Below, one piece after another: positions 1 to 64,000 of a stretch of 64,000 nt of DNA. Origin of the DNA: Myxococcales bacterium (lineage in GTDB: Bacteria; Myxococcota_A; Polyangia; Haliangiales; Haliangiaceae); assembly GCA_016708565.1 (NCBI GenBank), contig JADJFN010000037.1, forward strand, positions 1 to 64,000, in the 5' to 3' direction. Below the pieces are notes generated by a model that was given only the letters and a program-made list of their open reading frames with translations, did no database searches and had not been told where the DNA came from. Made by a program: the position numbers and the translations under genes. Numbering within the stretch: position 1 is the stretch's first letter; every line of letters starts with the position of its first letter.

Positions 1-1932
1 CGAACACCGCGTCGGCGCGGTGCTGGTGGGGGAAGATGTGGCGGCGCTCGCCGGCGCGCACGCTGGGCCAGCGGGCGATGCTGGCCGCGGCGTCGTGCCC
101 GCGGCTGTGGCGATCGCGGACGATCCGGCGCAGCAGGCGCACGTCGGAGGTGTGCACCCGTGACAGCCGATCGAACGGCAGCTGGGTCAGCGGGCAGACG
201 AACACCGCGAACACCGCGCCCGGCGGCACCAGCTCGGCCAGCCGTGGGTTGAGGCCGTGGATGCCCTCGGCCAGCAGCACGTCGTGGTCGCCGAGCCGCA
301 CCGTGCGGCCGGAGTTGCGCACGCTCGCGCCGCGGCGGAAGTCGTAACGCGGCAGCTCGACCTCCTCGCCGCCGCACAGCCGGCCCAGGTGATCGGTCAA
401 CAGCTCGACCTCGAGCGCGTCGAACGCCTCGAAGTCGTACTCGCCCGACGCGTCGCGCGGCGTGCGCTCGCGATCGACGTAGTAGTCGTCGAGCGACAGC
501 TCGTAGGGCGTCGCGCCGAGCACCTGCAGCTGGGTGCGCAGCCGCTTGATGAACGTGGTCTTGCCCGACGACGACGGGCCGGCGATCGCCACCAGCCGCG
601 CGCCGCTGTGGCGGATCTGGTCGGCGATCTCCGACACCCGGCGCTCGTGGTAGCCCTCGGCGACGCGGATCAGGTCCGACACCTTGCCGCCGACGCACAG
701 CCGGTTGAACGCGCCGACGCTGTCGACGCCGAGCACGTCGAGCCAGCGCTCCTGGACGCTGGTCATGCGCTGCAGGATCGCCCGGGTCCGCCGCAGCTCG
801 TCGTCGTCGACCGGCCGCGCCGCGCTGACCGGCGGGTACACCAGCAAGAGCTCGCCGTCCTCGGGCAAGACCCGCGCGCCGCCCAGCGCGCCGGCCGACG
901 GCCCGACCGGATCGAGCGCCAGCGCGTGGACCTGGCCGAAGGTCGACACCGGCACCAGCGGCCCCAGCCAGGTCTCCAGGAGCGCGCTGACCTCGGGCCA
1001 GCCGGCGTCGGTGAAGTACTCGCGGGCCTCGTCGACGTACCACAGCTCCTCGCGCACCGGCAGATCGGCGGCGACCAGCGCCGCCAGCTCGCGCTCGAGC
1101 CGCGCCGCCAGCGCCGGCAGCTCGTCCTTGACCCGCCCGCGCACCCGCACGCGCTGGCCGAAGCCCAGCGAGTGGCCGAACGCCAGCTCGACGATCGGGT
1201 CGACCCGGCGGGCGGCCTCGAGCAACAGCAACGCGAGGCCGCGGCGGTGGATCCGCTCGCCATCGGCGGTGGCCGGCGTGATCGCCGCGACCGTGCACGG
1301 CGACGTGACCCGCTCGCCGAGCGACACCGGGCGCCGGTCGATCAGCGCCGCGACCACCGGCAGGTCGCCGACCGTCGCCGGCAGGAGCGACCCCACCGCG
1401 ACGCCGGTCGGCACGTCCTTGCGGTGGCCGAGCACGGTCACCTGCAGGCGCGCGCGCCGCGGCAGCGACCGCTCGCGCAGCAGCGCGCCGAGGCTGTCGG
1501 ACACGTCGGTCAGCCGCGTGCGCAGGCCGGCGACGAACCGCTCGGTCAGGCGCAGCGCCACCGCCGGGTGGGCCGCGGCCAGCGCGCGGTACGCGTCGAG
1601 CGCCAGGGTCGCCACCAGGAGCGGCGCGGTCGCGGTCACCGTCGCCGCCCGCGGCGCCTCGACCAGCAGGCCCAGCTCGCCGAAGTACTCGCCGGGTAGC
1701 ATCCGCGCCACCACCACGCCGCCGCGGCTGGCCTCGGCCTCGCCCTCGAGCACCAGGTACAGCGTGCGGTCGCGGCCGCCCTCCTGCACCACCACCACGT
1801 CCTCGGCGAACGCCTCGCAGGTCAGGCGCTCGGTGAGCGCGTCGATCTGCTCGGGGGTCAGCCCCTCGGTCAGCTCGCCACCGGCGCGGCGCAGCTCGTC
1901 GCGTGAGATCGGCACCCGATCTGATCCTCGCA
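1..1932 (-). CDS. Nucleoside (uridine) kinase family protein with N-terminal cyclic-nucleotide-binding domain; 3' end lies beyond the window start
   Basis: Hand translation of the minus strand from a GTG near 1932 (or 1914) gives a cNMP-binding-like N-terminus (LPGEYFGELGLLVEAPRAATV). It continues to a P-loop kinase (IAGPSSSGKTTFIKRL ... DDYY ... PRYDFRRG). There is no stop before position 1. The +257..1699 track ORF is its antisense shadow. Confidence 0.7.
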
Positions 1933-1969
1933 CGGCGCGGGCGGTGGCGTAACTGTTCGGCCGCGGTCT

Positions 1970-2668
1970 TCAGCGCGTGCAGCTGGGCAGCGGCGCGCTG
2001 GCCACGACCAGATCGTCGACCAGCACGGTGGTGCCGTTGGCGGCCTCGGTGGCGACGTACGACAGGCCGATCTCGACGTCGCCGAACGCGCCGTCCGGGC
2101 GGGTGTCGATCGCGGTGCGATCGGTGACCAGCGCGCCGTCGGCGCGGACGATGACCCGGCCGCCGGTGTCCGAGGCGACCAGCTCGAGCTCGACGCACAC
2201 CCAGCGGTCGCGCGGCATCGGCGTCGGGTAGTCGAAGACGTTGGCGGTCGAGACGCCGACGCCCAGGTTGCCGGCGGCGATCTCGACGTTGGTGCCGGCG
2301 AACGGCGCGACCGCCTCGCCCAGGTGCAAGATCGACATGCCGGTGGCGTCGGCGCCGGTCGGCAGGTTGAGGTGGAACTTCGCGTAGTAGCGATCGCTCG
2401 CGCCCAGGCTGCGGGCGCGCACCGCCTTGCCGCCGCCGACCGCGACCGTGGCGTGCAGCGACTTCATGCCGCCGCTGGCGTCGCTATCGTCGAGCACCAC
2501 CACGCCGCCGTCGACCAACGTGGTCCACGCCGGATCCTCGGCCTCGAAGGTGTTGCACGCGAGCAGCCCCTCGACCGCCCCGCAGTCGAGGACGTCCTCG
2601 GGCTCGGTGATGCTGCCGCACGCGGCGACGAACAGCCCGCTCACGGCGGCGATGGCGACCTGGCGCAT
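1970..2668 (-). CDS. Secreted hypothetical protein (signal peptide, possible lipoprotein)
   Basis: N-terminal MRQVAIAAVSGLFVAACGS signal/lipobox; regular codon usage; no recognisable catalytic motif. Confidence 0.5.
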   Translation of the reverse strand: MRQVAIAAVSGLFVAACGSITEPEDVLDCGAVEGLLACNTFEAEDPAWTTLVDGGVVVLDDSDASGGMKSLHATVAVGGGKAVRARSLGASDRYYAKFHLNLPTGADATGMSILHLGEAVAPFAGTNVEIAAGNLGVGVSTANVFDYPTPMPRDRWVCVELELVASDTGGRVIVRADGALVTDRTAIDTRPDGAFGDVEIGLSYVATEAANGTTVLVDDLVVASAPLPSCTR

Positions 2669-2718
2669 CCGGCGATGCTAGCGCGGAAACCGCTGCCCAC
2701 GCGGCCACGTGCCCGCGG

Positions 2719-4668
2719 TCACGGCGTCAGCTGCGCGGGGTCGCCGTTGGCGCCGGCGAGTCGCTCCAGATCGGCGTGAGGCGCCAGCGCGGCCAGGGCG
2801 AACAGGTCGAGGGTCGCGGCGACGTCCCCGGTACCGGCCCGGCCGAGCAGCGGCGCCAGCCGCGACATCGCCAGCGCGGTCGCGGCCGTGCCGGCGCGGA
2901 CCGCGAGCGGCGCGGCGGCGCGGAGCCCCTGCAGCAGCGTCGCGTCGAGGAAGTCGTGCCAGGCCCGCCGCACCGGTCGCAGCGGGTCGTCGCCGGGGTC
3001 GCCGGGCGCGTCGTGCGGACCATCGGCGGCGGGCGCGTCGGGCGCGGCGGCGCGGGGCGGCGCGACGTCGAGGACGACCAGCCGGGTCGTGACGACGGCC
3101 AGCGGTCGCATGCGCCAGCCAGCGGCCCGGGCCTCGAGGACACCGGCGACGAAGCGTGGCGTGGCGGCCAGGGCCGCGGCCAGCGCGTCGACCGCGCCCG
3201 GGCACACCGCCTCGAAGTCGCAGCACAACGTCAGCGGGTTGTCGGCGGCGTCGTGCACCACCGCGATCAGCTCGAGCCCGTCGGCGCTCACCGCGACCCG
3301 CGCGACGCGCGCGATCGCCACCACCGCCACGCCGTGGCCGATCAAGCGCGGGGCCACCACCGCGGGCGGCCCCGCGGCGAGCCGGCGGGCGTGGGCGCGC
3401 AGGTCGCGCACCAGGATCGGCTCGGGCAACGCGTCCCAGCCGCCGCCCGCCGGGAGCAGCGTCGACTGCATGCTGCGCGACGCGCCGAGATCGAGCGCCC
3501 CGTTGGCCTTGCGCCGCGCCGCCCGGGTCACCAGCTCGCCCTGCACCAGCTCGGTGATCGACATCCGGCTCGACGCGAACAGCCTGCCGAGCTCGGGGCC
3601 GTTGCGGCGCTCGCCGCTCCACGCCTTGGCCAGCACCAGCACGGTCGCGGTGTCGGGATCGACGAAGTACAGCGACGCCAGCCGGCGATCATCGTCGGCG
3701 ACCAAGCGACAGCCCAACGCCACCAGCCGCACCTTCTCCATCGCGACGTCGGCTGGCGCGTCGCTGCCCAGCACCCACGCCGGCCGCAGCTCGGGCACGT
3801 CAGCCGCCGCGGCGCGCGCCCGCACCAGCAGCTCGCCGACCAGCGCGGTCAGCGTCGCGGCGCGGAAGCTGGCCTTCGCGGCGGCCAAGCGGTCGACCTC
3901 GCGCTCGTAGTCCTCGCAGGCGTCGGCGATCCACGCCCACCGCTCGCGCACCGCCAGCGCGCGCAGCGCCTCGGTCCGCTCGGCGGCGCCCGGCGCGGTC
4001 ACGCCGAACTGGCAGATCTGCGCGGCCCACTGCTCGACCGCGTCGCGCGCGGTCACGCCAGCTCGAGCCGCCCCCTCGGTGGCGGCGCCGCCGCCGAACA
4101 CCGCCAAGCCACCGTCGGGGCGCTGGCGGAACCCGCGCACGGCCAGGACGACGTGTTCGCACGCGGCGCCCTTGCTGCAGTCGCACTTGGCGAAGGGCAG
4201 CGACCCCGGCACCAGGAACTGCACGGTGGCCATCGGCAAGCGAGCCACTGGCGCAGCCCCGGCCTCGACGGTGATGGTCAGCCCGGCGGCGGCCAGGCGG
4301 TCCGCGATGGCGACGCCGGCGCCGCAGGTCGCGGCCACCTCGGCGTCGTTGAACGCCCCGGGATCCCACGCGGTCGCCGCCGCCGCGGTGCTGCCGAACT
4401 GCCGCTGGTAGGCGAGCACCGCGGTCAGCCGGTGCCGACACACCGTCGCGGCGCCGCAGGTGCACGGCGCCGCGGCCAGGGTCGCTCGCGGCGGCAAGCG
4501 GGTGGTCGCGCCGTCCTTGCTGACCGCGACCACCGTGCCGTCGGCGTCGACGGTGAGGTCGGTCACCGCGCCGGCCTCGGCGTCCTTCAGCGCGCGCTTG
4601 ACCAGGCCGACGTTGGCCAGGCGGGTGAGCGCGTCGGTCGTGAGCGCCAGCAGATCGGCGCGCGTCAC
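2719..4668 (-). CDS. SWIM zinc-finger family protein (last gene of MoxR/VWA/DUF5682/WGR operon)
   Basis: CxCxnCxH SWIM-like motifs (PCTCGAATVCRHRLTAV; CDCSKGAACEHVVLAV). Its start overlaps the upstream VWA gene stop by 4 nt. Confidence 0.8.
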   Translation of the reverse strand: MTRADLLALTTDALTRLANVGLVKRALKDAEAGAVTDLTVDADGTVVAVSKDGATTRLPPRATLAAAPCTCGAATVCRHRLTAVLAYQRQFGSTAAAATAWDPGAFNDAEVAATCGAGVAIADRLAAAGLTITVEAGAAPVARLPMATVQFLVPGSLPFAKCDCSKGAACEHVVLAVRGFRQRPDGGLAVFGGGAATEGAARAGVTARDAVEQWAAQICQFGVTAPGAAERTEALRALAVRERWAWIADACEDYEREVDRLAAAKASFRAATLTALVGELLVRARAAAADVPELRPAWVLGSDAPADVAMEKVRLVALGCRLVADDDRRLASLYFVDPDTATVLVLAKAWSGERRNGPELGRLFASSRMSITELVQGELVTRAARRKANGALDLGASRSMQSTLLPAGGGWDALPEPILVRDLRAHARRLAAGPPAVVAPRLIGHGVAVVAIARVARVAVSADGLELIAVVHDAADNPLTLCCDFEAVCPGAVDALAAALAATPRFVAGVLEARAAGWRMRPLAVVTTRLVVLDVAPPRAAAPDAPAADGPHDAPGDPGDDPLRPVRRAWHDFLDATLLQGLRAAAPLAVRAGTAATALAMSRLAPLLGRAGTGDVAATLDLFALAALAPHADLERLAGANGDPAQLTP

Positions 4669-5777
4669 TTCACGACCCCCTTCAGGTACTCGACGAGCTG
4701 GAACGGCGTCATCGCGCCGACCGACGCGCCGGCACGCACCATGCGCTGGCCCAGCTCACGATCGTAGGTCGGCGTCGCGGTCGCGTCGAGCGCGGCCAGG
4801 GTCACGAACCGCACGCCCTGGGCCACCAGCCGGCGCGTGGTGCGGACCAGATCGTCGGGGCTGCCGCCCTCGTAGAGGTCGGTGATCAGCACGATCATCG
4901 TCCGCGCCGGGTTCTCGACCAGGCCCTCGGCGTAGCGCACCGCGCGGGCGATGTCGGTGCCGCCGCCGAGCTGCACCTTCATCAGCGTCTCGACCGGGTC
5001 GGCGAGGTGCGTGCTCAGGTCGACGACCTCGGTGTCGAACGCGATCAGGTGGAGCTTGATCGCCGGCAGGCCGCACAGGCACGCGGCGGTGACCGCGGCG
5101 TGGATCACCGAGCCCACCATGCTGCCCGACTGGTCGACCGCGACGATGATCTGCCACTGCTCGCCGTGGCGGCGTTGCCGGCTCCAGAACAGCGGCCGCT
5201 CGATCACCAGCTGGCGCCGCGCCGGCACCCAGTGGCCGAGGTTGGCGCGGATGGTGCCGCGCGGGTCGAAGTTGCGCATCGTGCGGTGCGACGAGCGCCG
5301 CCGCTGGCGACTGCCGGCGAAGGTCGAGCGCACCTGGGTGGCCAGCGCCTCGATCAGCCGCGCCACCACCTTGCGCACCAGCTCGCGCGCCAGCCCCAGC
5401 ACCTCGGCGCTCATCAGGTGCTTGGTCAGGAGCACCGCGCGCAGCAGCGTCTCCGACGGCTCGATGCGCGCCAGCACGTCCTTGTTGGTCACCACCTCGT
5501 GCAGCCCGAACTCCTCGACGGCGTCGCGCTCGAGGCGCTCGATGGTCTCGCGCGGGAACAGCGCGTGGATCTGGTTGATCCACTCGGGCACCGCCAGCGT
5601 CGACGGCGATAGATCGGCGCCGCGCTCGTCGCGCTCGCCGAGCGCCGCGTCGCGACCGTACAGCCAGTCGAGCGCCGCGTCGCGCGCCAGGTCGGACGCG
5701 TCGACGCCGCCCGGGCCGTCGAGCTCGGCGGCCGCGGCCTTGCCCAGCACCAGCCGCCACCGCACCAGCGGGTTCAC
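4665..5777 (-). CDS. von Willebrand factor A (VWA) domain protein, MoxR-associated
   Basis: MIDAS motif VAVDQSGSM followed by a T...D pattern (GGGTDIARAV; LITDLYEGG). 4-nt overlaps with both neighbours. Confidence 0.85.
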   Translation of the reverse strand: MNPLVRWRLVLGKAAAAELDGPGGVDASDLARDAALDWLYGRDAALGERDERGADLSPSTLAVPEWINQIHALFPRETIERLERDAVEEFGLHEVVTNKDVLARIEPSETLLRAVLLTKHLMSAEVLGLARELVRKVVARLIEALATQVRSTFAGSRQRRRSSHRTMRNFDPRGTIRANLGHWVPARRQLVIERPLFWSRQRRHGEQWQIIVAVDQSGSMVGSVIHAAVTAACLCGLPAIKLHLIAFDTEVVDLSTHLADPVETLMKVQLGGGTDIARAVRYAEGLVENPARTMIVLITDLYEGGSPDDLVRTTRRLVAQGVRFVTLAALDATATPTYDRELGQRMVRAGASVGAMTPFQLVEYLKGVVK

Positions 5778-8089
5778 GGCGCCACCCCCACGGCACCGAC
5801 CCGCGCCGCGACCGCCACCAGCGCGGCCTCGAACGCGACGCCCGCGGCGACCGCGGCCGGCTCGGCGGTGGCGGCCAGCACGGTGCCCGCGTCGCGATCA
5901 CCGACCAGCGCGCGGGCGATGCCGCGGCGCTCCTGCGGCGTGAACTGCGCGAACGCGCGGCGCAGCTGCGGCAAGGCGATCAGGAACTCGCCGTCACCGG
6001 CGTCGCGCAGCCGCGCATCGACGGCCCCGAGGATCGGCGAGGTCGCGAACTCGTGGCGAGCCAGCGCGATCACGCCGCCGAGGAAGTCTCCCAGCGCCGC
6101 CAGCGGCAGCGCCGGCACCAGCGCGTCGGCCCGCGCCGCCACCGCGACCGCGCCGTCGGCGTCGGCCCGCGACCACAGCGCGCCCAGCGCGGCGCCGCGC
6201 ACCGCCGGTGGCGCGTCGGCGGCCTCGACCCGGCGGTGCAGCGCCGCGTCGACGCGCTCGGCGACCAGCGCGTGGTCGGGCAGCTCGAACTCGAGCGCCG
6301 CCCGGATCGCGACGACGCCGTCGACCACCGCCGCGTCGAGGGCCGCGGTCGGCCCGGTCAGCCCCTCGAGCAGCCACAGCGCGCGGTCGAGCACCTGCCC
6401 GAGCAGCCCGGCCAGGCCGCGCGCCGGGTCGGCGACGTGCAGCGCCGCCAGCCGCGCCAGCGCCGCGCCCGCGGCGGCGAACAGCGGCTCGCGCGCGATG
6501 GCGTCGGCCGCGCGCTCGCGGAGCTGGTCGACCACCGCGCCGTAGCCGGCGTGCAGCGCGTCCTCCATCGCCGCCGCGAGCTCGGCGACGCCGGTCAGCT
6601 CCTGCAGGTGGCGGTACACCCGCGCCAGCGCCGCCGCGGCCAGCGTCGCGCCCCACACCGCGCACTCGATGATCGCGCCGGCGGTGCGGTCGTCCTCGAC
6701 CAGCTGCCACACCTCGACCGGCTGGGTGCGGCCGCGCCGCAGGTCGGCGCGCTGCACGCGCTGCACGCCAGGGACACCCAGCCAGCGCAGCCGGTACAGC
6801 ACGCGGCGCCGCGCCGCCGCGTCGGGCGCGAAGATGTCGATGCGGATCGGCGTCGGGGTCTGGGTGAACGCCAGCCCGACCGCGGCCAGCTCGGCGGCCA
6901 GGTCGGCGACCAGCGGCGGCTGCGGCGTGCCCGGCGCCAGCGCGCCCGCGCGATCGCCCGAGAACGCCGCGACGATCTCGACCAGGTACGGATCGGTGCC
7001 GCGGGCCAGCACCGTGCGCGCCGACCACGGCACCGGCGTCCGCAGCGCGTCCTTGATCAGCGCCGCGGCCAGCCCGTCGAGCACGTCGCAGCGGGTCGGC
7101 GCCGCGTGGCCGCGCAGCCGGGCCAGTCCGTGGCTCAGCTCGACGGCGGCGATCGCGTCGGCGGTCGACACCCGCTGGCCGCGGCCGCGCAGCCGCGTCA
7201 CCGCCGCCATCGCCATGGTCTCCGGCGCGCCGGCCGGGTCGTCCCACAGCGCCTGGTAGAACGCCGGCGACGGCATGCCCGAGGCGTAGCCGGTGAAGCT
7301 GTCGAGGCGGAAGAACGAGAACGGCACCAGGTAGCTGCCGGTGCGCGCCAGCGCGGGCGGCGGCGGCTCGACGCGCGGCGGCGCCGGCGGAGGGGGGCGA
7401 CCCGCGACCAGCCGCTCGAGCGCCGCTTGATGGAAGCCGCCGCACACCACGACCACGGCGCCGCCGCCGCCAGCGTCGGCCTCGGCCAGCGCCCAGGCGA
7501 TGCCGTCAGCCATGAAGTCCTCGCGCGCGCGATCGGCCTCGCTGGCCACCTGCTCACCGCGCAGCGCGGCGAAGTACGCGCCCAGCCGCGCGCCCAGCGT
7601 CGCGTCGTCGCCGGGCTGCTCGAACAGGTGATCCCACAGCGCGTCGGTCGAGTCGAAGCCGTGGCGGTGCGCGGCGTCGCGCAAGGCCGCGCCGACCTGG
7701 TGGTCGCGGTCGCCGTAGCGGTTGGCCATCGTCGCGAACGCCGGGTGCCAGCCGGGCAGATCGATGAACGCGACCCGCGCGCCGATCGCCGCGCCGTCGT
7801 GGAGCGCCACCCACTCCGGCGAGTACGCGCAGAACGGCGACCACCCGGCCTGGGCGACCACGCCGCTGCCGGCCACGGCGTCGGGATCGCCGTCGTGGGC
7901 CGGCAGGCAGTAGCTGTAGATCGCCACCGGCAGCTGGTGCGGCAGCGCCAGCTCGGCGAGCCGCGGCGTCATGTCGCTCGGCCCCTCGATCAGGACCGCC
8001 GCCGGCCGCTCCTCGGCGATCACCGCGCGCACCAGCCGGGCACAGGCCGGGCTGTGGTGACGCACACCGACGACGCGCAGCCGGGCCAT
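5774..8089 (-). CDS. DUF5682 family protein
   Basis: Start MARLRVVGVRHHSPACARLV, typical of the DUF5682 N-terminus, at M244 of the long track ORF. The upstream 243 codons overlap the MoxR gene and are a read-through artefact. The ATG lies 2 nt after the MoxR stop. Confidence 0.8.
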   Translation of the reverse strand: MARLRVVGVRHHSPACARLVRAVIAEERPAAVLIEGPSDMTPRLAELALPHQLPVAIYSYCLPAHDGDPDAVAGSGVVAQAGWSPFCAYSPEWVALHDGAAIGARVAFIDLPGWHPAFATMANRYGDRDHQVGAALRDAAHRHGFDSTDALWDHLFEQPGDDATLGARLGAYFAALRGEQVASEADRAREDFMADGIAWALAEADAGGGGAVVVVCGGFHQAALERLVAGRPPPPAPPRVEPPPPALARTGSYLVPFSFFRLDSFTGYASGMPSPAFYQALWDDPAGAPETMAMAAVTRLRGRGQRVSTADAIAAVELSHGLARLRGHAAPTRCDVLDGLAAALIKDALRTPVPWSARTVLARGTDPYLVEIVAAFSGDRAGALAPGTPQPPLVADLAAELAAVGLAFTQTPTPIRIDIFAPDAAARRRVLYRLRWLGVPGVQRVQRADLRRGRTQPVEVWQLVEDDRTAGAIIECAVWGATLAAAALARVYRHLQELTGVAELAAAMEDALHAGYGAVVDQLRERAADAIAREPLFAAAGAALARLAALHVADPARGLAGLLGQVLDRALWLLEGLTGPTAALDAAVVDGVVAIRAALEFELPDHALVAERVDAALHRRVEAADAPPAVRGAALGALWSRADADGAVAVAARADALVPALPLAALGDFLGGVIALARHEFATSPILGAVDARLRDAGDGEFLIALPQLRRAFAQFTPQERRGIARALVGDRDAGTVLAATAEPAAVAAGVAFEAALVAVAARVGAVGVAP

Positions 8090-8091
8090 GA

Positions 8092-9231
8092 TCAGGCGGG
8101 CAGCGCGTGGCGCGCCGCGTAGAAGTCCTGCCAGTGCTGGCCCTTGCGCTTGGCCACCCGCTGCTCGAAGTAGCGCCGCAAGAGCGCCACGTCGTTCTTG
8201 TCGGTCTTGATCGCGGCGCCGACCAGGCACTCGACCAGATCGGCCGGCGTCGCCGGCGCGCCCTGCAGGTAGTGGCTGCGCAGGCTCACCGCCTGGGCCA
8301 CCGACACCGCCTCGGCGGTCGACATCGCCGTCGACAGCCGCTCGATCGCCTGGCCGTCCTCGGTGCGGCCGTCGCGCAGCTCGCGGAAGGTGGTGACCAG
8401 CAGCTCGAGGATCTGTTCGCCGGGCATCGTCGGCACGCCGCTCCGCTCTAGGTGGCGCTGGGTCTCGCTCCGCACCAGCGCCAGCTCGACCGCGTAGTCG
8501 GCGATCGGGAACACGGTCTCGAAGTTGAAGCGGCGCTTGAGCGCGGCGCTCATCTCGTTGACGCCGAGGTCGCGGGTGTTGGCGGTGGCGATGACGTTGA
8601 ACCCGACCTTGGCGAACAGCTGCTTGCCGTCCTCGAGCTCGGGGATCGCCATCACCCGATCCGACAGCGCGGCCAGGAGCAGGTCCTGGACCTCGAGCGG
8701 GCACCGCGTGATCTCCTCGAACCGCACGATCGTGCCGTCGCGCATGCCCTGGTACAGCGGCGCCGGCACCAGCGATCGCAGCGTCGGCCCCTCGGCCAGG
8801 AGCAGCGCGTAGTTCCACGAGTACTTGATCTGATCCTCGCTGGTGCCGGCGCTGCCCTGGATGGTCAGCGTCGACTGCCCGCAGATCGCCGCCGCCAGCA
8901 GCTCGGACAGGAGCGACTTCGCGGTGCCCGGCTCGCCGATCAGCATGAGGCCGCGGTTCGACGACAGCGCGATCATCGCGCGGTCGACCAGCGACGGGTG
9001 GCCGACGAACTTCTTGCGGATGCCGCGCGCCTCGTCGCCGAGGATGAACGTGCGCGCCGCGCGCGGCGACAGCCGCCAGCCCGGCGGGCGCGGGAAGGTG
9101 TCGCTGGCGCGCAGCGCCTCCAGCTCGGCGGCGTACAGCACCTCGGCCGGCGGCCGCTGGGTCTCGGTGGCCGGCCCGGGCTCGGCGGCGGTCGACGCGG
9201 CGGCCGTCGCGGGCTTGCTCGGCTTCTTCAC
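8092..9231 (-). CDS. MoxR-type AAA+ ATPase
   Basis: Walker A GEPGTAKS, Walker B/sensor region, MoxR-like C-terminus. Chosen start is a GTG whose GTGA overlaps the TGA stop of the upstream WGR gene (GTCGTGAAG), not the track M at 9330. Confidence 0.9.
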   Translation of the reverse strand: MKKPSKPATAAASTAAEPGPATETQRPPAEVLYAAELEALRASDTFPRPPGWRLSPRAARTFILGDEARGIRKKFVGHPSLVDRAMIALSSNRGLMLIGEPGTAKSLLSELLAAAICGQSTLTIQGSAGTSEDQIKYSWNYALLLAEGPTLRSLVPAPLYQGMRDGTIVRFEEITRCPLEVQDLLLAALSDRVMAIPELEDGKQLFAKVGFNVIATANTRDLGVNEMSAALKRRFNFETVFPIADYAVELALVRSETQRHLERSGVPTMPGEQILELLVTTFRELRDGRTEDGQAIERLSTAMSTAEAVSVAQAVSLRSHYLQGAPATPADLVECLVGAAIKTDKNDVALLRRYFEQRVAKRKGQHWQDFYAARHALPA

Positions 9232-12200
9232 GACGCCGCTCCCAGGCTCTCGAGGTCCCGGATGACCTCGCTCACGACGACCGCGGGCAGCGACCCGAGC
9301 GGCACCGCGTCCGCGCGGATCTCGCCCCACTCGCGACGGCTGGCGGCGACGTCGACGGTCTCGAGCGTCTGCACCGGGTCGACGTAGTCCATGCCGCCGG
9401 CGTTGAGCCCGTCGTGCATGCTGATCGCGGCCGACAGCCCGCCCTCGAGCGGCTTGTACAGGTTGTAGATGCCGCCGGCGTCCTGGGCCGGGCCCTTGAA
9501 CCAGCCGCGGCTGAGCAGGCCGAGCAGCTTCTTGGTCTCGACCTTCTTGCCGTCGTAGCGCGTGAGCGCGTTGGCCGCGCGCTCGGCGTCGTTCAGCCGG
9601 AACACCTCACGACCGAGCTGCGCGAACGGCACCTCGAGCTCGTAGTCGCCGAACACCCGGGTCCAGGCTTGCTCGTCGGCTTCGGTCAGGTGCAGGCGGT
9701 GGGCGATGCCGACCCGGGCGTCGTCGGTCATCGCGAACGCGTCGTCGTGGCGGTCGGCGTAGCTGCGATCCTCGGCGACGCGGAAGGTCGTCGTCGGTTG
9801 GTCGCCGTCGTAGACCGCCCACACCAGCCGCTTGACCACGTGGAAGAGCAGCGGGTGCTCGACGAAGAACGCCCGGAACTCCTCGCCTGACCAGCGCCGC
9901 GCGTTGCCCATCGCCAGCTCCAGCCGCGTCAGCTGGATCGACGCCACCGCGCGGGCGTCCTTCTTCATCGCCTTCCAGGTGTCGGTGGCCTCGGCGGCCA
10001 GCGCCGCGTCGTCCTTGCTGTTGGGCTTGGGCAGGTCCTTCAGGCGGGTGCCGGCGGCGTCCATCACGAACGGGGCCAGCGTCTCGTCGAAGCCGACCCG
10101 GAACGAGCGCGGGCCGAAGTCGAGGGTCTTCGAGCCGTCGTCCTCGAGGTCGAGGTCGGGCACCAGCCGATCCGCGAGCTGCTCGGCGGTGATGCCGCGG
10201 GTCTGGGCGATCTCGTGCATCTTCTCCCGCGCGCGCTCCTGCAGGCCCTTGAACTTCAGCTTCTGGGCGATGCCGTTGAGCATCATCAGCGCGACGTCCG
10301 AGCCGATCTGCCCGAGCACGTCGAGGCCCAGCGTCGCGCGCGCGTGCTGCGACTCGCCTGGCCAGGCGCGGATCAGCGGCGTCAACCGGCGCGCGGTCTC
10401 GTCGTTGCCGAGCGCGCCCAGCCCGGTGAACGCCCACTTCTCCTTGGGCGGTGCCCCGCCTTGCAGCCACAGCTGGAACAGCTCCCAGCCGAACTGCGCC
10501 AGCGCCTTGCGATCGGCGGCGTCGCGCAGCTCGCGCAGGCCGGCGGCGTCATCGGCGCGCAGCGCCACCACCAGCGCGCCCAGGTGCGGCGACGGCACGG
10601 CCTTGCCGCTGGCCAGCATCAGCGGCGGCAAGAGCTCGACGTTCCAGAACTCGGGGAACTTGGTCTTGGCCGGCGCTGGCGCCCGCAGCGCCGCGGGCAG
10701 CGCCGCCGGATCGGCGTAGTCGACCTGGGCCGGCCCCGTCACCAGGCGCTCGAGCTGTGGGATCAGCTCGCGGGCCCAGGCGGCCTTGCCGTGGGCGCGC
10801 ACCAGCGGCAGGGCGGCGTGCGGATCAGCGAGCAGGCATTCGCGGGCGATCGGCCGCGCGTCCTCGTCGCGCGACACCTGGCGATCACCGACCGCGATGA
10901 ACACCGCGACCGCGGTCGCCTGCACCTCGGCGTGGCCGCTGATCGAGCGCATCACCTCGAGCGCGCGGCGCAGCTCGGCGACCTGCTGGCCCAGGTAGTA
11001 CTGCGCGTTGTCCAGGTGCCGGGCCACTTGCACGATGCGCGCCGTCAGCGGCGTCACCGCGTCGGCGCCGAACCGGGCCAGCAGCGACGCGTCGATGCCG
11101 GGGCTGGCGTAGCCGTGCCACCGCGCGACGTGCTCGGGCTGGCGGTCGAAGGTGCGCGCGTCGTCGGCGCTGAGCCCGCCCAGGTACGCGGCCACGTCGT
11201 CGGGCCGGCTCGCCGCCAGGATCGCGTGCGGCGACAGGACTGCGCGCTCGCGGTTGGCGCGCGCGTCGGCCAGGTCCTGGTCGATCCACGCCGGGATCAG
11301 CAGCGCCGAGGCCAGCGCCGACCGGACGATCGGCGAGCCGGTGGCGCGCAGCGCCTCGGCCCGGGCCCGAGCCTCGGCCTGCCCGGCGGCGTCGAGGCGC
11401 AGCCAGTGGCCGTGCAGGACCAGGTCGCTGCGGTGGTGCAGGTAGCTCTCCAGCGACCGGTCGGGCACCGGCAGGAGCCGCCGCGCCTCGCGCTCGTCGA
11501 CCAGCTCCCGGTCGCCCTGCGTCGCGGCGAACACCTCGAGCGCGAAGCCCAGCCCGCCCAGCGCCACCAGCAGGTCGATCACGCGCGCGTGGGCGTCGGT
11601 GGCGCGGTACTGCGGCACGCCGACCAGCTGCAGGATCGCCGCCGCGGTCTCGACGTCGGGGCGGCGCAGCGGCCCGTCGCTGCCGAGCGCCGTCACCACG
11701 CGCTGCGCGAGGTCGCGCGACGTCGCGTCGCCGCCTTGCAGGCCGGCGGCGATCGCCGCCTTGGCGTCGCGGTAGCCGGCGCGGACCGGCTGCGATGCCG
11801 CCGACACCGACGGGCATGGCCGCGGCGCGATCACCAGCTCGCGCTGCTCGTGCGCCAGGTGCCGCTTGGCCACGTCGGTCCAGGCGACGGCGACCGCGCC
11901 GGTAGTGCGCGGCGCGGCGGCCGGCGGCGCGGGTGTGGCCGGGGAGGGCGCTGGCGGCGCGGCCTTGGCGGGCGGCGCGGCCTTGGCGGGCGGTGCGGCC
12001 TTGGCGGGCGGCGTTGCCGGGGTCACCCGCGGCGTCGCGCCGACCGGCGCCGGGGTCGCGCCGCCGCCGACCAGCGCGTACCCCTTCTTCACCTTCTCGG
12101 CGATCAGCTTGTCGTACTCCTGCCGCGCCTTGTCGTCCGACGGGAACGCCTTGGTCGTCGCCTGGCCGGCGGTGCCGATCTTGCCCCACGTGGTCGTGAA

Positions 12201-12269
12201 GCTCGATCCGCTCAGCTGGATGTCCCAGAACTTGTTCGACGTCCCCTCCGAGAACTCGTAGCGCGGCAT
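9228..12269 (-). CDS. WGR domain + DUF4132 protein (first gene of operon)
   Basis: N-terminus MPRYEFSEGTSNKFWDIQL...TTWGKIGTAGQ...KLIAEKVKKGY is a WGR domain. PAKAAPPAKAAP linker. C-terminal region resembles DUF4132 (WFKGPAQDAGGIYNLYKPLEGG). Confidence 0.8.
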   Translation of the reverse strand: MPRYEFSEGTSNKFWDIQLSGSSFTTTWGKIGTAGQATTKAFPSDDKARQEYDKLIAEKVKKGYALVGGGATPAPVGATPRVTPATPPAKAAPPAKAAPPAKAAPPAPSPATPAPPAAAPRTTGAVAVAWTDVAKRHLAHEQRELVIAPRPCPSVSAASQPVRAGYRDAKAAIAAGLQGGDATSRDLAQRVVTALGSDGPLRRPDVETAAAILQLVGVPQYRATDAHARVIDLLVALGGLGFALEVFAATQGDRELVDEREARRLLPVPDRSLESYLHHRSDLVLHGHWLRLDAAGQAEARARAEALRATGSPIVRSALASALLIPAWIDQDLADARANRERAVLSPHAILAASRPDDVAAYLGGLSADDARTFDRQPEHVARWHGYASPGIDASLLARFGADAVTPLTARIVQVARHLDNAQYYLGQQVAELRRALEVMRSISGHAEVQATAVAVFIAVGDRQVSRDEDARPIARECLLADPHAALPLVRAHGKAAWARELIPQLERLVTGPAQVDYADPAALPAALRAPAPAKTKFPEFWNVELLPPLMLASGKAVPSPHLGALVVALRADDAAGLRELRDAADRKALAQFGWELFQLWLQGGAPPKEKWAFTGLGALGNDETARRLTPLIRAWPGESQHARATLGLDVLGQIGSDVALMMLNGIAQKLKFKGLQERAREKMHEIAQTRGITAEQLADRLVPDLDLEDDGSKTLDFGPRSFRVGFDETLAPFVMDAAGTRLKDLPKPNSKDDAALAAEATDTWKAMKKDARAVASIQLTRLELAMGNARRWSGEEFRAFFVEHPLLFHVVKRLVWAVYDGDQPTTTFRVAEDRSYADRHDDAFAMTDDARVGIAHRLHLTEADEQAWTRVFGDYELEVPFAQLGREVFRLNDAERAANALTRYDGKKVETKKLLGLLSRGWFKGPAQDAGGIYNLYKPLEGGLSAAISMHDGLNAGGMDYVDPVQTLETVDVAASRREWGEIRADAVPLGSLPAVVVSEVIRDLESLGAAS

Positions 12270-12335
12270 CGGTCCGACGGTACCGAACGCCCGCGCGGCC
12301 AGCAATCGCCGGGCCGCGCCGTCACGTGCCCGCGG

Positions 12336-14834
12336 TCACGGCGTCAGCTGCGCGGGGTCGCCGTTGGCGCCGGCGCTGCGGTGCTTGACCTTGTCGAGCA
12401 GGCCGGCCAGCGGCGTGCCGGCGAAGACCTTGTCGATCACGTCGACGACGGTCTTGCCGCCGACGAAGGCCTGCACGCTCATGGCCTCGGCGACCTTGGC
12501 CAGGGTCTCGCGCGACGACAGCGCCAGCAGCGCCTCGCTGAAGCCGCCCTGGGCCGCGCCGAACCGCTTGACCACCGCGTCGACCTCGGCGGCGAGCGCC
12601 TCGAGCGCCAGCACCTGGCGGGCGCGGGTGGCGGCCACCGATGCCTCCTCGGTGGCGCGCTGCCGCGCCAGGGCCGCCTGGTGGTCGACGTCGACCGCGG
12701 CGTTGTGCGCCACCGCGGTGGCCTGGCGGGCCTTGGCCTCGTCGAGCTCGCCGTGGATCTGCGCCAGCGCCATGCGCATCCGCGCGCCGACCTGCTCGAT
12801 CTCCAGCTCGGTCAGCTTGCGCTTGGTCTCGGCCTGGGCGTCGGCGGTCTCGCGCGCGATCTGCTCCTGGCGGCGGGTCACGTCGAGGCCGCGCTGCGCG
12901 CGCAAGAGCGTGATGTTCGACTGCACCGCCTCGTGCTGCGCGTGGTTGAGCAGCTCGGCGATCGCGTCGTCGTCGATCGCGACCTCGAGGATCTCGACGT
13001 CGGTGATGCGCATGCCGTTCTCGGCGAAGCGCATGCCGGTGCGGGCGCCGCCGTCGCCGGCCTTGCCCAGCATCGTGTCGCGGATGATCTCGACCGACGC
13101 GCCGTAGAACGCCTCGATCGACACCTTCTTGATCGCGCCCTTCAGCACGCTGCGGACGTGGTCGCACAGGAACTTCACGTAGTTCTCGACCTCGAACCAC
13201 CGCGCCGGCTCGCCCTCGAAGTTGACCCGCATCGAGTACTCGAGCGTGACCGTGACGTGATCGGACGTCTCGACCACGCAGATGTCGCCGACCTTGTTGT
13301 TGAGCACCCGCAGGAACACCGTCTCGATCAGCTTGTCGGTGGTCTTGGGCTTGCCGGTCGACAGCTGGATCACCTCGAGCGTCTCGTCGTAGCCGAGCAG
13401 CAGGTTGATCGGCCCTTGCTCGACGCGGCGACCGCCTTGCTTGTCGACCACCATCACCGCGTAGCCGACCCAGGTGTTGACCGACGGCACGCCCTGGAAG
13501 CGGGTGTCGAGCACGACGGTGCGCGGCTGGGTGAACTGGTTGGCGCGGTCGAGCACGTCGCCGGCCAGCGCCGCCGACGCCGCCGGTGCGCCCGCCACCT
13601 GCTGCGCCGCCGGGGCCTTCTTCTGCTGGCGCTGGATCTCGCTCTCGGACACCACGCCGGCGCGCCCGGCCGGCGCCGCGCTCTCGAGCTGGCGCAGCGA
13701 GCGGTTGTAGCCGAGCACGGCGTCGTTGCCGGGGTACCAGGTCTGGCACTCGCGGTCGGTCAGCACCCGGCGCACGATCACGTCGTCGACCGGGTTGGGC
13801 AGGAGCATCGCCGGGCCCCGCACCATGCGGATCTCGCCGGTCTTGCGGTTCATCACGTAGCGGGCCTCGCCGGCCGGCACCGCCACCGCGAAGTGCTTGT
13901 CGCGCCCGTCGTAGCGGACGATCGAGTGCTCCTCGCGCGGGAAGTAGATCGCGGTCTCCTTGCCGGTGAGGAAGAACTCGTCGCCCTCGCGGTGGCTCTT
14001 GCCGCCCTCGGCGTAGGGCGCGATCACCTTGACGTGCAGGCCCTGGATCTCGTTGAGCTCGATGGCCTTGAACTTGCGGTGGCCGTCCATCGCGATGAAG
14101 GTCTCGGTCGGTTCGGGGAACACCACCTGCGGGCCGCGCTCGTAGCGCTTCTTGCCGTTCTGCTCGACGAGGATGCAGTACTCGAGGCGCTCGAGCGTCA
14201 GCGCGTCGCGGACGTAGCTGCCGTGCTCGTCGGGCACCACGCCGACGCCGGTCGGCGGGATGTAGAACGACACGTCGGTGCCCTTGATGATGAACAGCTT
14301 GCCGACGGTGAGCTCGGCCGGCGCGCGGGTGATCGGCTGGGTCGGGTCGGCGCCCTCGGCCGACGCCGGCTTGATCACCGCCTGGCCCCAGTGCTTGCGC
14401 GCCTCGTCCTCGTTGTAGACGCGGACCAGCAGGTACTGGTTCGAGCGCAGGTGGTGGCCGGGCACCAGCTTGACCATCTGCCCCGGCCACAGCGGGAACG
14501 AGCACGGGCCGGTGATGTTGATCTTGCGGCCGACCTCGAGATCCGGCGACGGGAACACGCCGCCTGGCGGCGGGTGGTCGTTCTTCGCCGACGGGTTCTT
14601 GAGCACGACGTAGTAGCCCTCGGGGGCGATCGCGATCTGCTGCACCGCCTGCTCGAGCCCGCATGGCTCGAAGCGCTTGTTCTCGGGGTTGAACACCACC
14701 GGCCGCTCCTGCGCGGTCGGGTTGATCACCGTCGGGCCGGTGTAGGTCTTGATGACGCCCTTGGTGACGTCCTGCATGTAGGCGTACTCGCTCGGCGCGA
14801 GCACGAGATCGCGCTTCTGGTTGCGCTCGTCCAT
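12336..14834 (-). CDS. Major vault protein (MVP) homolog
   Basis: Start MDERNQKRDLVLAPSEYAYMQDVTKGVIKTYTGPTV aligns to the human MVP N-terminus ([26 protein letters not shown]). Repeated MVP-repeat units. The shoulder region aligns well (LSTGKPKTTDKLIETVFLRV...ETSDHVTVTLEYSMRVNFE vs human [20 protein letters not shown]...ETADHARLQLQLAYNWHFE). SPFH-like and coiled-coil cap-helix C-terminus. Confidence 0.85.
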   Translation of the reverse strand: MDERNQKRDLVLAPSEYAYMQDVTKGVIKTYTGPTVINPTAQERPVVFNPENKRFEPCGLEQAVQQIAIAPEGYYVVLKNPSAKNDHPPPGGVFPSPDLEVGRKINITGPCSFPLWPGQMVKLVPGHHLRSNQYLLVRVYNEDEARKHWGQAVIKPASAEGADPTQPITRAPAELTVGKLFIIKGTDVSFYIPPTGVGVVPDEHGSYVRDALTLERLEYCILVEQNGKKRYERGPQVVFPEPTETFIAMDGHRKFKAIELNEIQGLHVKVIAPYAEGGKSHREGDEFFLTGKETAIYFPREEHSIVRYDGRDKHFAVAVPAGEARYVMNRKTGEIRMVRGPAMLLPNPVDDVIVRRVLTDRECQTWYPGNDAVLGYNRSLRQLESAAPAGRAGVVSESEIQRQQKKAPAAQQVAGAPAASAALAGDVLDRANQFTQPRTVVLDTRFQGVPSVNTWVGYAVMVVDKQGGRRVEQGPINLLLGYDETLEVIQLSTGKPKTTDKLIETVFLRVLNNKVGDICVVETSDHVTVTLEYSMRVNFEGEPARWFEVENYVKFLCDHVRSVLKGAIKKVSIEAFYGASVEIIRDTMLGKAGDGGARTGMRFAENGMRITDVEILEVAIDDDAIAELLNHAQHEAVQSNITLLRAQRGLDVTRRQEQIARETADAQAETKRKLTELEIEQVGARMRMALAQIHGELDEAKARQATAVAHNAAVDVDHQAALARQRATEEASVAATRARQVLALEALAAEVDAVVKRFGAAQGGFSEALLALSSRETLAKVAEAMSVQAFVGGKTVVDVIDKVFAGTPLAGLLDKVKHRSAGANGDPAQLTP

Positions 14835-15045
14835 GAAGTCCCCCGTGGTGGTGTCGACATCGTCGACGGAAAGCGGTCTGCCGCCACTGTCCCCGGGAGC
14901 GGCGTCCGGTGCAACCGCCCCGCCCCTGCGATGCCAGGCGGCGGCGCTTCGTCGCAGGCGCGGCGCGGTTGCATTATGGTGTCCAATGTACACCATGAAC
15001 ACGAGCGCGCAAGGGGCCCCCGTTCGGCGACGAACCTCCTGCGAT

Positions 15046-16113
15046 TCAGCGCTCGACGATCGGCCGGGCGTTCTCGGGCAGGTCGAACATGCCGACCGCC
15101 ATCGCCGCGTCGCCGACCCGGCCGGTGACCACGCCGCAGAAGGTGCCGGTGTCGCGCTTGACCAGCGTGCCGGTGCTGCCGACCGCGACGAAGCGCAGCG
15201 TGTCGCCGTCGGCGGTGACCAGCGCGCCCGCGTAGACCGGCCGCTGGTCCAGATCGCTGCGCGCGATGTCGAGCAGCCGGCCGGTGACGCACATCCGCTT
15301 GCCGCGCTCGGCCGCGCCGTCCTTGAGCGCCAGCGGCAGCGAGGTCGCGGGCTCGGCGACGTGGAAGTCGGCCCAGGCCGCGCGGCCGCTGGCGTAGCGC
15401 GCGAGCAGCCACGCGCCGTCGGCGACCGCGCCCTCGTCGAGCCGATCGCGGATCACCGCGGCGGCCGCGGCCAGGCTCGGCGCGGTCAGCACCGCCTCCT
15501 CGAGCGGCGGCGGGGCGTCGATGACGTCGGCGTCGATCGCCGGCTCGTCCGGCTCGCTGGCGGCGATCGCCACCACCGGCGCGGGCGGCGGCGGCGGGCT
15601 GGGCCGCGGCGTGCGCTCGGGCGTGAGCGCGACCCACACCGCGATGCCGACGGGCACCGACGCGATCGCCGCCACGCCCACCAGCTGCGCGCGTCGCCGC
15701 GGCGGCGATGACGAGGGCTTCGCCGCGGGCTTGGCGGCGCTGGACTTCGCCGCGGCGCCGCGTCGGCCGGGCTCCTGCCGGCGCCGCAGGCTCGCGTCGG
15801 TGCGCCGCGGCCCCTCGACGGTCAGTGTCCGCCCCAGCGCGACGCCGAGGCCGTCGATCACCCGGCCCCACTGGTAGTCGTTGGGCTCGTCGTCGCCCGC
15901 GCCCAGCCGGTCGCGCACCACGCCAGCGGCGTCGACCGTGCACCGCCCGATCTGCTCCAGGCCGCGCCGGCCGAGCGCGAACACGGCGACCGCGCCGTCG
16001 GCACAGGTCACCGACCAGGTGAACGCGTCGCGCAGCCGCCCGGCCTCGGCGCTCGGGCGCACGTCACGCACCATGCCGCTGGTCAGGTCCAGCTCGAACG
16101 CGACCTGGGTCAC
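15046..16113 (-). CDS. Single-pass membrane hypothetical protein (upstream of MVP gene, same strand)
   Basis: About 115-aa cytoplasmic N-domain, K/A/P-rich linker, TM segment LVGVAAIASVPVGIAVWVAL, Pro-rich spacer, about 190-aa C-terminal domain. No known motif. Confidence 0.5.
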   Translation of the reverse strand: MTQVAFELDLTSGMVRDVRPSAEAGRLRDAFTWSVTCADGAVAVFALGRRGLEQIGRCTVDAAGVVRDRLGAGDDEPNDYQWGRVIDGLGVALGRTLTVEGPRRTDASLRRRQEPGRRGAAAKSSAAKPAAKPSSSPPRRRAQLVGVAAIASVPVGIAVWVALTPERTPRPSPPPPPAPVVAIAASEPDEPAIDADVIDAPPPLEEAVLTAPSLAAAAAVIRDRLDEGAVADGAWLLARYASGRAAWADFHVAEPATSLPLALKDGAAERGKRMCVTGRLLDIARSDLDQRPVYAGALVTADGDTLRFVAVGSTGTLVKRDTGTFCGVVTGRVGDAAMAVGMFDLPENARPIVER

Positions 16114-16185
16114 CGCCCGATGCTACACGACGGAACCCGCGCCTGAGCCGCCCTCCGCGGCCGCGCCGCCGCTACCGTGCGCGCC

Positions 16186-16569
16186 ATGCGCTACCCGTTC
16201 CTGTCCGACGCGTGGTTCACCCAGGTCGACGCGCTGATCGCCGCCGCCGGTGACCTCGACCTGCCGCCGGCGATCAAGGCGGCCAAGATCAACGTGACGA
16301 TCGCCACCGCCGCCGGCGACACCCAGGTGTTCCTGCAGGACGGCGTGTTCGTCCGCGGCCACCAGCCCGCCACCACCGCGATCACGCTGGGCGCCGACCT
16401 GGCCCGCAAGATCTTCGTCGACGCCGACGCCGCGGCGGGCATCGCCGCGTTCCTGGCCGGTGAGATCAAGGTCGACGGCGACCTGGCCCAGCTGGTCGCG
16501 ATGCAGACCGTCGAGCCCAGCCCCGCGCAGCTCCGGCTGACCCAGCAGATCGCCGCGATCACCGCGTAG
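16186..16569 (+). CDS. SCP2 sterol-binding domain protein
   Basis: MRYPFLSDAWF...; SCP2-like pattern (INVTIATAAGD...FLQDGVFV...GADLARKIF...FLAGEIKVDGDLAQL). Confidence 0.6.
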   Translation: MRYPFLSDAWFTQVDALIAAAGDLDLPPAIKAAKINVTIATAAGDTQVFLQDGVFVRGHQPATTAITLGADLARKIFVDADAAAGIAAFLAGEIKVDGDLAQLVAMQTVEPSPAQLRLTQQIAAITA

Positions 16570-16590
16570 CGCGAGCCGCCGCGCGTCGAT

Positions 16591-17589
16591 TCACCGCCAG
16601 CCACCGAAGCCGCCGCCGCCGGGCGACACCGTCACCGGCCGCACCGGGATCGTGACGCTGGTCGAGCCGGCGATGTTCTGGACCGTCAGCGTCGCGTCGT
16701 AGCTCGCGTACCAGGCGCGGCAGGTGGTCGGCATCGTGAACGCGAAGGTGGTGGCGCTGGTCGTCGTGAGCGACACCGTCTGCGACGCGCAGCCGGGGAC
16801 GTCGAGCCGGGCGCTCGCGCTGTCGGGCGCGGTGTACGCGTCGCGGAAGGCCAGCGTCACGGTGCTGGGCACCGAGGTCACCTGCGCCGGCGTCATCGTC
16901 GACAGCACCGGGCGATCGATGAGGTCGACGCCCACCGCGCCCCAGCCGTAGCGGTTGCGGATCCACAGCGTGTAGTGCCCGGCGATGTTGTCGCGGACCC
17001 ACAGGTCGATGATGCCCTCGTAGGCGTTCATGTAGCCGACCGAGGTGCTCAGCCCCCAGAACGTCGTGTACTCGTAGTTGTCGAGGTTGTCGGCGCGCAC
17101 CCGCATCAAGCGGCGGAAGTCGGTCGACGGCACCGACGGATCGATCACCGGGTGGCGGTACGACGGATCGCGGAAGCGCGGCACCGCGGCGATCGGATCG
17201 CGCACCGGGATGGTCCACGACGCGCAGCTCTCGCCCCGCGGGCACACCGCGAGGATCAGGTTGCCGCCGTGGCGCAGCGGCGGCACCTGGAAGCCCATGC
17301 TCGAGGAGCTCCAGCCGGCGGTGCTCAGCCATCCGTCACCGGCGACGTGCCAGGCGCCGTCCCACAGCGCGTAGCGGGTGACGTCGGCGGCGAGCGTATA
17401 GCCGGTGGTCGTCGGCAGCGACAGGTTGGACCCATAGACGGTGATGGTCTGGTAGCTGCCGGGGCCGTCGGGGTAGGCGACCAGGCCGCGGGGCGAGCTG
17501 TCGGTGATGACCGGCGGCGCGGCGTGGGCGACGGCGGGGAGGGCGGCGGCCGCGGTGGCCACCAGCAGGGCGAGGGTGAGCTGCTTCAT
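16591..17589 (-). CDS. Secreted hypothetical protein
   Basis: Signal peptide [23 protein letters not shown]. Start trimmed from the track ORF, whose N-terminus is a GC-rich shadow. Trp/Tyr-rich beta-type sequence. Confidence 0.6.
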
Positions 17590-17630
17590 GCCCCGGTCGA
17601 GCCCGCCCAGCGGGGATGTGAGCGTGGGCG

Positions 17631-17942
17631 CTACACCAATTCGATCCACACGTCGCCGTCGATCACCCGGGCCCGGTAGCGGCGCAGCGTGAGCGACCGA
17701 TCGTGGCGGCAGGCGCCGGTGCGCAGGTCGAAGACGTAGCCGTGGCCGGGGCAGGTCAGGCAGCCGTCGGCGACCTCGCCGCCGTCGAGGCCGACGTCCT
17801 CGTGCGGGCAGACGCCCGCGGTGGCGACCACCTCGCCGGCGATCACCCCGGCCATCACTGGCCAGGTCACGCCGGCGACGGTGAACGCGCGCAGGTCGTC
17901 GATCGGCAGCTCGGCCAGCGCGCCCAGCCGCACCCGCAGCAC
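17631..17942 (-). CDS. Rieske [2Fe-2S] ferredoxin-like protein
   Basis: CPHEDVGL ... [11 protein letters not shown] Rieske boxes. GTG start overlaps the TAG stop of the upstream permease gene by 1 nt. Confidence 0.6.
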
Positions 17943-18784
17943 TAGGCGCGCCCCCGCTGGCGCGGATCGAGCCGATCGCGCAGGCCGTCGCCGAGCAGGT
18001 TGGCGGCCAGCACCACCCACGCGATCGCCGCGCCGGCGGCCAGCGCGTAGTGGCGGAAGCCCGGCTTCCACAGGAACGACGTGCCCTGCTCGAGCATCGC
18101 GCCCCAGGTGTGATCGACCTGCGGCCCGAGGCCAAGGAACGACAGCGACGCCTCGGCGGCGATCACGTTGCCGAAGGAGAGCGACACCTGCACCAGGATC
18201 GGCGCGATCAGGTTGGGCGCGATGTGGCGGAACAAGATCCGCGGCGTCGACGCGCCCAGCGCCCGCGCCGCCATGACGTAGTCGCGCTCGCGCAGGGACA
18301 GCACCTGGCCGCGGGCGACCCGTGCGTAGCCGACCCAGCCGTTGGCGCACAGCGCCGCGATGAACAGCGGCAGCCCCGGCCGCGCCACCACCGCGACGAT
18401 CGCGATGTTGAGGAGCAGGCCGGGGAACGCCAGGAAGATGTCGACGACCCGCATGATCGCCTCGTCGACGAAGCCGCGCGCGTAGCCGGCGACCATGCCG
18501 ATGGTCACGCCGATCGTCGCGCTGATGCCGACCACGATCGTCGACAGCAGCAGCGCCTCGCGGGCGCCGTGCAGCAGCTGCGACAGCGTGTCGACGCCGC
18601 TCTTGTCGGTGCCCAGCCAGTGCGACCACGACATCGGCGCGTACATGTGATCGAGGTCCATCGCGCGCGTGCCCACCGGGTACGGCGCGATCAGCGGGCC
18701 GAACACGCCGAGCAGCACGAACACCGCGACCATGATCGCGCCGACCCAGACGCTGGGTGACCACCGCCCCGGCTGCCACGCCCT
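17942..18784 (-). CDS. ABC transporter permease, DppC/OppC-like
   Basis: BPD_transp_1 signature region ([28 protein letters not shown]); 6 TM pattern. Confidence 0.85.
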
Positions 18785-19719
18785 CATGCGCGCCGCACCC
18801 GCGGGTCGATCAGGCCGTAGGCCACGTCGACGGCGATGTTGACCAGCACGTAGCTGGCGGCGATCACCAGCACGCAGCCCTGCACGACGGGGTAGTTGCG
18901 CTCGCGGATCGCCGCCAGGAGCAGCGAGCCCAGGCCCGGCCGGGCGAACACGTTCTCGATGATGATCGAGCCCGACAAGAGGCTGCCGAACTGCAGACCG
19001 GCCACCGTGACCACCGGCATGATCGCGTTGCGCAGCGCGTGCTTCCAGACGACGACGCGCTCGGGCAGGCCCTTGGCCCGCGCGGTGCGCAGGTAGTCCT
19101 CGCCCAGCACCTCGACCATCGCCGAGCGGGTCATGCGCGCCAGCATCGCCATCAGGTGGGTGCCGACCGCGAACGCCGGCAGGATGATCGCCGTCGGGCC
19201 GACCTCGAACGGCCCCGGCAGCCAGCCCAGATCGACGAAGAACCACAAGAGCAGCAGCGGCCCCAGCAGCATGTTGGGGATCGCGATGCCCGACAGCGCG
19301 CCGATCGCCGCCAGCGTGTCGAACCAGGTGCCGCGCCGCAGCGCCGCGTAGATGCCCAGCGGCAGCGCCATCATGATCGCGAACCCCAGCCCGACCAGCG
19401 CCAGCGCGACGGTGTGCGGGAACGCGTCGCCGATCAGCGCCGCGACGGTCGGCTTGCCCTTGGGATCGGGGCACTGGTGGCCGAGCGTGCGGTCGGCGAC
19501 GTTGCCGAGGAAGTTCCAGAACTGCTCGGGCATCGACACGTCGAGGCCCATGCACTGCTCGATCTTCTGCCGCTGCTCGGGCGTGGCCTCGCCCCCCGCC
19601 AGCTGATCGACCGGGTCGCCGGGGATCACGTGCAGGAACAGGAACACCAGGATCGACACCCCCAGGAGCGACAGGAGGCCCAGACCCAGGCGGCGGAGGA
19701 TGAATGCGCCGAGCGGCAC
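18784..19719 (-). CDS. ABC transporter permease, DppB/OppB-like
   Basis: N-terminus [36 protein letters not shown]; EAA-like motif [21 protein letters not shown]. Confidence 0.85.
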
Positions 19720-19761
19720 GAGCCCGTCGAGGGTACGCGCGCGCTCGGGCGGTGTCGATCG

Positions 19762-21018
19762 TCAGCGCTCGGTGTCGCGTCGGCGCCGGCTGTGCTCGAC
19801 GGCCACCGCGGCGGGGTTGATCCGCACCTCGGCCGGGCCGTCGCCGGGCGCGTCGACGGTGGCGCGGTCGCCGGGGCGCACCCAGGCGTGCAGCCCGCGG
19901 GCCTCGGCCACCGCGGTCAGCTCGTCGGCGCGCGCGATCGCCGCCGCCGCTGGCGACGCCTCGCCCTCGACGACCACCGCGCCGGCCGCCCGCGCGCACG
20001 CCACCAGCGCGATCAGCCCGCTCATCCGCTCGCCGACCCAGATGCCGCCCGGCGGCAGCACCGCGGCGTCGCCGGCCATCGTCGCCACCAGCACCAGCAG
20101 GTCCTCGACCTCGGCGGCGCGCGCCACCGTCGGCGCGGCCCGGCCGGCCGCCGCCAGCTTGAACGGCGCGCGGGCGTAGTCGCGGGCCACCGTGGCCAGG
20201 CCGTCGACGGTCGGCGGCGCCTTGGCGACGCGCTCGTGGAGGCGGCCGTCGAGCAAGAGCAGCTCGACCTCGTGGACCGCGGCCCGCACGTCGGCGTCGC
20301 CGTGCTTGCGCAGCCGGCGCATCGCGCGGTCGAGCTCGGCCGGCAGCCGGGCCAGCGCGCCGACCACGTCGAGCGAGCCGCGATCGCCCAGCGACGCCAG
20401 CGTCGGCAGCATCGCCACCCGGCCGACCGCGCTGCCCGGCCCGACGGTGGCGCCGTCGAGGCGGACGCTGCGCGCCAGCGCCGCGACGCCCAGCCGGCGC
20501 TCGACCGCCAGCATCATCGGCGCCGCCAGCGCGATCGCCAGCGTGACCTCGGCGGCGGTGAACGCCTCGGGGGCGCGCCGCTGCAGCACCAGCACGCCCA
20601 GCGCGCGGCCGCTGGTGGTGAGCGGCACGCCGAGGTACGCCGGGAACCGCTCCTCGCCCAGGCCCGGCACCAGCTTGAAGTGGCTGTCCTGGGGCCCGAC
20701 CGCCACCGACACCGGCCGCAGGCACTCGGCGCACAGGCCGGTCAGGCCCTCGCCGAAGTGCAGCCGCACCGCGCCGATCGTGCCGGCCGGGAAGCCGTGG
20801 TTGCCGCGCATCACCAGCCGGTCGCCGCCGTCGTCCGGTTCCCGGACGTACGCGCTGACCACGTCGACGTCGGCGATCGTCGCGATCTCGCGGCACATCG
20901 CGGTCAGCGCGACCTCGAGCGGCGCCGGGTCGCTGGCCAGCCCGATCAGGCGGAGCACGCCGTCGACCGAGTGGTCACCGGCGTGGTGGATCTGGACCCC
21001 GGCGGGGAGCGTGCGCAT
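19762..21018 (-). CDS. GAF domain protein with degenerate PEP-utilising (PtsP/EI-Ntr-like) region
   Basis: GAF-like N-half. C-half resembles the EI N-terminal/phosphohistidine region ([22 protein letters not shown]), but the His is replaced and the TIM barrel is missing. Start [12 protein letters not shown] chosen downstream of the track M. Confidence 0.6.
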
Positions 21019-21107
21019 GCCGCCAGTGTGCGCGATCGATGTTTCCGCGCGGTTTCGCCGCGCCCCGGCCGCGGTCGGGGCCGGCGCGGCTGGCGTATCC
21101 TCGAGGC

Positions 21108-21749
21108 ATGTCGCCGCGCCTCGCCCTGATCGCGCTCGGGCTCGCCGCATGCGGCACCCGCGCCACGCCCCCGCCGCCCACCCAAGAGGTCGCGATGAAG
21201 CCGCCGCCGTCCTGCCTCGAGCAGCTCACCGTCGATCACGGCCAGTCGGTGCTCACCGAGCAGCGCTCGCTGGGCCCCGCCGCGTTCGACTTCCAGCAGC
21301 GGTTCGCCGCCGCCGACATCGATCGCGACACCCAGCTCCCGGTGGCCGCGACCGCCGCCTACCAGATCGGCCAGACGCCGCTCCTGTGGTGGAACGCCGC
21401 GCGCACCGAGGCGGTGGTCAACGCCGCGGTGCTGTCGGAGCTGCGGGTGATCGACGCGACCAACCTCGCCGCCGGCAGCACCGAGGCCGTCGGCCAGCTG
21501 TCCGAGCTCGGCGTCGGCCACATCGCCGGCCGCGACCTGCTGAAGTTCCTGATCGCCGCCCGGGTCATCGCCACCTACGTCCACATCGGCGCCGAGCTGT
21601 GCATCGTCGACGAACAGGACGGCCCTGCCGGCTACCAGGCCCGGGTCACCGGCCAGCACACGTACTTCACCAACGACAAGCACGTCGAGCCGCTCGCCTT
21701 CACCGTCACGATCGACCCCGCCGGCGTCATCGCCGTCCGCGGCGACTGA
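21108..21749 (+). CDS. Lipoprotein, hypothetical
   Basis: MSPRLALIALGLAACGTRA lipobox. Confidence 0.55.
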   Translation: MSPRLALIALGLAACGTRATPPPPTQEVAMKPPPSCLEQLTVDHGQSVLTEQRSLGPAAFDFQQRFAAADIDRDTQLPVAATAAYQIGQTPLLWWNAARTEAVVNAAVLSELRVIDATNLAAGSTEAVGQLSELGVGHIAGRDLLKFLIAARVIATYVHIGAELCIVDEQDGPAGYQARVTGQHTYFTNDKHVEPLAFTVTIDPAGVIAVRGD

Positions 21750-21816
21750 CGCCCGCGTCGAGGCTCGGCGCCGCGCGTTTCGCACGGGGTCACCGCACCG
21801 CCTTCGTGCGTGGGCT

Positions 21817-21972
21817 CTCGCGTTTCGGGTGGGGGCCCCACGTCTTGTGGGGGAGGGTCTTTTCGAAAGACCCTCTCGCGGGTGCACGGCCAGCGTCGGT
21901 GGCCAGGCGTCTCGCGTTTCGGGTGGGGGCCCCACGTCTTGTGGGGGAGGGTCTTTTCGAAAGACCCTCTCT
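21817..21972. repeat. Tandem direct repeat, two copies of a 62-nt unit spaced 94 bp apart, each ending in a perfect 10-bp-stem hairpin (gagggtcttt-tcg-aaagaccctc)
   Basis: Unit ctcgcgtttcgggtgggggccccacgtcttgtgggggagggtcttttcgaaagaccctctc occurs at about 21817 and about 21911. A degenerate partial copy (cgcgtttcgcacgggg) lies near 21765. The element sits between convergent genes. Confidence 0.8.
21950..21972. terminator. Candidate bidirectional intrinsic terminator hairpin; a second identical hairpin lies at 21856-21878
   Basis: 10-bp perfect stem gagggtcttt/aaagaccctc, 3-nt loop, followed by tctctat. It abuts the stops of convergent genes 21108..21749(+) and 21973..22461(-). Confidence 0.4.
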
Positions 21973-22461
21973 CTATAGCGGCGCGGGCGCGCAGAACTTC
22001 TGCAGGTTGTCGCCGAGGCGCTCGCCCGGCTTCGGCACCGGCTCGCCGCCGTGGGACACCATCAGCGCCTCGGTGCGGCACTCGTAGCGATCGCGGCAGT
22101 CGTCGTTGCTGTCGCAGGTGCGCATGCAGTAGCGGACCTCGGAGGTGCGCGGCACGCACTGGCCCTTCAGCGTGCAGACCTCGTCGAGCGTGCAGCGGTC
22201 CTCGGTGAGGTCCTCGGCCGCCAGGTCGCACGGCTTGTTGCCGAACGACGCCGCGTAGAACCGCACGCACACCGCCTCCTCGGGGCAGGTGTTCCAGTCG
22301 CAGCCCTGCTCGGTGCAGTAGCCGCCGGGCGAGGTGGTGTCGCAGACCAGCGCCTGGTTGGTGCCGTCGCCGCAATCGAGGCTGCTGGAGCACTCGTCGC
22401 CGATCTCCTTGCCGCACGCGGCGGCGAGGACCAGGACGGACAAGACAGCGAGACGGCTCAT
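21973..22461 (-). CDS. Cysteine-rich secreted lipoprotein
   Basis: MSRLAVLSVLVLAAACGKE lipobox; 18 Cys in 160 aa (CSSSLDCGDG...CDTTSPGGYCTEQGCDWNTCPEEAVC). Confidence 0.55.
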   Translation of the reverse strand: MSRLAVLSVLVLAAACGKEIGDECSSSLDCGDGTNQALVCDTTSPGGYCTEQGCDWNTCPEEAVCVRFYAASFGNKPCDLAAEDLTEDRCTLDEVCTLKGQCVPRTSEVRYCMRTCDSNDDCRDRYECRTEALMVSHGGEPVPKPGERLGDNLQKFCAPAPL

Positions 22462-22570
22462 GCGGGCGCGCATCCTAGCAGGCATTGGGGGGGACACAAC
22501 CGGGACGGCGGTTGGACTGCGGGGCCCCGGGGTGGGTTGCCTTGGGCCCGCAACCAGGCGATGAGACGCC

Positions 22571-23023
<453 letters not shown>

Positions 23024-23055
23024 AACCGAATCGCCGCGGCCCTGTCTGAGCGGGC

Positions 23056-24432
23056 ATGCGGGTCCTGGCCATCGCCCTGTTCGCGACCGCGGTCGGCTGC
23101 GCCCACGCGCGCCCCGCGCCCTCCGACCCCGCCGCCGACCTGACGGCCGCCGACGCCGAGATGGACCGCTCCGACGGCGACGACGGCGTGGTCGCCGCGC
23201 CCGGCCCCGACGGCGTCGGCGAGGTGTGGCAGGGGGGGCCGGCGGTGATCGATCGCAAGCTCGAGATGCTGCGGCAGCTGGTGGCCGCCAGCCGTGGGAC
23301 CGAGCAGCTCGCGGCGCGGGCCCGGCTGTTCGAGCAGCTCGACACGTCCCCCGACCCCGCCCATCGGGCCGAGGCGCTGACCATCGCCGCCGCGCTGGTC
23401 GCCGAGCCCGGGTTCGCCGCGCTGGCCCAGGCCGACGCGGTGCTGTACGGCCACGGCGTCGCGCTGCAGCGCGCCCGCGACGACGCCAAGGCCCGCGCCG
23501 CGTGGCAGCGGCTGGTGGAGGTCTACCCGCGGTCGCGCTGGGTGCCCTCCGCGATCGTCGCGCTGGCCGACCTGGCCTTCAACGACGGCGACCTCGCCGC
23601 CGCGACCGCGCTGTACCCGCGGGCGTTCGCCGATCCGATGGTCGGCGCCTACGCCCGCTACAAGCGCGGCTGGTGCGCGTTCAACCTCGGCGACGGCGAG
23701 CAGGCGCTGGCCGACTTCCTCGACGTGGCTCGCGCCGGTCGCGACCCGCTGCGCGCCGAGGCCCTCAAGGACGCGGTCCGGGTCTACGCGCAGGTCGGCG
23801 ACGCCGCCAAGGCCGCGCCGTTCTTCCGCGCGATCGATCGCGATCACCTCGGCGAGCACCTGCTGCGCCTCGGCGAGACCTACCTCGACGTCGGCAAGCT
23901 GCGCGAGGCCCGGCGCGCGCTGGCCGACGCCCAGCCGCTGCTCGACGCCGCCGGCGCCTGCCGCGCCGAGGCCGCGATCGCTCGCGCCGCGTGGATCGCC
24001 GCCGACCGCGCGGGTGCGGCCGCGTCGCTCGCCGCGCTGGCCGGCCGCAACCCCGACCCGGCGTGCGCCGACGCCGCGGCGGCGCTGGCCAGCGAGGTCG
24101 CCCGCGCGCTCACCGTCGAGGCCCGCCGGCTCGCCGGCGACCGGGCCGCGGCGCTCGCCGCCTGGGCCGTGGCACGGACCCTCGCGTCGGCCGGCCCGCG
24201 CCGGGCCGACACCGCGCAGGCGCTGGCCGAGGTCGCCAGCGAGCACGCCACCGCCGTCGGCACCGCCGCCGCGTGGGCCGCGGCCGCCGAGGCCGAGTAC
24301 GAGGCCGCCGCCGCGGGCGTGGCCGGCGCCGTCGACGCGGCGCTGGGGGCGTGGGGCCGCGCGGTCGCGCTCGACCCCGGCCTGGCCAGCCGCGCCGCCG
24401 CCGGTCGCGCGCTGCTCGAGCGCCTGCCGTGA
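23056..24432 (+). CDS. TPR-repeat lipoprotein
   Basis: MRVLAIALFATAVGCAHA lipobox; Ala-rich TPR-like helices. Confidence 0.65.
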   Translation: MRVLAIALFATAVGCAHARPAPSDPAADLTAADAEMDRSDGDDGVVAAPGPDGVGEVWQGGPAVIDRKLEMLRQLVAASRGTEQLAARARLFEQLDTSPDPAHRAEALTIAAALVAEPGFAALAQADAVLYGHGVALQRARDDAKARAAWQRLVEVYPRSRWVPSAIVALADLAFNDGDLAAATALYPRAFADPMVGAYARYKRGWCAFNLGDGEQALADFLDVARAGRDPLRAEALKDAVRVYAQVGDAAKAAPFFRAIDRDHLGEHLLRLGETYLDVGKLREARRALADAQPLLDAAGACRAEAAIARAAWIAADRAGAAASLAALAGRNPDPACADAAAALASEVARALTVEARRLAGDRAAALAAWAVARTLASAGPRRADTAQALAEVASEHATAVGTAAAWAAAAEAEYEAAAAGVAGAVDAALGAWGRAVALDPGLASRAAAGRALLERLP

Positions 24433-24480
24433 GCCCGTCTTCGTCGTGCGGCGCCGCTGATTCGCGGTAGCTTCCGCGCC

Positions 24481-25995
24481 ATGCGCGTGCGCCTCGGTCT
24501 CGTGATCGCCCTCGTCGGCTGCGGCAGCCAGGTCACCGCCCCGCCGATCGTCGTGCCCAGCGAGCCGGTCCGCGAGGAGGCGCTGGAGATCGACGCCGGC
24601 GCGCCCTACGCCAAGCTGTTCGCTGCGGACGCGCGCTGGGAGTTTCCGGCCGCGACGTGGCTCGGCGCCGGGCCGCCGCCGACGATCACCTGCTCGGTCG
24701 AGTCGCCCCGCGGCTTCGAGCGCGCGCGCGTCGGCTACCTGCGCTGCGCGGCCGATCGCGAGCTCGGCGCGATGTCGGGGGCGATGCCGCGGTTCGGCGT
24801 CATCGCCACCGCGCAGGGGCTGTGGTTCACCGAGCACCTGACCACCGTCACCCAGGTCCCCGACGACGAGGCCGCGGCGCTGGCGTGGGCCGCCAGCGAG
24901 CCGATGCGCATCGGCGCCAAGCCCGCGCCGGTGTCGTACCAGGCCCACGCCGACGCCACCGCCGACGCGCCCGCGATCGATGGTCGCATCGAGACCTTCG
25001 CGTTCGGCGACGGGGCGTGGTGCACCGCGATCGAGAACGCCGCCGCCGGCGACGCCGGCCGGGTGGTGCTGTGCTTCGACGCCGCGCGCGGCCTGATCGG
25101 CGGCGGCGCGGCCATGGCCAGCCGCGGCATCGTCACCGCCGCGCTCACGTTCGGCGAGACGCCGCCGCCGCCCGAGTCGGCGCCGTTCGAGACCGACCTC
25201 GACGTCGACGTCGAGGCCGTGACGCTGGTCGCGCCCGGCAAGGGCAAGCGCGCGCCGCTGGCGCTCACCGCCGCCGCCGACGGCGCGCAGCCGGTCGCGT
25301 ACCAGATCAGCGCCCACGCGATCTCCGACGACGGCGCCGGCAAGCCCGCCGAGGCCGACCAGCCGACGCTCTACCTGCGCGGCACCGCCGCGGTGACGCT
25401 GATCGAGCCCAGCGGCCGCTTCCGCTACGGCTTCACCGTCGAGGAGGCCACCGCCACCGGCCCCGGCACGACGCCCGCGCTCACCACCGGCATCGCGACC
25501 CTGGTCGGCGCGGTGTTCTCGACCGCGGTCGATCCCGACGGCCGGGTCGCGGCGCGCAAGGTCGTGGTCGCGCACCCGATCCCGACCACCCCGCTGGTGG
25601 TCGGCCAGGTCGCGCAGTCGATGGACACCTTCGTCGCGTTGCCCACCGCGCCGATCGGCCTGGGCGCCACCTGGACCTCGACCTACCCGACGACGCTGCT
25701 CGGCCAGGAGGTCACGGTGACGGTCCGCTCCAAGCTGGTCAGCCGCAAGGGGCCGATCGCCGTGATCAGCTCCGACACCGCGATCGCGCCGATCGTGCAG
25801 GCGGTCAACGGCGGCACCGCGCGCCTCGAGGCCAAGGGCACGATCACGACGGTGCTCACCGCGGGGCGGCTGCTGCCGACGCGGGCCGCCGAGCTGCGGC
25901 TGATCGCCTCGGTCGAGCCCACCGCCGGCGTCGCCAACCCGGCGCGCCGCGAGCGCCACGAGCTGCACATGCGCACCCGCGTGCAGCCGAAGTAG
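24481..25995 (+). CDS. Lipoprotein, hypothetical
   Basis: MRVRLGLVIALVGCGSQ lipobox; no known domain. Confidence 0.55.
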   Translation: MRVRLGLVIALVGCGSQVTAPPIVVPSEPVREEALEIDAGAPYAKLFAADARWEFPAATWLGAGPPPTITCSVESPRGFERARVGYLRCAADRELGAMSGAMPRFGVIATAQGLWFTEHLTTVTQVPDDEAAALAWAASEPMRIGAKPAPVSYQAHADATADAPAIDGRIETFAFGDGAWCTAIENAAAGDAGRVVLCFDAARGLIGGGAAMASRGIVTAALTFGETPPPPESAPFETDLDVDVEAVTLVAPGKGKRAPLALTAAADGAQPVAYQISAHAISDDGAGKPAEADQPTLYLRGTAAVTLIEPSGRFRYGFTVEEATATGPGTTPALTTGIATLVGAVFSTAVDPDGRVAARKVVVAHPIPTTPLVVGQVAQSMDTFVALPTAPIGLGATWTSTYPTTLLGQEVTVTVRSKLVSRKGPIAVISSDTAIAPIVQAVNGGTARLEAKGTITTVLTAGRLLPTRAAELRLIASVEPTAGVANPARRERHELHMRTRVQPK

Positions 25996-26031
25996 CGACG
26001 GCGCGCTCGACCGGTCGCGGCGCGGGGGTGG

Positions 26032-26148
26032 CTACGGGCCGACGTCGGCCGGGCCGGCGGCGATCGACTGGTTGAGCGCGGTGACGAGCGTGACGATGTC
26101 GTGCAGCGCGCGTCGGGCGCGCCGCGTGATGCGGGTCAACACCATGGG
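26032..26148 (-). CDS. Candidate small protein (38 aa) with strong Shine-Dalgarno
   Basis: GAGGAG lies 6 nt upstream of ATG (cgcGAGGAGtcacccATGgtg). Peptide MVLTRITRRARRALHDIVTLVTALNQSIAAGPADVGP. Confidence 0.25.
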   Translation of the reverse strand, partial: PMVLTRITRRARRALHDIVTLVTALNQSIAAGPADVGP

Positions 26149-26444
26149 TGACTCCTCGCGGCGCCTCGCTGTGCGCCCGCCTGATCGACCCGTTGGTCGC
26201 TCGGAGGCGCGGCGGCGTTCATCGCCCGCGCGAGTTTCGATCACGCGGCGCGCGGCGCGCGGTCGCAGCCGCCGACGGTGGCGTCGGGGGCGCGCTTTAC
26301 CGTCGCTGCGGGGCGTGCCAGACTCGCACCCTTCGCTGCCGGACGCCCTGCATCGCTCGGCGTGACCACGATCCCAAGGCTGGTGTCCATGTCGAACAGC
26401 AACCACGACGCGCGGGTGAAGGCCTCGGACCTGGGGCGGCCCTC

Positions 26445-27710
26445 GTGAGCGGCTACGATCTGGGCAGCGGCTTCATCGCGCCCGGCTCGGCGGCCGACGC
26501 CGGCACCGCCGTGGCCTACCTGCGCTCGCCGCTCGCGGTGCGGGTGCGGTCGACCAACGTGCTCGAGGCCGGGCTGCTCGGCGAGCTGCGCCACTTCCGC
26601 GTCGACCGCAGCCGGGTCGAGGCGGTGGCCGATCTGGTCATCGCGGTCACCCGCGCCAACTACCCGAACCTGCGCATCCCGGTGCACGGCCGGGTCGGGC
26701 ACTTCCGGGCCGGCGGCGTCGATCGCGTCGCCGAGCTGACCGAGGCCTGCGGCGGCGACGGCGTCGCGGCCGAGGCGCTGGTCGATCTGGTCGTGGTCAG
26801 CGTGCTGCTCGACGCCGCGGCCGGCGACACCTGGCGCTACCGTGAGGCGGCGACCGGCCTCGAGCTGGCGCGCAGCGAGGGCCTCGCGGTGGCCAGCCTG
26901 CGCGCGTTCCAGGCCGGCCTGTTCTCGGCCGACGCGCTGTTGCCGCTGCGGGTCGACGCCGCCGCGCTGCGCGGCATCGACGAGGCCACGCTGGGCGACG
27001 CGCTGCAGGTGGGCCCGGTCGGCGACAACGCGCTGGTCGGCCTCGAGGGGCGCGCCGGCCTGCTGCGGCGGCTGGGCGAGGTGCTCGACGACAACGCGGC
27101 GCTGTTCCCCGGCGGCCGGCCCAGCGGCCTGCTCAAGGTGGTGAAGGATCGCGGCGGCGAGGTGCGCGCCGCCGACCTGCTCGGCGATCTGCTCGAGGGC
27201 CTGGGCCCGATCTGGCCGGGGCGCCTCGAGCTCGGCGGCGTCAACCTCGGCGACTGCTGGCGCCACCCGGCGGCCGGCGGCACCGGCATGTCGGCCGGGC
27301 TGGTGCCGTTCCACCAGCTCTCGCAGTGGCTCGCCTACTCGCTGTTCGAGCCGTTCGAGCTGGGCGGCGTCAAGGTCGTGCAGCACGGCGCGATGACCGG
27401 CCTGCCCGAGCACCGCAACGGCGGCCTGCTGCTCGACCTCGGCGTGCTCGTCCCGCGCTACGACGCCATCACCCGCAACCTCTACCCGGTCGACGCCGAG
27501 GTCGTCGTCGAGTGGCGCGCGCTGACCGTCGCCCTGCTCGACTGGGTCGCCGACGCCGTCCGCGAGAAGCTGCAGGTCACGCCCGACCAGCTGCCGCTCG
27601 CCCGCATCCTCGAGGGCGGCACCTGGCACGCCGGCCGCCAGCTCGCCCGCGAGCGCCGCCCCGGCGGCGGCTCGCCGATCCGCGTCGAGAGCGACGGCAC
27701 CGTCTTCTAG
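26445..27710 (+). CDS. Conserved hypothetical protein (possibly DUF1688 family)
   Basis: GTG start whose GTGA overlaps the stop of a 19-codon upstream ORF (26389..26448). 421 aa. The C-terminal 36 bp are duplicated beyond the downstream transposon-like insert. Confidence 0.5.
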   Translation: MSGYDLGSGFIAPGSAADAGTAVAYLRSPLAVRVRSTNVLEAGLLGELRHFRVDRSRVEAVADLVIAVTRANYPNLRIPVHGRVGHFRAGGVDRVAELTEACGGDGVAAEALVDLVVVSVLLDAAAGDTWRYREAATGLELARSEGLAVASLRAFQAGLFSADALLPLRVDAAALRGIDEATLGDALQVGPVGDNALVGLEGRAGLLRRLGEVLDDNAALFPGGRPSGLLKVVKDRGGEVRAADLLGDLLEGLGPIWPGRLELGGVNLGDCWRHPAAGGTGMSAGLVPFHQLSQWLAYSLFEPFELGGVKVVQHGAMTGLPEHRNGGLLLDLGVLVPRYDAITRNLYPVDAEVVVEWRALTVALLDWVADAVREKLQVTPDQLPLARILEGGTWHAGRQLARERRPGGGSPIRVESDGTVF

Positions 27711-27724
27711 CCAGCCCCCAGCCG

Positions 27725-27885
27725 GGTCGCCCGTCGGGTCGTCGCCCGCCGCGGGGTCGCCCGCCGCCGGGTCGCAGCGACTCGGATCATGGGTCGCCCG
27801 CCGCCGGGTCGGGTCGGGTCGCCCGCCCGCCGCCGGGTCGCAGCGACTCGGATCGTGGCGACTCGGATCGTGGCGACGCTCGCCA
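27725..27885. repeat. REP-like repeat array, left flank of RAYT-like gene
   Basis: Copies of gggtcgcagcgactcggatc at 27769-27788 and 27835-27854. Nested repeats gggtcgcccgccgccgggtc. Tandem cgactcggatcgtgg x2. Confidence 0.7.
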
Positions 27886-28047
27886 GGCCGGCATGCGTCG
27901 CACCTCGCTGACCAGGTTCCGGCGGCTGGGATCGACGCGACAACGCAAGCGGGCGGCTAGACCACGCGCGGGATCGCGGCAAAGAGTGGCCCCGCGGCGA
28001 CGCGGTGGGCGCGCGCTATCGGCGCAATCAAGCGGCTGGAGGCGCTG

Positions 28048-29028
28048 TCAGGTGCGGACCACGGAGGCCGCGGCGTCGGGGCCGAGCTGCCATGGGAGGA
28101 CGAAGGCCGTCGGTGGCGCGATGTAGAAGCGCGCGCGGGCGAGGGCCCCGTGTGGGTAGGCGCTGCAGAACGCTCGCTTGGCTGGCTCGCGCTGCTTGGA
28201 GTCGTGCGATGTCGCCCTGCGGTAGTGGTCGCGAAACGTGCGGTACGCGGTGCGGTACCGCTGCACCGCCGCAAGTGTCGAGGCGTGGCAGAGGGGCGCG
28301 GCGGAGCGCTCGACGTCGGCGGGGCGCTCGTCGGGGGACTGGCTGCGAACCCACTTGGCGCCGCGGGGTTTGGTGTGGGCGTACTCCTGCTCGATGCTGG
28401 CAACCAGCTGTTCGTGCGCCGCGCGTAGGGCTTTGGCGGAGCGCTTCTCCCAGACCGGTAGCGGCGCGAGCCTGATCGGGACCGACTCGCCGAGCTCCTC
28501 TTCGGGGAGTGGACGCGCGCGCTTGGCGTTGCGGCGGCGGACGTCGAGAGACGTGTACGTTGCGGGCAGGGCCATGTCGCCGAGCAGCGCCGGGGTCGAA
28601 GAGGCGCCCTCCCAGTCCTTCGGCGAGGCCACCAGCCCCGCCTTGGGGCCCTGCGCCAGGAGGTAGCGCAGGCGGGCGATCTGGGCGTCGTCATCGACCA
28701 CCGCGATCACCATGCCGCGTCGGCTCCAGAACGGACCTGTGCGCTGGCGGAGCTGGTTGATCTGTCGGGCGATGTTGGCGTGAACGAAGTCCAGGAAGAG
28801 CGGGAGTTGCGCCGGCTCGGTGGCCGAGACGAGGTAGTGGAGGTGGTTCGAGGGCGTTTCGAAGCCGTGGAGACGTACGCCCGGGTAGTGCTTGAGGGCC
28901 TTGCCGAAGACGCCCAGCACGATGGCGCGACATCGAGGATCTGGACGAAGCCAGAAGCGCCCCTCCAGCGTCTTGATCGTCACCTCGAGCAGCATCAACG
29001 GCAGATACCAGCGGATCCGATGCGCCAT
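28048..29028 (-). mobile_element. HUH Y1 transposase, IS200/RAYT-like (REP-associated tyrosine transposase family)
   Basis: HuH motif SNHLHYLVS. C-terminal motif PKAGLVASPKDW matches the RAYT consensus NPVKAGLV..P.DW. The usual GY in W.RG(Y) reads GM, so the protein is possibly inactive. Start could be M1 (29067) or M14 (29028). Confidence 0.7.
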
Positions 29029-29075
29029 GCGCGAGCTATCGGCCGCGCTCGCTTGCGGTTGCGTCATTCGCGGTT

Positions 29076-29135
29076 GCAGCGACTCGGATCGGGGTCGCAG
29101 CGACTCGGATCGGGGTCGCAGCGACTCGGAGCGGG
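29076..29135. repeat. REP-like 21-bp tandem repeat (gcagcgactcggatcggggtc, 2.8 copies), right flank of RAYT-like gene
   Basis: Same core motif (gcagcgactcggatc) as the left-flank array. Confidence 0.75.
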
Positions 29136-29196
29136 GGGCACGCCGGCCGCCAACTCGCCCGCGAGCGCCGCCCGGGTGGCGCGGGGGGGGCCGTTC

Positions 29197-30273
29197 TCAG
29201 CAGTCGCCGGCGGGCGCCGGAGCGTGGGTGACGGCCCAGCCGAACTCGGGGGCGAGCGTGCCGTCGGCGTCCTCGATGACGCCGAACAGGCCGGCGACGA
29301 AGCGCATGGGGTGGCGCTCGCGGGTGCGGACGTCGGTCACGGTGACCGGGGCGCTGGCGAGGCCGCCGGGGAGCGCGCTCAGGCTGGGGCCCGGGGTGTC
29401 GCGCCAGTCGCGCGGCGCGCGGGCGAAGTTCGCTTGCCAGGCCGCCATGTGCGGGTTGGCGATCGGCTGCTTGGTGCGCCAGTCGACCAGGTAGGGGAAC
29501 AGCACGTTGATCCACCCGGTGAGCGCGGCGCCCATCGAGCCGCTCTGGTAGTGGAAGAACGAGCGCCAGAACGGCGCGTCGTCGGCGCCCTCGGCGGTCG
29601 CGACGATGTGATCGAGCACCGGCAGCAGCGCGCCGGTCCAGTGCTCGAGGCCGTATTCAGACAGGTGTTGGGCCCGCCGACGCACCGATCGCCAGTCGTC
29701 GGGCGTGCCGCGCAGCGTGACCTGCGGGATGCCGCAGCCGCACATCATCTCGTACTCGAAGTAGCCCTGGAACGTGTCCATCAGCAGCACCTCGGTGGCG
29801 GCGCGCTCCAGCGGGCCGGTCGTCGAGAAGTCGGCCACCACCAGGTCCCGCAGCTTGCCGACGTGGCCGGCGATCTGCTCGGAGAACGCGGCGAACGCCT
29901 CGGGCCACGGGTTGGGCTGGCCGAGCAGGAAGTCGGGGCGCTCGACCACCAGCTTCACCTTGCCGGCGTGGCGGACGAAGCGCGCGCGCAGCGCCTCGGC
30001 GTTGGCGTTGACGTGGGTCGCGAAGCCCTGCGCGATCGTGAACCACAGCGCGTCGGGCGTCAGCGCGATCGGTCGGTGCTCGTAGAACGCGTCGTGCGCC
30101 ATCTGCACCAGCGGCGAGACGTCGGTGCACGCCACCAGCCGCGCCGCGCTGGCGTAGACCTGCTCGACGCGCGCCGCCGGCGCGCTCAACAGCGACGCGA
30201 GCGCCGCGCCCCGATCGAGCTCCGCGCGGGGCCCCGCCGCCCGCGCCACGTCCGATACCGCGAAGGTCCGCAT
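29197..30273 (-). CDS. Hypothetical protein (possibly DUF4419-like)
   Basis: Start MRTFAVSDVARAAG chosen; the upstream 121 track codons are Arg/Ser-rich shadow. Motif FEYEMMCGCGIPQVTLRGTPDDW. Confidence 0.5.
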   Translation of the reverse strand: MRTFAVSDVARAAGPRAELDRGAALASLLSAPAARVEQVYASAARLVACTDVSPLVQMAHDAFYEHRPIALTPDALWFTIAQGFATHVNANAEALRARFVRHAGKVKLVVERPDFLLGQPNPWPEAFAAFSEQIAGHVGKLRDLVVADFSTTGPLERAATEVLLMDTFQGYFEYEMMCGCGIPQVTLRGTPDDWRSVRRRAQHLSEYGLEHWTGALLPVLDHIVATAEGADDAPFWRSFFHYQSGSMGAALTGWINVLFPYLVDWRTKQPIANPHMAAWQANFARAPRDWRDTPGPSLSALPGGLASAPVTVTDVRTRERHPMRFVAGLFGVIEDADGTLAPEFGWAVTHAPAPAGDC

Positions 30274-30361
30274 CGCCCGACTGTATCGGTGAGTGCGCCG
30301 CGGTGGGCGACCAACCGCCGGGATGGCCGGCGCGCACGGGGCAGGGCATCCTGACGCTGCC

Positions 30362-31282
30362 ATGATCGAACTCCAGGTCGTGCCCGGCCCCGCTGTGACG
30401 CGCGAGGCGTTCCTGCGCACGCACCCGCCGTACTCGATCGCGCTCGACGGGTACGTGCACGGCGCGCCGTTCCTCGACGTCCGCGACGACGGCCCGCGCC
30501 GCAACTTCAACCACCACGAGGCCGTCGATCGCAGCTGCACCAGCGCGACCTGCGAGCAGGTGCGGCGGGCGGTGCTGCTCGGGCTGTACGATCTGTTTCG
30601 GGACGACGGTGGTCGACGGGCCGTGCTGTGGGTCAACGACTGCGATCAGGACGTCTGCCTGGCCACCTGGATCCTCATGAACGCCGATCGGGCGGCCGAG
30701 CCGCTGGTCCGGCAACTGACGCAGATCGAAGACCTGCTCGACTCGTCGAGCGGGACGTTCCCGATGCCGCACGATGGCGATCTGCTGGCCGAGGTGCGGT
30801 GGGTGTTCGATCCCTACGCCCGCGTGCGCGCGCGGCTGGTCGGCATGGGCGCGGCGCAGATGCGCGGCGTGATCGACGACGTCCACCTGCGCATCGACCA
30901 GTTCGTGATCGGCCGCGCCGGCGCCGTCCCGCTGGAGGGCGGGTACCAGCGCGTCGGCGGCGGCGCGTGGTGGCTGGTCGAGGTGGCGCATCCCCACGCG
31001 CGCGAGCGGCTGGTCGCCGCCGGCGTGCGCGCCGCGGTCGAGTTGACGGCACGGGTCGGTGATCGCTACGCGTACGCGCTGTGGCGCCGGTCGGAGTACA
31101 TCGCCTGGTTCCCGGTCCCGGCGATCCTCGCGGCGCTGAACGTGGCCGAGGGGCTGGCGCCCGACGCGGCCGACGGCTGGGGTGGCGCCGAGACGGTCGG
31201 CGGCTCGCCGCGCGGCCGCGGCTCGAGGCTCACGCCCGCCGAGGTCGAGGCGGTGGTCGACGCCATCGTGGCCCACCGTTGA
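30362..31282 (+). CDS. Hypothetical protein
   Basis: Start MIELQVVPGPAV; divergent from 29197..30273; no known motif. Confidence 0.5.
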   Translation: MIELQVVPGPAVTREAFLRTHPPYSIALDGYVHGAPFLDVRDDGPRRNFNHHEAVDRSCTSATCEQVRRAVLLGLYDLFRDDGGRRAVLWVNDCDQDVCLATWILMNADRAAEPLVRQLTQIEDLLDSSSGTFPMPHDGDLLAEVRWVFDPYARVRARLVGMGAAQMRGVIDDVHLRIDQFVIGRAGAVPLEGGYQRVGGGAWWLVEVAHPHARERLVAAGVRAAVELTARVGDRYAYALWRRSEYIAWFPVPAILAALNVAEGLAPDAADGWGGAETVGGSPRGRGSRLTPAEVEAVVDAIVAHR

Positions 31283-31334
31283 CGTCGGTGAACCGCCGAC
31301 GGGCGCGGCGGCCAGGCCGTGGCAGACTCGGCGC

Positions 31335-32384
31335 GTGGCACGCCTGCGCGACGTGATGATCGTGACGCTGCTGGTCGGTGGATGCGCGGCGCGCGGTGGG
31401 ACGGCGGGCGGCGGAGCGCCGGGACCGCAGGCTCCGACGGAGGTCTCGCCGGCGGCGACGCCGGGCGGGGGCGGCGCGAGCGCGGGTGCGGCGCCGGCGA
31501 TCGTCGTCGGGCGCAAGGCGGTGGTCGATGTGGTGGCGGACGACGCGGCGGCGAAGCTGCGGGCGTTCGTCGACGCGCACCCGGACGATCCGCGGTTCAC
31601 GCCCGACGCGCTGTTGCGCCTCGGCACGCTGGACATCGATCGCGCCGAGCGCGCGCTCGACGCCGATCCGGCGGCGGTGGCGGCGCTGGCGACGCGCGCG
31701 CAGGCGACGTTGCGCGACGCGCGGGATCGCTTCCCGGCGTACCCCCGCCGCGATCTGATCCTCTACCAGCTCGGCTACGCGAGCGAGCTGGCGGGCGACG
31801 CGGCCGGCGCGCGCGACGCGTACCAGGCGCTCGCCGCCATCACGGGCTCGGCGCTGGCGGACGAGGGCTGGTTCCGGCTCGGCGAGCAGGCGTTCCTCGA
31901 CGACGATCTGCCGGCGGCGGTCGCCGCGTACCAGCACGTCGCGACCGTGGCGCCGTTCGCGACGATCGTCGCGTACAAGGTGGCGTGGGCCCACTGGCGC
32001 GCCGGCGACATGGCCGCCGCGGCGCGCGCCTTCGACGCGTTCCTTGCGCGGCCCGAGCCCGACGCCGCGTCGCTGATGCCCGAGGCGCGGCAGTACCTCG
32101 CGCTCGCGCTGGTCGAGGCCGATCAGGACGGCGACGGCGTGCTCGAGCCCATCGCGAGCGACGGGACCTCGACGAGCGTCGCGCGCGCGCTGGCGTACGG
32201 GCGCGGCCACGCCGGGGTGCCCGGGCGCGCGGTGGTCGCGCTGGCCGCCGACGCGCTGGTCGACGAGGCCCGCTACGCCGAGGCCGAGGCGATCTACGAT
32301 CAGCTCCTGGCCGGCGACCTGACGGCCGACGAGCGCGCCCGCGTCGAGGCGAGCCGCCGCCGCGCGCGCGATCTGCGGCGCTGA
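31335..32384 (+). CDS. TPR-repeat lipoprotein
   Basis: GTG start VARLRDVMIVTLLVGGCAARG (lipobox LVGGC); alternative ATG at 31356. TPR-like helices. Confidence 0.6.
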   Translation: MARLRDVMIVTLLVGGCAARGGTAGGGAPGPQAPTEVSPAATPGGGGASAGAAPAIVVGRKAVVDVVADDAAAKLRAFVDAHPDDPRFTPDALLRLGTLDIDRAERALDADPAAVAALATRAQATLRDARDRFPAYPRRDLILYQLGYASELAGDAAGARDAYQALAAITGSALADEGWFRLGEQAFLDDDLPAAVAAYQHVATVAPFATIVAYKVAWAHWRAGDMAAAARAFDAFLARPEPDAASLMPEARQYLALALVEADQDGDGVLEPIASDGTSTSVARALAYGRGHAGVPGRAVVALAADALVDEARYAEAEAIYDQLLAGDLTADERARVEASRRRARDLRR

Positions 32385-32397
32385 CCGTCGACGCGCG

Positions 32398-32715
32398 TCA
32401 CCACGCGACCGGCCAGTCGATGGCCTCGAGCAGCCCGATCAGCTCGTCGCGCGTCGCGGTCTCGATCACGATCTCGCCGGTCGGTTGAGCCAGCGCGTGG
32501 TGATCCTCGGGCATCCAGCCGCGACCTGCGGCCAGGGCGGCGGTGCGCGCGGCGTCGGCCTCGGCGTCGTCGACGACCAGCCGGCGCACGCGGAACCGAT
32601 CGTCCTGCTCGACGATGGCGACGAACGGATGGGGTGAGCCCATCCACAGGGGCAGCGTCCCCGCCCGCACGGCGGCGAGGGCACGCGCGCGACCGACCGG
32701 CGCGACAGGAGCCAT
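32398..32715 (-). CDS. Small hypothetical protein (105 aa)
   Basis: MAPVAPVGRARALAAVRAGTLPLWMGSPHPFVAIVEQDDRF... Confidence 0.35.
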   Translation of the reverse strand: MAPVAPVGRARALAAVRAGTLPLWMGSPHPFVAIVEQDDRFRVRRLVVDDAEADAARTAALAAGRGWMPEDHHALAQPTGEIVIETATRDELIGLLEAIDWPVAW

Positions 32716-32771
32716 GGCCAGACCTTCGCACGGATGCGCGCCCGATGATCGCTGCGTCGCGGCGCTGACGC

Positions 32772-33404
32772 TCAGACCCGCTCGTTGAAGCCGCGCCCGG
32801 CGAGGATGTCTTCGGCGCACTTGTCGACCCGGCGCTCGCGGGTCGCCGGCTGCTTGGCGCCGGAGACGTGCAGGATGTGGCTGCGTCGGCGGCCCGGCGT
32901 CAGGGCGTCGAACGCGCGCCGCAGCTTCGGGTCGGCGGCCAGGCGCCGCGCGAGCTCGTCGGGTACCGGCTCGGCTTTGGTGCGGGGCGCCACCTCACCG
33001 CCCGCGCGCTCCAACGCGATCGCCAGGTCGATGAGGCGCTTGGCGGCCTGCTTGTGCTTCTTGACGTCCGCCAGCGAGCGCACCTTCAGCATGCGGACGG
33101 CCTGCGAGTTGGGCCCCGGGGCCTCGAGGAGCTCGTCGGGATCGTCGAGCGCGGCGCCCTTGAAGAACTGCAGCGCGCAGTGCTCCTTGAACGCGACCAC
33201 CATCAGCACGTTCTTGCCGTCGAGCGTGTAGCAGGGGAAGCCCCACTTCATCTCCTCGACCAGGCCGTCGGCCAGCGCCAGCGCGCGCAGCGCCTCGAGC
33301 ACCGCGGTCCACGCGTGCACCTTGCACGCCGGCGTCTGGAACCGCTCGCAGCGGCCGCAGCCGTCCTTGATGTACGACGCGAAGCTGGTGTTGTTCATCG
33401 CCAT
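32772..33404 (-). CDS. YdeI/OmpD-associated family protein (DUF1801-type)
   Basis: MAMNNTSFASYIKDGCGRCERFQTPACKVHAW... then C-terminal YdeI-like region (FDALTPGRRRSHILHVSGAKQPATRERRVDKCAEDI). Confidence 0.65.
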   Translation of the reverse strand: MAMNNTSFASYIKDGCGRCERFQTPACKVHAWTAVLEALRALALADGLVEEMKWGFPCYTLDGKNVLMVVAFKEHCALQFFKGAALDDPDELLEAPGPNSQAVRMLKVRSLADVKKHKQAAKRLIDLAIALERAGGEVAPRTKAEPVPDELARRLAADPKLRRAFDALTPGRRRSHILHVSGAKQPATRERRVDKCAEDILAGRGFNERV

Positions 33405-33564
33405 GCGCGCTGGCGCATCGTAGCGCAACGGCCGCCGCCAGCGGGTATGCATCGGCCGCGAGCACGAGCGACTTGACCATTCCCAGGCCCATACCGCGTG
33501 CTCGTCGACGGGACGGTCGTGGCCGAGCGCGAAGGCCACGGACCGCGTTCTTCTGACGCCGCGA

Positions 33565-34050
33565 TCAGAACGCGCCGCCGATCGACAGCATGCGCGGCGT
33601 CGGCTCGTCGCTGGCGCGCGACAGGTAGGCGGCGTCGATGATCTGCGCGACGACCATGCCAGCGGCGACGCCGGCCAGCGCGCCGGGCCAGCAGCTCAGC
33701 TCCTCGTCGTCCTCCCCGCGCTGGCCGCTGTGCAGGCCGCAGCCGATCGCGGCGCCGACCAGCGGTACGGCGAGCCGCACGCCGAAGCTCTCGCCAGCGC
33801 GCGCCCACTTGCCGTACGCGGCGTGGACGATCGGCGCGCCGAGCGCGTAGCCGACCATGCCGGCCGGCGCCGTGCTGGCGACGTTGAACACGCCGGCGGC
33901 GATCGCGACGTCCGAGATGAGATCGATGGCGATCACCGGTGCTCGATCGGCGTCATCGGCGCGCGCCAGCCGCGGCGCGAGCGCCACGATCGCGATCGCG
34001 ATCGCCCACGCGCAGACCTTCGGCGACGAGGTGTCGTTGCGGCGACCCAT
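33565..34050 (-). CDS. Small secreted Gly/Ala-rich (glycine-zipper-like) protein, paralog A
   Basis: Signal peptide. Ends ...DEPTPRMLSIGGAF. About 45% identical to 34756..35235. Confidence 0.45.
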   Translation of the reverse strand: MGRRNDTSSPKVCAWAIAIAIVALAPRLARADDADRAPVIAIDLISDVAIAAGVFNVASTAPAGMVGYALGAPIVHAAYGKWARAGESFGVRLAVPLVGAAIGCGLHSGQRGEDDEELSCWPGALAGVAAGMVVAQIIDAAYLSRASDEPTPRMLSIGGAF

Positions 34051-34211
34051 GGATCGTGCGCATGCATCTCGCGCGCCGCGACGCCGACCGCGCGCGGATG
34101 CGGTGGCGCGCAGCGGTGTCGAGGTCTTGACGTCAGGGATCGCACGGCGCCCGACGCGTGTGCGGCCGCGCACGATTAGACCGGGCCGGTCGGCGGTCCG
34201 TATGCACGAGG

Positions 34212-34679
34212 GTGACCCGCCTCGCTGTACTGACGCTCCTCCTCTCGATCGCTGCGTGCGCGTCCTCCTCCCCGGCGCCGCGCGCGGCCGCACCGCCACC
34301 GCCGCTGGCCAGCGACGGCTCGTCGGGGATCGCCGGCACGGTCGCGATCCTCACCGGCGACCACATGCCGCCGATGCCGCCGGGCGCCGACGCGCCGACG
34401 CCGGCCGCGGGCGCGCCGGTCCACGTCTTGCGCGGCGCGCACGCGCTGATGGCGGTGATCGATCGCGGCAGCGCGGACTACGTGGGCATCGTCACGACCG
34501 ATCGTGATGGGCGCTTTCGCGTGGCGCTGCCCGCGGGTACGTACACGGTGCTGACCGAGCACGCGGGCGCGCCGTACCTCAACTGCTTCAGCGGCGATGG
34601 CACCTGGTGCACGGTGACCGTGGCGGATGGTGCGTGGAGCGAGACCCAGATCGTCGACTCGGCGGACGCGACCTTCTGA
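34212..34679 (+). CDS. Lipoprotein with carboxypeptidase-regulatory-like domain
   Basis: GTG start, VTRLAVLTLLLSIAACASS lipobox; GTVAILTGD...GRFRVALPAGTYTV. Confidence 0.5.
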   Translation: MTRLAVLTLLLSIAACASSSPAPRAAAPPPPLASDGSSGIAGTVAILTGDHMPPMPPGADAPTPAAGAPVHVLRGAHALMAVIDRGSADYVGIVTTDRDGRFRVALPAGTYTVLTEHAGAPYLNCFSGDGTWCTVTVADGAWSETQIVDSADATF

Positions 34680-34755
34680 GGTCGGCGCTGTGCGAGGCGC
34701 CACGGCGGCGGGCCGCGCGACTTGCGGCACGGCCGGCGGTGCGCGATCGTCCCGC

Positions 34756-35235
34756 ATGGCTGGACGAGTCATCCTCGCGGGCGTCGCGGCGGTCGCGATC
34801 ACGACGTCGGCCGCGCGGCCGGCGCGGGGCGAGGACGGCGAGACCTATCGCGGCACGATGGCGATCGTCGACGTGACCAGCGTGGCGGTGATCGCGAGCG
34901 CGGCCGCGGGCGAGTCGGCGCCGGGGATCGCGATCGGGTTCGCGGGCTACGCGTTCGGCAGCCCGATCGTGCACGCGGCCCACGGGCGCTGGGGCACCGC
35001 CGGTCTCGCCTTCGGCCTGCGGGTCGGTGTGCCGGCGGTGGCGGCCCTGATCGGCTGTGGCGCCGGCAAGAGCGGCAAGCACGGCGGCATCGGCGACGCG
35101 TTCGGCTGCCTGGCCGGCGGCGCGCTGGCGTCCGGCGTGGCGGTGGTGGCCGGCGTGATCATCGACTACGCGGTGCTCGCCTCGGTCGACGACTCGCCGA
35201 CGCCGATGATGCTGAGCTACGGCGTCGCCTTCTAG
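34756..35235 (+). CDS. Small secreted Gly/Ala-rich protein, paralog B
   Basis: MAGRVILAGVAAVAITTSAARPARG signal peptide; ends ...DDSPTPMMLSYGVAF. Confidence 0.45.
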   Translation: MAGRVILAGVAAVAITTSAARPARGEDGETYRGTMAIVDVTSVAVIASAAAGESAPGIAIGFAGYAFGSPIVHAAHGRWGTAGLAFGLRVGVPAVAALIGCGAGKSGKHGGIGDAFGCLAGGALASGVAVVAGVIIDYAVLASVDDSPTPMMLSYGVAF

Positions 35236-35246
35236 CCGGCGGCGGG

Positions 35247-36026
35247 CTAGCTCTTGCAGCGACGCGCGAGCAAGCCGGTGGCGAGCGCGAGGTCGAGGTC
35301 GGCGACGAGCAAGCCGGCCTCGCCGTAGGGCTGGTAGGCGAGCAGGGTGCCGTCGGGGTTGGCGATCGCCGAGGTCGTCGCCGAGCCCGCGCTGGCGTAG
35401 TTGACGCTCGCGAAGTAGCAGGTGTTCTCGGCCGCGCGGCACAGCACGGCCTTCTCGTGGAAGGTGTTGGCCGGATCTGCGAACGTCGTCGGGCGATACC
35501 CGCCGGGCTCGGCGGGATGGTAGTGCGGGTGGAACACCACGTGGGCGCCGCGCCGCGCCGCGAAGCGCACGGTCTCGGGGTAGCGCCAGCCCTCGTGGCA
35601 GATCACCACGCCGAACGCGAGGTCGTCGGTCTGGAACACCTGGCGCTCGTGGCCGGGCGCGTAGGTGTCGTCCTCGCTCGGATCGAGCTGCACCTTGTCC
35701 TGGAAGCCGAGGCGCGCGCCGCGCGCGTCGATCACCAGCGCCGTCGGGACCACCGCGCCGTCGACGATGCGCTCGGTGCCGAGCACGACCACGACCCTGG
35801 CCGCGGCGGCCGCCTGCGCGATCGCGCCCCACGCGCGCTCCAGGAACGCGGCGTCGGGGGCGGGCGGCGCGTGGCCGAGCCCGCGGTATCCGGGCACGTA
35901 GCATTCGGGGAAGCACACGACCCGCGCACCGGCGCGGCCCGCGCTGGCGACGGCGTCGACGGCGAGCGCGATCGACTGATCGGGTGACGCGGGATACGGC
36001 AGGTTGGCGAGCGCGATCCGCACCAT
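35247..36026 (-). CDS. Carbon-nitrogen hydrolase (nitrilase superfamily)
   Basis: E-K-C triad context (VVCFPECYVPGY ... VVICHEGWRYPE). Confidence 0.8.
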   Translation of the reverse strand: MVRIALANLPYPASPDQSIALAVDAVASAGRAGARVVCFPECYVPGYRGLGHAPPAPDAAFLERAWGAIAQAAAAARVVVVLGTERIVDGAVVPTALVIDARGARLGFQDKVQLDPSEDDTYAPGHERQVFQTDDLAFGVVICHEGWRYPETVRFAARRGAHVVFHPHYHPAEPGGYRPTTFADPANTFHEKAVLCRAAENTCYFASVNYASAGSATTSAIANPDGTLLAYQPYGEAGLLVADLDLALATGLLARRCKS

Positions 36027-36056
36027 CGCTGGAGTCTAGAGCGGATCCGGCGCCCC

Positions 36057-36812
36057 TCAGCGATCGCGGCAACAGCGGAAGCCGATCTCGTAGAAGCGGA
36101 ACGTGTCGCCGTGGACCAGGACGTTGCTCTGGCAGGTCCGGGCCTCGGCCCAGTAGCGGCCCTTGAGGTTGCCGTGGAACTGCGGCTGGCCGCCGTCGCG
36201 GCGCCGGGTCCACTCCTCGACGTCGCCGACCAGATCGTAGACGCCGGCGGGGCCGACGCAGCCGGCCCGCGCGCCACCGCCGCTGCCCTGGTACAGCGCG
36301 TCGACGTGATCGGCGGCGGCGGCGGCGGTCGGCGACACGGCTCGCGCCGCCGTCAGCAGCGCGGCCAGCGAGTCGATCGTCGGGCTCGACGCCGCGGCCG
36401 GCCAGCCGTTCAACAGCGACTGAGTGTACGCGCGCCAGGTCGCGTCGTCGTTGCACGTGCCCGGCACCCGCGTCGCGCCGTACGGGTACGCCAGGCCGTC
36501 GGGGCCGGCGCACGCGGCCTGCCACTCGTCGTCGAAGCACAGCCGGCGACCGCGCGCCGCGCACCACGCCTCGGCCTCGACGAACGTGTACATCACCAGC
36601 GGCAGCGCGCCGGCGCGGTTGGGCGCCTCGTAGCGATCCATGCACGCGGCGCCGACCTCGACCATGTCGGCCGGGCAGACGGGGGCGTCGAGCGATGCCC
36701 CGTCGGGCGGCCCGTCGACCGACGCGTCGGGCGGCCCGTCGCTCGCGCCGCCGCACGCGCCCAGCGCGACCATCGCGGCGGCGATCGCGGTCAGCGGGAC
36801 GGTCGCGTGCAT
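36057..36812 (-). CDS. Formylglycine-generating-enzyme (FGE-sulfatase) domain lipoprotein
   Basis: MHATVPLTAIAAAMVALGACGG lipobox; FGE-like motifs (GLAYPYG ... RGGSW-like ... FRCCRD). Confidence 0.7.
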   Translation of the reverse strand: MHATVPLTAIAAAMVALGACGGASDGPPDASVDGPPDGASLDAPVCPADMVEVGAACMDRYEAPNRAGALPLVMYTFVEAEAWCAARGRRLCFDDEWQAACAGPDGLAYPYGATRVPGTCNDDATWRAYTQSLLNGWPAAASSPTIDSLAALLTAARAVSPTAAAAADHVDALYQGSGGGARAGCVGPAGVYDLVGDVEEWTRRRDGGQPQFHGNLKGRYWAEARTCQSNVLVHGDTFRFYEIGFRCCRDR

Positions 36813-36886
36813 CGCGCGATTGTACGCGCGCCGCCGCGCCGCGCGCGCGGCTTGCGCCGTCGCTGCGCGCGTGGTCACGTCGTGGC

Positions 36887-37681
36887 GTGCGTCTGGCGTG
36901 GCTGACCGACATCCACCTCGACTTCGTGACGCCGGCCGAGGTCGCCGCGCTGGCGCAGGCGATCGACGCCCGCGGCGCCGACGGCGTGATCGTGACCGGC
37001 GACATCGCGACCGGCCCGACGGTGGTCGCGCAGCTCGAGGCGCTGGCCGCCCCGCTGGCGCGCCCGGTGTGGTTCGTCCTCGGCAACCACGACTTCTACG
37101 GCGCGTCGATCGCGTCGGTCCGCGCCGAGGCCCGCGCGCTCACCGCGCGGCACACGCACCTGCGCTGGCTGCCCGCCGCCGGCGTGGTCCGGCTCGACGC
37201 GGCGACCGCGCTGATCGGCCACGACGGCTGGGGCGACGGCCGCCTCGGCGATCTCGCGGGCACGCGCGTGTTCCTCAGCGACTTCGTCTACATCGCCGAG
37301 CTGGCCGGGCTGGCGCAGGCCGCCTGGGCGCCGGTGCTGGGCGCGCTGGGCGACGAGGCGGCGGCGGCGCTGGCGCCGGCGCTGGCCGAGGCCCTGACCT
37401 GGGCGCGGCACGTCGTGGTCGCGACCCACGTGCCGCCGTTCCGCGACGCGTGCTGGCACGAGGGCGCGATCTCCGACGACGACTGGCTGCCGTTCTTCAC
37501 CTGCGCGGCGGTCGGCGAGGTGCTGCGCGCGGCGATGATCGCGCGCCCCGACGCGCGCGTGACCGTGCTGTGCGGCCACACCCACGGCGCCGGCGCCGTC
37601 GACGTGCTGCCCAACCTGCGGGTCGTCACCGGCGGCGCCGACTACGGCGCGCCGGCGCTGCAGGACGTGCTCGTCCTGTAA
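36887..37681 (+). CDS. Metallophosphoesterase (calcineurin-like)
   Basis: GTG start VRLAWLTDIHLDF; motifs TGDIA, GNHDFY, GHTH. Confidence 0.75.
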   Translation: MRLAWLTDIHLDFVTPAEVAALAQAIDARGADGVIVTGDIATGPTVVAQLEALAAPLARPVWFVLGNHDFYGASIASVRAEARALTARHTHLRWLPAAGVVRLDAATALIGHDGWGDGRLGDLAGTRVFLSDFVYIAELAGLAQAAWAPVLGALGDEAAAALAPALAEALTWARHVVVATHVPPFRDACWHEGAISDDDWLPFFTCAAVGEVLRAAMIARPDARVTVLCGHTHGAGAVDVLPNLRVVTGGADYGAPALQDVLVL

Positions 37682-37770
37682 GTGCCCGCGATGATGGGTG
37701 GTGTCCGGAGCACGGCGCTTTTTCTTCCGAACGCTGTCACATCGTGCGCGGCGCGCGCGCTACCTCCACG

Positions 37771-38412
37771 ATGACGCTCTCGAACTCGAAGCACGGCTTC
37801 CTCCTCTTCACCGCGGGGCTGGTCGGCTGCGCCGCGGGCGCCGCGCGCCCGCACGTGCAGCCGGTGCCGGCGCTCTCGGTGGTGGCGCCCACGACCGTCG
37901 CGCCTGCGGCGGCGGACCAACGCGAGCACTTCGACGAGCTGTGGTTCGTCCCGCCGGCGGGCTGGAGCCGCATCGACGCCACCAACGCGCAGCACGCGAT
38001 CTACATGCAGTTCGACCTCGGCACGCGCGAGCACAAGATCCCGGGCTTCTGCATGTTGCGGGTGTCGCGCACGCAAGCCGCACGCGGTGAGGTGGGCGAG
38101 GAGCTGGCCCGCGAGTGGGCCCGGGTGATCGTCGATGGTGGGAAGCGACCCGTGCCGATGATCCCGTCGACGAACACGCTCGTCATCGCCGGCTGGACCC
38201 TGGCGGCCGGCATCGGCGAGTATCAAGGCGTCGCCGCGCCGCAGGTCTCGGTCATGATCGCCTACCAGCGGGGCAACCGGGTCGCGTTTGGCCAGGTGGA
38301 CAGCGTCGTCGGGACGACCTGCCGGGCCGAGGGCGAACGCGCGCTCGCGACGATCGGTCCGCAGGCACCGGCGGCGGAGCAGCGCCCCGTCACGGCGACG
38401 GCGACGCCGTGA
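37771..38412 (+). CDS. Lipoprotein, hypothetical
   Basis: MTLSNSKHGFLLFTAGLVGCAAG lipobox. Confidence 0.5.
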   Translation: MTLSNSKHGFLLFTAGLVGCAAGAARPHVQPVPALSVVAPTTVAPAAADQREHFDELWFVPPAGWSRIDATNAQHAIYMQFDLGTREHKIPGFCMLRVSRTQAARGEVGEELAREWARVIVDGGKRPVPMIPSTNTLVIAGWTLAAGIGEYQGVAAPQVSVMIAYQRGNRVAFGQVDSVVGTTCRAEGERALATIGPQAPAAEQRPVTATATP

Positions 38413-39121
38413 GCGTCGCCAGGTCGGCGGTGGCGGCCTTGGCCATCAGGCGTCCGCGCGCGCCGATCGACGCGGCGTAAGCCAGCGTGCGGCGGAGGTG
38501 GCGCCTCACCGCGGCCTGGTCGCCGCGGTTGTGCGCCACCCAGGCGAGCTGGTAGTGCGCGAAGCCCCGGACCTCGAGCCCGGCCGAGGCGTGCGTGGCC
38601 GCCGCGGTGAACGCGCCGGTCGCGGCGTCGAGCTCCCCCGCGGCGAACGCCCGCTCGCCGATCCGGAGCTCCGCGTCGGCGGCCAGCGGGCAGCCTGGGC
38701 ACGCGGCGATCAGCGCCGCCGCGTCGTCGGCGGCGGCGGCCGCGTCGCCGAGCCAGGCGTGGGCGCTCATGCGGAGCTGCAGCGCCCGCGCTCGCCGATG
38801 CGGCGGCGCGCTCGGCGGGGGCAGCTCCACCGCGGTGGCCGCGCGCCACGCCTCGGCGGCCCGCCGCCGCGCGGTCGCGGCGGCGACAGGATCCCGCGCC
38901 TGGTCCGCCACGGCCGCGGCGAGCCCCTGGTCGCGGCCCACGATCATCCACCGCTCGGCCTCCTCGACGCGATCGCGCGGCGGCCGCCCCGGCGCGACCG
39001 CCGGCAGCGTCACGATCGTGATCAGCGACGCGTCGGGGCGCTTGAGGGCAGCCGGCTGGGCGACGGCGCCACCGCTCTCGATCGCGACGAACCCCAGGAC
39101 GACCGCGACGGCGGGGCGCAT
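38390..39121 (-). CDS. Secreted TPR-like hypothetical protein
   Basis: Signal peptide MRPAVAVVLGFVAIESGGAVAQP; Ala-rich helices. Confidence 0.45.
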   Translation of the reverse strand: MRPAVAVVLGFVAIESGGAVAQPAALKRPDASLITIVTLPAVAPGRPPRDRVEEAERWMIVGRDQGLAAAVADQARDPVAAATARRRAAEAWRAATAVELPPPSAPPHRRARALQLRMSAHAWLGDAAAAADDAAALIAACPGCPLAADAELRIGERAFAAGELDAATGAFTAAATHASAGLEVRGFAHYQLAWVAHNRGDQAAVRRHLRRTLAYAASIGARGRLMAKAATADLATLTASPSP

Positions 39122-39167
39122 GGCGATTCGACACCGCCGAGGGCCCGCGGTTTCACGTCGTGCGCGC

Positions 39168-39626
39168 TCACGCGGCGCGGGCGGCGCGCAGGTGCGCCAC
39201 CAGGTTGTCGAGCGTCTTGGCGGTGCCGACGTCGACGCCGTGCTGCAGGAACTGGGCGAGGTGCTCGGCCGACGCGCAGCGGATCGTGACCCGCATGTGG
39301 GTCGCGCCGTCGCGTGCGGTGAGGCTGACGGTGCCGGCGGCGCCGAGCGCGTCGAACTCGAGCCGCGCCGGCCGCTCGATGACGCGGTAGGTACCGGCGA
39401 ACGGCGGGCTGTGGGCCTGGTTGACGAACTCGAACGCGCCGCCCGGGCGCAGGTCGACGCGGCACGACGCGAGCGGCGTGCCGGTCGGATCCCACCAGCG
39501 CGTCAGGTGGGCGGGCTGGGTCCAGGCGTCGAAGACGTCCTCGGGCGGCGCCACGAACGTGCGCTCGAAGGTGATCGTGAACGTCTGGTGGTCGATCGTG
39601 GTGCCGGTCGCGGCGGGCGGGATCAT
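39168..39626 (-). CDS. SRPBCC / AHSA1 (activator of Hsp90 ATPase homolog) domain protein
   Basis: Start MIPPAATGTTIDHQTF; APPEDVFDAWTQPAHLTRWW motif. 4-nt overlap with the upstream ArsR gene. Confidence 0.7.
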   Translation of the reverse strand: MIPPAATGTTIDHQTFTITFERTFVAPPEDVFDAWTQPAHLTRWWDPTGTPLASCRVDLRPGGAFEFVNQAHSPPFAGTYRVIERPARLEFDALGAAGTVSLTARDGATHMRVTIRCASAEHLAQFLQHGVDVGTAKTLDNLVAHLRAARAA

Positions 39627-39979
39627 GGGCGCTCCTTCTTGGTCGTGCGCTTGGTCATCGTGGCGAGGTGGCCCTCGAGATTGTCGAAGCGGCGCTCCCA
39701 CTGCTCGCGGAACGGCCGCAGCCAGGCGTCGATGTCCTGGAGCGAGCCGCCGACGACGAGCTCGCGGGGGCGGCGCTGCGCGTCCTTGCCCTGCCGGATC
39801 AGGCCGGCCTCCTCGAGGATGCGCAGGTGCTTGGAGATCGTGGGCTGGCGCAGCCCGAACGGCTGGCCCAGCTCGGTGACGGTCGCCGGGCCGCTGGCGA
39901 GCCGCGCGAGGATGGCGCGCCGCGTGGGATCGGCCAGCGCCGCGAACGTCCGGTCGAGGGTGGCTGCTTGCATCGCCAA
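39623..39979 (-). CDS. ArsR/SmtB family transcriptional regulator
   Basis: FAALADPTRRAILARL...TVTELGQPFGLRQPTISKHLRILEEAGLI (wHTH). Confidence 0.85.
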   Translation of the reverse strand: MAMQAATLDRTFAALADPTRRAILARLASGPATVTELGQPFGLRQPTISKHLRILEEAGLIRQGKDAQRRPRELVVGGSLQDIDAWLRPFREQWERRFDNLEGHLATMTKRTTKKERP

Positions 39980-40036
39980 AATGTAATATAGCCGATGGGC
40001 TATATTGTCAAGCGCCGATCGCCGCGCGGCTGCGCG

Positions 40037-40384
40037 TCACGGGCTGGTCGGCGGCGCGATCGGGCGCGCCACGCCGGGCGTCTCCTCGAACGTGCCGTGC
40101 CACATCAGCAGCGGCGTCCAGCCACCAGCGAGCGCCGCCAGCGCCACCGCGACGGTCCGCGCGGCCGGCGTCGCGGTCCAGTCGTCGGCCGCGGGAGCGG
40201 CGCCGTGCTCGCCGTGCTCGTCGTGCTCGGCCCACGGGTTGCCGGTGGGCTCGCGGTTCGGATCGGCCACCGGATCGGCGTCGACGCGCCGCCGCCGCCA
40301 GTCGTCCCGGGCGACGCCGGCGCCGAAGTGGTGCGTGACGCACGCGGCGACGGTCACCGCCAGACACAACCCGAGGACGCGCAC
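40037..40384 (-). CDS. Candidate small His-rich secreted protein
   Basis: GTG start VRVLGLCLAVTVAACVTHHFG; EHDEHGEHG stretch; no clear RBS. Confidence 0.2.
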   Translation of the reverse strand: MRVLGLCLAVTVAACVTHHFGAGVARDDWRRRRVDADPVADPNREPTGNPWAEHDEHGEHGAAPAADDWTATPAARTVAVALAALAGGWTPLLMWHGTFEETPGVARPIAPPTSP

Positions 40385-40547
40385 CGATGGTCCGACTCGG
40401 CGCGCGCGCGATGGGTTGCCGGCGGCGCCGGCCGCGCGATCTCCCACGTGGGAATGCCGCCCGCGCGATCGCGCGCCTTCGCCGCGCGTCGATCCGCCGC
40501 GCGGAATGGGGCTTGCGGCGCCCTCGCATCGGCGCAAGCTCCGGGGC

Positions 40548-41102
40548 ATGGACGCGGCGCATCGGTTCCTGTTCGTCCTCGGCAGCACCCGGGTCGGCGG
40601 CAACAGCGAGCGGCTCGCGAGGGCCGCCGCCACGCACCTGCCGCCCGGCGCGACCGCGCGGTGGGAGCGGCTCATCGACGATCCGCTGCCGCCGTTCTTC
40701 GACACCCGACACACGACTGGCTACGCAGCGCCCGGCGGCGCGGGGCTGCGCTGGGTCGAGGCGACCCTGGCGGCGACCGACCTGGTCATCGTGACGCCGG
40801 TCAACTGGTACAGCGTGGCCTGGCCAGTGAAGCTGTACCTCGATCACATGAGCGGGTGGATGCGGGTGCCGGAGCTGGCGTTCGCCAAGACGATGGCCGG
40901 CCGCTCGCTGTGGGCGGTGGTGGTGGACTCCGACGACGAGGCCGCGGGCACCGCGGCGCCGGTGGTCGACGCGCTGCGCCGGACCGCGGACTACCTCGAC
41001 ATGCGCTGGCGCGGCGCGCTGCTGGGCCACGCGAACCGCCCCGGCGAGATCGCCGCCGACCAGGCCGCGTTGGCCGCGGCCACGACGTTCTTCGCGGCGT
41101 GA
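40548..41102 (+). CDS. NAD(P)H-dependent FMN reductase-like flavodoxin-fold protein
   Basis: MDAAHRFLFVLGSTRVGGNSERLA...LVIVTPVNWYSVAWPVKLYLDH. Confidence 0.6.
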   Translation: MDAAHRFLFVLGSTRVGGNSERLARAAATHLPPGATARWERLIDDPLPPFFDTRHTTGYAAPGGAGLRWVEATLAATDLVIVTPVNWYSVAWPVKLYLDHMSGWMRVPELAFAKTMAGRSLWAVVVDSDDEAAGTAAPVVDALRRTADYLDMRWRGALLGHANRPGEIAADQAALAAATTFFAA

Positions 41103-41106
41103 ACGA

Positions 41107-41613
41107 TCAGCGCCGGACCCGCACCTGCGGCAGGTGATCGCCGCGGCGCGCCGCCCGCGCTGCCCGCCACCGGCCCGCCAACACCAACAGGCACACGGCG
41201 GCGCCGACCAGCTCGAGCGTCAGTAGCGCGGCGTCGAACAGCATGTTGCCGTCGCTGACGTACACCGAGTCGGGCAGGTAGCACTCGTCGCCGTCGCAGC
41301 GCACGACGAGCACGTCATCGACGCGGTGGCGCGCGGCCTGCTCGGTGGACAGCTGGATGGTCCACGCGTCCTCGCGGCGCGCCGGATCGGTGAGCGCAAA
41401 CTCCTGCGTGTCGGCCGAGAGCCGCCGCACCGGGTAGGCGAGGCGCAGCGTCCGCGGCTCGATGCCTTCGAGATCGCCGCGCAGCTTCGCCATCACGAGC
41501 AGCTTGTGGCCGGTGAACGCGGCCAGCGCCAGCGCGGCCAGCGCGCCCACCGCGAACAGCCGGTAGCCGGGCCGCGGCGCAGCGGCGGTTGCGAGCGGCG
41601 GGGCGTCCGTCAT
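41107..41613 (-). CDS. Membrane hypothetical protein
   Basis: Two TM segments (LFAVGALAALALAAF; LELVGAAVCLLVLAG). Confidence 0.45.
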   Translation of the reverse strand: MTDAPPLATAAAPRPGYRLFAVGALAALALAAFTGHKLLVMAKLRGDLEGIEPRTLRLAYPVRRLSADTQEFALTDPARREDAWTIQLSTEQAARHRVDDVLVVRCDGDECYLPDSVYVSDGNMLFDAALLTLELVGAAVCLLVLAGRWRAARAARRGDHLPQVRVRR

Positions 41614-42152
41614 GCCCGGACGGTACCGCGCGGGAACAGCTCGTGCTGCCGCGACAGCGCGACGCCGCGCCGCGCGAGCGACTCGCGGATGACCGCGGCC
41701 ACCGTCCCCAGCGCGGTGTCGCCGGCCTCGAGCCGCGCGCCGTCGGAGAGCACGATCCGGACCGCGTGCTCGTCGCCCGAGCGCGGGCCGCCGTAGGTCG
41801 CGTACGCGACGTGGCGGACGACGTGGCCGACGGCGACGACGTCGTGGGGCCGGACCCGCAAGACCCGGGCGAACGGGGACTCGGCCGAGCGCGCAGCGAG
41901 CCGGCGGCCCAGCCAGCGGAACCCGACGACCGCCGCCGCCAGCGTCGCCGCGGCGACGACGAGTGGTATCGAGGTCAGGAACTCGCGGCGCAACAACGCC
42001 GCGGAGCCGAGCAGCGCGCCGGTCGCCGCGCCGCAGGTCGCCACCACGGCGGTGAGCTCGAACAGGAGGCGTAGGTCCTCGCGGTCGCGCGCGTGGCCCT
42101 GGTGGAGCGGGAACAAGGGCAGGTCGATCGGTTGCACGGCGCCACCGTGCAT
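41610..42152 (-). CDS. Membrane hypothetical protein
   Basis: Start MHGGAVQPIDLPLFPLHQG; TM hairpin; stop overlaps the next gene's start. Confidence 0.45.
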   Translation of the reverse strand: MHGGAVQPIDLPLFPLHQGHARDREDLRLLFELTAVVATCGAATGALLGSAALLRREFLTSIPLVVAAATLAAAVVGFRWLGRRLAARSAESPFARVLRVRPHDVVAVGHVVRHVAYATYGGPRSGDEHAVRIVLSDGARLEAGDTALGTVAAVIRESLARRGVALSRQHELFPRGTVRA

Positions 42153-42280
42153 CGCCACGCGCAGGGGCACTACTCGCCGCCGGCCTTCCGGAATCAGGCG
42201 CGATGTCGAATGGTTGCGTGCTGCAACGAGCGTGGGCTCGCCGACGCTCGCGGCCGCGGCGCGTGCCGGCCGCCGCCTGG

Positions 42281-43923
42281 TCACGTGCCGAGGATCGTCT
42301 TGAACTTGCAGACGGTCTTGCCGAACATCAACAGGTCGTTGTCGACCAGCTCATGGCGCTGCACGCGGCGCTCGTTCGCGAACGTGCCGTTGGTCGAGTT
42401 GTTGTCGACCAGCGTGAACCCGCTCGGCGACATCACGATCCGCGCGTGGTCGGTGCTCATGTAGCCGTCGCCGAGCACGATGTGCGCGTCGGAGGTGGTG
42501 CCGATGCGCGTCTCGCCGTACTGCAGCTTGAACGTCTGGAACGATCGATCGCCCTGGATCGGGACGATCCAGCCCACCACGGGCAGGCCGTCGCCGCCGG
42601 TGACGTTGACCATCATCGTGCGCACCGGGTTGGGCGGCGCCGCGGCGATCGACGCGATCGACCCGATCGACGCGGCGGGCGCGATCGCGGGGCGCGGCGG
42701 CGACGTCGGCGCCCGTCGGCGCGCCGCCGCGCCGAGGCCCAGCGCCACCAGCCCCGCCGGGATCGCCAGCCACAGCCACCACCGCCCGCCGGCGGGAGCG
42801 CCGCCCCACCGCGGCGCCATCAGCACCACCACCGGGCGCTCGCCGGCGGGCTCGACGTAGTTGACGATCGGTTCGTCGCCCAACAAGAGCTGCAACGGGT
42901 GCTCGCGCCCGTCCCACACGAAGCCGGCCTTGGTCCGCGTCCGCGGATCGATCGTCTGCCCGGGGAACTCCAACGTGTAGCGGCTGTTGAGCGCCAGCAC
43001 CGCCTCGGTGATCGCCGCGCGCAGCTCGTCCTGATCGTCGACCCGGGCGACCTTGCCGTCGGCCAGCTTGTCGAGCGCGGCGCGTGAGGTGCGGATCGTC
43101 GCGGGGTCGTCCGGGATGTAGTCGGTGACGTAGGTCGGATAGAAGACGAACACCTCGACGCCGGCGTCGTCGAGCTGGCGCTTGATCCCCGCGACCGCGC
43201 TGCCGCCGCTGGCGTCGAACCCGTCGGAGAACACCAGCAGCGCCTTGCGCCGCATGCCCATCCGCGTGAGCGTCTGCTGCGCGAGCCGCAGCCCGGCGAC
43301 CAGCTCGCGCGAGGTCTTGCCCTCCTGGACCTGCGGGTCGCCCAGCCGATCCGCGGAAAGATCGGTCAGCGGGCCCTCGAAGCGGGTCTCGGCGTCGGTG
43401 CTGTAGACGATCAGCGCGCCCTTGGAGCCGGGGGGGCCGGCGCTGGAGACCGTCGTCGGGATGGCGTCGTCGGTGTCGAGGGCGGCCAGCCCTCCGTAGA
43501 TCGCGCCGTAGACCCCAGGCGTGACCTTGGCGACCTTGCACGGCGGCGCGCCCGCGGGCGGGCTGTCCGTGCAGCTCTGGGCCTGCTTGTAGGAGTCGTT
43601 GCCGAAGTAGTACTCGTGGCCCTCGACCAGCACGACCAGCCCGAGCGGCTCGGTCGACAGGTGGTACGGGATCGCGCGCGTCGGCTTGACCCCGCCGAGG
43701 CCCTTCACGTCGGACGGATCGTGGCGGAGCACGAACGCGCCCCAGGTCTCCCTGGCCGGCAGCGGCTCGCCGACCACCTTGACCCGGATCGACGGCGGCG
43801 GGTGACGCTGCTGCGCCGTCGGCTCGCCCGGCACCACCTCCGCGGTCCACGTCAGATCGGCGAGCGCCGGCGCGGCCCACAGCGCGAGCGCGACGACGGC
43901 GAACACGAAACGCGGCTGAGACA
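42281..43923 (-). CDS. Transmembrane signalling protein: periplasmic vWA-like domain + cytoplasmic FHA domain
   Basis: Signal peptide MSQPRFVFAVVALALWAAPALA. vWA-like core (LLVFSDGFDASGG ... VEVFVFYPTY). TM segment WWLWLAIPAGLVALGLGAAA. C-terminal FHA (RIGTTSDAHIVLGDGYMSTDHARIV...NNSTNGTFANERRV). Confidence 0.75.
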
Positions 43924-44190
43924 TGCAGGGCCTCCGGAGCGGTAGTCCCTCCGTGACAGCGGTGGTGACGTGCAAGGTGCGGCAGAGGTCTGCAAGCGAC
44001 GTTCCGATCGTGCCCGGCCGCCGAGCGCGGGCCGCCGCGGACGTTGTCGACGGCGGTGGACGGCCACGCCGGCTGCGTCCGTCGGAGTGGACGGCGGCGT
44101 CGCCCAGCCCCGGAGCGGCGGGTGTTATCGTCGCGGCGCTGGGTAGGGGCAGGGCAACGACCGAGCGCGACGACGTCGCGGGGGACACGA

Positions 44191-46143
44191 ATGCAACGAG
44201 GCATGCTGGTTCGAGGGATCGTCGTGGCGGGCGCCGGGGTGCTCGCCGTCGGTGTCGGGTGCGGGCCGCGCGTTACCACCGGCGCTGGCGGTGGGCCATC
44301 GATCGGCGGCGGGCCCGCCGACGGCGACGGCGGCGTAGTCGCGGCGCCAGCGCTGCCGGATGGCGACTACGCGTGCGCGCTGACCAGCCACGGCACGACC
44401 TTCCCTTCCTACCTGTGCCGGGTCGCGACCGTGGCCGGCGTGACCCGGCTGGTCAAGCTGGAGGGCTCGCACCGAGTGCGCGGCACGATCAGCGTCGACG
44501 CCGTCGATCGCGTGGGCTTCCGCGGCGAGTTCTACTGCGCGGGCGGCGGGTGTCAGCGGCCGCTCGACACCACGTTCGCGCGCGCCGGCGACGGCACGTG
44601 GACCGGCGACATCGGCGACGGCGACCTGCTGCGCCTGGAGCCGCGCCCGGACGGGATGTACGCGGGCGCGGGCTACGGCGCCGACGCGTGGGCCGACGAC
44701 GGGTACGGCGGGGCGGGGTACGGCGGGGCGGGGTACGGCGGGGCGCTGACCGCCTGGGTCGCGGCGCCGATCGATCGCGCGGTGCCCGCCGGCGAGACGC
44801 CGCCTGATCCCGTGACGGCGCCGCTGCCGGTCGCGCCGCGCGCGGGCGATGTCCACACGGGGCGGGCGCTCGAGGTGATCGTCCGCGACGTCGCGGAGCG
44901 CGAGGCGCGGCTGCAGAGCACATTCAGCCGCGCCCCCGATCGACCGGCGCAGATCCTGGGCGTCGCCGCGGCGTACCGCGAGCTGCGGTCGGCCGCCGTC
45001 GCCGGTCTCGAGGCCGCCACCGATGCCGGCGAGCGCACCGCGCTCGAGCAGACGGTCGCGGCCGCGGCCAGCGCCGAGGCGCGCCACCTCGCCTCGCGCC
45101 TCCAGCTGTACCCCAAGTGGTGCGCCGCGGCCGTCGCGTCCGACCCATCCCGATCGACCGGGTGCGCCGACGAGGCGCTGTGGCTGCTGGGGCGCGCGTA
45201 CGAGGCCCAGGGCCAGCTGGCCAGCGCGCGCAAGACCTACCTGCAGCTGATCCAGGACTGGCCGCAGTCGGCGTTCGTCCCCGAGGCGTACTTCGCCTTC
45301 GGCGAGCTGTTCCTCGCCGAGGGCAGCGCCGATCCGTCCAAGCTCGCGCTCGCGCAGCAGTCGTTCGCGCAGGTGACCGGGAGCGCGGCGCACGCGAGCC
45401 CGCTGTGGGGGTACGCGCAGCAGCGCCTGGGCCGGATCGCGTGGCGCGGTGGTGACGACGCGCGCGCGCTGGCCGCGCTGAAGAACGCGATCGAGTACGG
45501 CCAGCAGTACGCGTCGACGCCGGGCGCCGCGGCGGTCGCGGCCGCGGCCCGCGTCGAGCTGGTGGCGGTCTACGCGCGCGCGTATCCACCGATGCAGGCG
45601 CGCGCGTTCATGACGTCGCTCGCCGGCGACCGCGCGGACGTCGCGCCGATGCTCCTGCGCCTGCGGCGGTACTACCTCGCCGCGCGGGCGTACGCGCAGC
45701 TGACCGACCTGGACCACGATCTGATCACGCGCGGCGTGCCGGGCGCGTGCGAGCGCGCCGTCGAGCGCGTCACCCTCGCCGGGTTTGGCGGTGGCATCGC
45801 CCGGGCGATCGCCCACGGCGAGGCCACGCGGCTGCTCGACCTGGCGAGCGAGCTGGCGCGACGCGGCGATCCCACCGAACCGAGCTGCCTCGCCGAGGCG
45901 GTCTCGGTGGTGGGTGCGCTGGCGATGGCGTGGGACGCTGACGCGGTGGGCGTGGTCGGCGGCCCTGCGGGCGATGGCGATCGCTCGACGCGGGCGCTGG
46001 CCGCCGCGCTGTACGCCGCGCTGGGCAGCTTCACCGACGCGCAGATCGCGGCGGCGCCGTTCGCGCGGGTGGGTGGCGCGACGCGGCCGACCCGCGCGCA
46101 GCTCGCCGCCCGGGGTGCGCAGCTCGCGGGTGCGGGCGACTGA
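44191..46143 (+). CDS. TPR-repeat lipoprotein with Gly-Tyr repeat
   Basis: MQRGMLVRGIVVAGAGVLAVGVGCG lipobox. GYGGAGYGGAGYGGA encoded by a 15-bp tandem repeat at about 44698-44745. TPR helices. Confidence 0.6.
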   Translation: MQRGMLVRGIVVAGAGVLAVGVGCGPRVTTGAGGGPSIGGGPADGDGGVVAAPALPDGDYACALTSHGTTFPSYLCRVATVAGVTRLVKLEGSHRVRGTISVDAVDRVGFRGEFYCAGGGCQRPLDTTFARAGDGTWTGDIGDGDLLRLEPRPDGMYAGAGYGADAWADDGYGGAGYGGAGYGGALTAWVAAPIDRAVPAGETPPDPVTAPLPVAPRAGDVHTGRALEVIVRDVAEREARLQSTFSRAPDRPAQILGVAAAYRELRSAAVAGLEAATDAGERTALEQTVAAAASAEARHLASRLQLYPKWCAAAVASDPSRSTGCADEALWLLGRAYEAQGQLASARKTYLQLIQDWPQSAFVPEAYFAFGELFLAEGSADPSKLALAQQSFAQVTGSAAHASPLWGYAQQRLGRIAWRGGDDARALAALKNAIEYGQQYASTPGAAAVAAAARVELVAVYARAYPPMQARAFMTSLAGDRADVAPMLLRLRRYYLAARAYAQLTDLDHDLITRGVPGACERAVERVTLAGFGGGIARAIAHGEATRLLDLASELARRGDPTEPSCLAEAVSVVGALAMAWDADAVGVVGGPAGDGDRSTRALAAALYAALGSFTDAQIAAAPFARVGGATRPTRAQLAARGAQLAGAGD

Positions 46144-46155
46144 CCTGCGTCGAGC

Positions 46156-46875
46156 TCAGCGCGTCACGCCGATCATCAGCGTCGAGGTGCGCTTCGTGAA
46201 CCGCGGGACCCGCGCGCTGGCGAGCGCGCGCTCGACGCAGCGCGCGTCGGCCCGGCTGGCGCCGCCGACGCGGACCCGGCGGACCGCGCCGGCGCTGCTG
46301 AACGTGATCGCGGCCGTCACCCGGCCGCCGCCGGTGACGCACGCCTGCGCGGCGGGCAACAGCGGCGCGAGCGCCGCGTGGATGGCCGCGGTGCTCGGCT
46401 GGTCGGGCGGCGGCGGCGCGGCGTTCGCGTGCGCGGTGAGCCAGGCGGCCCAGCGGTCGCGGGCGGCCCGTCGCGCGGCGGGCGGCCCGTCCCACGCGTA
46501 CGGTCCGTTGGCCATCCACGCGGCCTCGAAGCGGCGGGTCGCGCCCGAGCGCGGATCCTCGGTCTGGCCGCGCCGCACGCCGAACCACGCCGCGACCGCG
46601 CACTCGAGCGCGCGGCTGGCGTGCATGCGCGTCATCGGGTCGGCCGCGTCGAGCAGCGACAGCACCGCCCGCGCGCCGTCGAGGCCATGGCCGCACAGCG
46701 CCCACACCGCCGGCGTGTAGTCGGCGTGGAGCGGATCGGGATCGGCGTCGATCGACGCCACCAGGCTGGCGATCGTCGGGACCGGCGGGATGGCTCGCGG
46801 CGTGGGCTGGGCGTGCGCGACGGCGGCGACCGCGGCCAGCAGCGCGGACGAGACGAGCAGGCAGCGCGGGGGCAC
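46156..46875 (-). CDS. Secreted protein with TonB-C/AgmX-like C-terminal domain
   Basis: GTG start, signal peptide VPPRCLLVSSALLAAVAAVAHA; C-terminus GRVTAAITFSSAGAVRRVRVGG...ALASARVPRF. Confidence 0.5.
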   Translation of the reverse strand: MPPRCLLVSSALLAAVAAVAHAQPTPRAIPPVPTIASLVASIDADPDPLHADYTPAVWALCGHGLDGARAVLSLLDAADPMTRMHASRALECAVAAWFGVRRGQTEDPRSGATRRFEAAWMANGPYAWDGPPAARRAARDRWAAWLTAHANAAPPPPDQPSTAAIHAALAPLLPAAQACVTGGGRVTAAITFSSAGAVRRVRVGGASRADARCVERALASARVPRFTKRTSTLMIGVTR

Positions 46876-46986
46876 GGGCGCTTGGACCGCCCGCGGGGCC
46901 GAAGCCTTGGGTCTCTGGATGTGCCGTGGCGCACGGGGACGCGCGACGCGCGGCGCACGACCGCGGCCCCGGTGCAGAATCGAGCC

Positions 46987-47469
46987 ATGGGCAGGTTCGT
47001 GCTTGCGGTGATGATCGTGGCGGCGTGCGACCACGGCGGCGGCCCCGCCATCGACGCCGCGACCGACGGCACCTTCGACGGGACGGGGGGCGGGCCCGAC
47101 GCGGGGCTGGGCTCGCTCACGTGCGACGAGCTGGCCGCGCAGCTGCGCGCCCGCGCGGCCGCGACGTCGCGGCAGTGTTCGGCGCCGAGCGATTGCGAGC
47201 TCGACGGCTACCCGGTCGACTTCAGCGGCACGCCGACCTGCAACTGCGGGGCGACGTGGTCGTCGAGCTGCGGTGGCGCCGCGGTGAACGCGGCGGCGTG
47301 GGCCGCCGACGCGACCGCCGGGGCGCTCAGCGCCGAGTGGATCGCCCGCTGCATCGGCGGCACCAACGGCGTGTGCGATTGCACCCGCGGCACGGTGTCG
47401 TGCGTCGACGGGACCTGCCGGGGCACGACCTACGACTGCTTCCACCCGTTCGACGCCGGCGTGCGGTGA
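46987..47469 (+). CDS. Cysteine-rich lipoprotein
   Basis: MGRFVLAVMIVAACDHGG lipobox; 14 Cys. Confidence 0.5.
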   Translation: MGRFVLAVMIVAACDHGGGPAIDAATDGTFDGTGGGPDAGLGSLTCDELAAQLRARAAATSRQCSAPSDCELDGYPVDFSGTPTCNCGATWSSSCGGAAVNAAAWAADATAGALSAEWIARCIGGTNGVCDCTRGTVSCVDGTCRGTTYDCFHPFDAGVR

Positions 47470-47481
47470 CGGCGCGCGCGG

Positions 47482-48093
47482 TCAGTCGTCGGCAGCGGCG
47501 GCGTCGGCGTCCGCGACCAGCGCGACGATGATCGCGTCGCCCGAGTCGGGGTACGCGTAGCCGAGGTGCAGCGCCGGCGCGCGGTTGATCCGGGCCAGGC
47601 CGTCCTCGGCGACCAGCCGCGTCAGCGCCCGGGCGATCACGAACCGGACGTGGCCCTCGAGCCAGCCGTCCTCGCCGCCGACGTTGAGCGCGGCGTACGC
47701 CGGCGAGAGCACGAACGGCGTGACGCTGATCGTGAACTCGTGCAGCTCGCCTTCGCCGAGCGCGTAGTCGCCGTAGCGCGGATCGAACGTGCTGGCCTGG
47801 GTGCGCAGCGCGGTCGTCCGCGCGGTCTGCCAGTGGTCGGGGGCCCCGGTCAACCGGGGCAGCAGCGCGCGCAGCTCGGCGTTGCGGGCCCGCGCGCCGG
47901 CGGCGTTGCGCGCGGCGGTGTCGGCGACGACCTCGTACCAGCCCTTGTACGGGTCGGCCCACAGCACGATCGCCGCGATCGGCTCGTCGGCGTGATCGTC
48001 GGCGAGCCGGGCGATCGCGGTGCGCAGCTCGCCCAGCAGCTGGTCCTCGAGCGCGCGCCAGTCGGGCGGGGCCTGATCGTCGGTGGTCATCAC
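47482..48093 (-). CDS. Hypothetical protein
   Basis: Complete ORF with coding-like composition; no motif recognised. Confidence 0.5.
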   Translation of the reverse strand: MMTTDDQAPPDWRALEDQLLGELRTAIARLADDHADEPIAAIVLWADPYKGWYEVVADTAARNAAGARARNAELRALLPRLTGAPDHWQTARTTALRTQASTFDPRYGDYALGEGELHEFTISVTPFVLSPAYAALNVGGEDGWLEGHVRFVIARALTRLVAEDGLARINRAPALHLGYAYPDSGDAIIVALVADADAAAADD

Positions 48094-48224
48094 GCCGAGC
48101 GTACCCGACCGCCGGCGACCGCCGCGACGCGCTACCGATCCTTGCCGCGCGCCTGCAGTCGTCCGACCAGCTACCCGGTCGCTGCCGGGCGGGGTGATGG
48201 ACGGCGTGCTACCTATGACGGCTC

Positions 48225-57716: not shown

Positions 57717-58334
57717 ATGTCGGACGATCGATCCTACTGGGAGCGCCACGCGCGCCGCTACGATCGCTCGACGCGGTTCCTCGGGCGGCCGCTGCCGCGC
57801 GCGCTGGCGCTGGCGGCCGCCGCGGTGCGCGGCCGCGCCGACGTGCTCGAGCTGGCGGCCGGCACCGGCGCGTTCACCGCGGCGATCGCGCCCGAGGTCG
57901 GCGCGCTGATCGCCACCGACTACGCGCAGGCCATGGTCGACGCGCTGGCGGCCCGGGTCCGCGCCGCCGGCTTGACCAACGTCACCTGCGCCCGGGTCGA
58001 CCTGTACGAGCTGCCGTACCCGGCGGCCCGCTTCGACGCGGTGGTCGCGGCCAACGTGCTGCACCTGGTGCCGGACCTGCCGGCGGCGCTGGCCAGCGTG
58101 CGTCGGGTGCTGCGGCCCGACGGCGTGCTGGTGGCGCCGACGTACCTGCACCGCGGCACGTTCACCGCGGCGGCGCTGTCTCGCGTCATGGCCGTCACGG
58201 GCTTCCCCGGCCACCGGCGGTTCGACGCGGTGGGGCTCGCCGCGGCGCTGGCCGCCGCAGGCTTCGCCGTCGTCGCGGCCGAGACGATCCCCGGTCCGTT
58301 GCCGATCGGCCACGTCGTCGCCGCGATCCGATGA
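57717..58334 (+). CDS. Class I SAM-dependent methyltransferase
   Basis: MSDDRSYWERHARRYD; LELAAGTGAFT motif I; LRPDGVLV. Confidence 0.7.
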   Translation: MSDDRSYWERHARRYDRSTRFLGRPLPRALALAAAAVRGRADVLELAAGTGAFTAAIAPEVGALIATDYAQAMVDALAARVRAAGLTNVTCARVDLYELPYPAARFDAVVAANVLHLVPDLPAALASVRRVLRPDGVLVAPTYLHRGTFTAAALSRVMAVTGFPGHRRFDAVGLAAALAAAGFAVVAAETIPGPLPIGHVVAAIR

Positions 58335-58349
58335 GCCGCATCGCGCCGA

Positions 58350-58883
58350 TCAGAAGGTCGCGAAGTCGAAGCCGGCCGAGGCCCCGAGCGCGGCGGTGTC
58401 GCCGAGGTCGGGCGCCAGCAGCCCGCCGACGACCGTGAGCCCGCCGCGGCGCAGGCCGACGCCGAGCGACGCGCCCAGCTCGGTCTGGGTGTCGGCGCCA
58501 TCGCCGACCCCGGTGTCGACCGCGGCGTGGGCGATCGTCACGCCGAGCTCGGCGGCGACGAACAGGCCGCTCGCGCCGAGCGGCAGCCGCACGCCGGCCC
58601 AGATCGGGACGTAGATCAGGCTGGCGCCGTCGGCCTTCATCGCGTGCAGCAGCGCGCCGGCGCGGACCGTCGCGACCGCGGGTCCGGCGGGGAACGCGGC
58701 CCGGCCCATCGCGCCGGCCGCGACGCTGGCGACGTCGGCGTAGTCGCCGATCGGCAGGGCGACCACGGCGTCGACGCCGATCGCGCGCGCGGGTGGCGGC
58801 GCATCGGCGCGCGCGTCGCTGGCGGTGACAGCGGCGAGGGCGAAGGTGAGGGCGATCATGGCGAGGGTGGGCGTGGTGTTCAT
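58350..58883 (-). CDS. Secreted/outer-membrane Gly-Ala-rich protein
   Basis: Signal peptide MNTTPTLAMIALTFALAAVTASDARA; C-terminal ...GFDFATF. Confidence 0.45.
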   Translation of the reverse strand: MNTTPTLAMIALTFALAAVTASDARADAPPPARAIGVDAVVALPIGDYADVASVAAGAMGRAAFPAGPAVATVRAGALLHAMKADGASLIYVPIWAGVRLPLGASGLFVAAELGVTIAHAAVDTGVGDGADTQTELGASLGVGLRRGGLTVVGGLLAPDLGDTAALGASAGFDFATF

Positions 58884-59040
58884 GGGGTCCTCTCGAAGAC
58901 GGCCGGCGAGGTCATCGTCGTGGCCTTCTACGAGCGCCCCCCGCCGCGCTGCGACATCACCCCGACATCACCGCGATCGCGGCAACGCGCCACGGGACAT
59001 GGCCCACCGCGAGGCTCACACTGATGGCGAGGCCGCTGCC

Positions 59041-59595
59041 ATGTGGTTCGCGCACGTGCTCACGCTGTCGCGGATCCCGATCGCCCTCGGGTTCTGGTGG
59101 ACCTATGGCGATCGGCGGTGGTCGATCGCGCTGCTGGTGCTGGCGGCGCTGACCGACGCGGTCGACGGGGCGGTCGCGCGCTGGTCGCGCCGGCGCACCG
59201 GGATCACCGCGCCGTCGGCCGGCGAGTGGCTCGATCCGCTGGCCGACAAGGTGTTCGTGCTGGTCGCGATCGCGGCGGTGCAGCACCACGACCCCGCGCC
59301 CTGGCCGCTGGTCGCGCTGATCGTCGCGCGCGAGCTGGTGCTGATCCCGCTGGCCACGGTGTACCGCCTCGCGGTCCACGGTCGCGGCGCCCACGCGTTC
59401 CAGGCCGCCGCCATCGGCAAGGCCGCGACCGTGGCCGAGGTGGCCGCGCTCGGCGCGCTGGTGATCTACCGTCCGGCGCTGCCGCCGCTGGCGATCGTCG
59501 CCGGCGTCCTCGGCGTGGCCGCCGCGGCGCGCTACGTGTTGCGGGCGCGCCACGTGCGCCGCGACGCCGCGGTCACGACGGCGCCGCCCATCTGA
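59041..59595 (+). CDS. CDP-alcohol phosphatidyltransferase family protein
   Basis: DAVDGAVAR...G...LDPLADK motif (D-x2-DG-x2-AR...G-x3-D-x3-D); multi-TM. Confidence 0.7.
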   Translation: MWFAHVLTLSRIPIALGFWWTYGDRRWSIALLVLAALTDAVDGAVARWSRRRTGITAPSAGEWLDPLADKVFVLVAIAAVQHHDPAPWPLVALIVARELVLIPLATVYRLAVHGRGAHAFQAAAIGKAATVAEVAALGALVIYRPALPPLAIVAGVLGVAAAARYVLRARHVRRDAAVTTAPPI

Positions 59596-60676
59596 CGCCG
59601 GCGGCCGAGATCTCCTGGTACCACGGCAGCCCCCAGCGACCGGGCTTGATCACCAGCTCGACCTCGCGGCGCGCCTCGGCGGCGTTGCACAGCTCGTGCA
59701 CCACCTGGATCTGCGACGGCAGGTCGAAGCGATCGGGCGTCGGGCGGCCGCCCAACCACAGGTGGTACGAGTAGCTCTTGCTGCCGCGCTTGCCGCGGTG
59801 CTCGCGCACCTCGCAGCGGTCGATCGGCGCGGTCAGCCGCACCGCCGGGGCGTCGTCGAGCGCGCGGTTGGTGTCACCGAGCACCTGGATGCTGGCCACC
59901 GGCAGGCCCAGGGTCAGCACCACGGCGCTCTCGATCAGCACCCGGTGGCCGCGCGACGAGCCGCGCAGCACCAGCCAGGTGACGCCGACCAGGGCCAGCA
60001 GCGCCACCGCCGCGACCCCGAGGCCGGTCGCGATCACCTGGCCGGGGTACACGTGGACGTCCTCGCGGTGGATCACGACCTCGGCGAACGCGCCGACCGC
60101 GTAGCCGAACATCGCCCACACGACGCCCTCGATCAGCAGCGCCTTCCACAGGAACGGATCGGCGAACCAGCGGCGCGGCGTGTGCTCGATCGGCGCGCTG
60201 GCGCGCTGCAGCCGCAGCAGCGCGTCGAGCTGCTCGTCGGTGGGCTCGGAGCCGCTGAGTTGATCGATCCACACGGTCGCGCCGTCGTAGCGGACCGACG
60301 ACGCCCCCAGGTCCAGCGCCGCGACCACGGCCGCGCGCAGGTCGGGCGACGCCGCCACCAGCTCGGTCACCGCCGGGTGATCGCACGTCAGGTAGACGCG
60401 GTCGTCGAACCGCGCGTCGCCGGTCTGCAGCTCGTTGGCCACGCCGACCCGCTTGAAGAAGCGATCGAGCTTGCTCTCGGCGTGCATGCGCACCCAGGTC
60501 GGCGACGGCGCGGCCATGCCGATCGTCACCGCGGTGACCCGCTTCTTGTCGCGGTGCTCCTGCAGGTAGTACCCCTCGCCGAGGTGGTGGCCGTGGACCG
60601 CCGGCGGCGATCGCCGCCGCCACTGCCGGACCGCGAACCCGATCACCGCCAGCACGAGCCGGATCAGCAGCCACAT
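59573..60676 (-). CDS. Membrane hypothetical protein
   Basis: N-terminal TM, central TM pair (ALLIEGVVWAMFGYAVGAF; GVAAVALLALVGVTWLVL). Confidence 0.5.
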   Translation of the reverse strand: MWLLIRLVLAVIGFAVRQWRRRSPPAVHGHHLGEGYYLQEHRDKKRVTAVTIGMAAPSPTWVRMHAESKLDRFFKRVGVANELQTGDARFDDRVYLTCDHPAVTELVAASPDLRAAVVAALDLGASSVRYDGATVWIDQLSGSEPTDEQLDALLRLQRASAPIEHTPRRWFADPFLWKALLIEGVVWAMFGYAVGAFAEVVIHREDVHVYPGQVIATGLGVAAVALLALVGVTWLVLRGSSRGHRVLIESAVVLTLGLPVASIQVLGDTNRALDDAPAVRLTAPIDRCEVREHRGKRGSKSYSYHLWLGGRPTPDRFDLPSQIQVVHELCNAAEARREVELVIKPGRWGLPWYQEISAAGVRWAAPS

Positions 60677-60732
60677 CGTCGAAGCAGTCTAGTCGACTTT
60701 GGCCTGCATCCGCGGGGCGCTACGCTGCGCCC

Positions 60733-61290
60733 ATGATCAAGATCGCCATCATCGTCGGCAGCACCCGCCCCGGTCGCAAGGCGCCCGCCGTCGCGCAGTG
60801 GGTGTACGACGCCGCCAGCCAGCGCACCGACGCCAGCTTCGAGATCGTCGACCTGCTGGCCTACGACCTGCCGCTGCTCGACGAGCCGATGCCGCCCGCC
60901 ATGGGCAAGTACACCAAGCCGCACACGATGGCGTGGTCGGCCAAGATCGCCGCGTTCGACGGCTACGTGTTCGTCACCCCCGAGTACAACCACGGCCCGT
61001 CGGGCGCGCTCAAGAACGCCATCGACTTCCTGTACCGCGAGTGGAACAACAAGGCGGCCGGCTTCGTCGCCTACGGCAGCGCCGGCGGCACCCGCGCGGT
61101 CGAGCAGCTGCGGCTGATCATGGCCGAGCTGCAGATCGCCGACGTCCGCGGCCAGGTCGCGCTGTCGCTGTACACCGACTTCGAGAACTTCGCGACGTTC
61201 AAGCCGGCCCCGGTCCACGCCAAGCCGCTGGCCGCGATGCTCGATCAGGTCGTGGCCTGGGCCACCGCGCTGAAGCCGCTGCGCGGCTGA
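60733..61290 (+). CDS. NADPH-dependent FMN reductase
   Basis: MIKIAIIVGSTRPGRK...FVTPEYNHGPSGALKNAIDFL. Confidence 0.8.
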   Translation: MIKIAIIVGSTRPGRKAPAVAQWVYDAASQRTDASFEIVDLLAYDLPLLDEPMPPAMGKYTKPHTMAWSAKIAAFDGYVFVTPEYNHGPSGALKNAIDFLYREWNNKAAGFVAYGSAGGTRAVEQLRLIMAELQIADVRGQVALSLYTDFENFATFKPAPVHAKPLAAMLDQVVAWATALKPLRG

Positions 61291-61313
61291 TCGCCGGCGC
61301 GCGCCGCGCGCGC

Positions 61314-62207
61314 TCAGTAGTACCAGGGGAACGGCGAGTAGTCCTGCTTGCGCTTCTCGAGGAACGCGTCGCGGCCCTCCTGCGCCTCGTCGGTCCCGTA
61401 GGCCAGGCGCGTCGCCTCGCCGGCGAACAGCTGCTGGCCGACCAGGCCGTCGTCGCACAGGTTGAACGCGTACTTCAGCATGCGCTGCGCGGTCGGGCTC
61501 TTGGCGTTGATCTCGGCGGCCCACTCGAGCGCGACCCGCTCGAGGTCGGCGTGCGGCACCACCGCGTTGGCCATGCCCATGTCCGCGGCCTCTTGCCCCG
61601 AGTAGGTGCGGCCGAGGAAGAAGATCTCGCGCGCCTTCTTCTGCCCGACCATCCGCGCCAGGTACGCCGAGCCGTAGCCGCCGTCGAAGCTGGCGACGTC
61701 GGCGTCGGTCTGCTTGAACTTCGCGTGCTCGGCGCTGGCCAGGGTCAGGTCGCACACGACGTGCAAGCTGTGGCCGCCGCCGACCGCCCAGCCGTTGACC
61801 ACCGCGATCACCACCTTGGGCATGAACCGGATCAGCCGCTGCACCTCGAGGATGTGCAGCCGGCCCAGGCGCGCGGCGTCGACGACGCCCTCGCCCTCCT
61901 GGTACTGGTAGCCGGCCTTGCCGCGGATGCGCTGGTCGCCGCCCGAGCAGAACGCCCAGCCGCCGTCCTTGGCCGACGGGCCGTTGCCGGTGAGCAGCAC
62001 CGTGCCGACGTCGCTGGTCTGGCGCGCGTGATCGAGCGCGGCGTACAGCTCGTCGACGGTCTTGGGCCGGAACGCGTTGCGCACCTCGGGGCGGTTGAAC
62101 GCGATGCGCACCGTGCCCTGGCCGACGGCCCGGTGGTAGGTGAGGTCGGTGAACGCGAAGCCGGGGACGGCGGTCCAGCGAGTCGGATCGAAGATGGCGC
62201 TCGGCAT
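61314..62207 (-). CDS. menB: 1,4-dihydroxy-2-naphthoyl-CoA synthase
   Basis: Crotonase fold; MenB motifs (AFCSGGDQ, NGWAVGGGHSLHVVCDL); C-terminal ...YSPFPWYY. Confidence 0.9.
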   Translation of the reverse strand: MPSAIFDPTRWTAVPGFAFTDLTYHRAVGQGTVRIAFNRPEVRNAFRPKTVDELYAALDHARQTSDVGTVLLTGNGPSAKDGGWAFCSGGDQRIRGKAGYQYQEGEGVVDAARLGRLHILEVQRLIRFMPKVVIAVVNGWAVGGGHSLHVVCDLTLASAEHAKFKQTDADVASFDGGYGSAYLARMVGQKKAREIFFLGRTYSGQEAADMGMANAVVPHADLERVALEWAAEINAKSPTAQRMLKYAFNLCDDGLVGQQLFAGEATRLAYGTDEAQEGRDAFLEKRKQDYSPFPWYY

Positions 62208-62270
62208 GCCGTTCCTTACCACGGGCGCATCGGGCGCCCGCGCCGGTGGCCGCGTGCGACAGTGTGGCCG

Positions 62271-62726
62271 ATGCCGACCCTGGTCCCGGTCGCCCACGAC
62301 GACCCGCGGCTCGATCGCCTGCTGCAGCTGTACATGCACGAGTGGAGCGCGCTGGTCGCGACGCCGATCGACGCCGACGCGCGCTACCGCTACCCCGACC
62401 TGCCGGACTGGGAGGATCGCGTCGACCACGCGGCGTACCTGGTCGTCGCCGACGCCGCGCCGCAGGGCTTCGCGCTGATCGCGCGCGACCCGGCCGGCAC
62501 CTGGCACGTCGAGGAGTTCTTCGTGATCGCCGGCGCGCGGCGGCGCGGGCTGGGCGATCGCGCGGCGCGCGCGCTGTTCGCGGCGCACCCCGGCGCGTGG
62601 ACCTGGACGGTGCGGCCCGAGAACCCGGCGGCGCTGGCGTTCTGGCGGCGGGTGGCGCCGACCGCGACGGTGACACCCGAGCCCGGCGACGACGGCATCG
62701 TCCGCACCCGCATGAGGCTGGGGTGA
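62271..62726 (+). CDS. GNAT family N-acetyltransferase
   Basis: Acetyl-CoA-binding motif (FVIAGARRRGLGDRAARALF). Confidence 0.65.
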   Translation: MPTLVPVAHDDPRLDRLLQLYMHEWSALVATPIDADARYRYPDLPDWEDRVDHAAYLVVADAAPQGFALIARDPAGTWHVEEFFVIAGARRRGLGDRAARALFAAHPGAWTWTVRPENPAALAFWRRVAPTATVTPEPGDDGIVRTRMRLG

Positions 62727-63052
62727 GCGACGCGCCCGCCTGCGGCCACCCCCTGTGCGCGCTGATCGGCGGCGGCTGCAGCCTGGCCGCGGGCGTGTCG
62801 CGCGGCTGCCGCGCCGGGCCGCCTCCGGATCGCGCGATCGCGCCGGCGGTGATCGACGAGGTGCGCGGGCTGCTGGGCGCGCTCGATCCGGAGCTCCCCG
62901 ACGCCGCGCGGCGCGCCGCGGCCGCGCAGCTGGCCCGGATCATCCGCCGCGAGGCGCGCGAGGATCGCAGCCTGCTGGTGCTGGCCGCCGACGGCGACCT
63001 CGAGCCGGCGCTGGCCGAGCGCCTCACCGCGCTGTGCCGCCGCGCCCGTTGA
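62723..63052 (+). CDS. Small hypothetical protein (about 110 aa)
   Basis: GTG start overlapping the GNAT stop (GGGGTGAGC); VSDAPACGHPLCALIGGGCS... Confidence 0.3.
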   Translation: MSDAPACGHPLCALIGGGCSLAAGVSRGCRAGPPPDRAIAPAVIDEVRGLLGALDPELPDAARRAAAAQLARIIRREAREDRSLLVLAADGDLEPALAERLTALCRRAR

Positions 63053-63055
63053 GGA

Positions 63056-64000
63056 TCACGCCACCGCGCCGACCGCGCGCAACGCCGACAGCAGCGCGAC
63101 CCAGCGATCCTCGAGGTCGCCGGTGATGCCGATCGACATGCGCACCAGCCCGGGCCCGATGCCGGCGGCAGCCAGCGCCTCGTCGGTGAGCTCGCTCGAG
63201 GTCGAGCTGGCCGACGCCGACATCAGCGTCTCGGCGTAGCCCAGGCTGACCGCCATGAAGCCGAAGCGGTGCTGGTTCTGCAGGAGGTCCATGAAGCGGT
63301 TGGCGCGCTCGCGGCTGCCGAGATCGATCGTGCACAGCCCGCCGAAGCCCTGGCCCGGGTTGAGCTGCCGCTTCATCAGCGCGTGCTGCGGGTGCGCCGG
63401 CAGGCCGGGGTAGGTGACCGCGGCGCCTAGCTCGGCCATCCGCGCGCACAGGATCATCGCGCGGCGTGAGTGCTCGGCGATGCGCAGCGGCAGGTGCGGC
63501 AGGCGCATCGACACCTCGAACGCCGAGCGGGCGTCCATCGTCGGCCCCAGCAGCATCAGCGTGCCGGTGTGCAGATCCATGAGCTGCCCGACGAACGCGG
63601 CCGAGCCCAGCACCGCGCCGGCGATCAGATCGGACGCGCCGTTGACGAACTTGGTCAGGCTGTGGACCACCACGTCGGCGCCGTGCAAGGCCGGCGTGAT
63701 CATCACCGGGCAGAAGGTGTTGTCGACGACCAGCGCCGCGCCGTGGCGGTGGGCGATCGCCGCCAGCGCCGCCAGGTCGGCGACCTCGAGCGTCGGGTTC
63801 GACAGCGTCTCGGTGAACAGCACCTTGGTGCGCGGGGTGAACGCGGCCTCGACGGCGGCCAGGTCGGTGATCGGCACGAACGTCGTGCGGATCGCGGTCT
63901 TGGCCGGGAACAGCTCGGCGAACAGCGCGTGGCTGCCGCCGTAGATCGCCCGCGACGCGACGATGTGATCGCCGGTGTCGCACAGCTGCAGCACCGCGGC
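63056..64000 (-). CDS. PLP-dependent Cys/Met-metabolism enzyme (cystathionine gamma-synthase/lyase family), N-terminus beyond window
   Basis: Motifs DNTFCPV, HSLTKFVNGASDLIAG (PLP-Lys), C-terminal ...MSIGITGDLEDR; ORF still open at 64000. Confidence 0.8.
   Translation of the reverse strand, partial: AAVLQLCDTGDHIVASRAIYGGSHALFAELFPAKTAIRTTFVPITDLAAVEAAFTPRTKVLFTETLSNPTLEVADLAALAAIAHRHGAALVVDNTFCPVMITPALHGADVVVHSLTKFVNGASDLIAGAVLGSAAFVGQLMDLHTGTLMLLGPTMDARSAFEVSMRLPHLPLRIAEHSRRAMILCARMAELGAAVTYPGLPAHPQHALMKRQLNPGQGFGGLCTIDLGSRERANRFMDLLQNQHRFGFMAVSLGYAETLMSASASSTSSELTDEALAAAGIGPGLVRMSIGITGDLEDRWVALLSALRAVGAVA

Follow-up and report, generated by a model that had tools for sequence, protein, structure and literature searches.

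Organization of the five-gene module

We analyzed a window of 64,000 nucleotides, by which we mean the whole stretch of DNA at its full length. Five open reading frames lie together in it, all on the minus strand and each closed by a single stop codon.

12269..9228, minus: WGR-DUF4132 gene (MolR/YehF-YehH-YehI type), 1013 aa, ATG start
9231..8092, minus: MoxR gene (YehL subfamily AAA+ ATPase), 379 aa, GTG start
8089..5774, minus: DUF5682 gene (YehM type), 771 aa, ATG start
5777..4665, minus: VWA gene (VWA_CoxE-type, YehP type), 370 aa, GTG start
4668..2719, minus: SWIM gene (YehQ type), 649 aa, GTG start

The reading frames and the Pfam matches agreed with the positions and domain order given in a first-pass annotation of this DNA. 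That annotation had also claimed that every gene junction overlaps. As read from the sequence, the WGR/MoxR junction is a 4-nt overlap (GTGA), and the DUF5682/VWA and VWA/SWIM junctions are GTGA overlaps as well. However, the MoxR/DUF5682 junction (TGA-TC-ATG) is a 2-nt spacer, as the annotation's own detail had indicated; therefore, the claim was true for three of the four junctions. The same junction pattern was repeated in related myxobacterial loci, and tight junctions were also observed in the E. coli, Streptomyces, and Bacillus copies. Four-nucleotide overlaps are commonplace in high-G+C operons. The overlaps thus support co-translation of the module but not the "strict stoichiometric co-expression" that had been deduced from them, which over-read ordinary 4-nt overlaps.

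Identity and co-conservation of the module

Next, the encoded proteins were compared with those of E. coli K-12 by BLASTP. MoxR showed 63% identity to YehL over 355 aa, VWA 55% to YehP, DUF5682 39% to YehM, and the SWIM protein 31% to YehQ, while the WGR-DUF4132 protein matched YehI, YehH, and YehF at 37%, 53%, and 41% identity, respectively. The identity held when reciprocal best hits were tested between the module genes and yehL/M/P/Q/I. All five families are common to the window and the E. coli cluster molR (yehF, the yehH pseudogene, yehI)-yehK-yehL-yehM-yehP-yehQ, in the same order and at 31-63% identity. These BLASTP and gene-order results indicate that the window module is a Kofleriaceae-type (Myxococcota) orthologue of E. 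coli molR(yehF/H/I)-yehL-yehM-yehP-yehQ, a relationship that the first-pass annotation had missed. The E. coli cluster is a system centred on the YehL subfamily of MoxR AAA+ ATPases, which is one of seven published MoxR subfamilies (PMC3893208); the subfamily name follows the Snider & Houry classification, as cited in that article.

Further agreement was seen in the short or overlapping yehM/yehP and yehP/yehQ junctions, which match those of the window, and in the MIDAS motif, both SWIM motifs, and the unusual FEEI Walker-B-like motif, all of which are kept. The two clusters also differ. WGR and DUF4132 form one intact protein of 1013 aa in the window, whereas in K-12 they are split or decayed, and larger (YehI, 1210 aa). 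The E. coli cluster has yehK and a 306-bp gap before the ATPase gene, neither of which occurs in the window module, and the G+C content of the window module (75%) is unlike that of the E. coli cluster. Moreover, the window module is an indel between direct repeats, whereas the E. coli cluster is a near-core gene set, found in 5353 of 5426 genomes as one chromosomal copy each, with unusually high divergence between strains (90-100% identity).

Records from Sinorhizobium, Streptomyces, Bacillus mycoides, and Deinococcus also contained the module, and the five-gene set recurs in at least five phyla. We then surveyed 80 metagenome loci seeded on DUF5682. MoxR lay upstream of DUF5682 in 59 of 61 loci, VWA lay downstream in 58 of 59, and VWA followed by SWIM lay downstream in 45 of 46. 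When both flanks were complete (26 loci), MoxR, VWA, and SWIM were all found in every case, DUF4132 in 22, and WGR in 17. The MoxR-DUF5682-VWA-SWIM core is thus essentially invariant wherever DUF5682 occurs, with DUF4132 nearly always there and WGR in about two thirds. Natural fusions were observed among relatives, namely DUF5682-VWA proteins in four separate 50%-identity clusters, one AAA-DUF5682 protein, and one VWA-SWIM protein. Co-conservation across genomes and metagenome loci therefore bore out a genuine five-gene module around a MoxR AAA+/VWA pair, as had been proposed; likewise, a literature search turned up no experimental function for it, in line with the earlier statement that none was known.

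Domains of the encoded proteins

The domains were located as follows.

12075..12248, minus: WGR domain (residues 8-65; Pfam WGR 2.6e-18)
9501..10052, minus: DUF4132 domain (residues 740-923; Pfam DUF4132 9.4e-54)
about 7304..8089, minus: DUF5682 N-terminal domain (~260 aa), predicted TIKI/TraB/ChaN/erythromycin-esterase-like alpha/beta fold
4432..4464, minus: SWIM zinc finger 1 (residues 69-79)
4153..4185, minus: SWIM zinc finger 2 (residues 162-172)
3064..3756, minus: two OB-fold barrels of the SWIM protein (about residues 305-535), from structure prediction

The WGR call was upheld by its Pfam score, and the domain is followed by a PAKAAP low-complexity linker. A sequence-profile search of the PDB with the WGR-DUF4132 protein gave relatives for no part but WGR, namely 2ra8 (6e-23) and the WGR domain of PARP3, leaving DUF4132 without a fold assignment; a search for solved structures of any DUF5682, DUF4132, or YehQ relative found none. 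WGR is the DNA-break-reading domain of PARPs, and in related bacteria it is also fused to DNA ligase.

MoxR matched Pfam AAA_5 (9.6e-34) and has Walker A, Walker B-like, and sensor-1 motifs in common with YehL; its Pfam bpMoxR score was below threshold (25 vs 27 bits), and it showed weak NCBIfam similarity to GvpN. VWA matched Pfam VWA_CoxE (7.4e-53), contains a complete MIDAS (D215-x-S-x-S219, T274, D300), and showed weak NCBIfam similarity to a cobaltochelatase subunit.

DUF5682 was recognized by Pfam at 7e-90. Structure prediction suggested that its N-terminus adopts a TIKI/TraB/ChaN/erythromycin-esterase-type hydrolase fold with conserved His/Glu residues, and that the remainder is helical. 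H220 shows no variation, and H11, H12, and E35 reach 90% conservation or more; all four lie at strand ends. The predicted fold of residues ~1-260 matches that of the TIKI/TraB/PrgY/ChaN/erythromycin-esterase superfamily (RRSP, PMT, HopBA1, EreB/C), in which His and Glu likewise lie at the ends of parallel strands. However, no sequence similarity between DUF5682 and this superfamily was detectable, Pfam recognizing DUF5682 only, and DUF5682 differs in the fusion of its putative hydrolase domain to a ~500-aa helical region and in its MoxR-VWA context. Some members of the TIKI-fold family, such as ChaN and PMT, are not enzymes.

The SWIM protein reached only 17.3 bits in Pfam, under the gathering score of 19.6 bits; although sub-threshold, the call was supported by motif and fold. 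Its middle is helical, and its C-terminus forms a helical bundle. It is predicted to carry two SSB/RPA-type OB folds, for which all Foldseek OB matches were above E 1e-3. OB folds can bind proteins or sugars as well.

Direct repeats and gain or loss of the block

A 62-nt direct repeat, unnoticed in the first-pass annotation, brackets the module between two flanking genes.

12314..12375: right repeat copy, end of the upstream MVP-like gene (final 13 codons and stop) and the 22 nt that follow
2697..2758: left repeat copy, gives the SWIM gene its last codons and stop and extends into sequence upstream of the following gene
12270..12313, minus: leader upstream of the WGR gene, travels with the module
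12336..14834, minus: MVP-like flanking gene outside the module, 832 aa (Pfam MVP_shoulder 9.5e-26, Vault_3 2.5e-8)
1970..2668, minus: flanking gene outside the module, 232 aa, no family match

The two copies are identical at 59 of 62 positions with an exact 53-nt core, and zero such matches are expected by chance. The 3' end of the MVP-like gene (bacterial major-vault-protein-like) forms the repeat, and the final 11 residues of the SWIM protein, GANGDPAQLTP, are a copy from that gene. The block between the repeats, 9617 bp, runs from the short conserved leader to the last SWIM sense codon. In a 93%-identical sister genome (L002), one repeat copy was found at an uninterrupted junction of the MVP-like and 232-aa genes, and there was no module; the 232-aa protein was 91% identical (aa) to the product of L002 12567-13247, which immediately follows the MVP-like gene there. 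These results showed that the whole unit comes and goes as one block among closely related genomes. Of 75 MVP-related loci, none had yeh-type genes within 10 kb.

The leader has a conserved element, GCGATTGC(T/C)G-N-GCGCGG-N-GTTCG(G/A)TACCGTCG, which was observed in the window, in L093 and L081, and in a differently located copy (L077). Possibly this element is a promoter (TTGCTG-17-TACCGT) whose end lies ~7 nt upstream of the ATG, in which case the mRNA would be nearly leaderless. A consensus promoter scan found nothing, so the promoter is a putative one.

Discussion

The best explanation of the locus, to which we give an even chance as a whole, is a molR-yehLMPQ orthologue; the mechanism that we infer for it, a MoxR-VWA machine responsive to DNA damage or single-stranded DNA, is more tentative and well under even. 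By analogy with other MoxR-VWA systems, a MoxR hexamer and the MIDAS-bearing VWA adaptor would form an ATP-driven remodelling pair, with the DUF5682 protein as its client. The predicted TIKI/TraB/erythromycin-esterase-like domain of DUF5682, with its conserved His-Glu-His set, would probably supply the enzymatic output as a peptide or ester hydrolase. Input would come through two nucleic-acid-reading subunits, the WGR-DUF4132 protein and the SWIM protein with its two SSB/RPA-like OB folds, so that the complex would respond to DNA damage or single-stranded DNA, and the hydrolase would be switched on or delivered. WGR cannot be the sole sensor because it is absent from about a third of loci. The complex would serve damage tolerance or repair, or else the sensing of invading DNA.

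WGR, the predicted hydrolase and OB folds, and published SOS/DdrO control of molR-type genes favour this damage-responsive machine. In E. coli, molR is listed among the LexA-controlled genes for which an SOS box is known (PMC6590174), and yehF is preceded, at a distance of 10 nt, by a CTGG-N8-ACAG site. In D. radiodurans, depletion of DdrO strongly induces the WGR and DUF4132 genes (PMC8533742). The documented cases of such control are molR/WGR/DUF4132 genes and do not include yehLMPQ; in E. coli, H-NS/StpA silence yehL and yehM through a separate intergenic region (PMC3686432). No LexA-like box was found upstream of the module in the window.

The first-pass annotation had favoured an anti-phage or anti-plasmid conflict system, which we consider unlikely. 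In such a system, recognition of invading nucleic acid would fall to WGR, SWIM, and the OB folds, and MoxR-VWA would license the TIKI-like hydrolase as an effector that kills or arrests the cell or destroys invader proteins. An architecture that joins a sensor-like part to an NTPase switch and a putative hydrolase is consistent with this, as are the toxins and effectors among TIKI-fold relatives (RRSP, PMT, HopBA1), the block gain and loss between close relatives, and the occurrence of the module at different loci and on plasmids. H-NS silencing of the E. coli copy, like that of horizontally acquired genes, and its divergence between strains point the same way. Like the MoxR-vWA ternary conflict systems (Kaur, Burroughs, Iyer & Aravind 2020), the module combines a MoxR AAA+/vWA core with additional co-conserved partners and occurs in multicellular bacteria such as myxobacteria and actinobacteria. 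However, what defines those four systems is a third component, namely VMAP, iSTAND, FtsH, or a beta-propeller (PMC7159879), and all of these are absent here. The window vWA has no C-terminal effector domain, its MoxR is of YehL type with a sub-threshold bpMoxR score, and its partners DUF5682, SWIM-OB, and WGR-DUF4132 do not occur in that work, which makes no mention of SWIM, WGR, YehL, DUF4132, or DUF5682 (PMC7159879). PADLOC gave no convincing match for any of the five proteins: MoxR, DUF5682, and VWA matched nothing, and the two marginal matches were to unrelated long models (WGR_XIII, E 0.0038; Type I specificity subunit, E 0.0057). Among 2.9 million viral contigs, no relatives of the module were found; its neighbours in the window and the other loci examined were metabolic or unknown in kind and not defence-related; in E. 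coli the module is near-core and single-copy rather than accessory; and the literature search gave no report of a defence phenotype. The claimed match of the composition to predicted vWA-MoxR conflict systems was thus not supported.

Quite improbable is a maturation role, with MoxR-VWA as a chaperone dedicated to some metalloprotein or cofactor pathway and the remaining three proteins as scaffolds or clients. Maturation is the classical MoxR role (CoxD/CoxE, NorQ/NorD, CbbQ/CbbO, Mg-chelatase), and the VWA of CoxE type and the weak GvpN and cobaltochelatase similarities fit it. The old name "molybdate metabolism regulator" and the historical molR phenotype would fit as well, and haem is bound by ChaN, whose fold is related to that of the DUF5682 N-domain. 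Characterised MoxR proteins mature specific complexes (PMC3893208). As in the classical pairs (RavA-ViaA, CoxD-CoxE, NorQ-NorD, CbbQ-CbbO, BchI-BchD), an AAA+ ring and a MIDAS VWA adaptor are encoded adjacently in the window. However, those pairs adjoin or act on a known enzyme client, whereas no enzyme client is conserved near the window module, nor was a metalloenzyme or cofactor-biosynthesis gene conserved beside it in any context examined. Its conserved partners are instead three uncharacterised proteins with nucleic-acid-type domains, and WGR, SWIM, and the SSB/RPA-like OB domains indicate nucleic acids rather than metal centres. Furthermore, no co-variation with the WGR and DUF4132 genes was seen for the molybdenum genes of D. 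radiodurans (PMC8533742).

That the repeat and "insertion" are assembly artefacts, with the module not truly between the MVP-like and 232-aa genes, is effectively refuted: although the organism is uncultured and an exact repeat of 53 nt could in principle confuse short-k-mer assembly, four assemblies made independently, from different samples and with different assemblers, contain the MVP-to-WGR junction (one of them is 99.95% identical over 10.2 kb), and the MVP-module-232-aa order recurs collinearly, with 92% identity, in further genomes and metagenomes (L081-L083, L097).

The E. coli molR-yehLMPQ cluster is long known, yet uncharacterised, and the window module is its counterpart, not a new defence system. 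For this family, the predicted hydrolase fold of DUF5682 and the predicted SSB/RPA-type OB folds of the SWIM protein are new leads from structure prediction.

Gene layout and relationship to molR-yehLMPQ

Five long minus-strand ORFs were found to fill 12269..2719 exactly, which bore out the placement of a five-gene module in the first-pass annotation:

12269..9228, minus strand: WGR-DUF4132 gene, 1013 aa, ATG start
9231..8092, minus strand: MoxR gene, 379 aa, GTG start
8089..5774, minus strand: DUF5682 gene, 771 aa, ATG start
5777..4665, minus strand: VWA gene, 370 aa, GTG start
4668..2719, minus strand: SWIM gene, 649 aa, GTG start

The WGR/MoxR, DUF5682/VWA, and VWA/SWIM junctions are each GTGA with a 4-nt overlap, and the MoxR/DUF5682 junction is TGA-TC-ATG with a 2-nt spacer. 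The G+C content of the window is ~75% (uniformly 71–78%), and the module showed no compositional anomaly. No Rfam family was detected at the gathering score anywhere in the window (1–64000). The window derives from an uncultured myxobacterium of the Kofleriaceae/Haliangiales type, and an independent assembly (L089) was 99.95% identical over 10.2 kb. We also observed an 18-nt tandem repeat, in three overlapping copies, at 11950–12018 of the minus-strand WGR-DUF4132 gene, which encodes PPAKAA-type low-complexity repeats in the linker between the WGR domain and the remainder of the protein; an analogous 15-nt repeat was present at 2640–2724 of the related locus L077.

The module proteins were then compared with those of the E. 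coli K-12 cluster that adjoins metG, which consists of yehF (WGR), yehH (pseudogene), yehI (DUF4132), yehK, yehL (MoxR), yehM, yehP (VWA), and yehQ (SWIM), the first three being referred to as molR.

BLASTP matches of the module proteins to E. coli Yeh proteins
MoxR vs YehL: 63% identity over 355 aa, E 1.7e-157
VWA vs YehP: 55% identity
DUF5682 vs YehM: 39% identity over 742 aa; Pfam DUF5682 7e-90
SWIM vs YehQ: 31% identity
WGR-DUF4132 vs YehI, YehH, and YehF: 37%, 53%, and 41% identity, respectively

The window MoxR and YehL have the Walker A sequence GEPGTAKS, VRFEEI, and ATAN in common, the MIDAS of the window VWA is complete, and both CxCx6CxH motifs are conserved in the window SWIM protein. 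The WGR-DUF4132 protein matched Pfam WGR (2.6e-18) and DUF4132 (9.4e-54). An NCBIfam scan of the module proteins gave weak sub-threshold matches only (GvpN, MadB, cobaltochelatase, and a WGR-containing Leptospira protein). As observed, all four traits of the molR-yehLMPQ cluster are present, namely a YehL-type MoxR, an adjoining YehM gene, YehP followed by YehQ, and a MolR-type WGR/DUF4132 protein. The BLASTP matches therefore make it almost certain that the module is orthologous to molR-yehLMPQ. Seven MoxR subfamilies are recognised, of which YehL is one (PMC3893208). The window module is thus a real find but ordinary in kind: it is a further case of a cluster that is already known and widespread and not yet characterised, and it adds nothing categorically new to that cluster.

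In E. coli, yehLMPQ DNA was found as a single chromosomal copy in 5353 of 5426 complete genomes and is near-core. The E. coli yehLMPQ sequences were unusually divergent, such that 934 genomes showed only 90–95% nucleotide identity to K-12; this spread exceeds our expectation for E. coli core genes, and diversifying selection or recombination is possible. E. coli yehP has been reported to contain a +1 frameshift site in an E. coli-specific nucleotide cassette (PMC2790909).

Co-conservation of the gene set

Co-conservation, which the first-pass annotation had named as the test that could refute the module, was confirmed, as the same gene set recurs in distant records and in metagenome loci. A Sinorhizobium plasmid carries the set in permuted order, and Streptomyces and Bacillus mycoides plasmids carry it with the order unchanged. 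In a Deinococcus taeanensis plasmid (L088), the order is SWIM, DUF5691, AAA, a small ORF, DUF5682, and VWA, where DUF5691 replaces DUF4132; the sensor-like subunit thus appears exchangeable.

Eighty metagenome loci seeded on DUF5682 were analyzed. Because they were selected by two conserved peptides, with DUF5682 showing 39–95% identity to the window protein (≤47% in all but three), they are not an unbiased sample. MoxR was directly upstream of DUF5682 in 59/61 of these loci, VWA directly downstream in 58/59, and VWA was followed by SWIM in 45/46. All 26 fully flanked loci contained MoxR, VWA, and SWIM, with DUF4132 in 22 and a detectable WGR in 17; the canonical gene order was seen in 15 of them. 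DUF5682 is a medium-sized family: 1356 clusters (50% identity) scored E ≤1e-10 among 1.84 billion. Furthermore, fusion proteins were observed, that is, DUF5682-VWA in four clusters, one AAA-DUF5682, and one VWA-SWIM. These fusions argue for a putative physical complex, with the caveat that single examples could be frameshift artefacts. Together, the fusion and co-occurrence counts mark an obligatory core of MoxR-DUF5682-VWA-SWIM versus a variable sensor, WGR-DUF4132.

Repeat boundaries of the module

A feature that the first-pass annotation did not record is a 62-nt direct repeat that brackets the module exactly. The repeat and the genes that flank the module are as follows:

2697–2758 and 12314–12375: copies of the 62-nt direct repeat, 59/62 identical with a 53-nt exact core
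12336–14834, minus strand: MVP-like gene, 832 aa, Pfam MVP_shoulder and Vault_3
1970..2668, minus strand: gene for a 232-aa protein

No such repeat is expected by chance. It corresponds to the final 13 codons of the upstream MVP-like gene with their stop, and to the next 22 nt. Since the repeat includes the 3′ end of the MVP-like gene, the SWIM protein ends in GANGDPAQLTP, 11 residues copied from the MVP-like protein. This tail is predicted to be disordered, and SWIM homologues at other sites have the native end ...RLA*. The 9555 unique bases between the repeats comprise the five genes and a 44-nt leader. A conserved leader of about 44–45 nt travels with the module, and a promoter within it may lie near the ATG, which would give a nearly leaderless mRNA; a scan for consensus promoters and terminators returned nothing. 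The bacterial MVP-like gene was itself found at 75 related loci, mostly in Myxococcota MAGs (Kofleriaceae, Haliangiales, and Nannocystaceae) and also in Achromatium.

The sister genome L002 (JAEUJY010000077.1) is 93–95% identical to the window and collinear on both sides. It carries one copy of the repeat without the module, and the 232-aa gene directly follows the MVP-like gene. In L081–L083, L093, and L097 (~92% identical), the module is at the same site, and the repeat copies are decayed and mosaic. L098 has another downstream flank, where homology stops at the repeat boundary, and L096 has the module in the same broad neighbourhood with the MVP block absent. In L077, the module is at a different locus and no direct repeats were found around it, indicating that the repeat-bounded insertion is not general to the module. 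We rejected the idea that the insertion stems from an assembly artefact, because the MVP-to-WGR junction, looked up with the MVP-like protein, is present in four independent assemblies; the exact SWIM protein (P0001) was not on record in the contig index.

Among the traits of an island, the direct repeats at both ends and the empty site in L002 are present and an own recombinase is absent; no integrase, transposase, or recombinase domain was found in the five genes of the block. As for polarity, the module may have inserted long ago and then been lost from the L002 lineage by an exact deletion between the repeats, while conversion kept the window repeats identical. Repeated exchange via recombination at the repeat is also possible. 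In L093, the sequence at ~11924–11950 after the SWIM stop (CCGTCGCCGCGACGGCCCCCGGGCC) is closer to that at ~2318–2347 of L081, after the MVP stop, than to L093's own. Hence the repeat alleles are mosaic between lineages, which suggests that recombination is recurrent at this site. A second indel was observed nearby, as ~1 kb of L002 (5997–7071) is absent from the window (~17619–17636), ~3 kb upstream of the MVP-like gene. Together with the absence of the 232-aa gene in L093 and of the whole MVP block in L096, this indicates that the region is recombinationally unstable. The presence or absence of the module between 62-nt repeats is a tidy natural example of recombinase-free operon gain or loss.

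Predicted structures of the module proteins

The SWIM protein model (pLDDT 90, pTM 0.87) contains two beta1-beta2-beta3-alpha-beta4-beta5 barrels at approximately residues 305–535. In this predicted structure, the barrels fit the SSB/RPA-type OB fold, which is five-stranded and has a helix that connects strand 3 to strand 4. The best PDB matches by Foldseek were all tandem-OB ssDNA binders, namely LEF-3, Teb1, TEBP-alpha, RPA70, POT1, and CST (E 0.008–0.05). With two predicted SSB/RPA-like OB folds, YehQ-type proteins are obvious candidates for a DNA-binding assay.

For WGR-DUF4132, solved relatives were found for the WGR part only (2ra8 and the PARP3 WGR domain). When the single proteins, and also a profile of WGR-DUF4132, were searched against PDB sequences, the only solved relatives were those of the WGR domain and of generic AAA modules, and no fold could be assigned to DUF4132. 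In proteins of related myxobacteria (P0430–P0475), the WGR domain is 60–77% identical over ~70 aa and occurs in fusions with leucine-rich repeats, TPR repeats, AAA ATPase domains, or, in one case, an ATP-dependent DNA ligase.

The DUF5682 N-domain is predicted to have a parallel beta-sheet core with flanking helices, and this fold matches solved members of the TIKI/TraB/ChaN/erythromycin-esterase superfamily.

Structure matches of the DUF5682 N-domain (protein, solved structure, match value)
TraB-family protein, 8bqs_DQ, 10.1
ChaN, 2g5g, 9.6
'Succinoglycan biosynthesis' proteins, 2rad and 2qgm, 8.9 and 7.7
HopBA1, 5t09, 8.6
EreC, 6xcq, 7.5
PMT, 2ebf, 7.2
RRSP, 5w6l, 6.6

PMT, HopBA1, ChaN, and RRSP have been placed together with the erythromycin esterases in the TIKI superfamily, the active members of which rely on a conserved His-Glu core (PMC6254334). 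Across the aligned DUF5682 sequences, H220 (within CGGxH) does not vary, and conservation of H11, H12, and E35 is ≥90%; these residues directly follow the predicted parallel strands 3–9, 31–37, and 211–217. Their His/Glu spacing appears to resemble the Ere and RRSP motif (PMC6254334). A Pfam search with the isolated N-domain at E up to 10 found DUF5682 itself only, and the TIKI-like relationship is thus visible by fold only. In YehM-type proteins, a TIKI/TraB-like hydrolase domain is predicted, and its conserved residues named above can be targeted by mutation.

Discussion

The regulation of molR-type genes has been described by others. molR has been listed with the E. coli LexA-regulated genes that have a known SOS box (PMC6590174); 10 nt ahead of yehF there is a CTGGATAAAATTACAG site. 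In D. radiodurans, the WGR and DUF4132 genes were strongly induced upon DdrO depletion (PMC8533742). Furthermore, yehL and yehM were derepressed in hns/stpA mutants (PMC3686432). Upstream of the window module, no convincing match to a LexA-type box was seen in a comparison by eye with the Myxococcus motif.

We tentatively propose a mechanism in which a YehL-type MoxR ring, with the MIDAS-bearing VWA protein as an adaptor, would remodel a complex in which the hydrolase-like DUF5682 protein is joined by WGR-DUF4132 and SWIM-OB as the two readers of nucleic acid. The trigger would be ssDNA or DNA ends, and the output would be the TIKI-like domain. This mechanism is a possibility rather than an expectation, and it overlaps with the next reading.

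The first-pass annotation had proposed a conflict or defence system of the vWA-MoxR type, and we consider a role in defence or abortive infection unlikely. The presence and absence of the module between sister myxobacterial genomes would speak for such a role, and the near-core status of the cluster in E. coli against it. Kaur et al. 2020 described four MoxR-vWA ternary systems, defined by a VMAP, inactive STAND, FtsH, or beta-propeller component, and mentioned none of SWIM, WGR, YehL, and DUF4132 (PMC7159879). None of the four components was detected in Pfam scans of the five module proteins. The window MoxR scored 25.0 bits against Pfam bpMoxR, below the gathering score of 27 and over 52 residues only, and the VWA domain occupies residues 145–363 of 370, with no effector domain C-terminal to it. 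In contrast to the systems of Kaur et al., the module thus has no third component of these kinds, system-clade MoxR, or vWA-fused C-terminal effector, and it is outside the described MoxR-vWA conflict systems. A PADLOC-DB 2.0.0 scan of the five proteins gave two marginal matches (E 0.004–0.006, 13–14 bits) to unrelated long models and none for MoxR, DUF5682, and VWA; therefore, there is no basis to file the module as a known defence system. In approximately ten module contexts inspected, the neighbours were metabolic or unknown genes and not defence genes. No relatives were found in IMG/VR and phage records gave one weak partial match only, so that a phage origin was also rejected. None of these tests lent support to a defence role. 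Finally, a chaperone for metalloprotein maturation is a still more doubtful alternative.

Returning to the nucleic-acid-triggered mechanism, it could be combined with the repeat-bounded indel in a joint reading, which we hold to be improbable as a whole: the yeh-type module would be both a self-contained switch and a cassette that spreads without a recombinase. SSB/RPA-like OB folds and a PARP-like WGR could read ssDNA or DNA ends while MoxR-VWA unlocks a TIKI-family protease or esterase, and a promoter-to-last-codon cassette would move between related genomes via short-repeat recombination. Such a switch, if it exists, would represent a novel type of DNA-damage checkpoint or innate-immune effector that E. 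coli K-12 itself carries. The molR-yehLMPQ genes belong to the 'y-genes' still left in E. coli K-12; they are near-core, conserved in at least five phyla, and without an assigned function. Combined with the reported control of molR-type genes by the SOS response and DdrO, the fold and co-occurrence leads make damage sensing a hypothesis that can be tested in a model organism.
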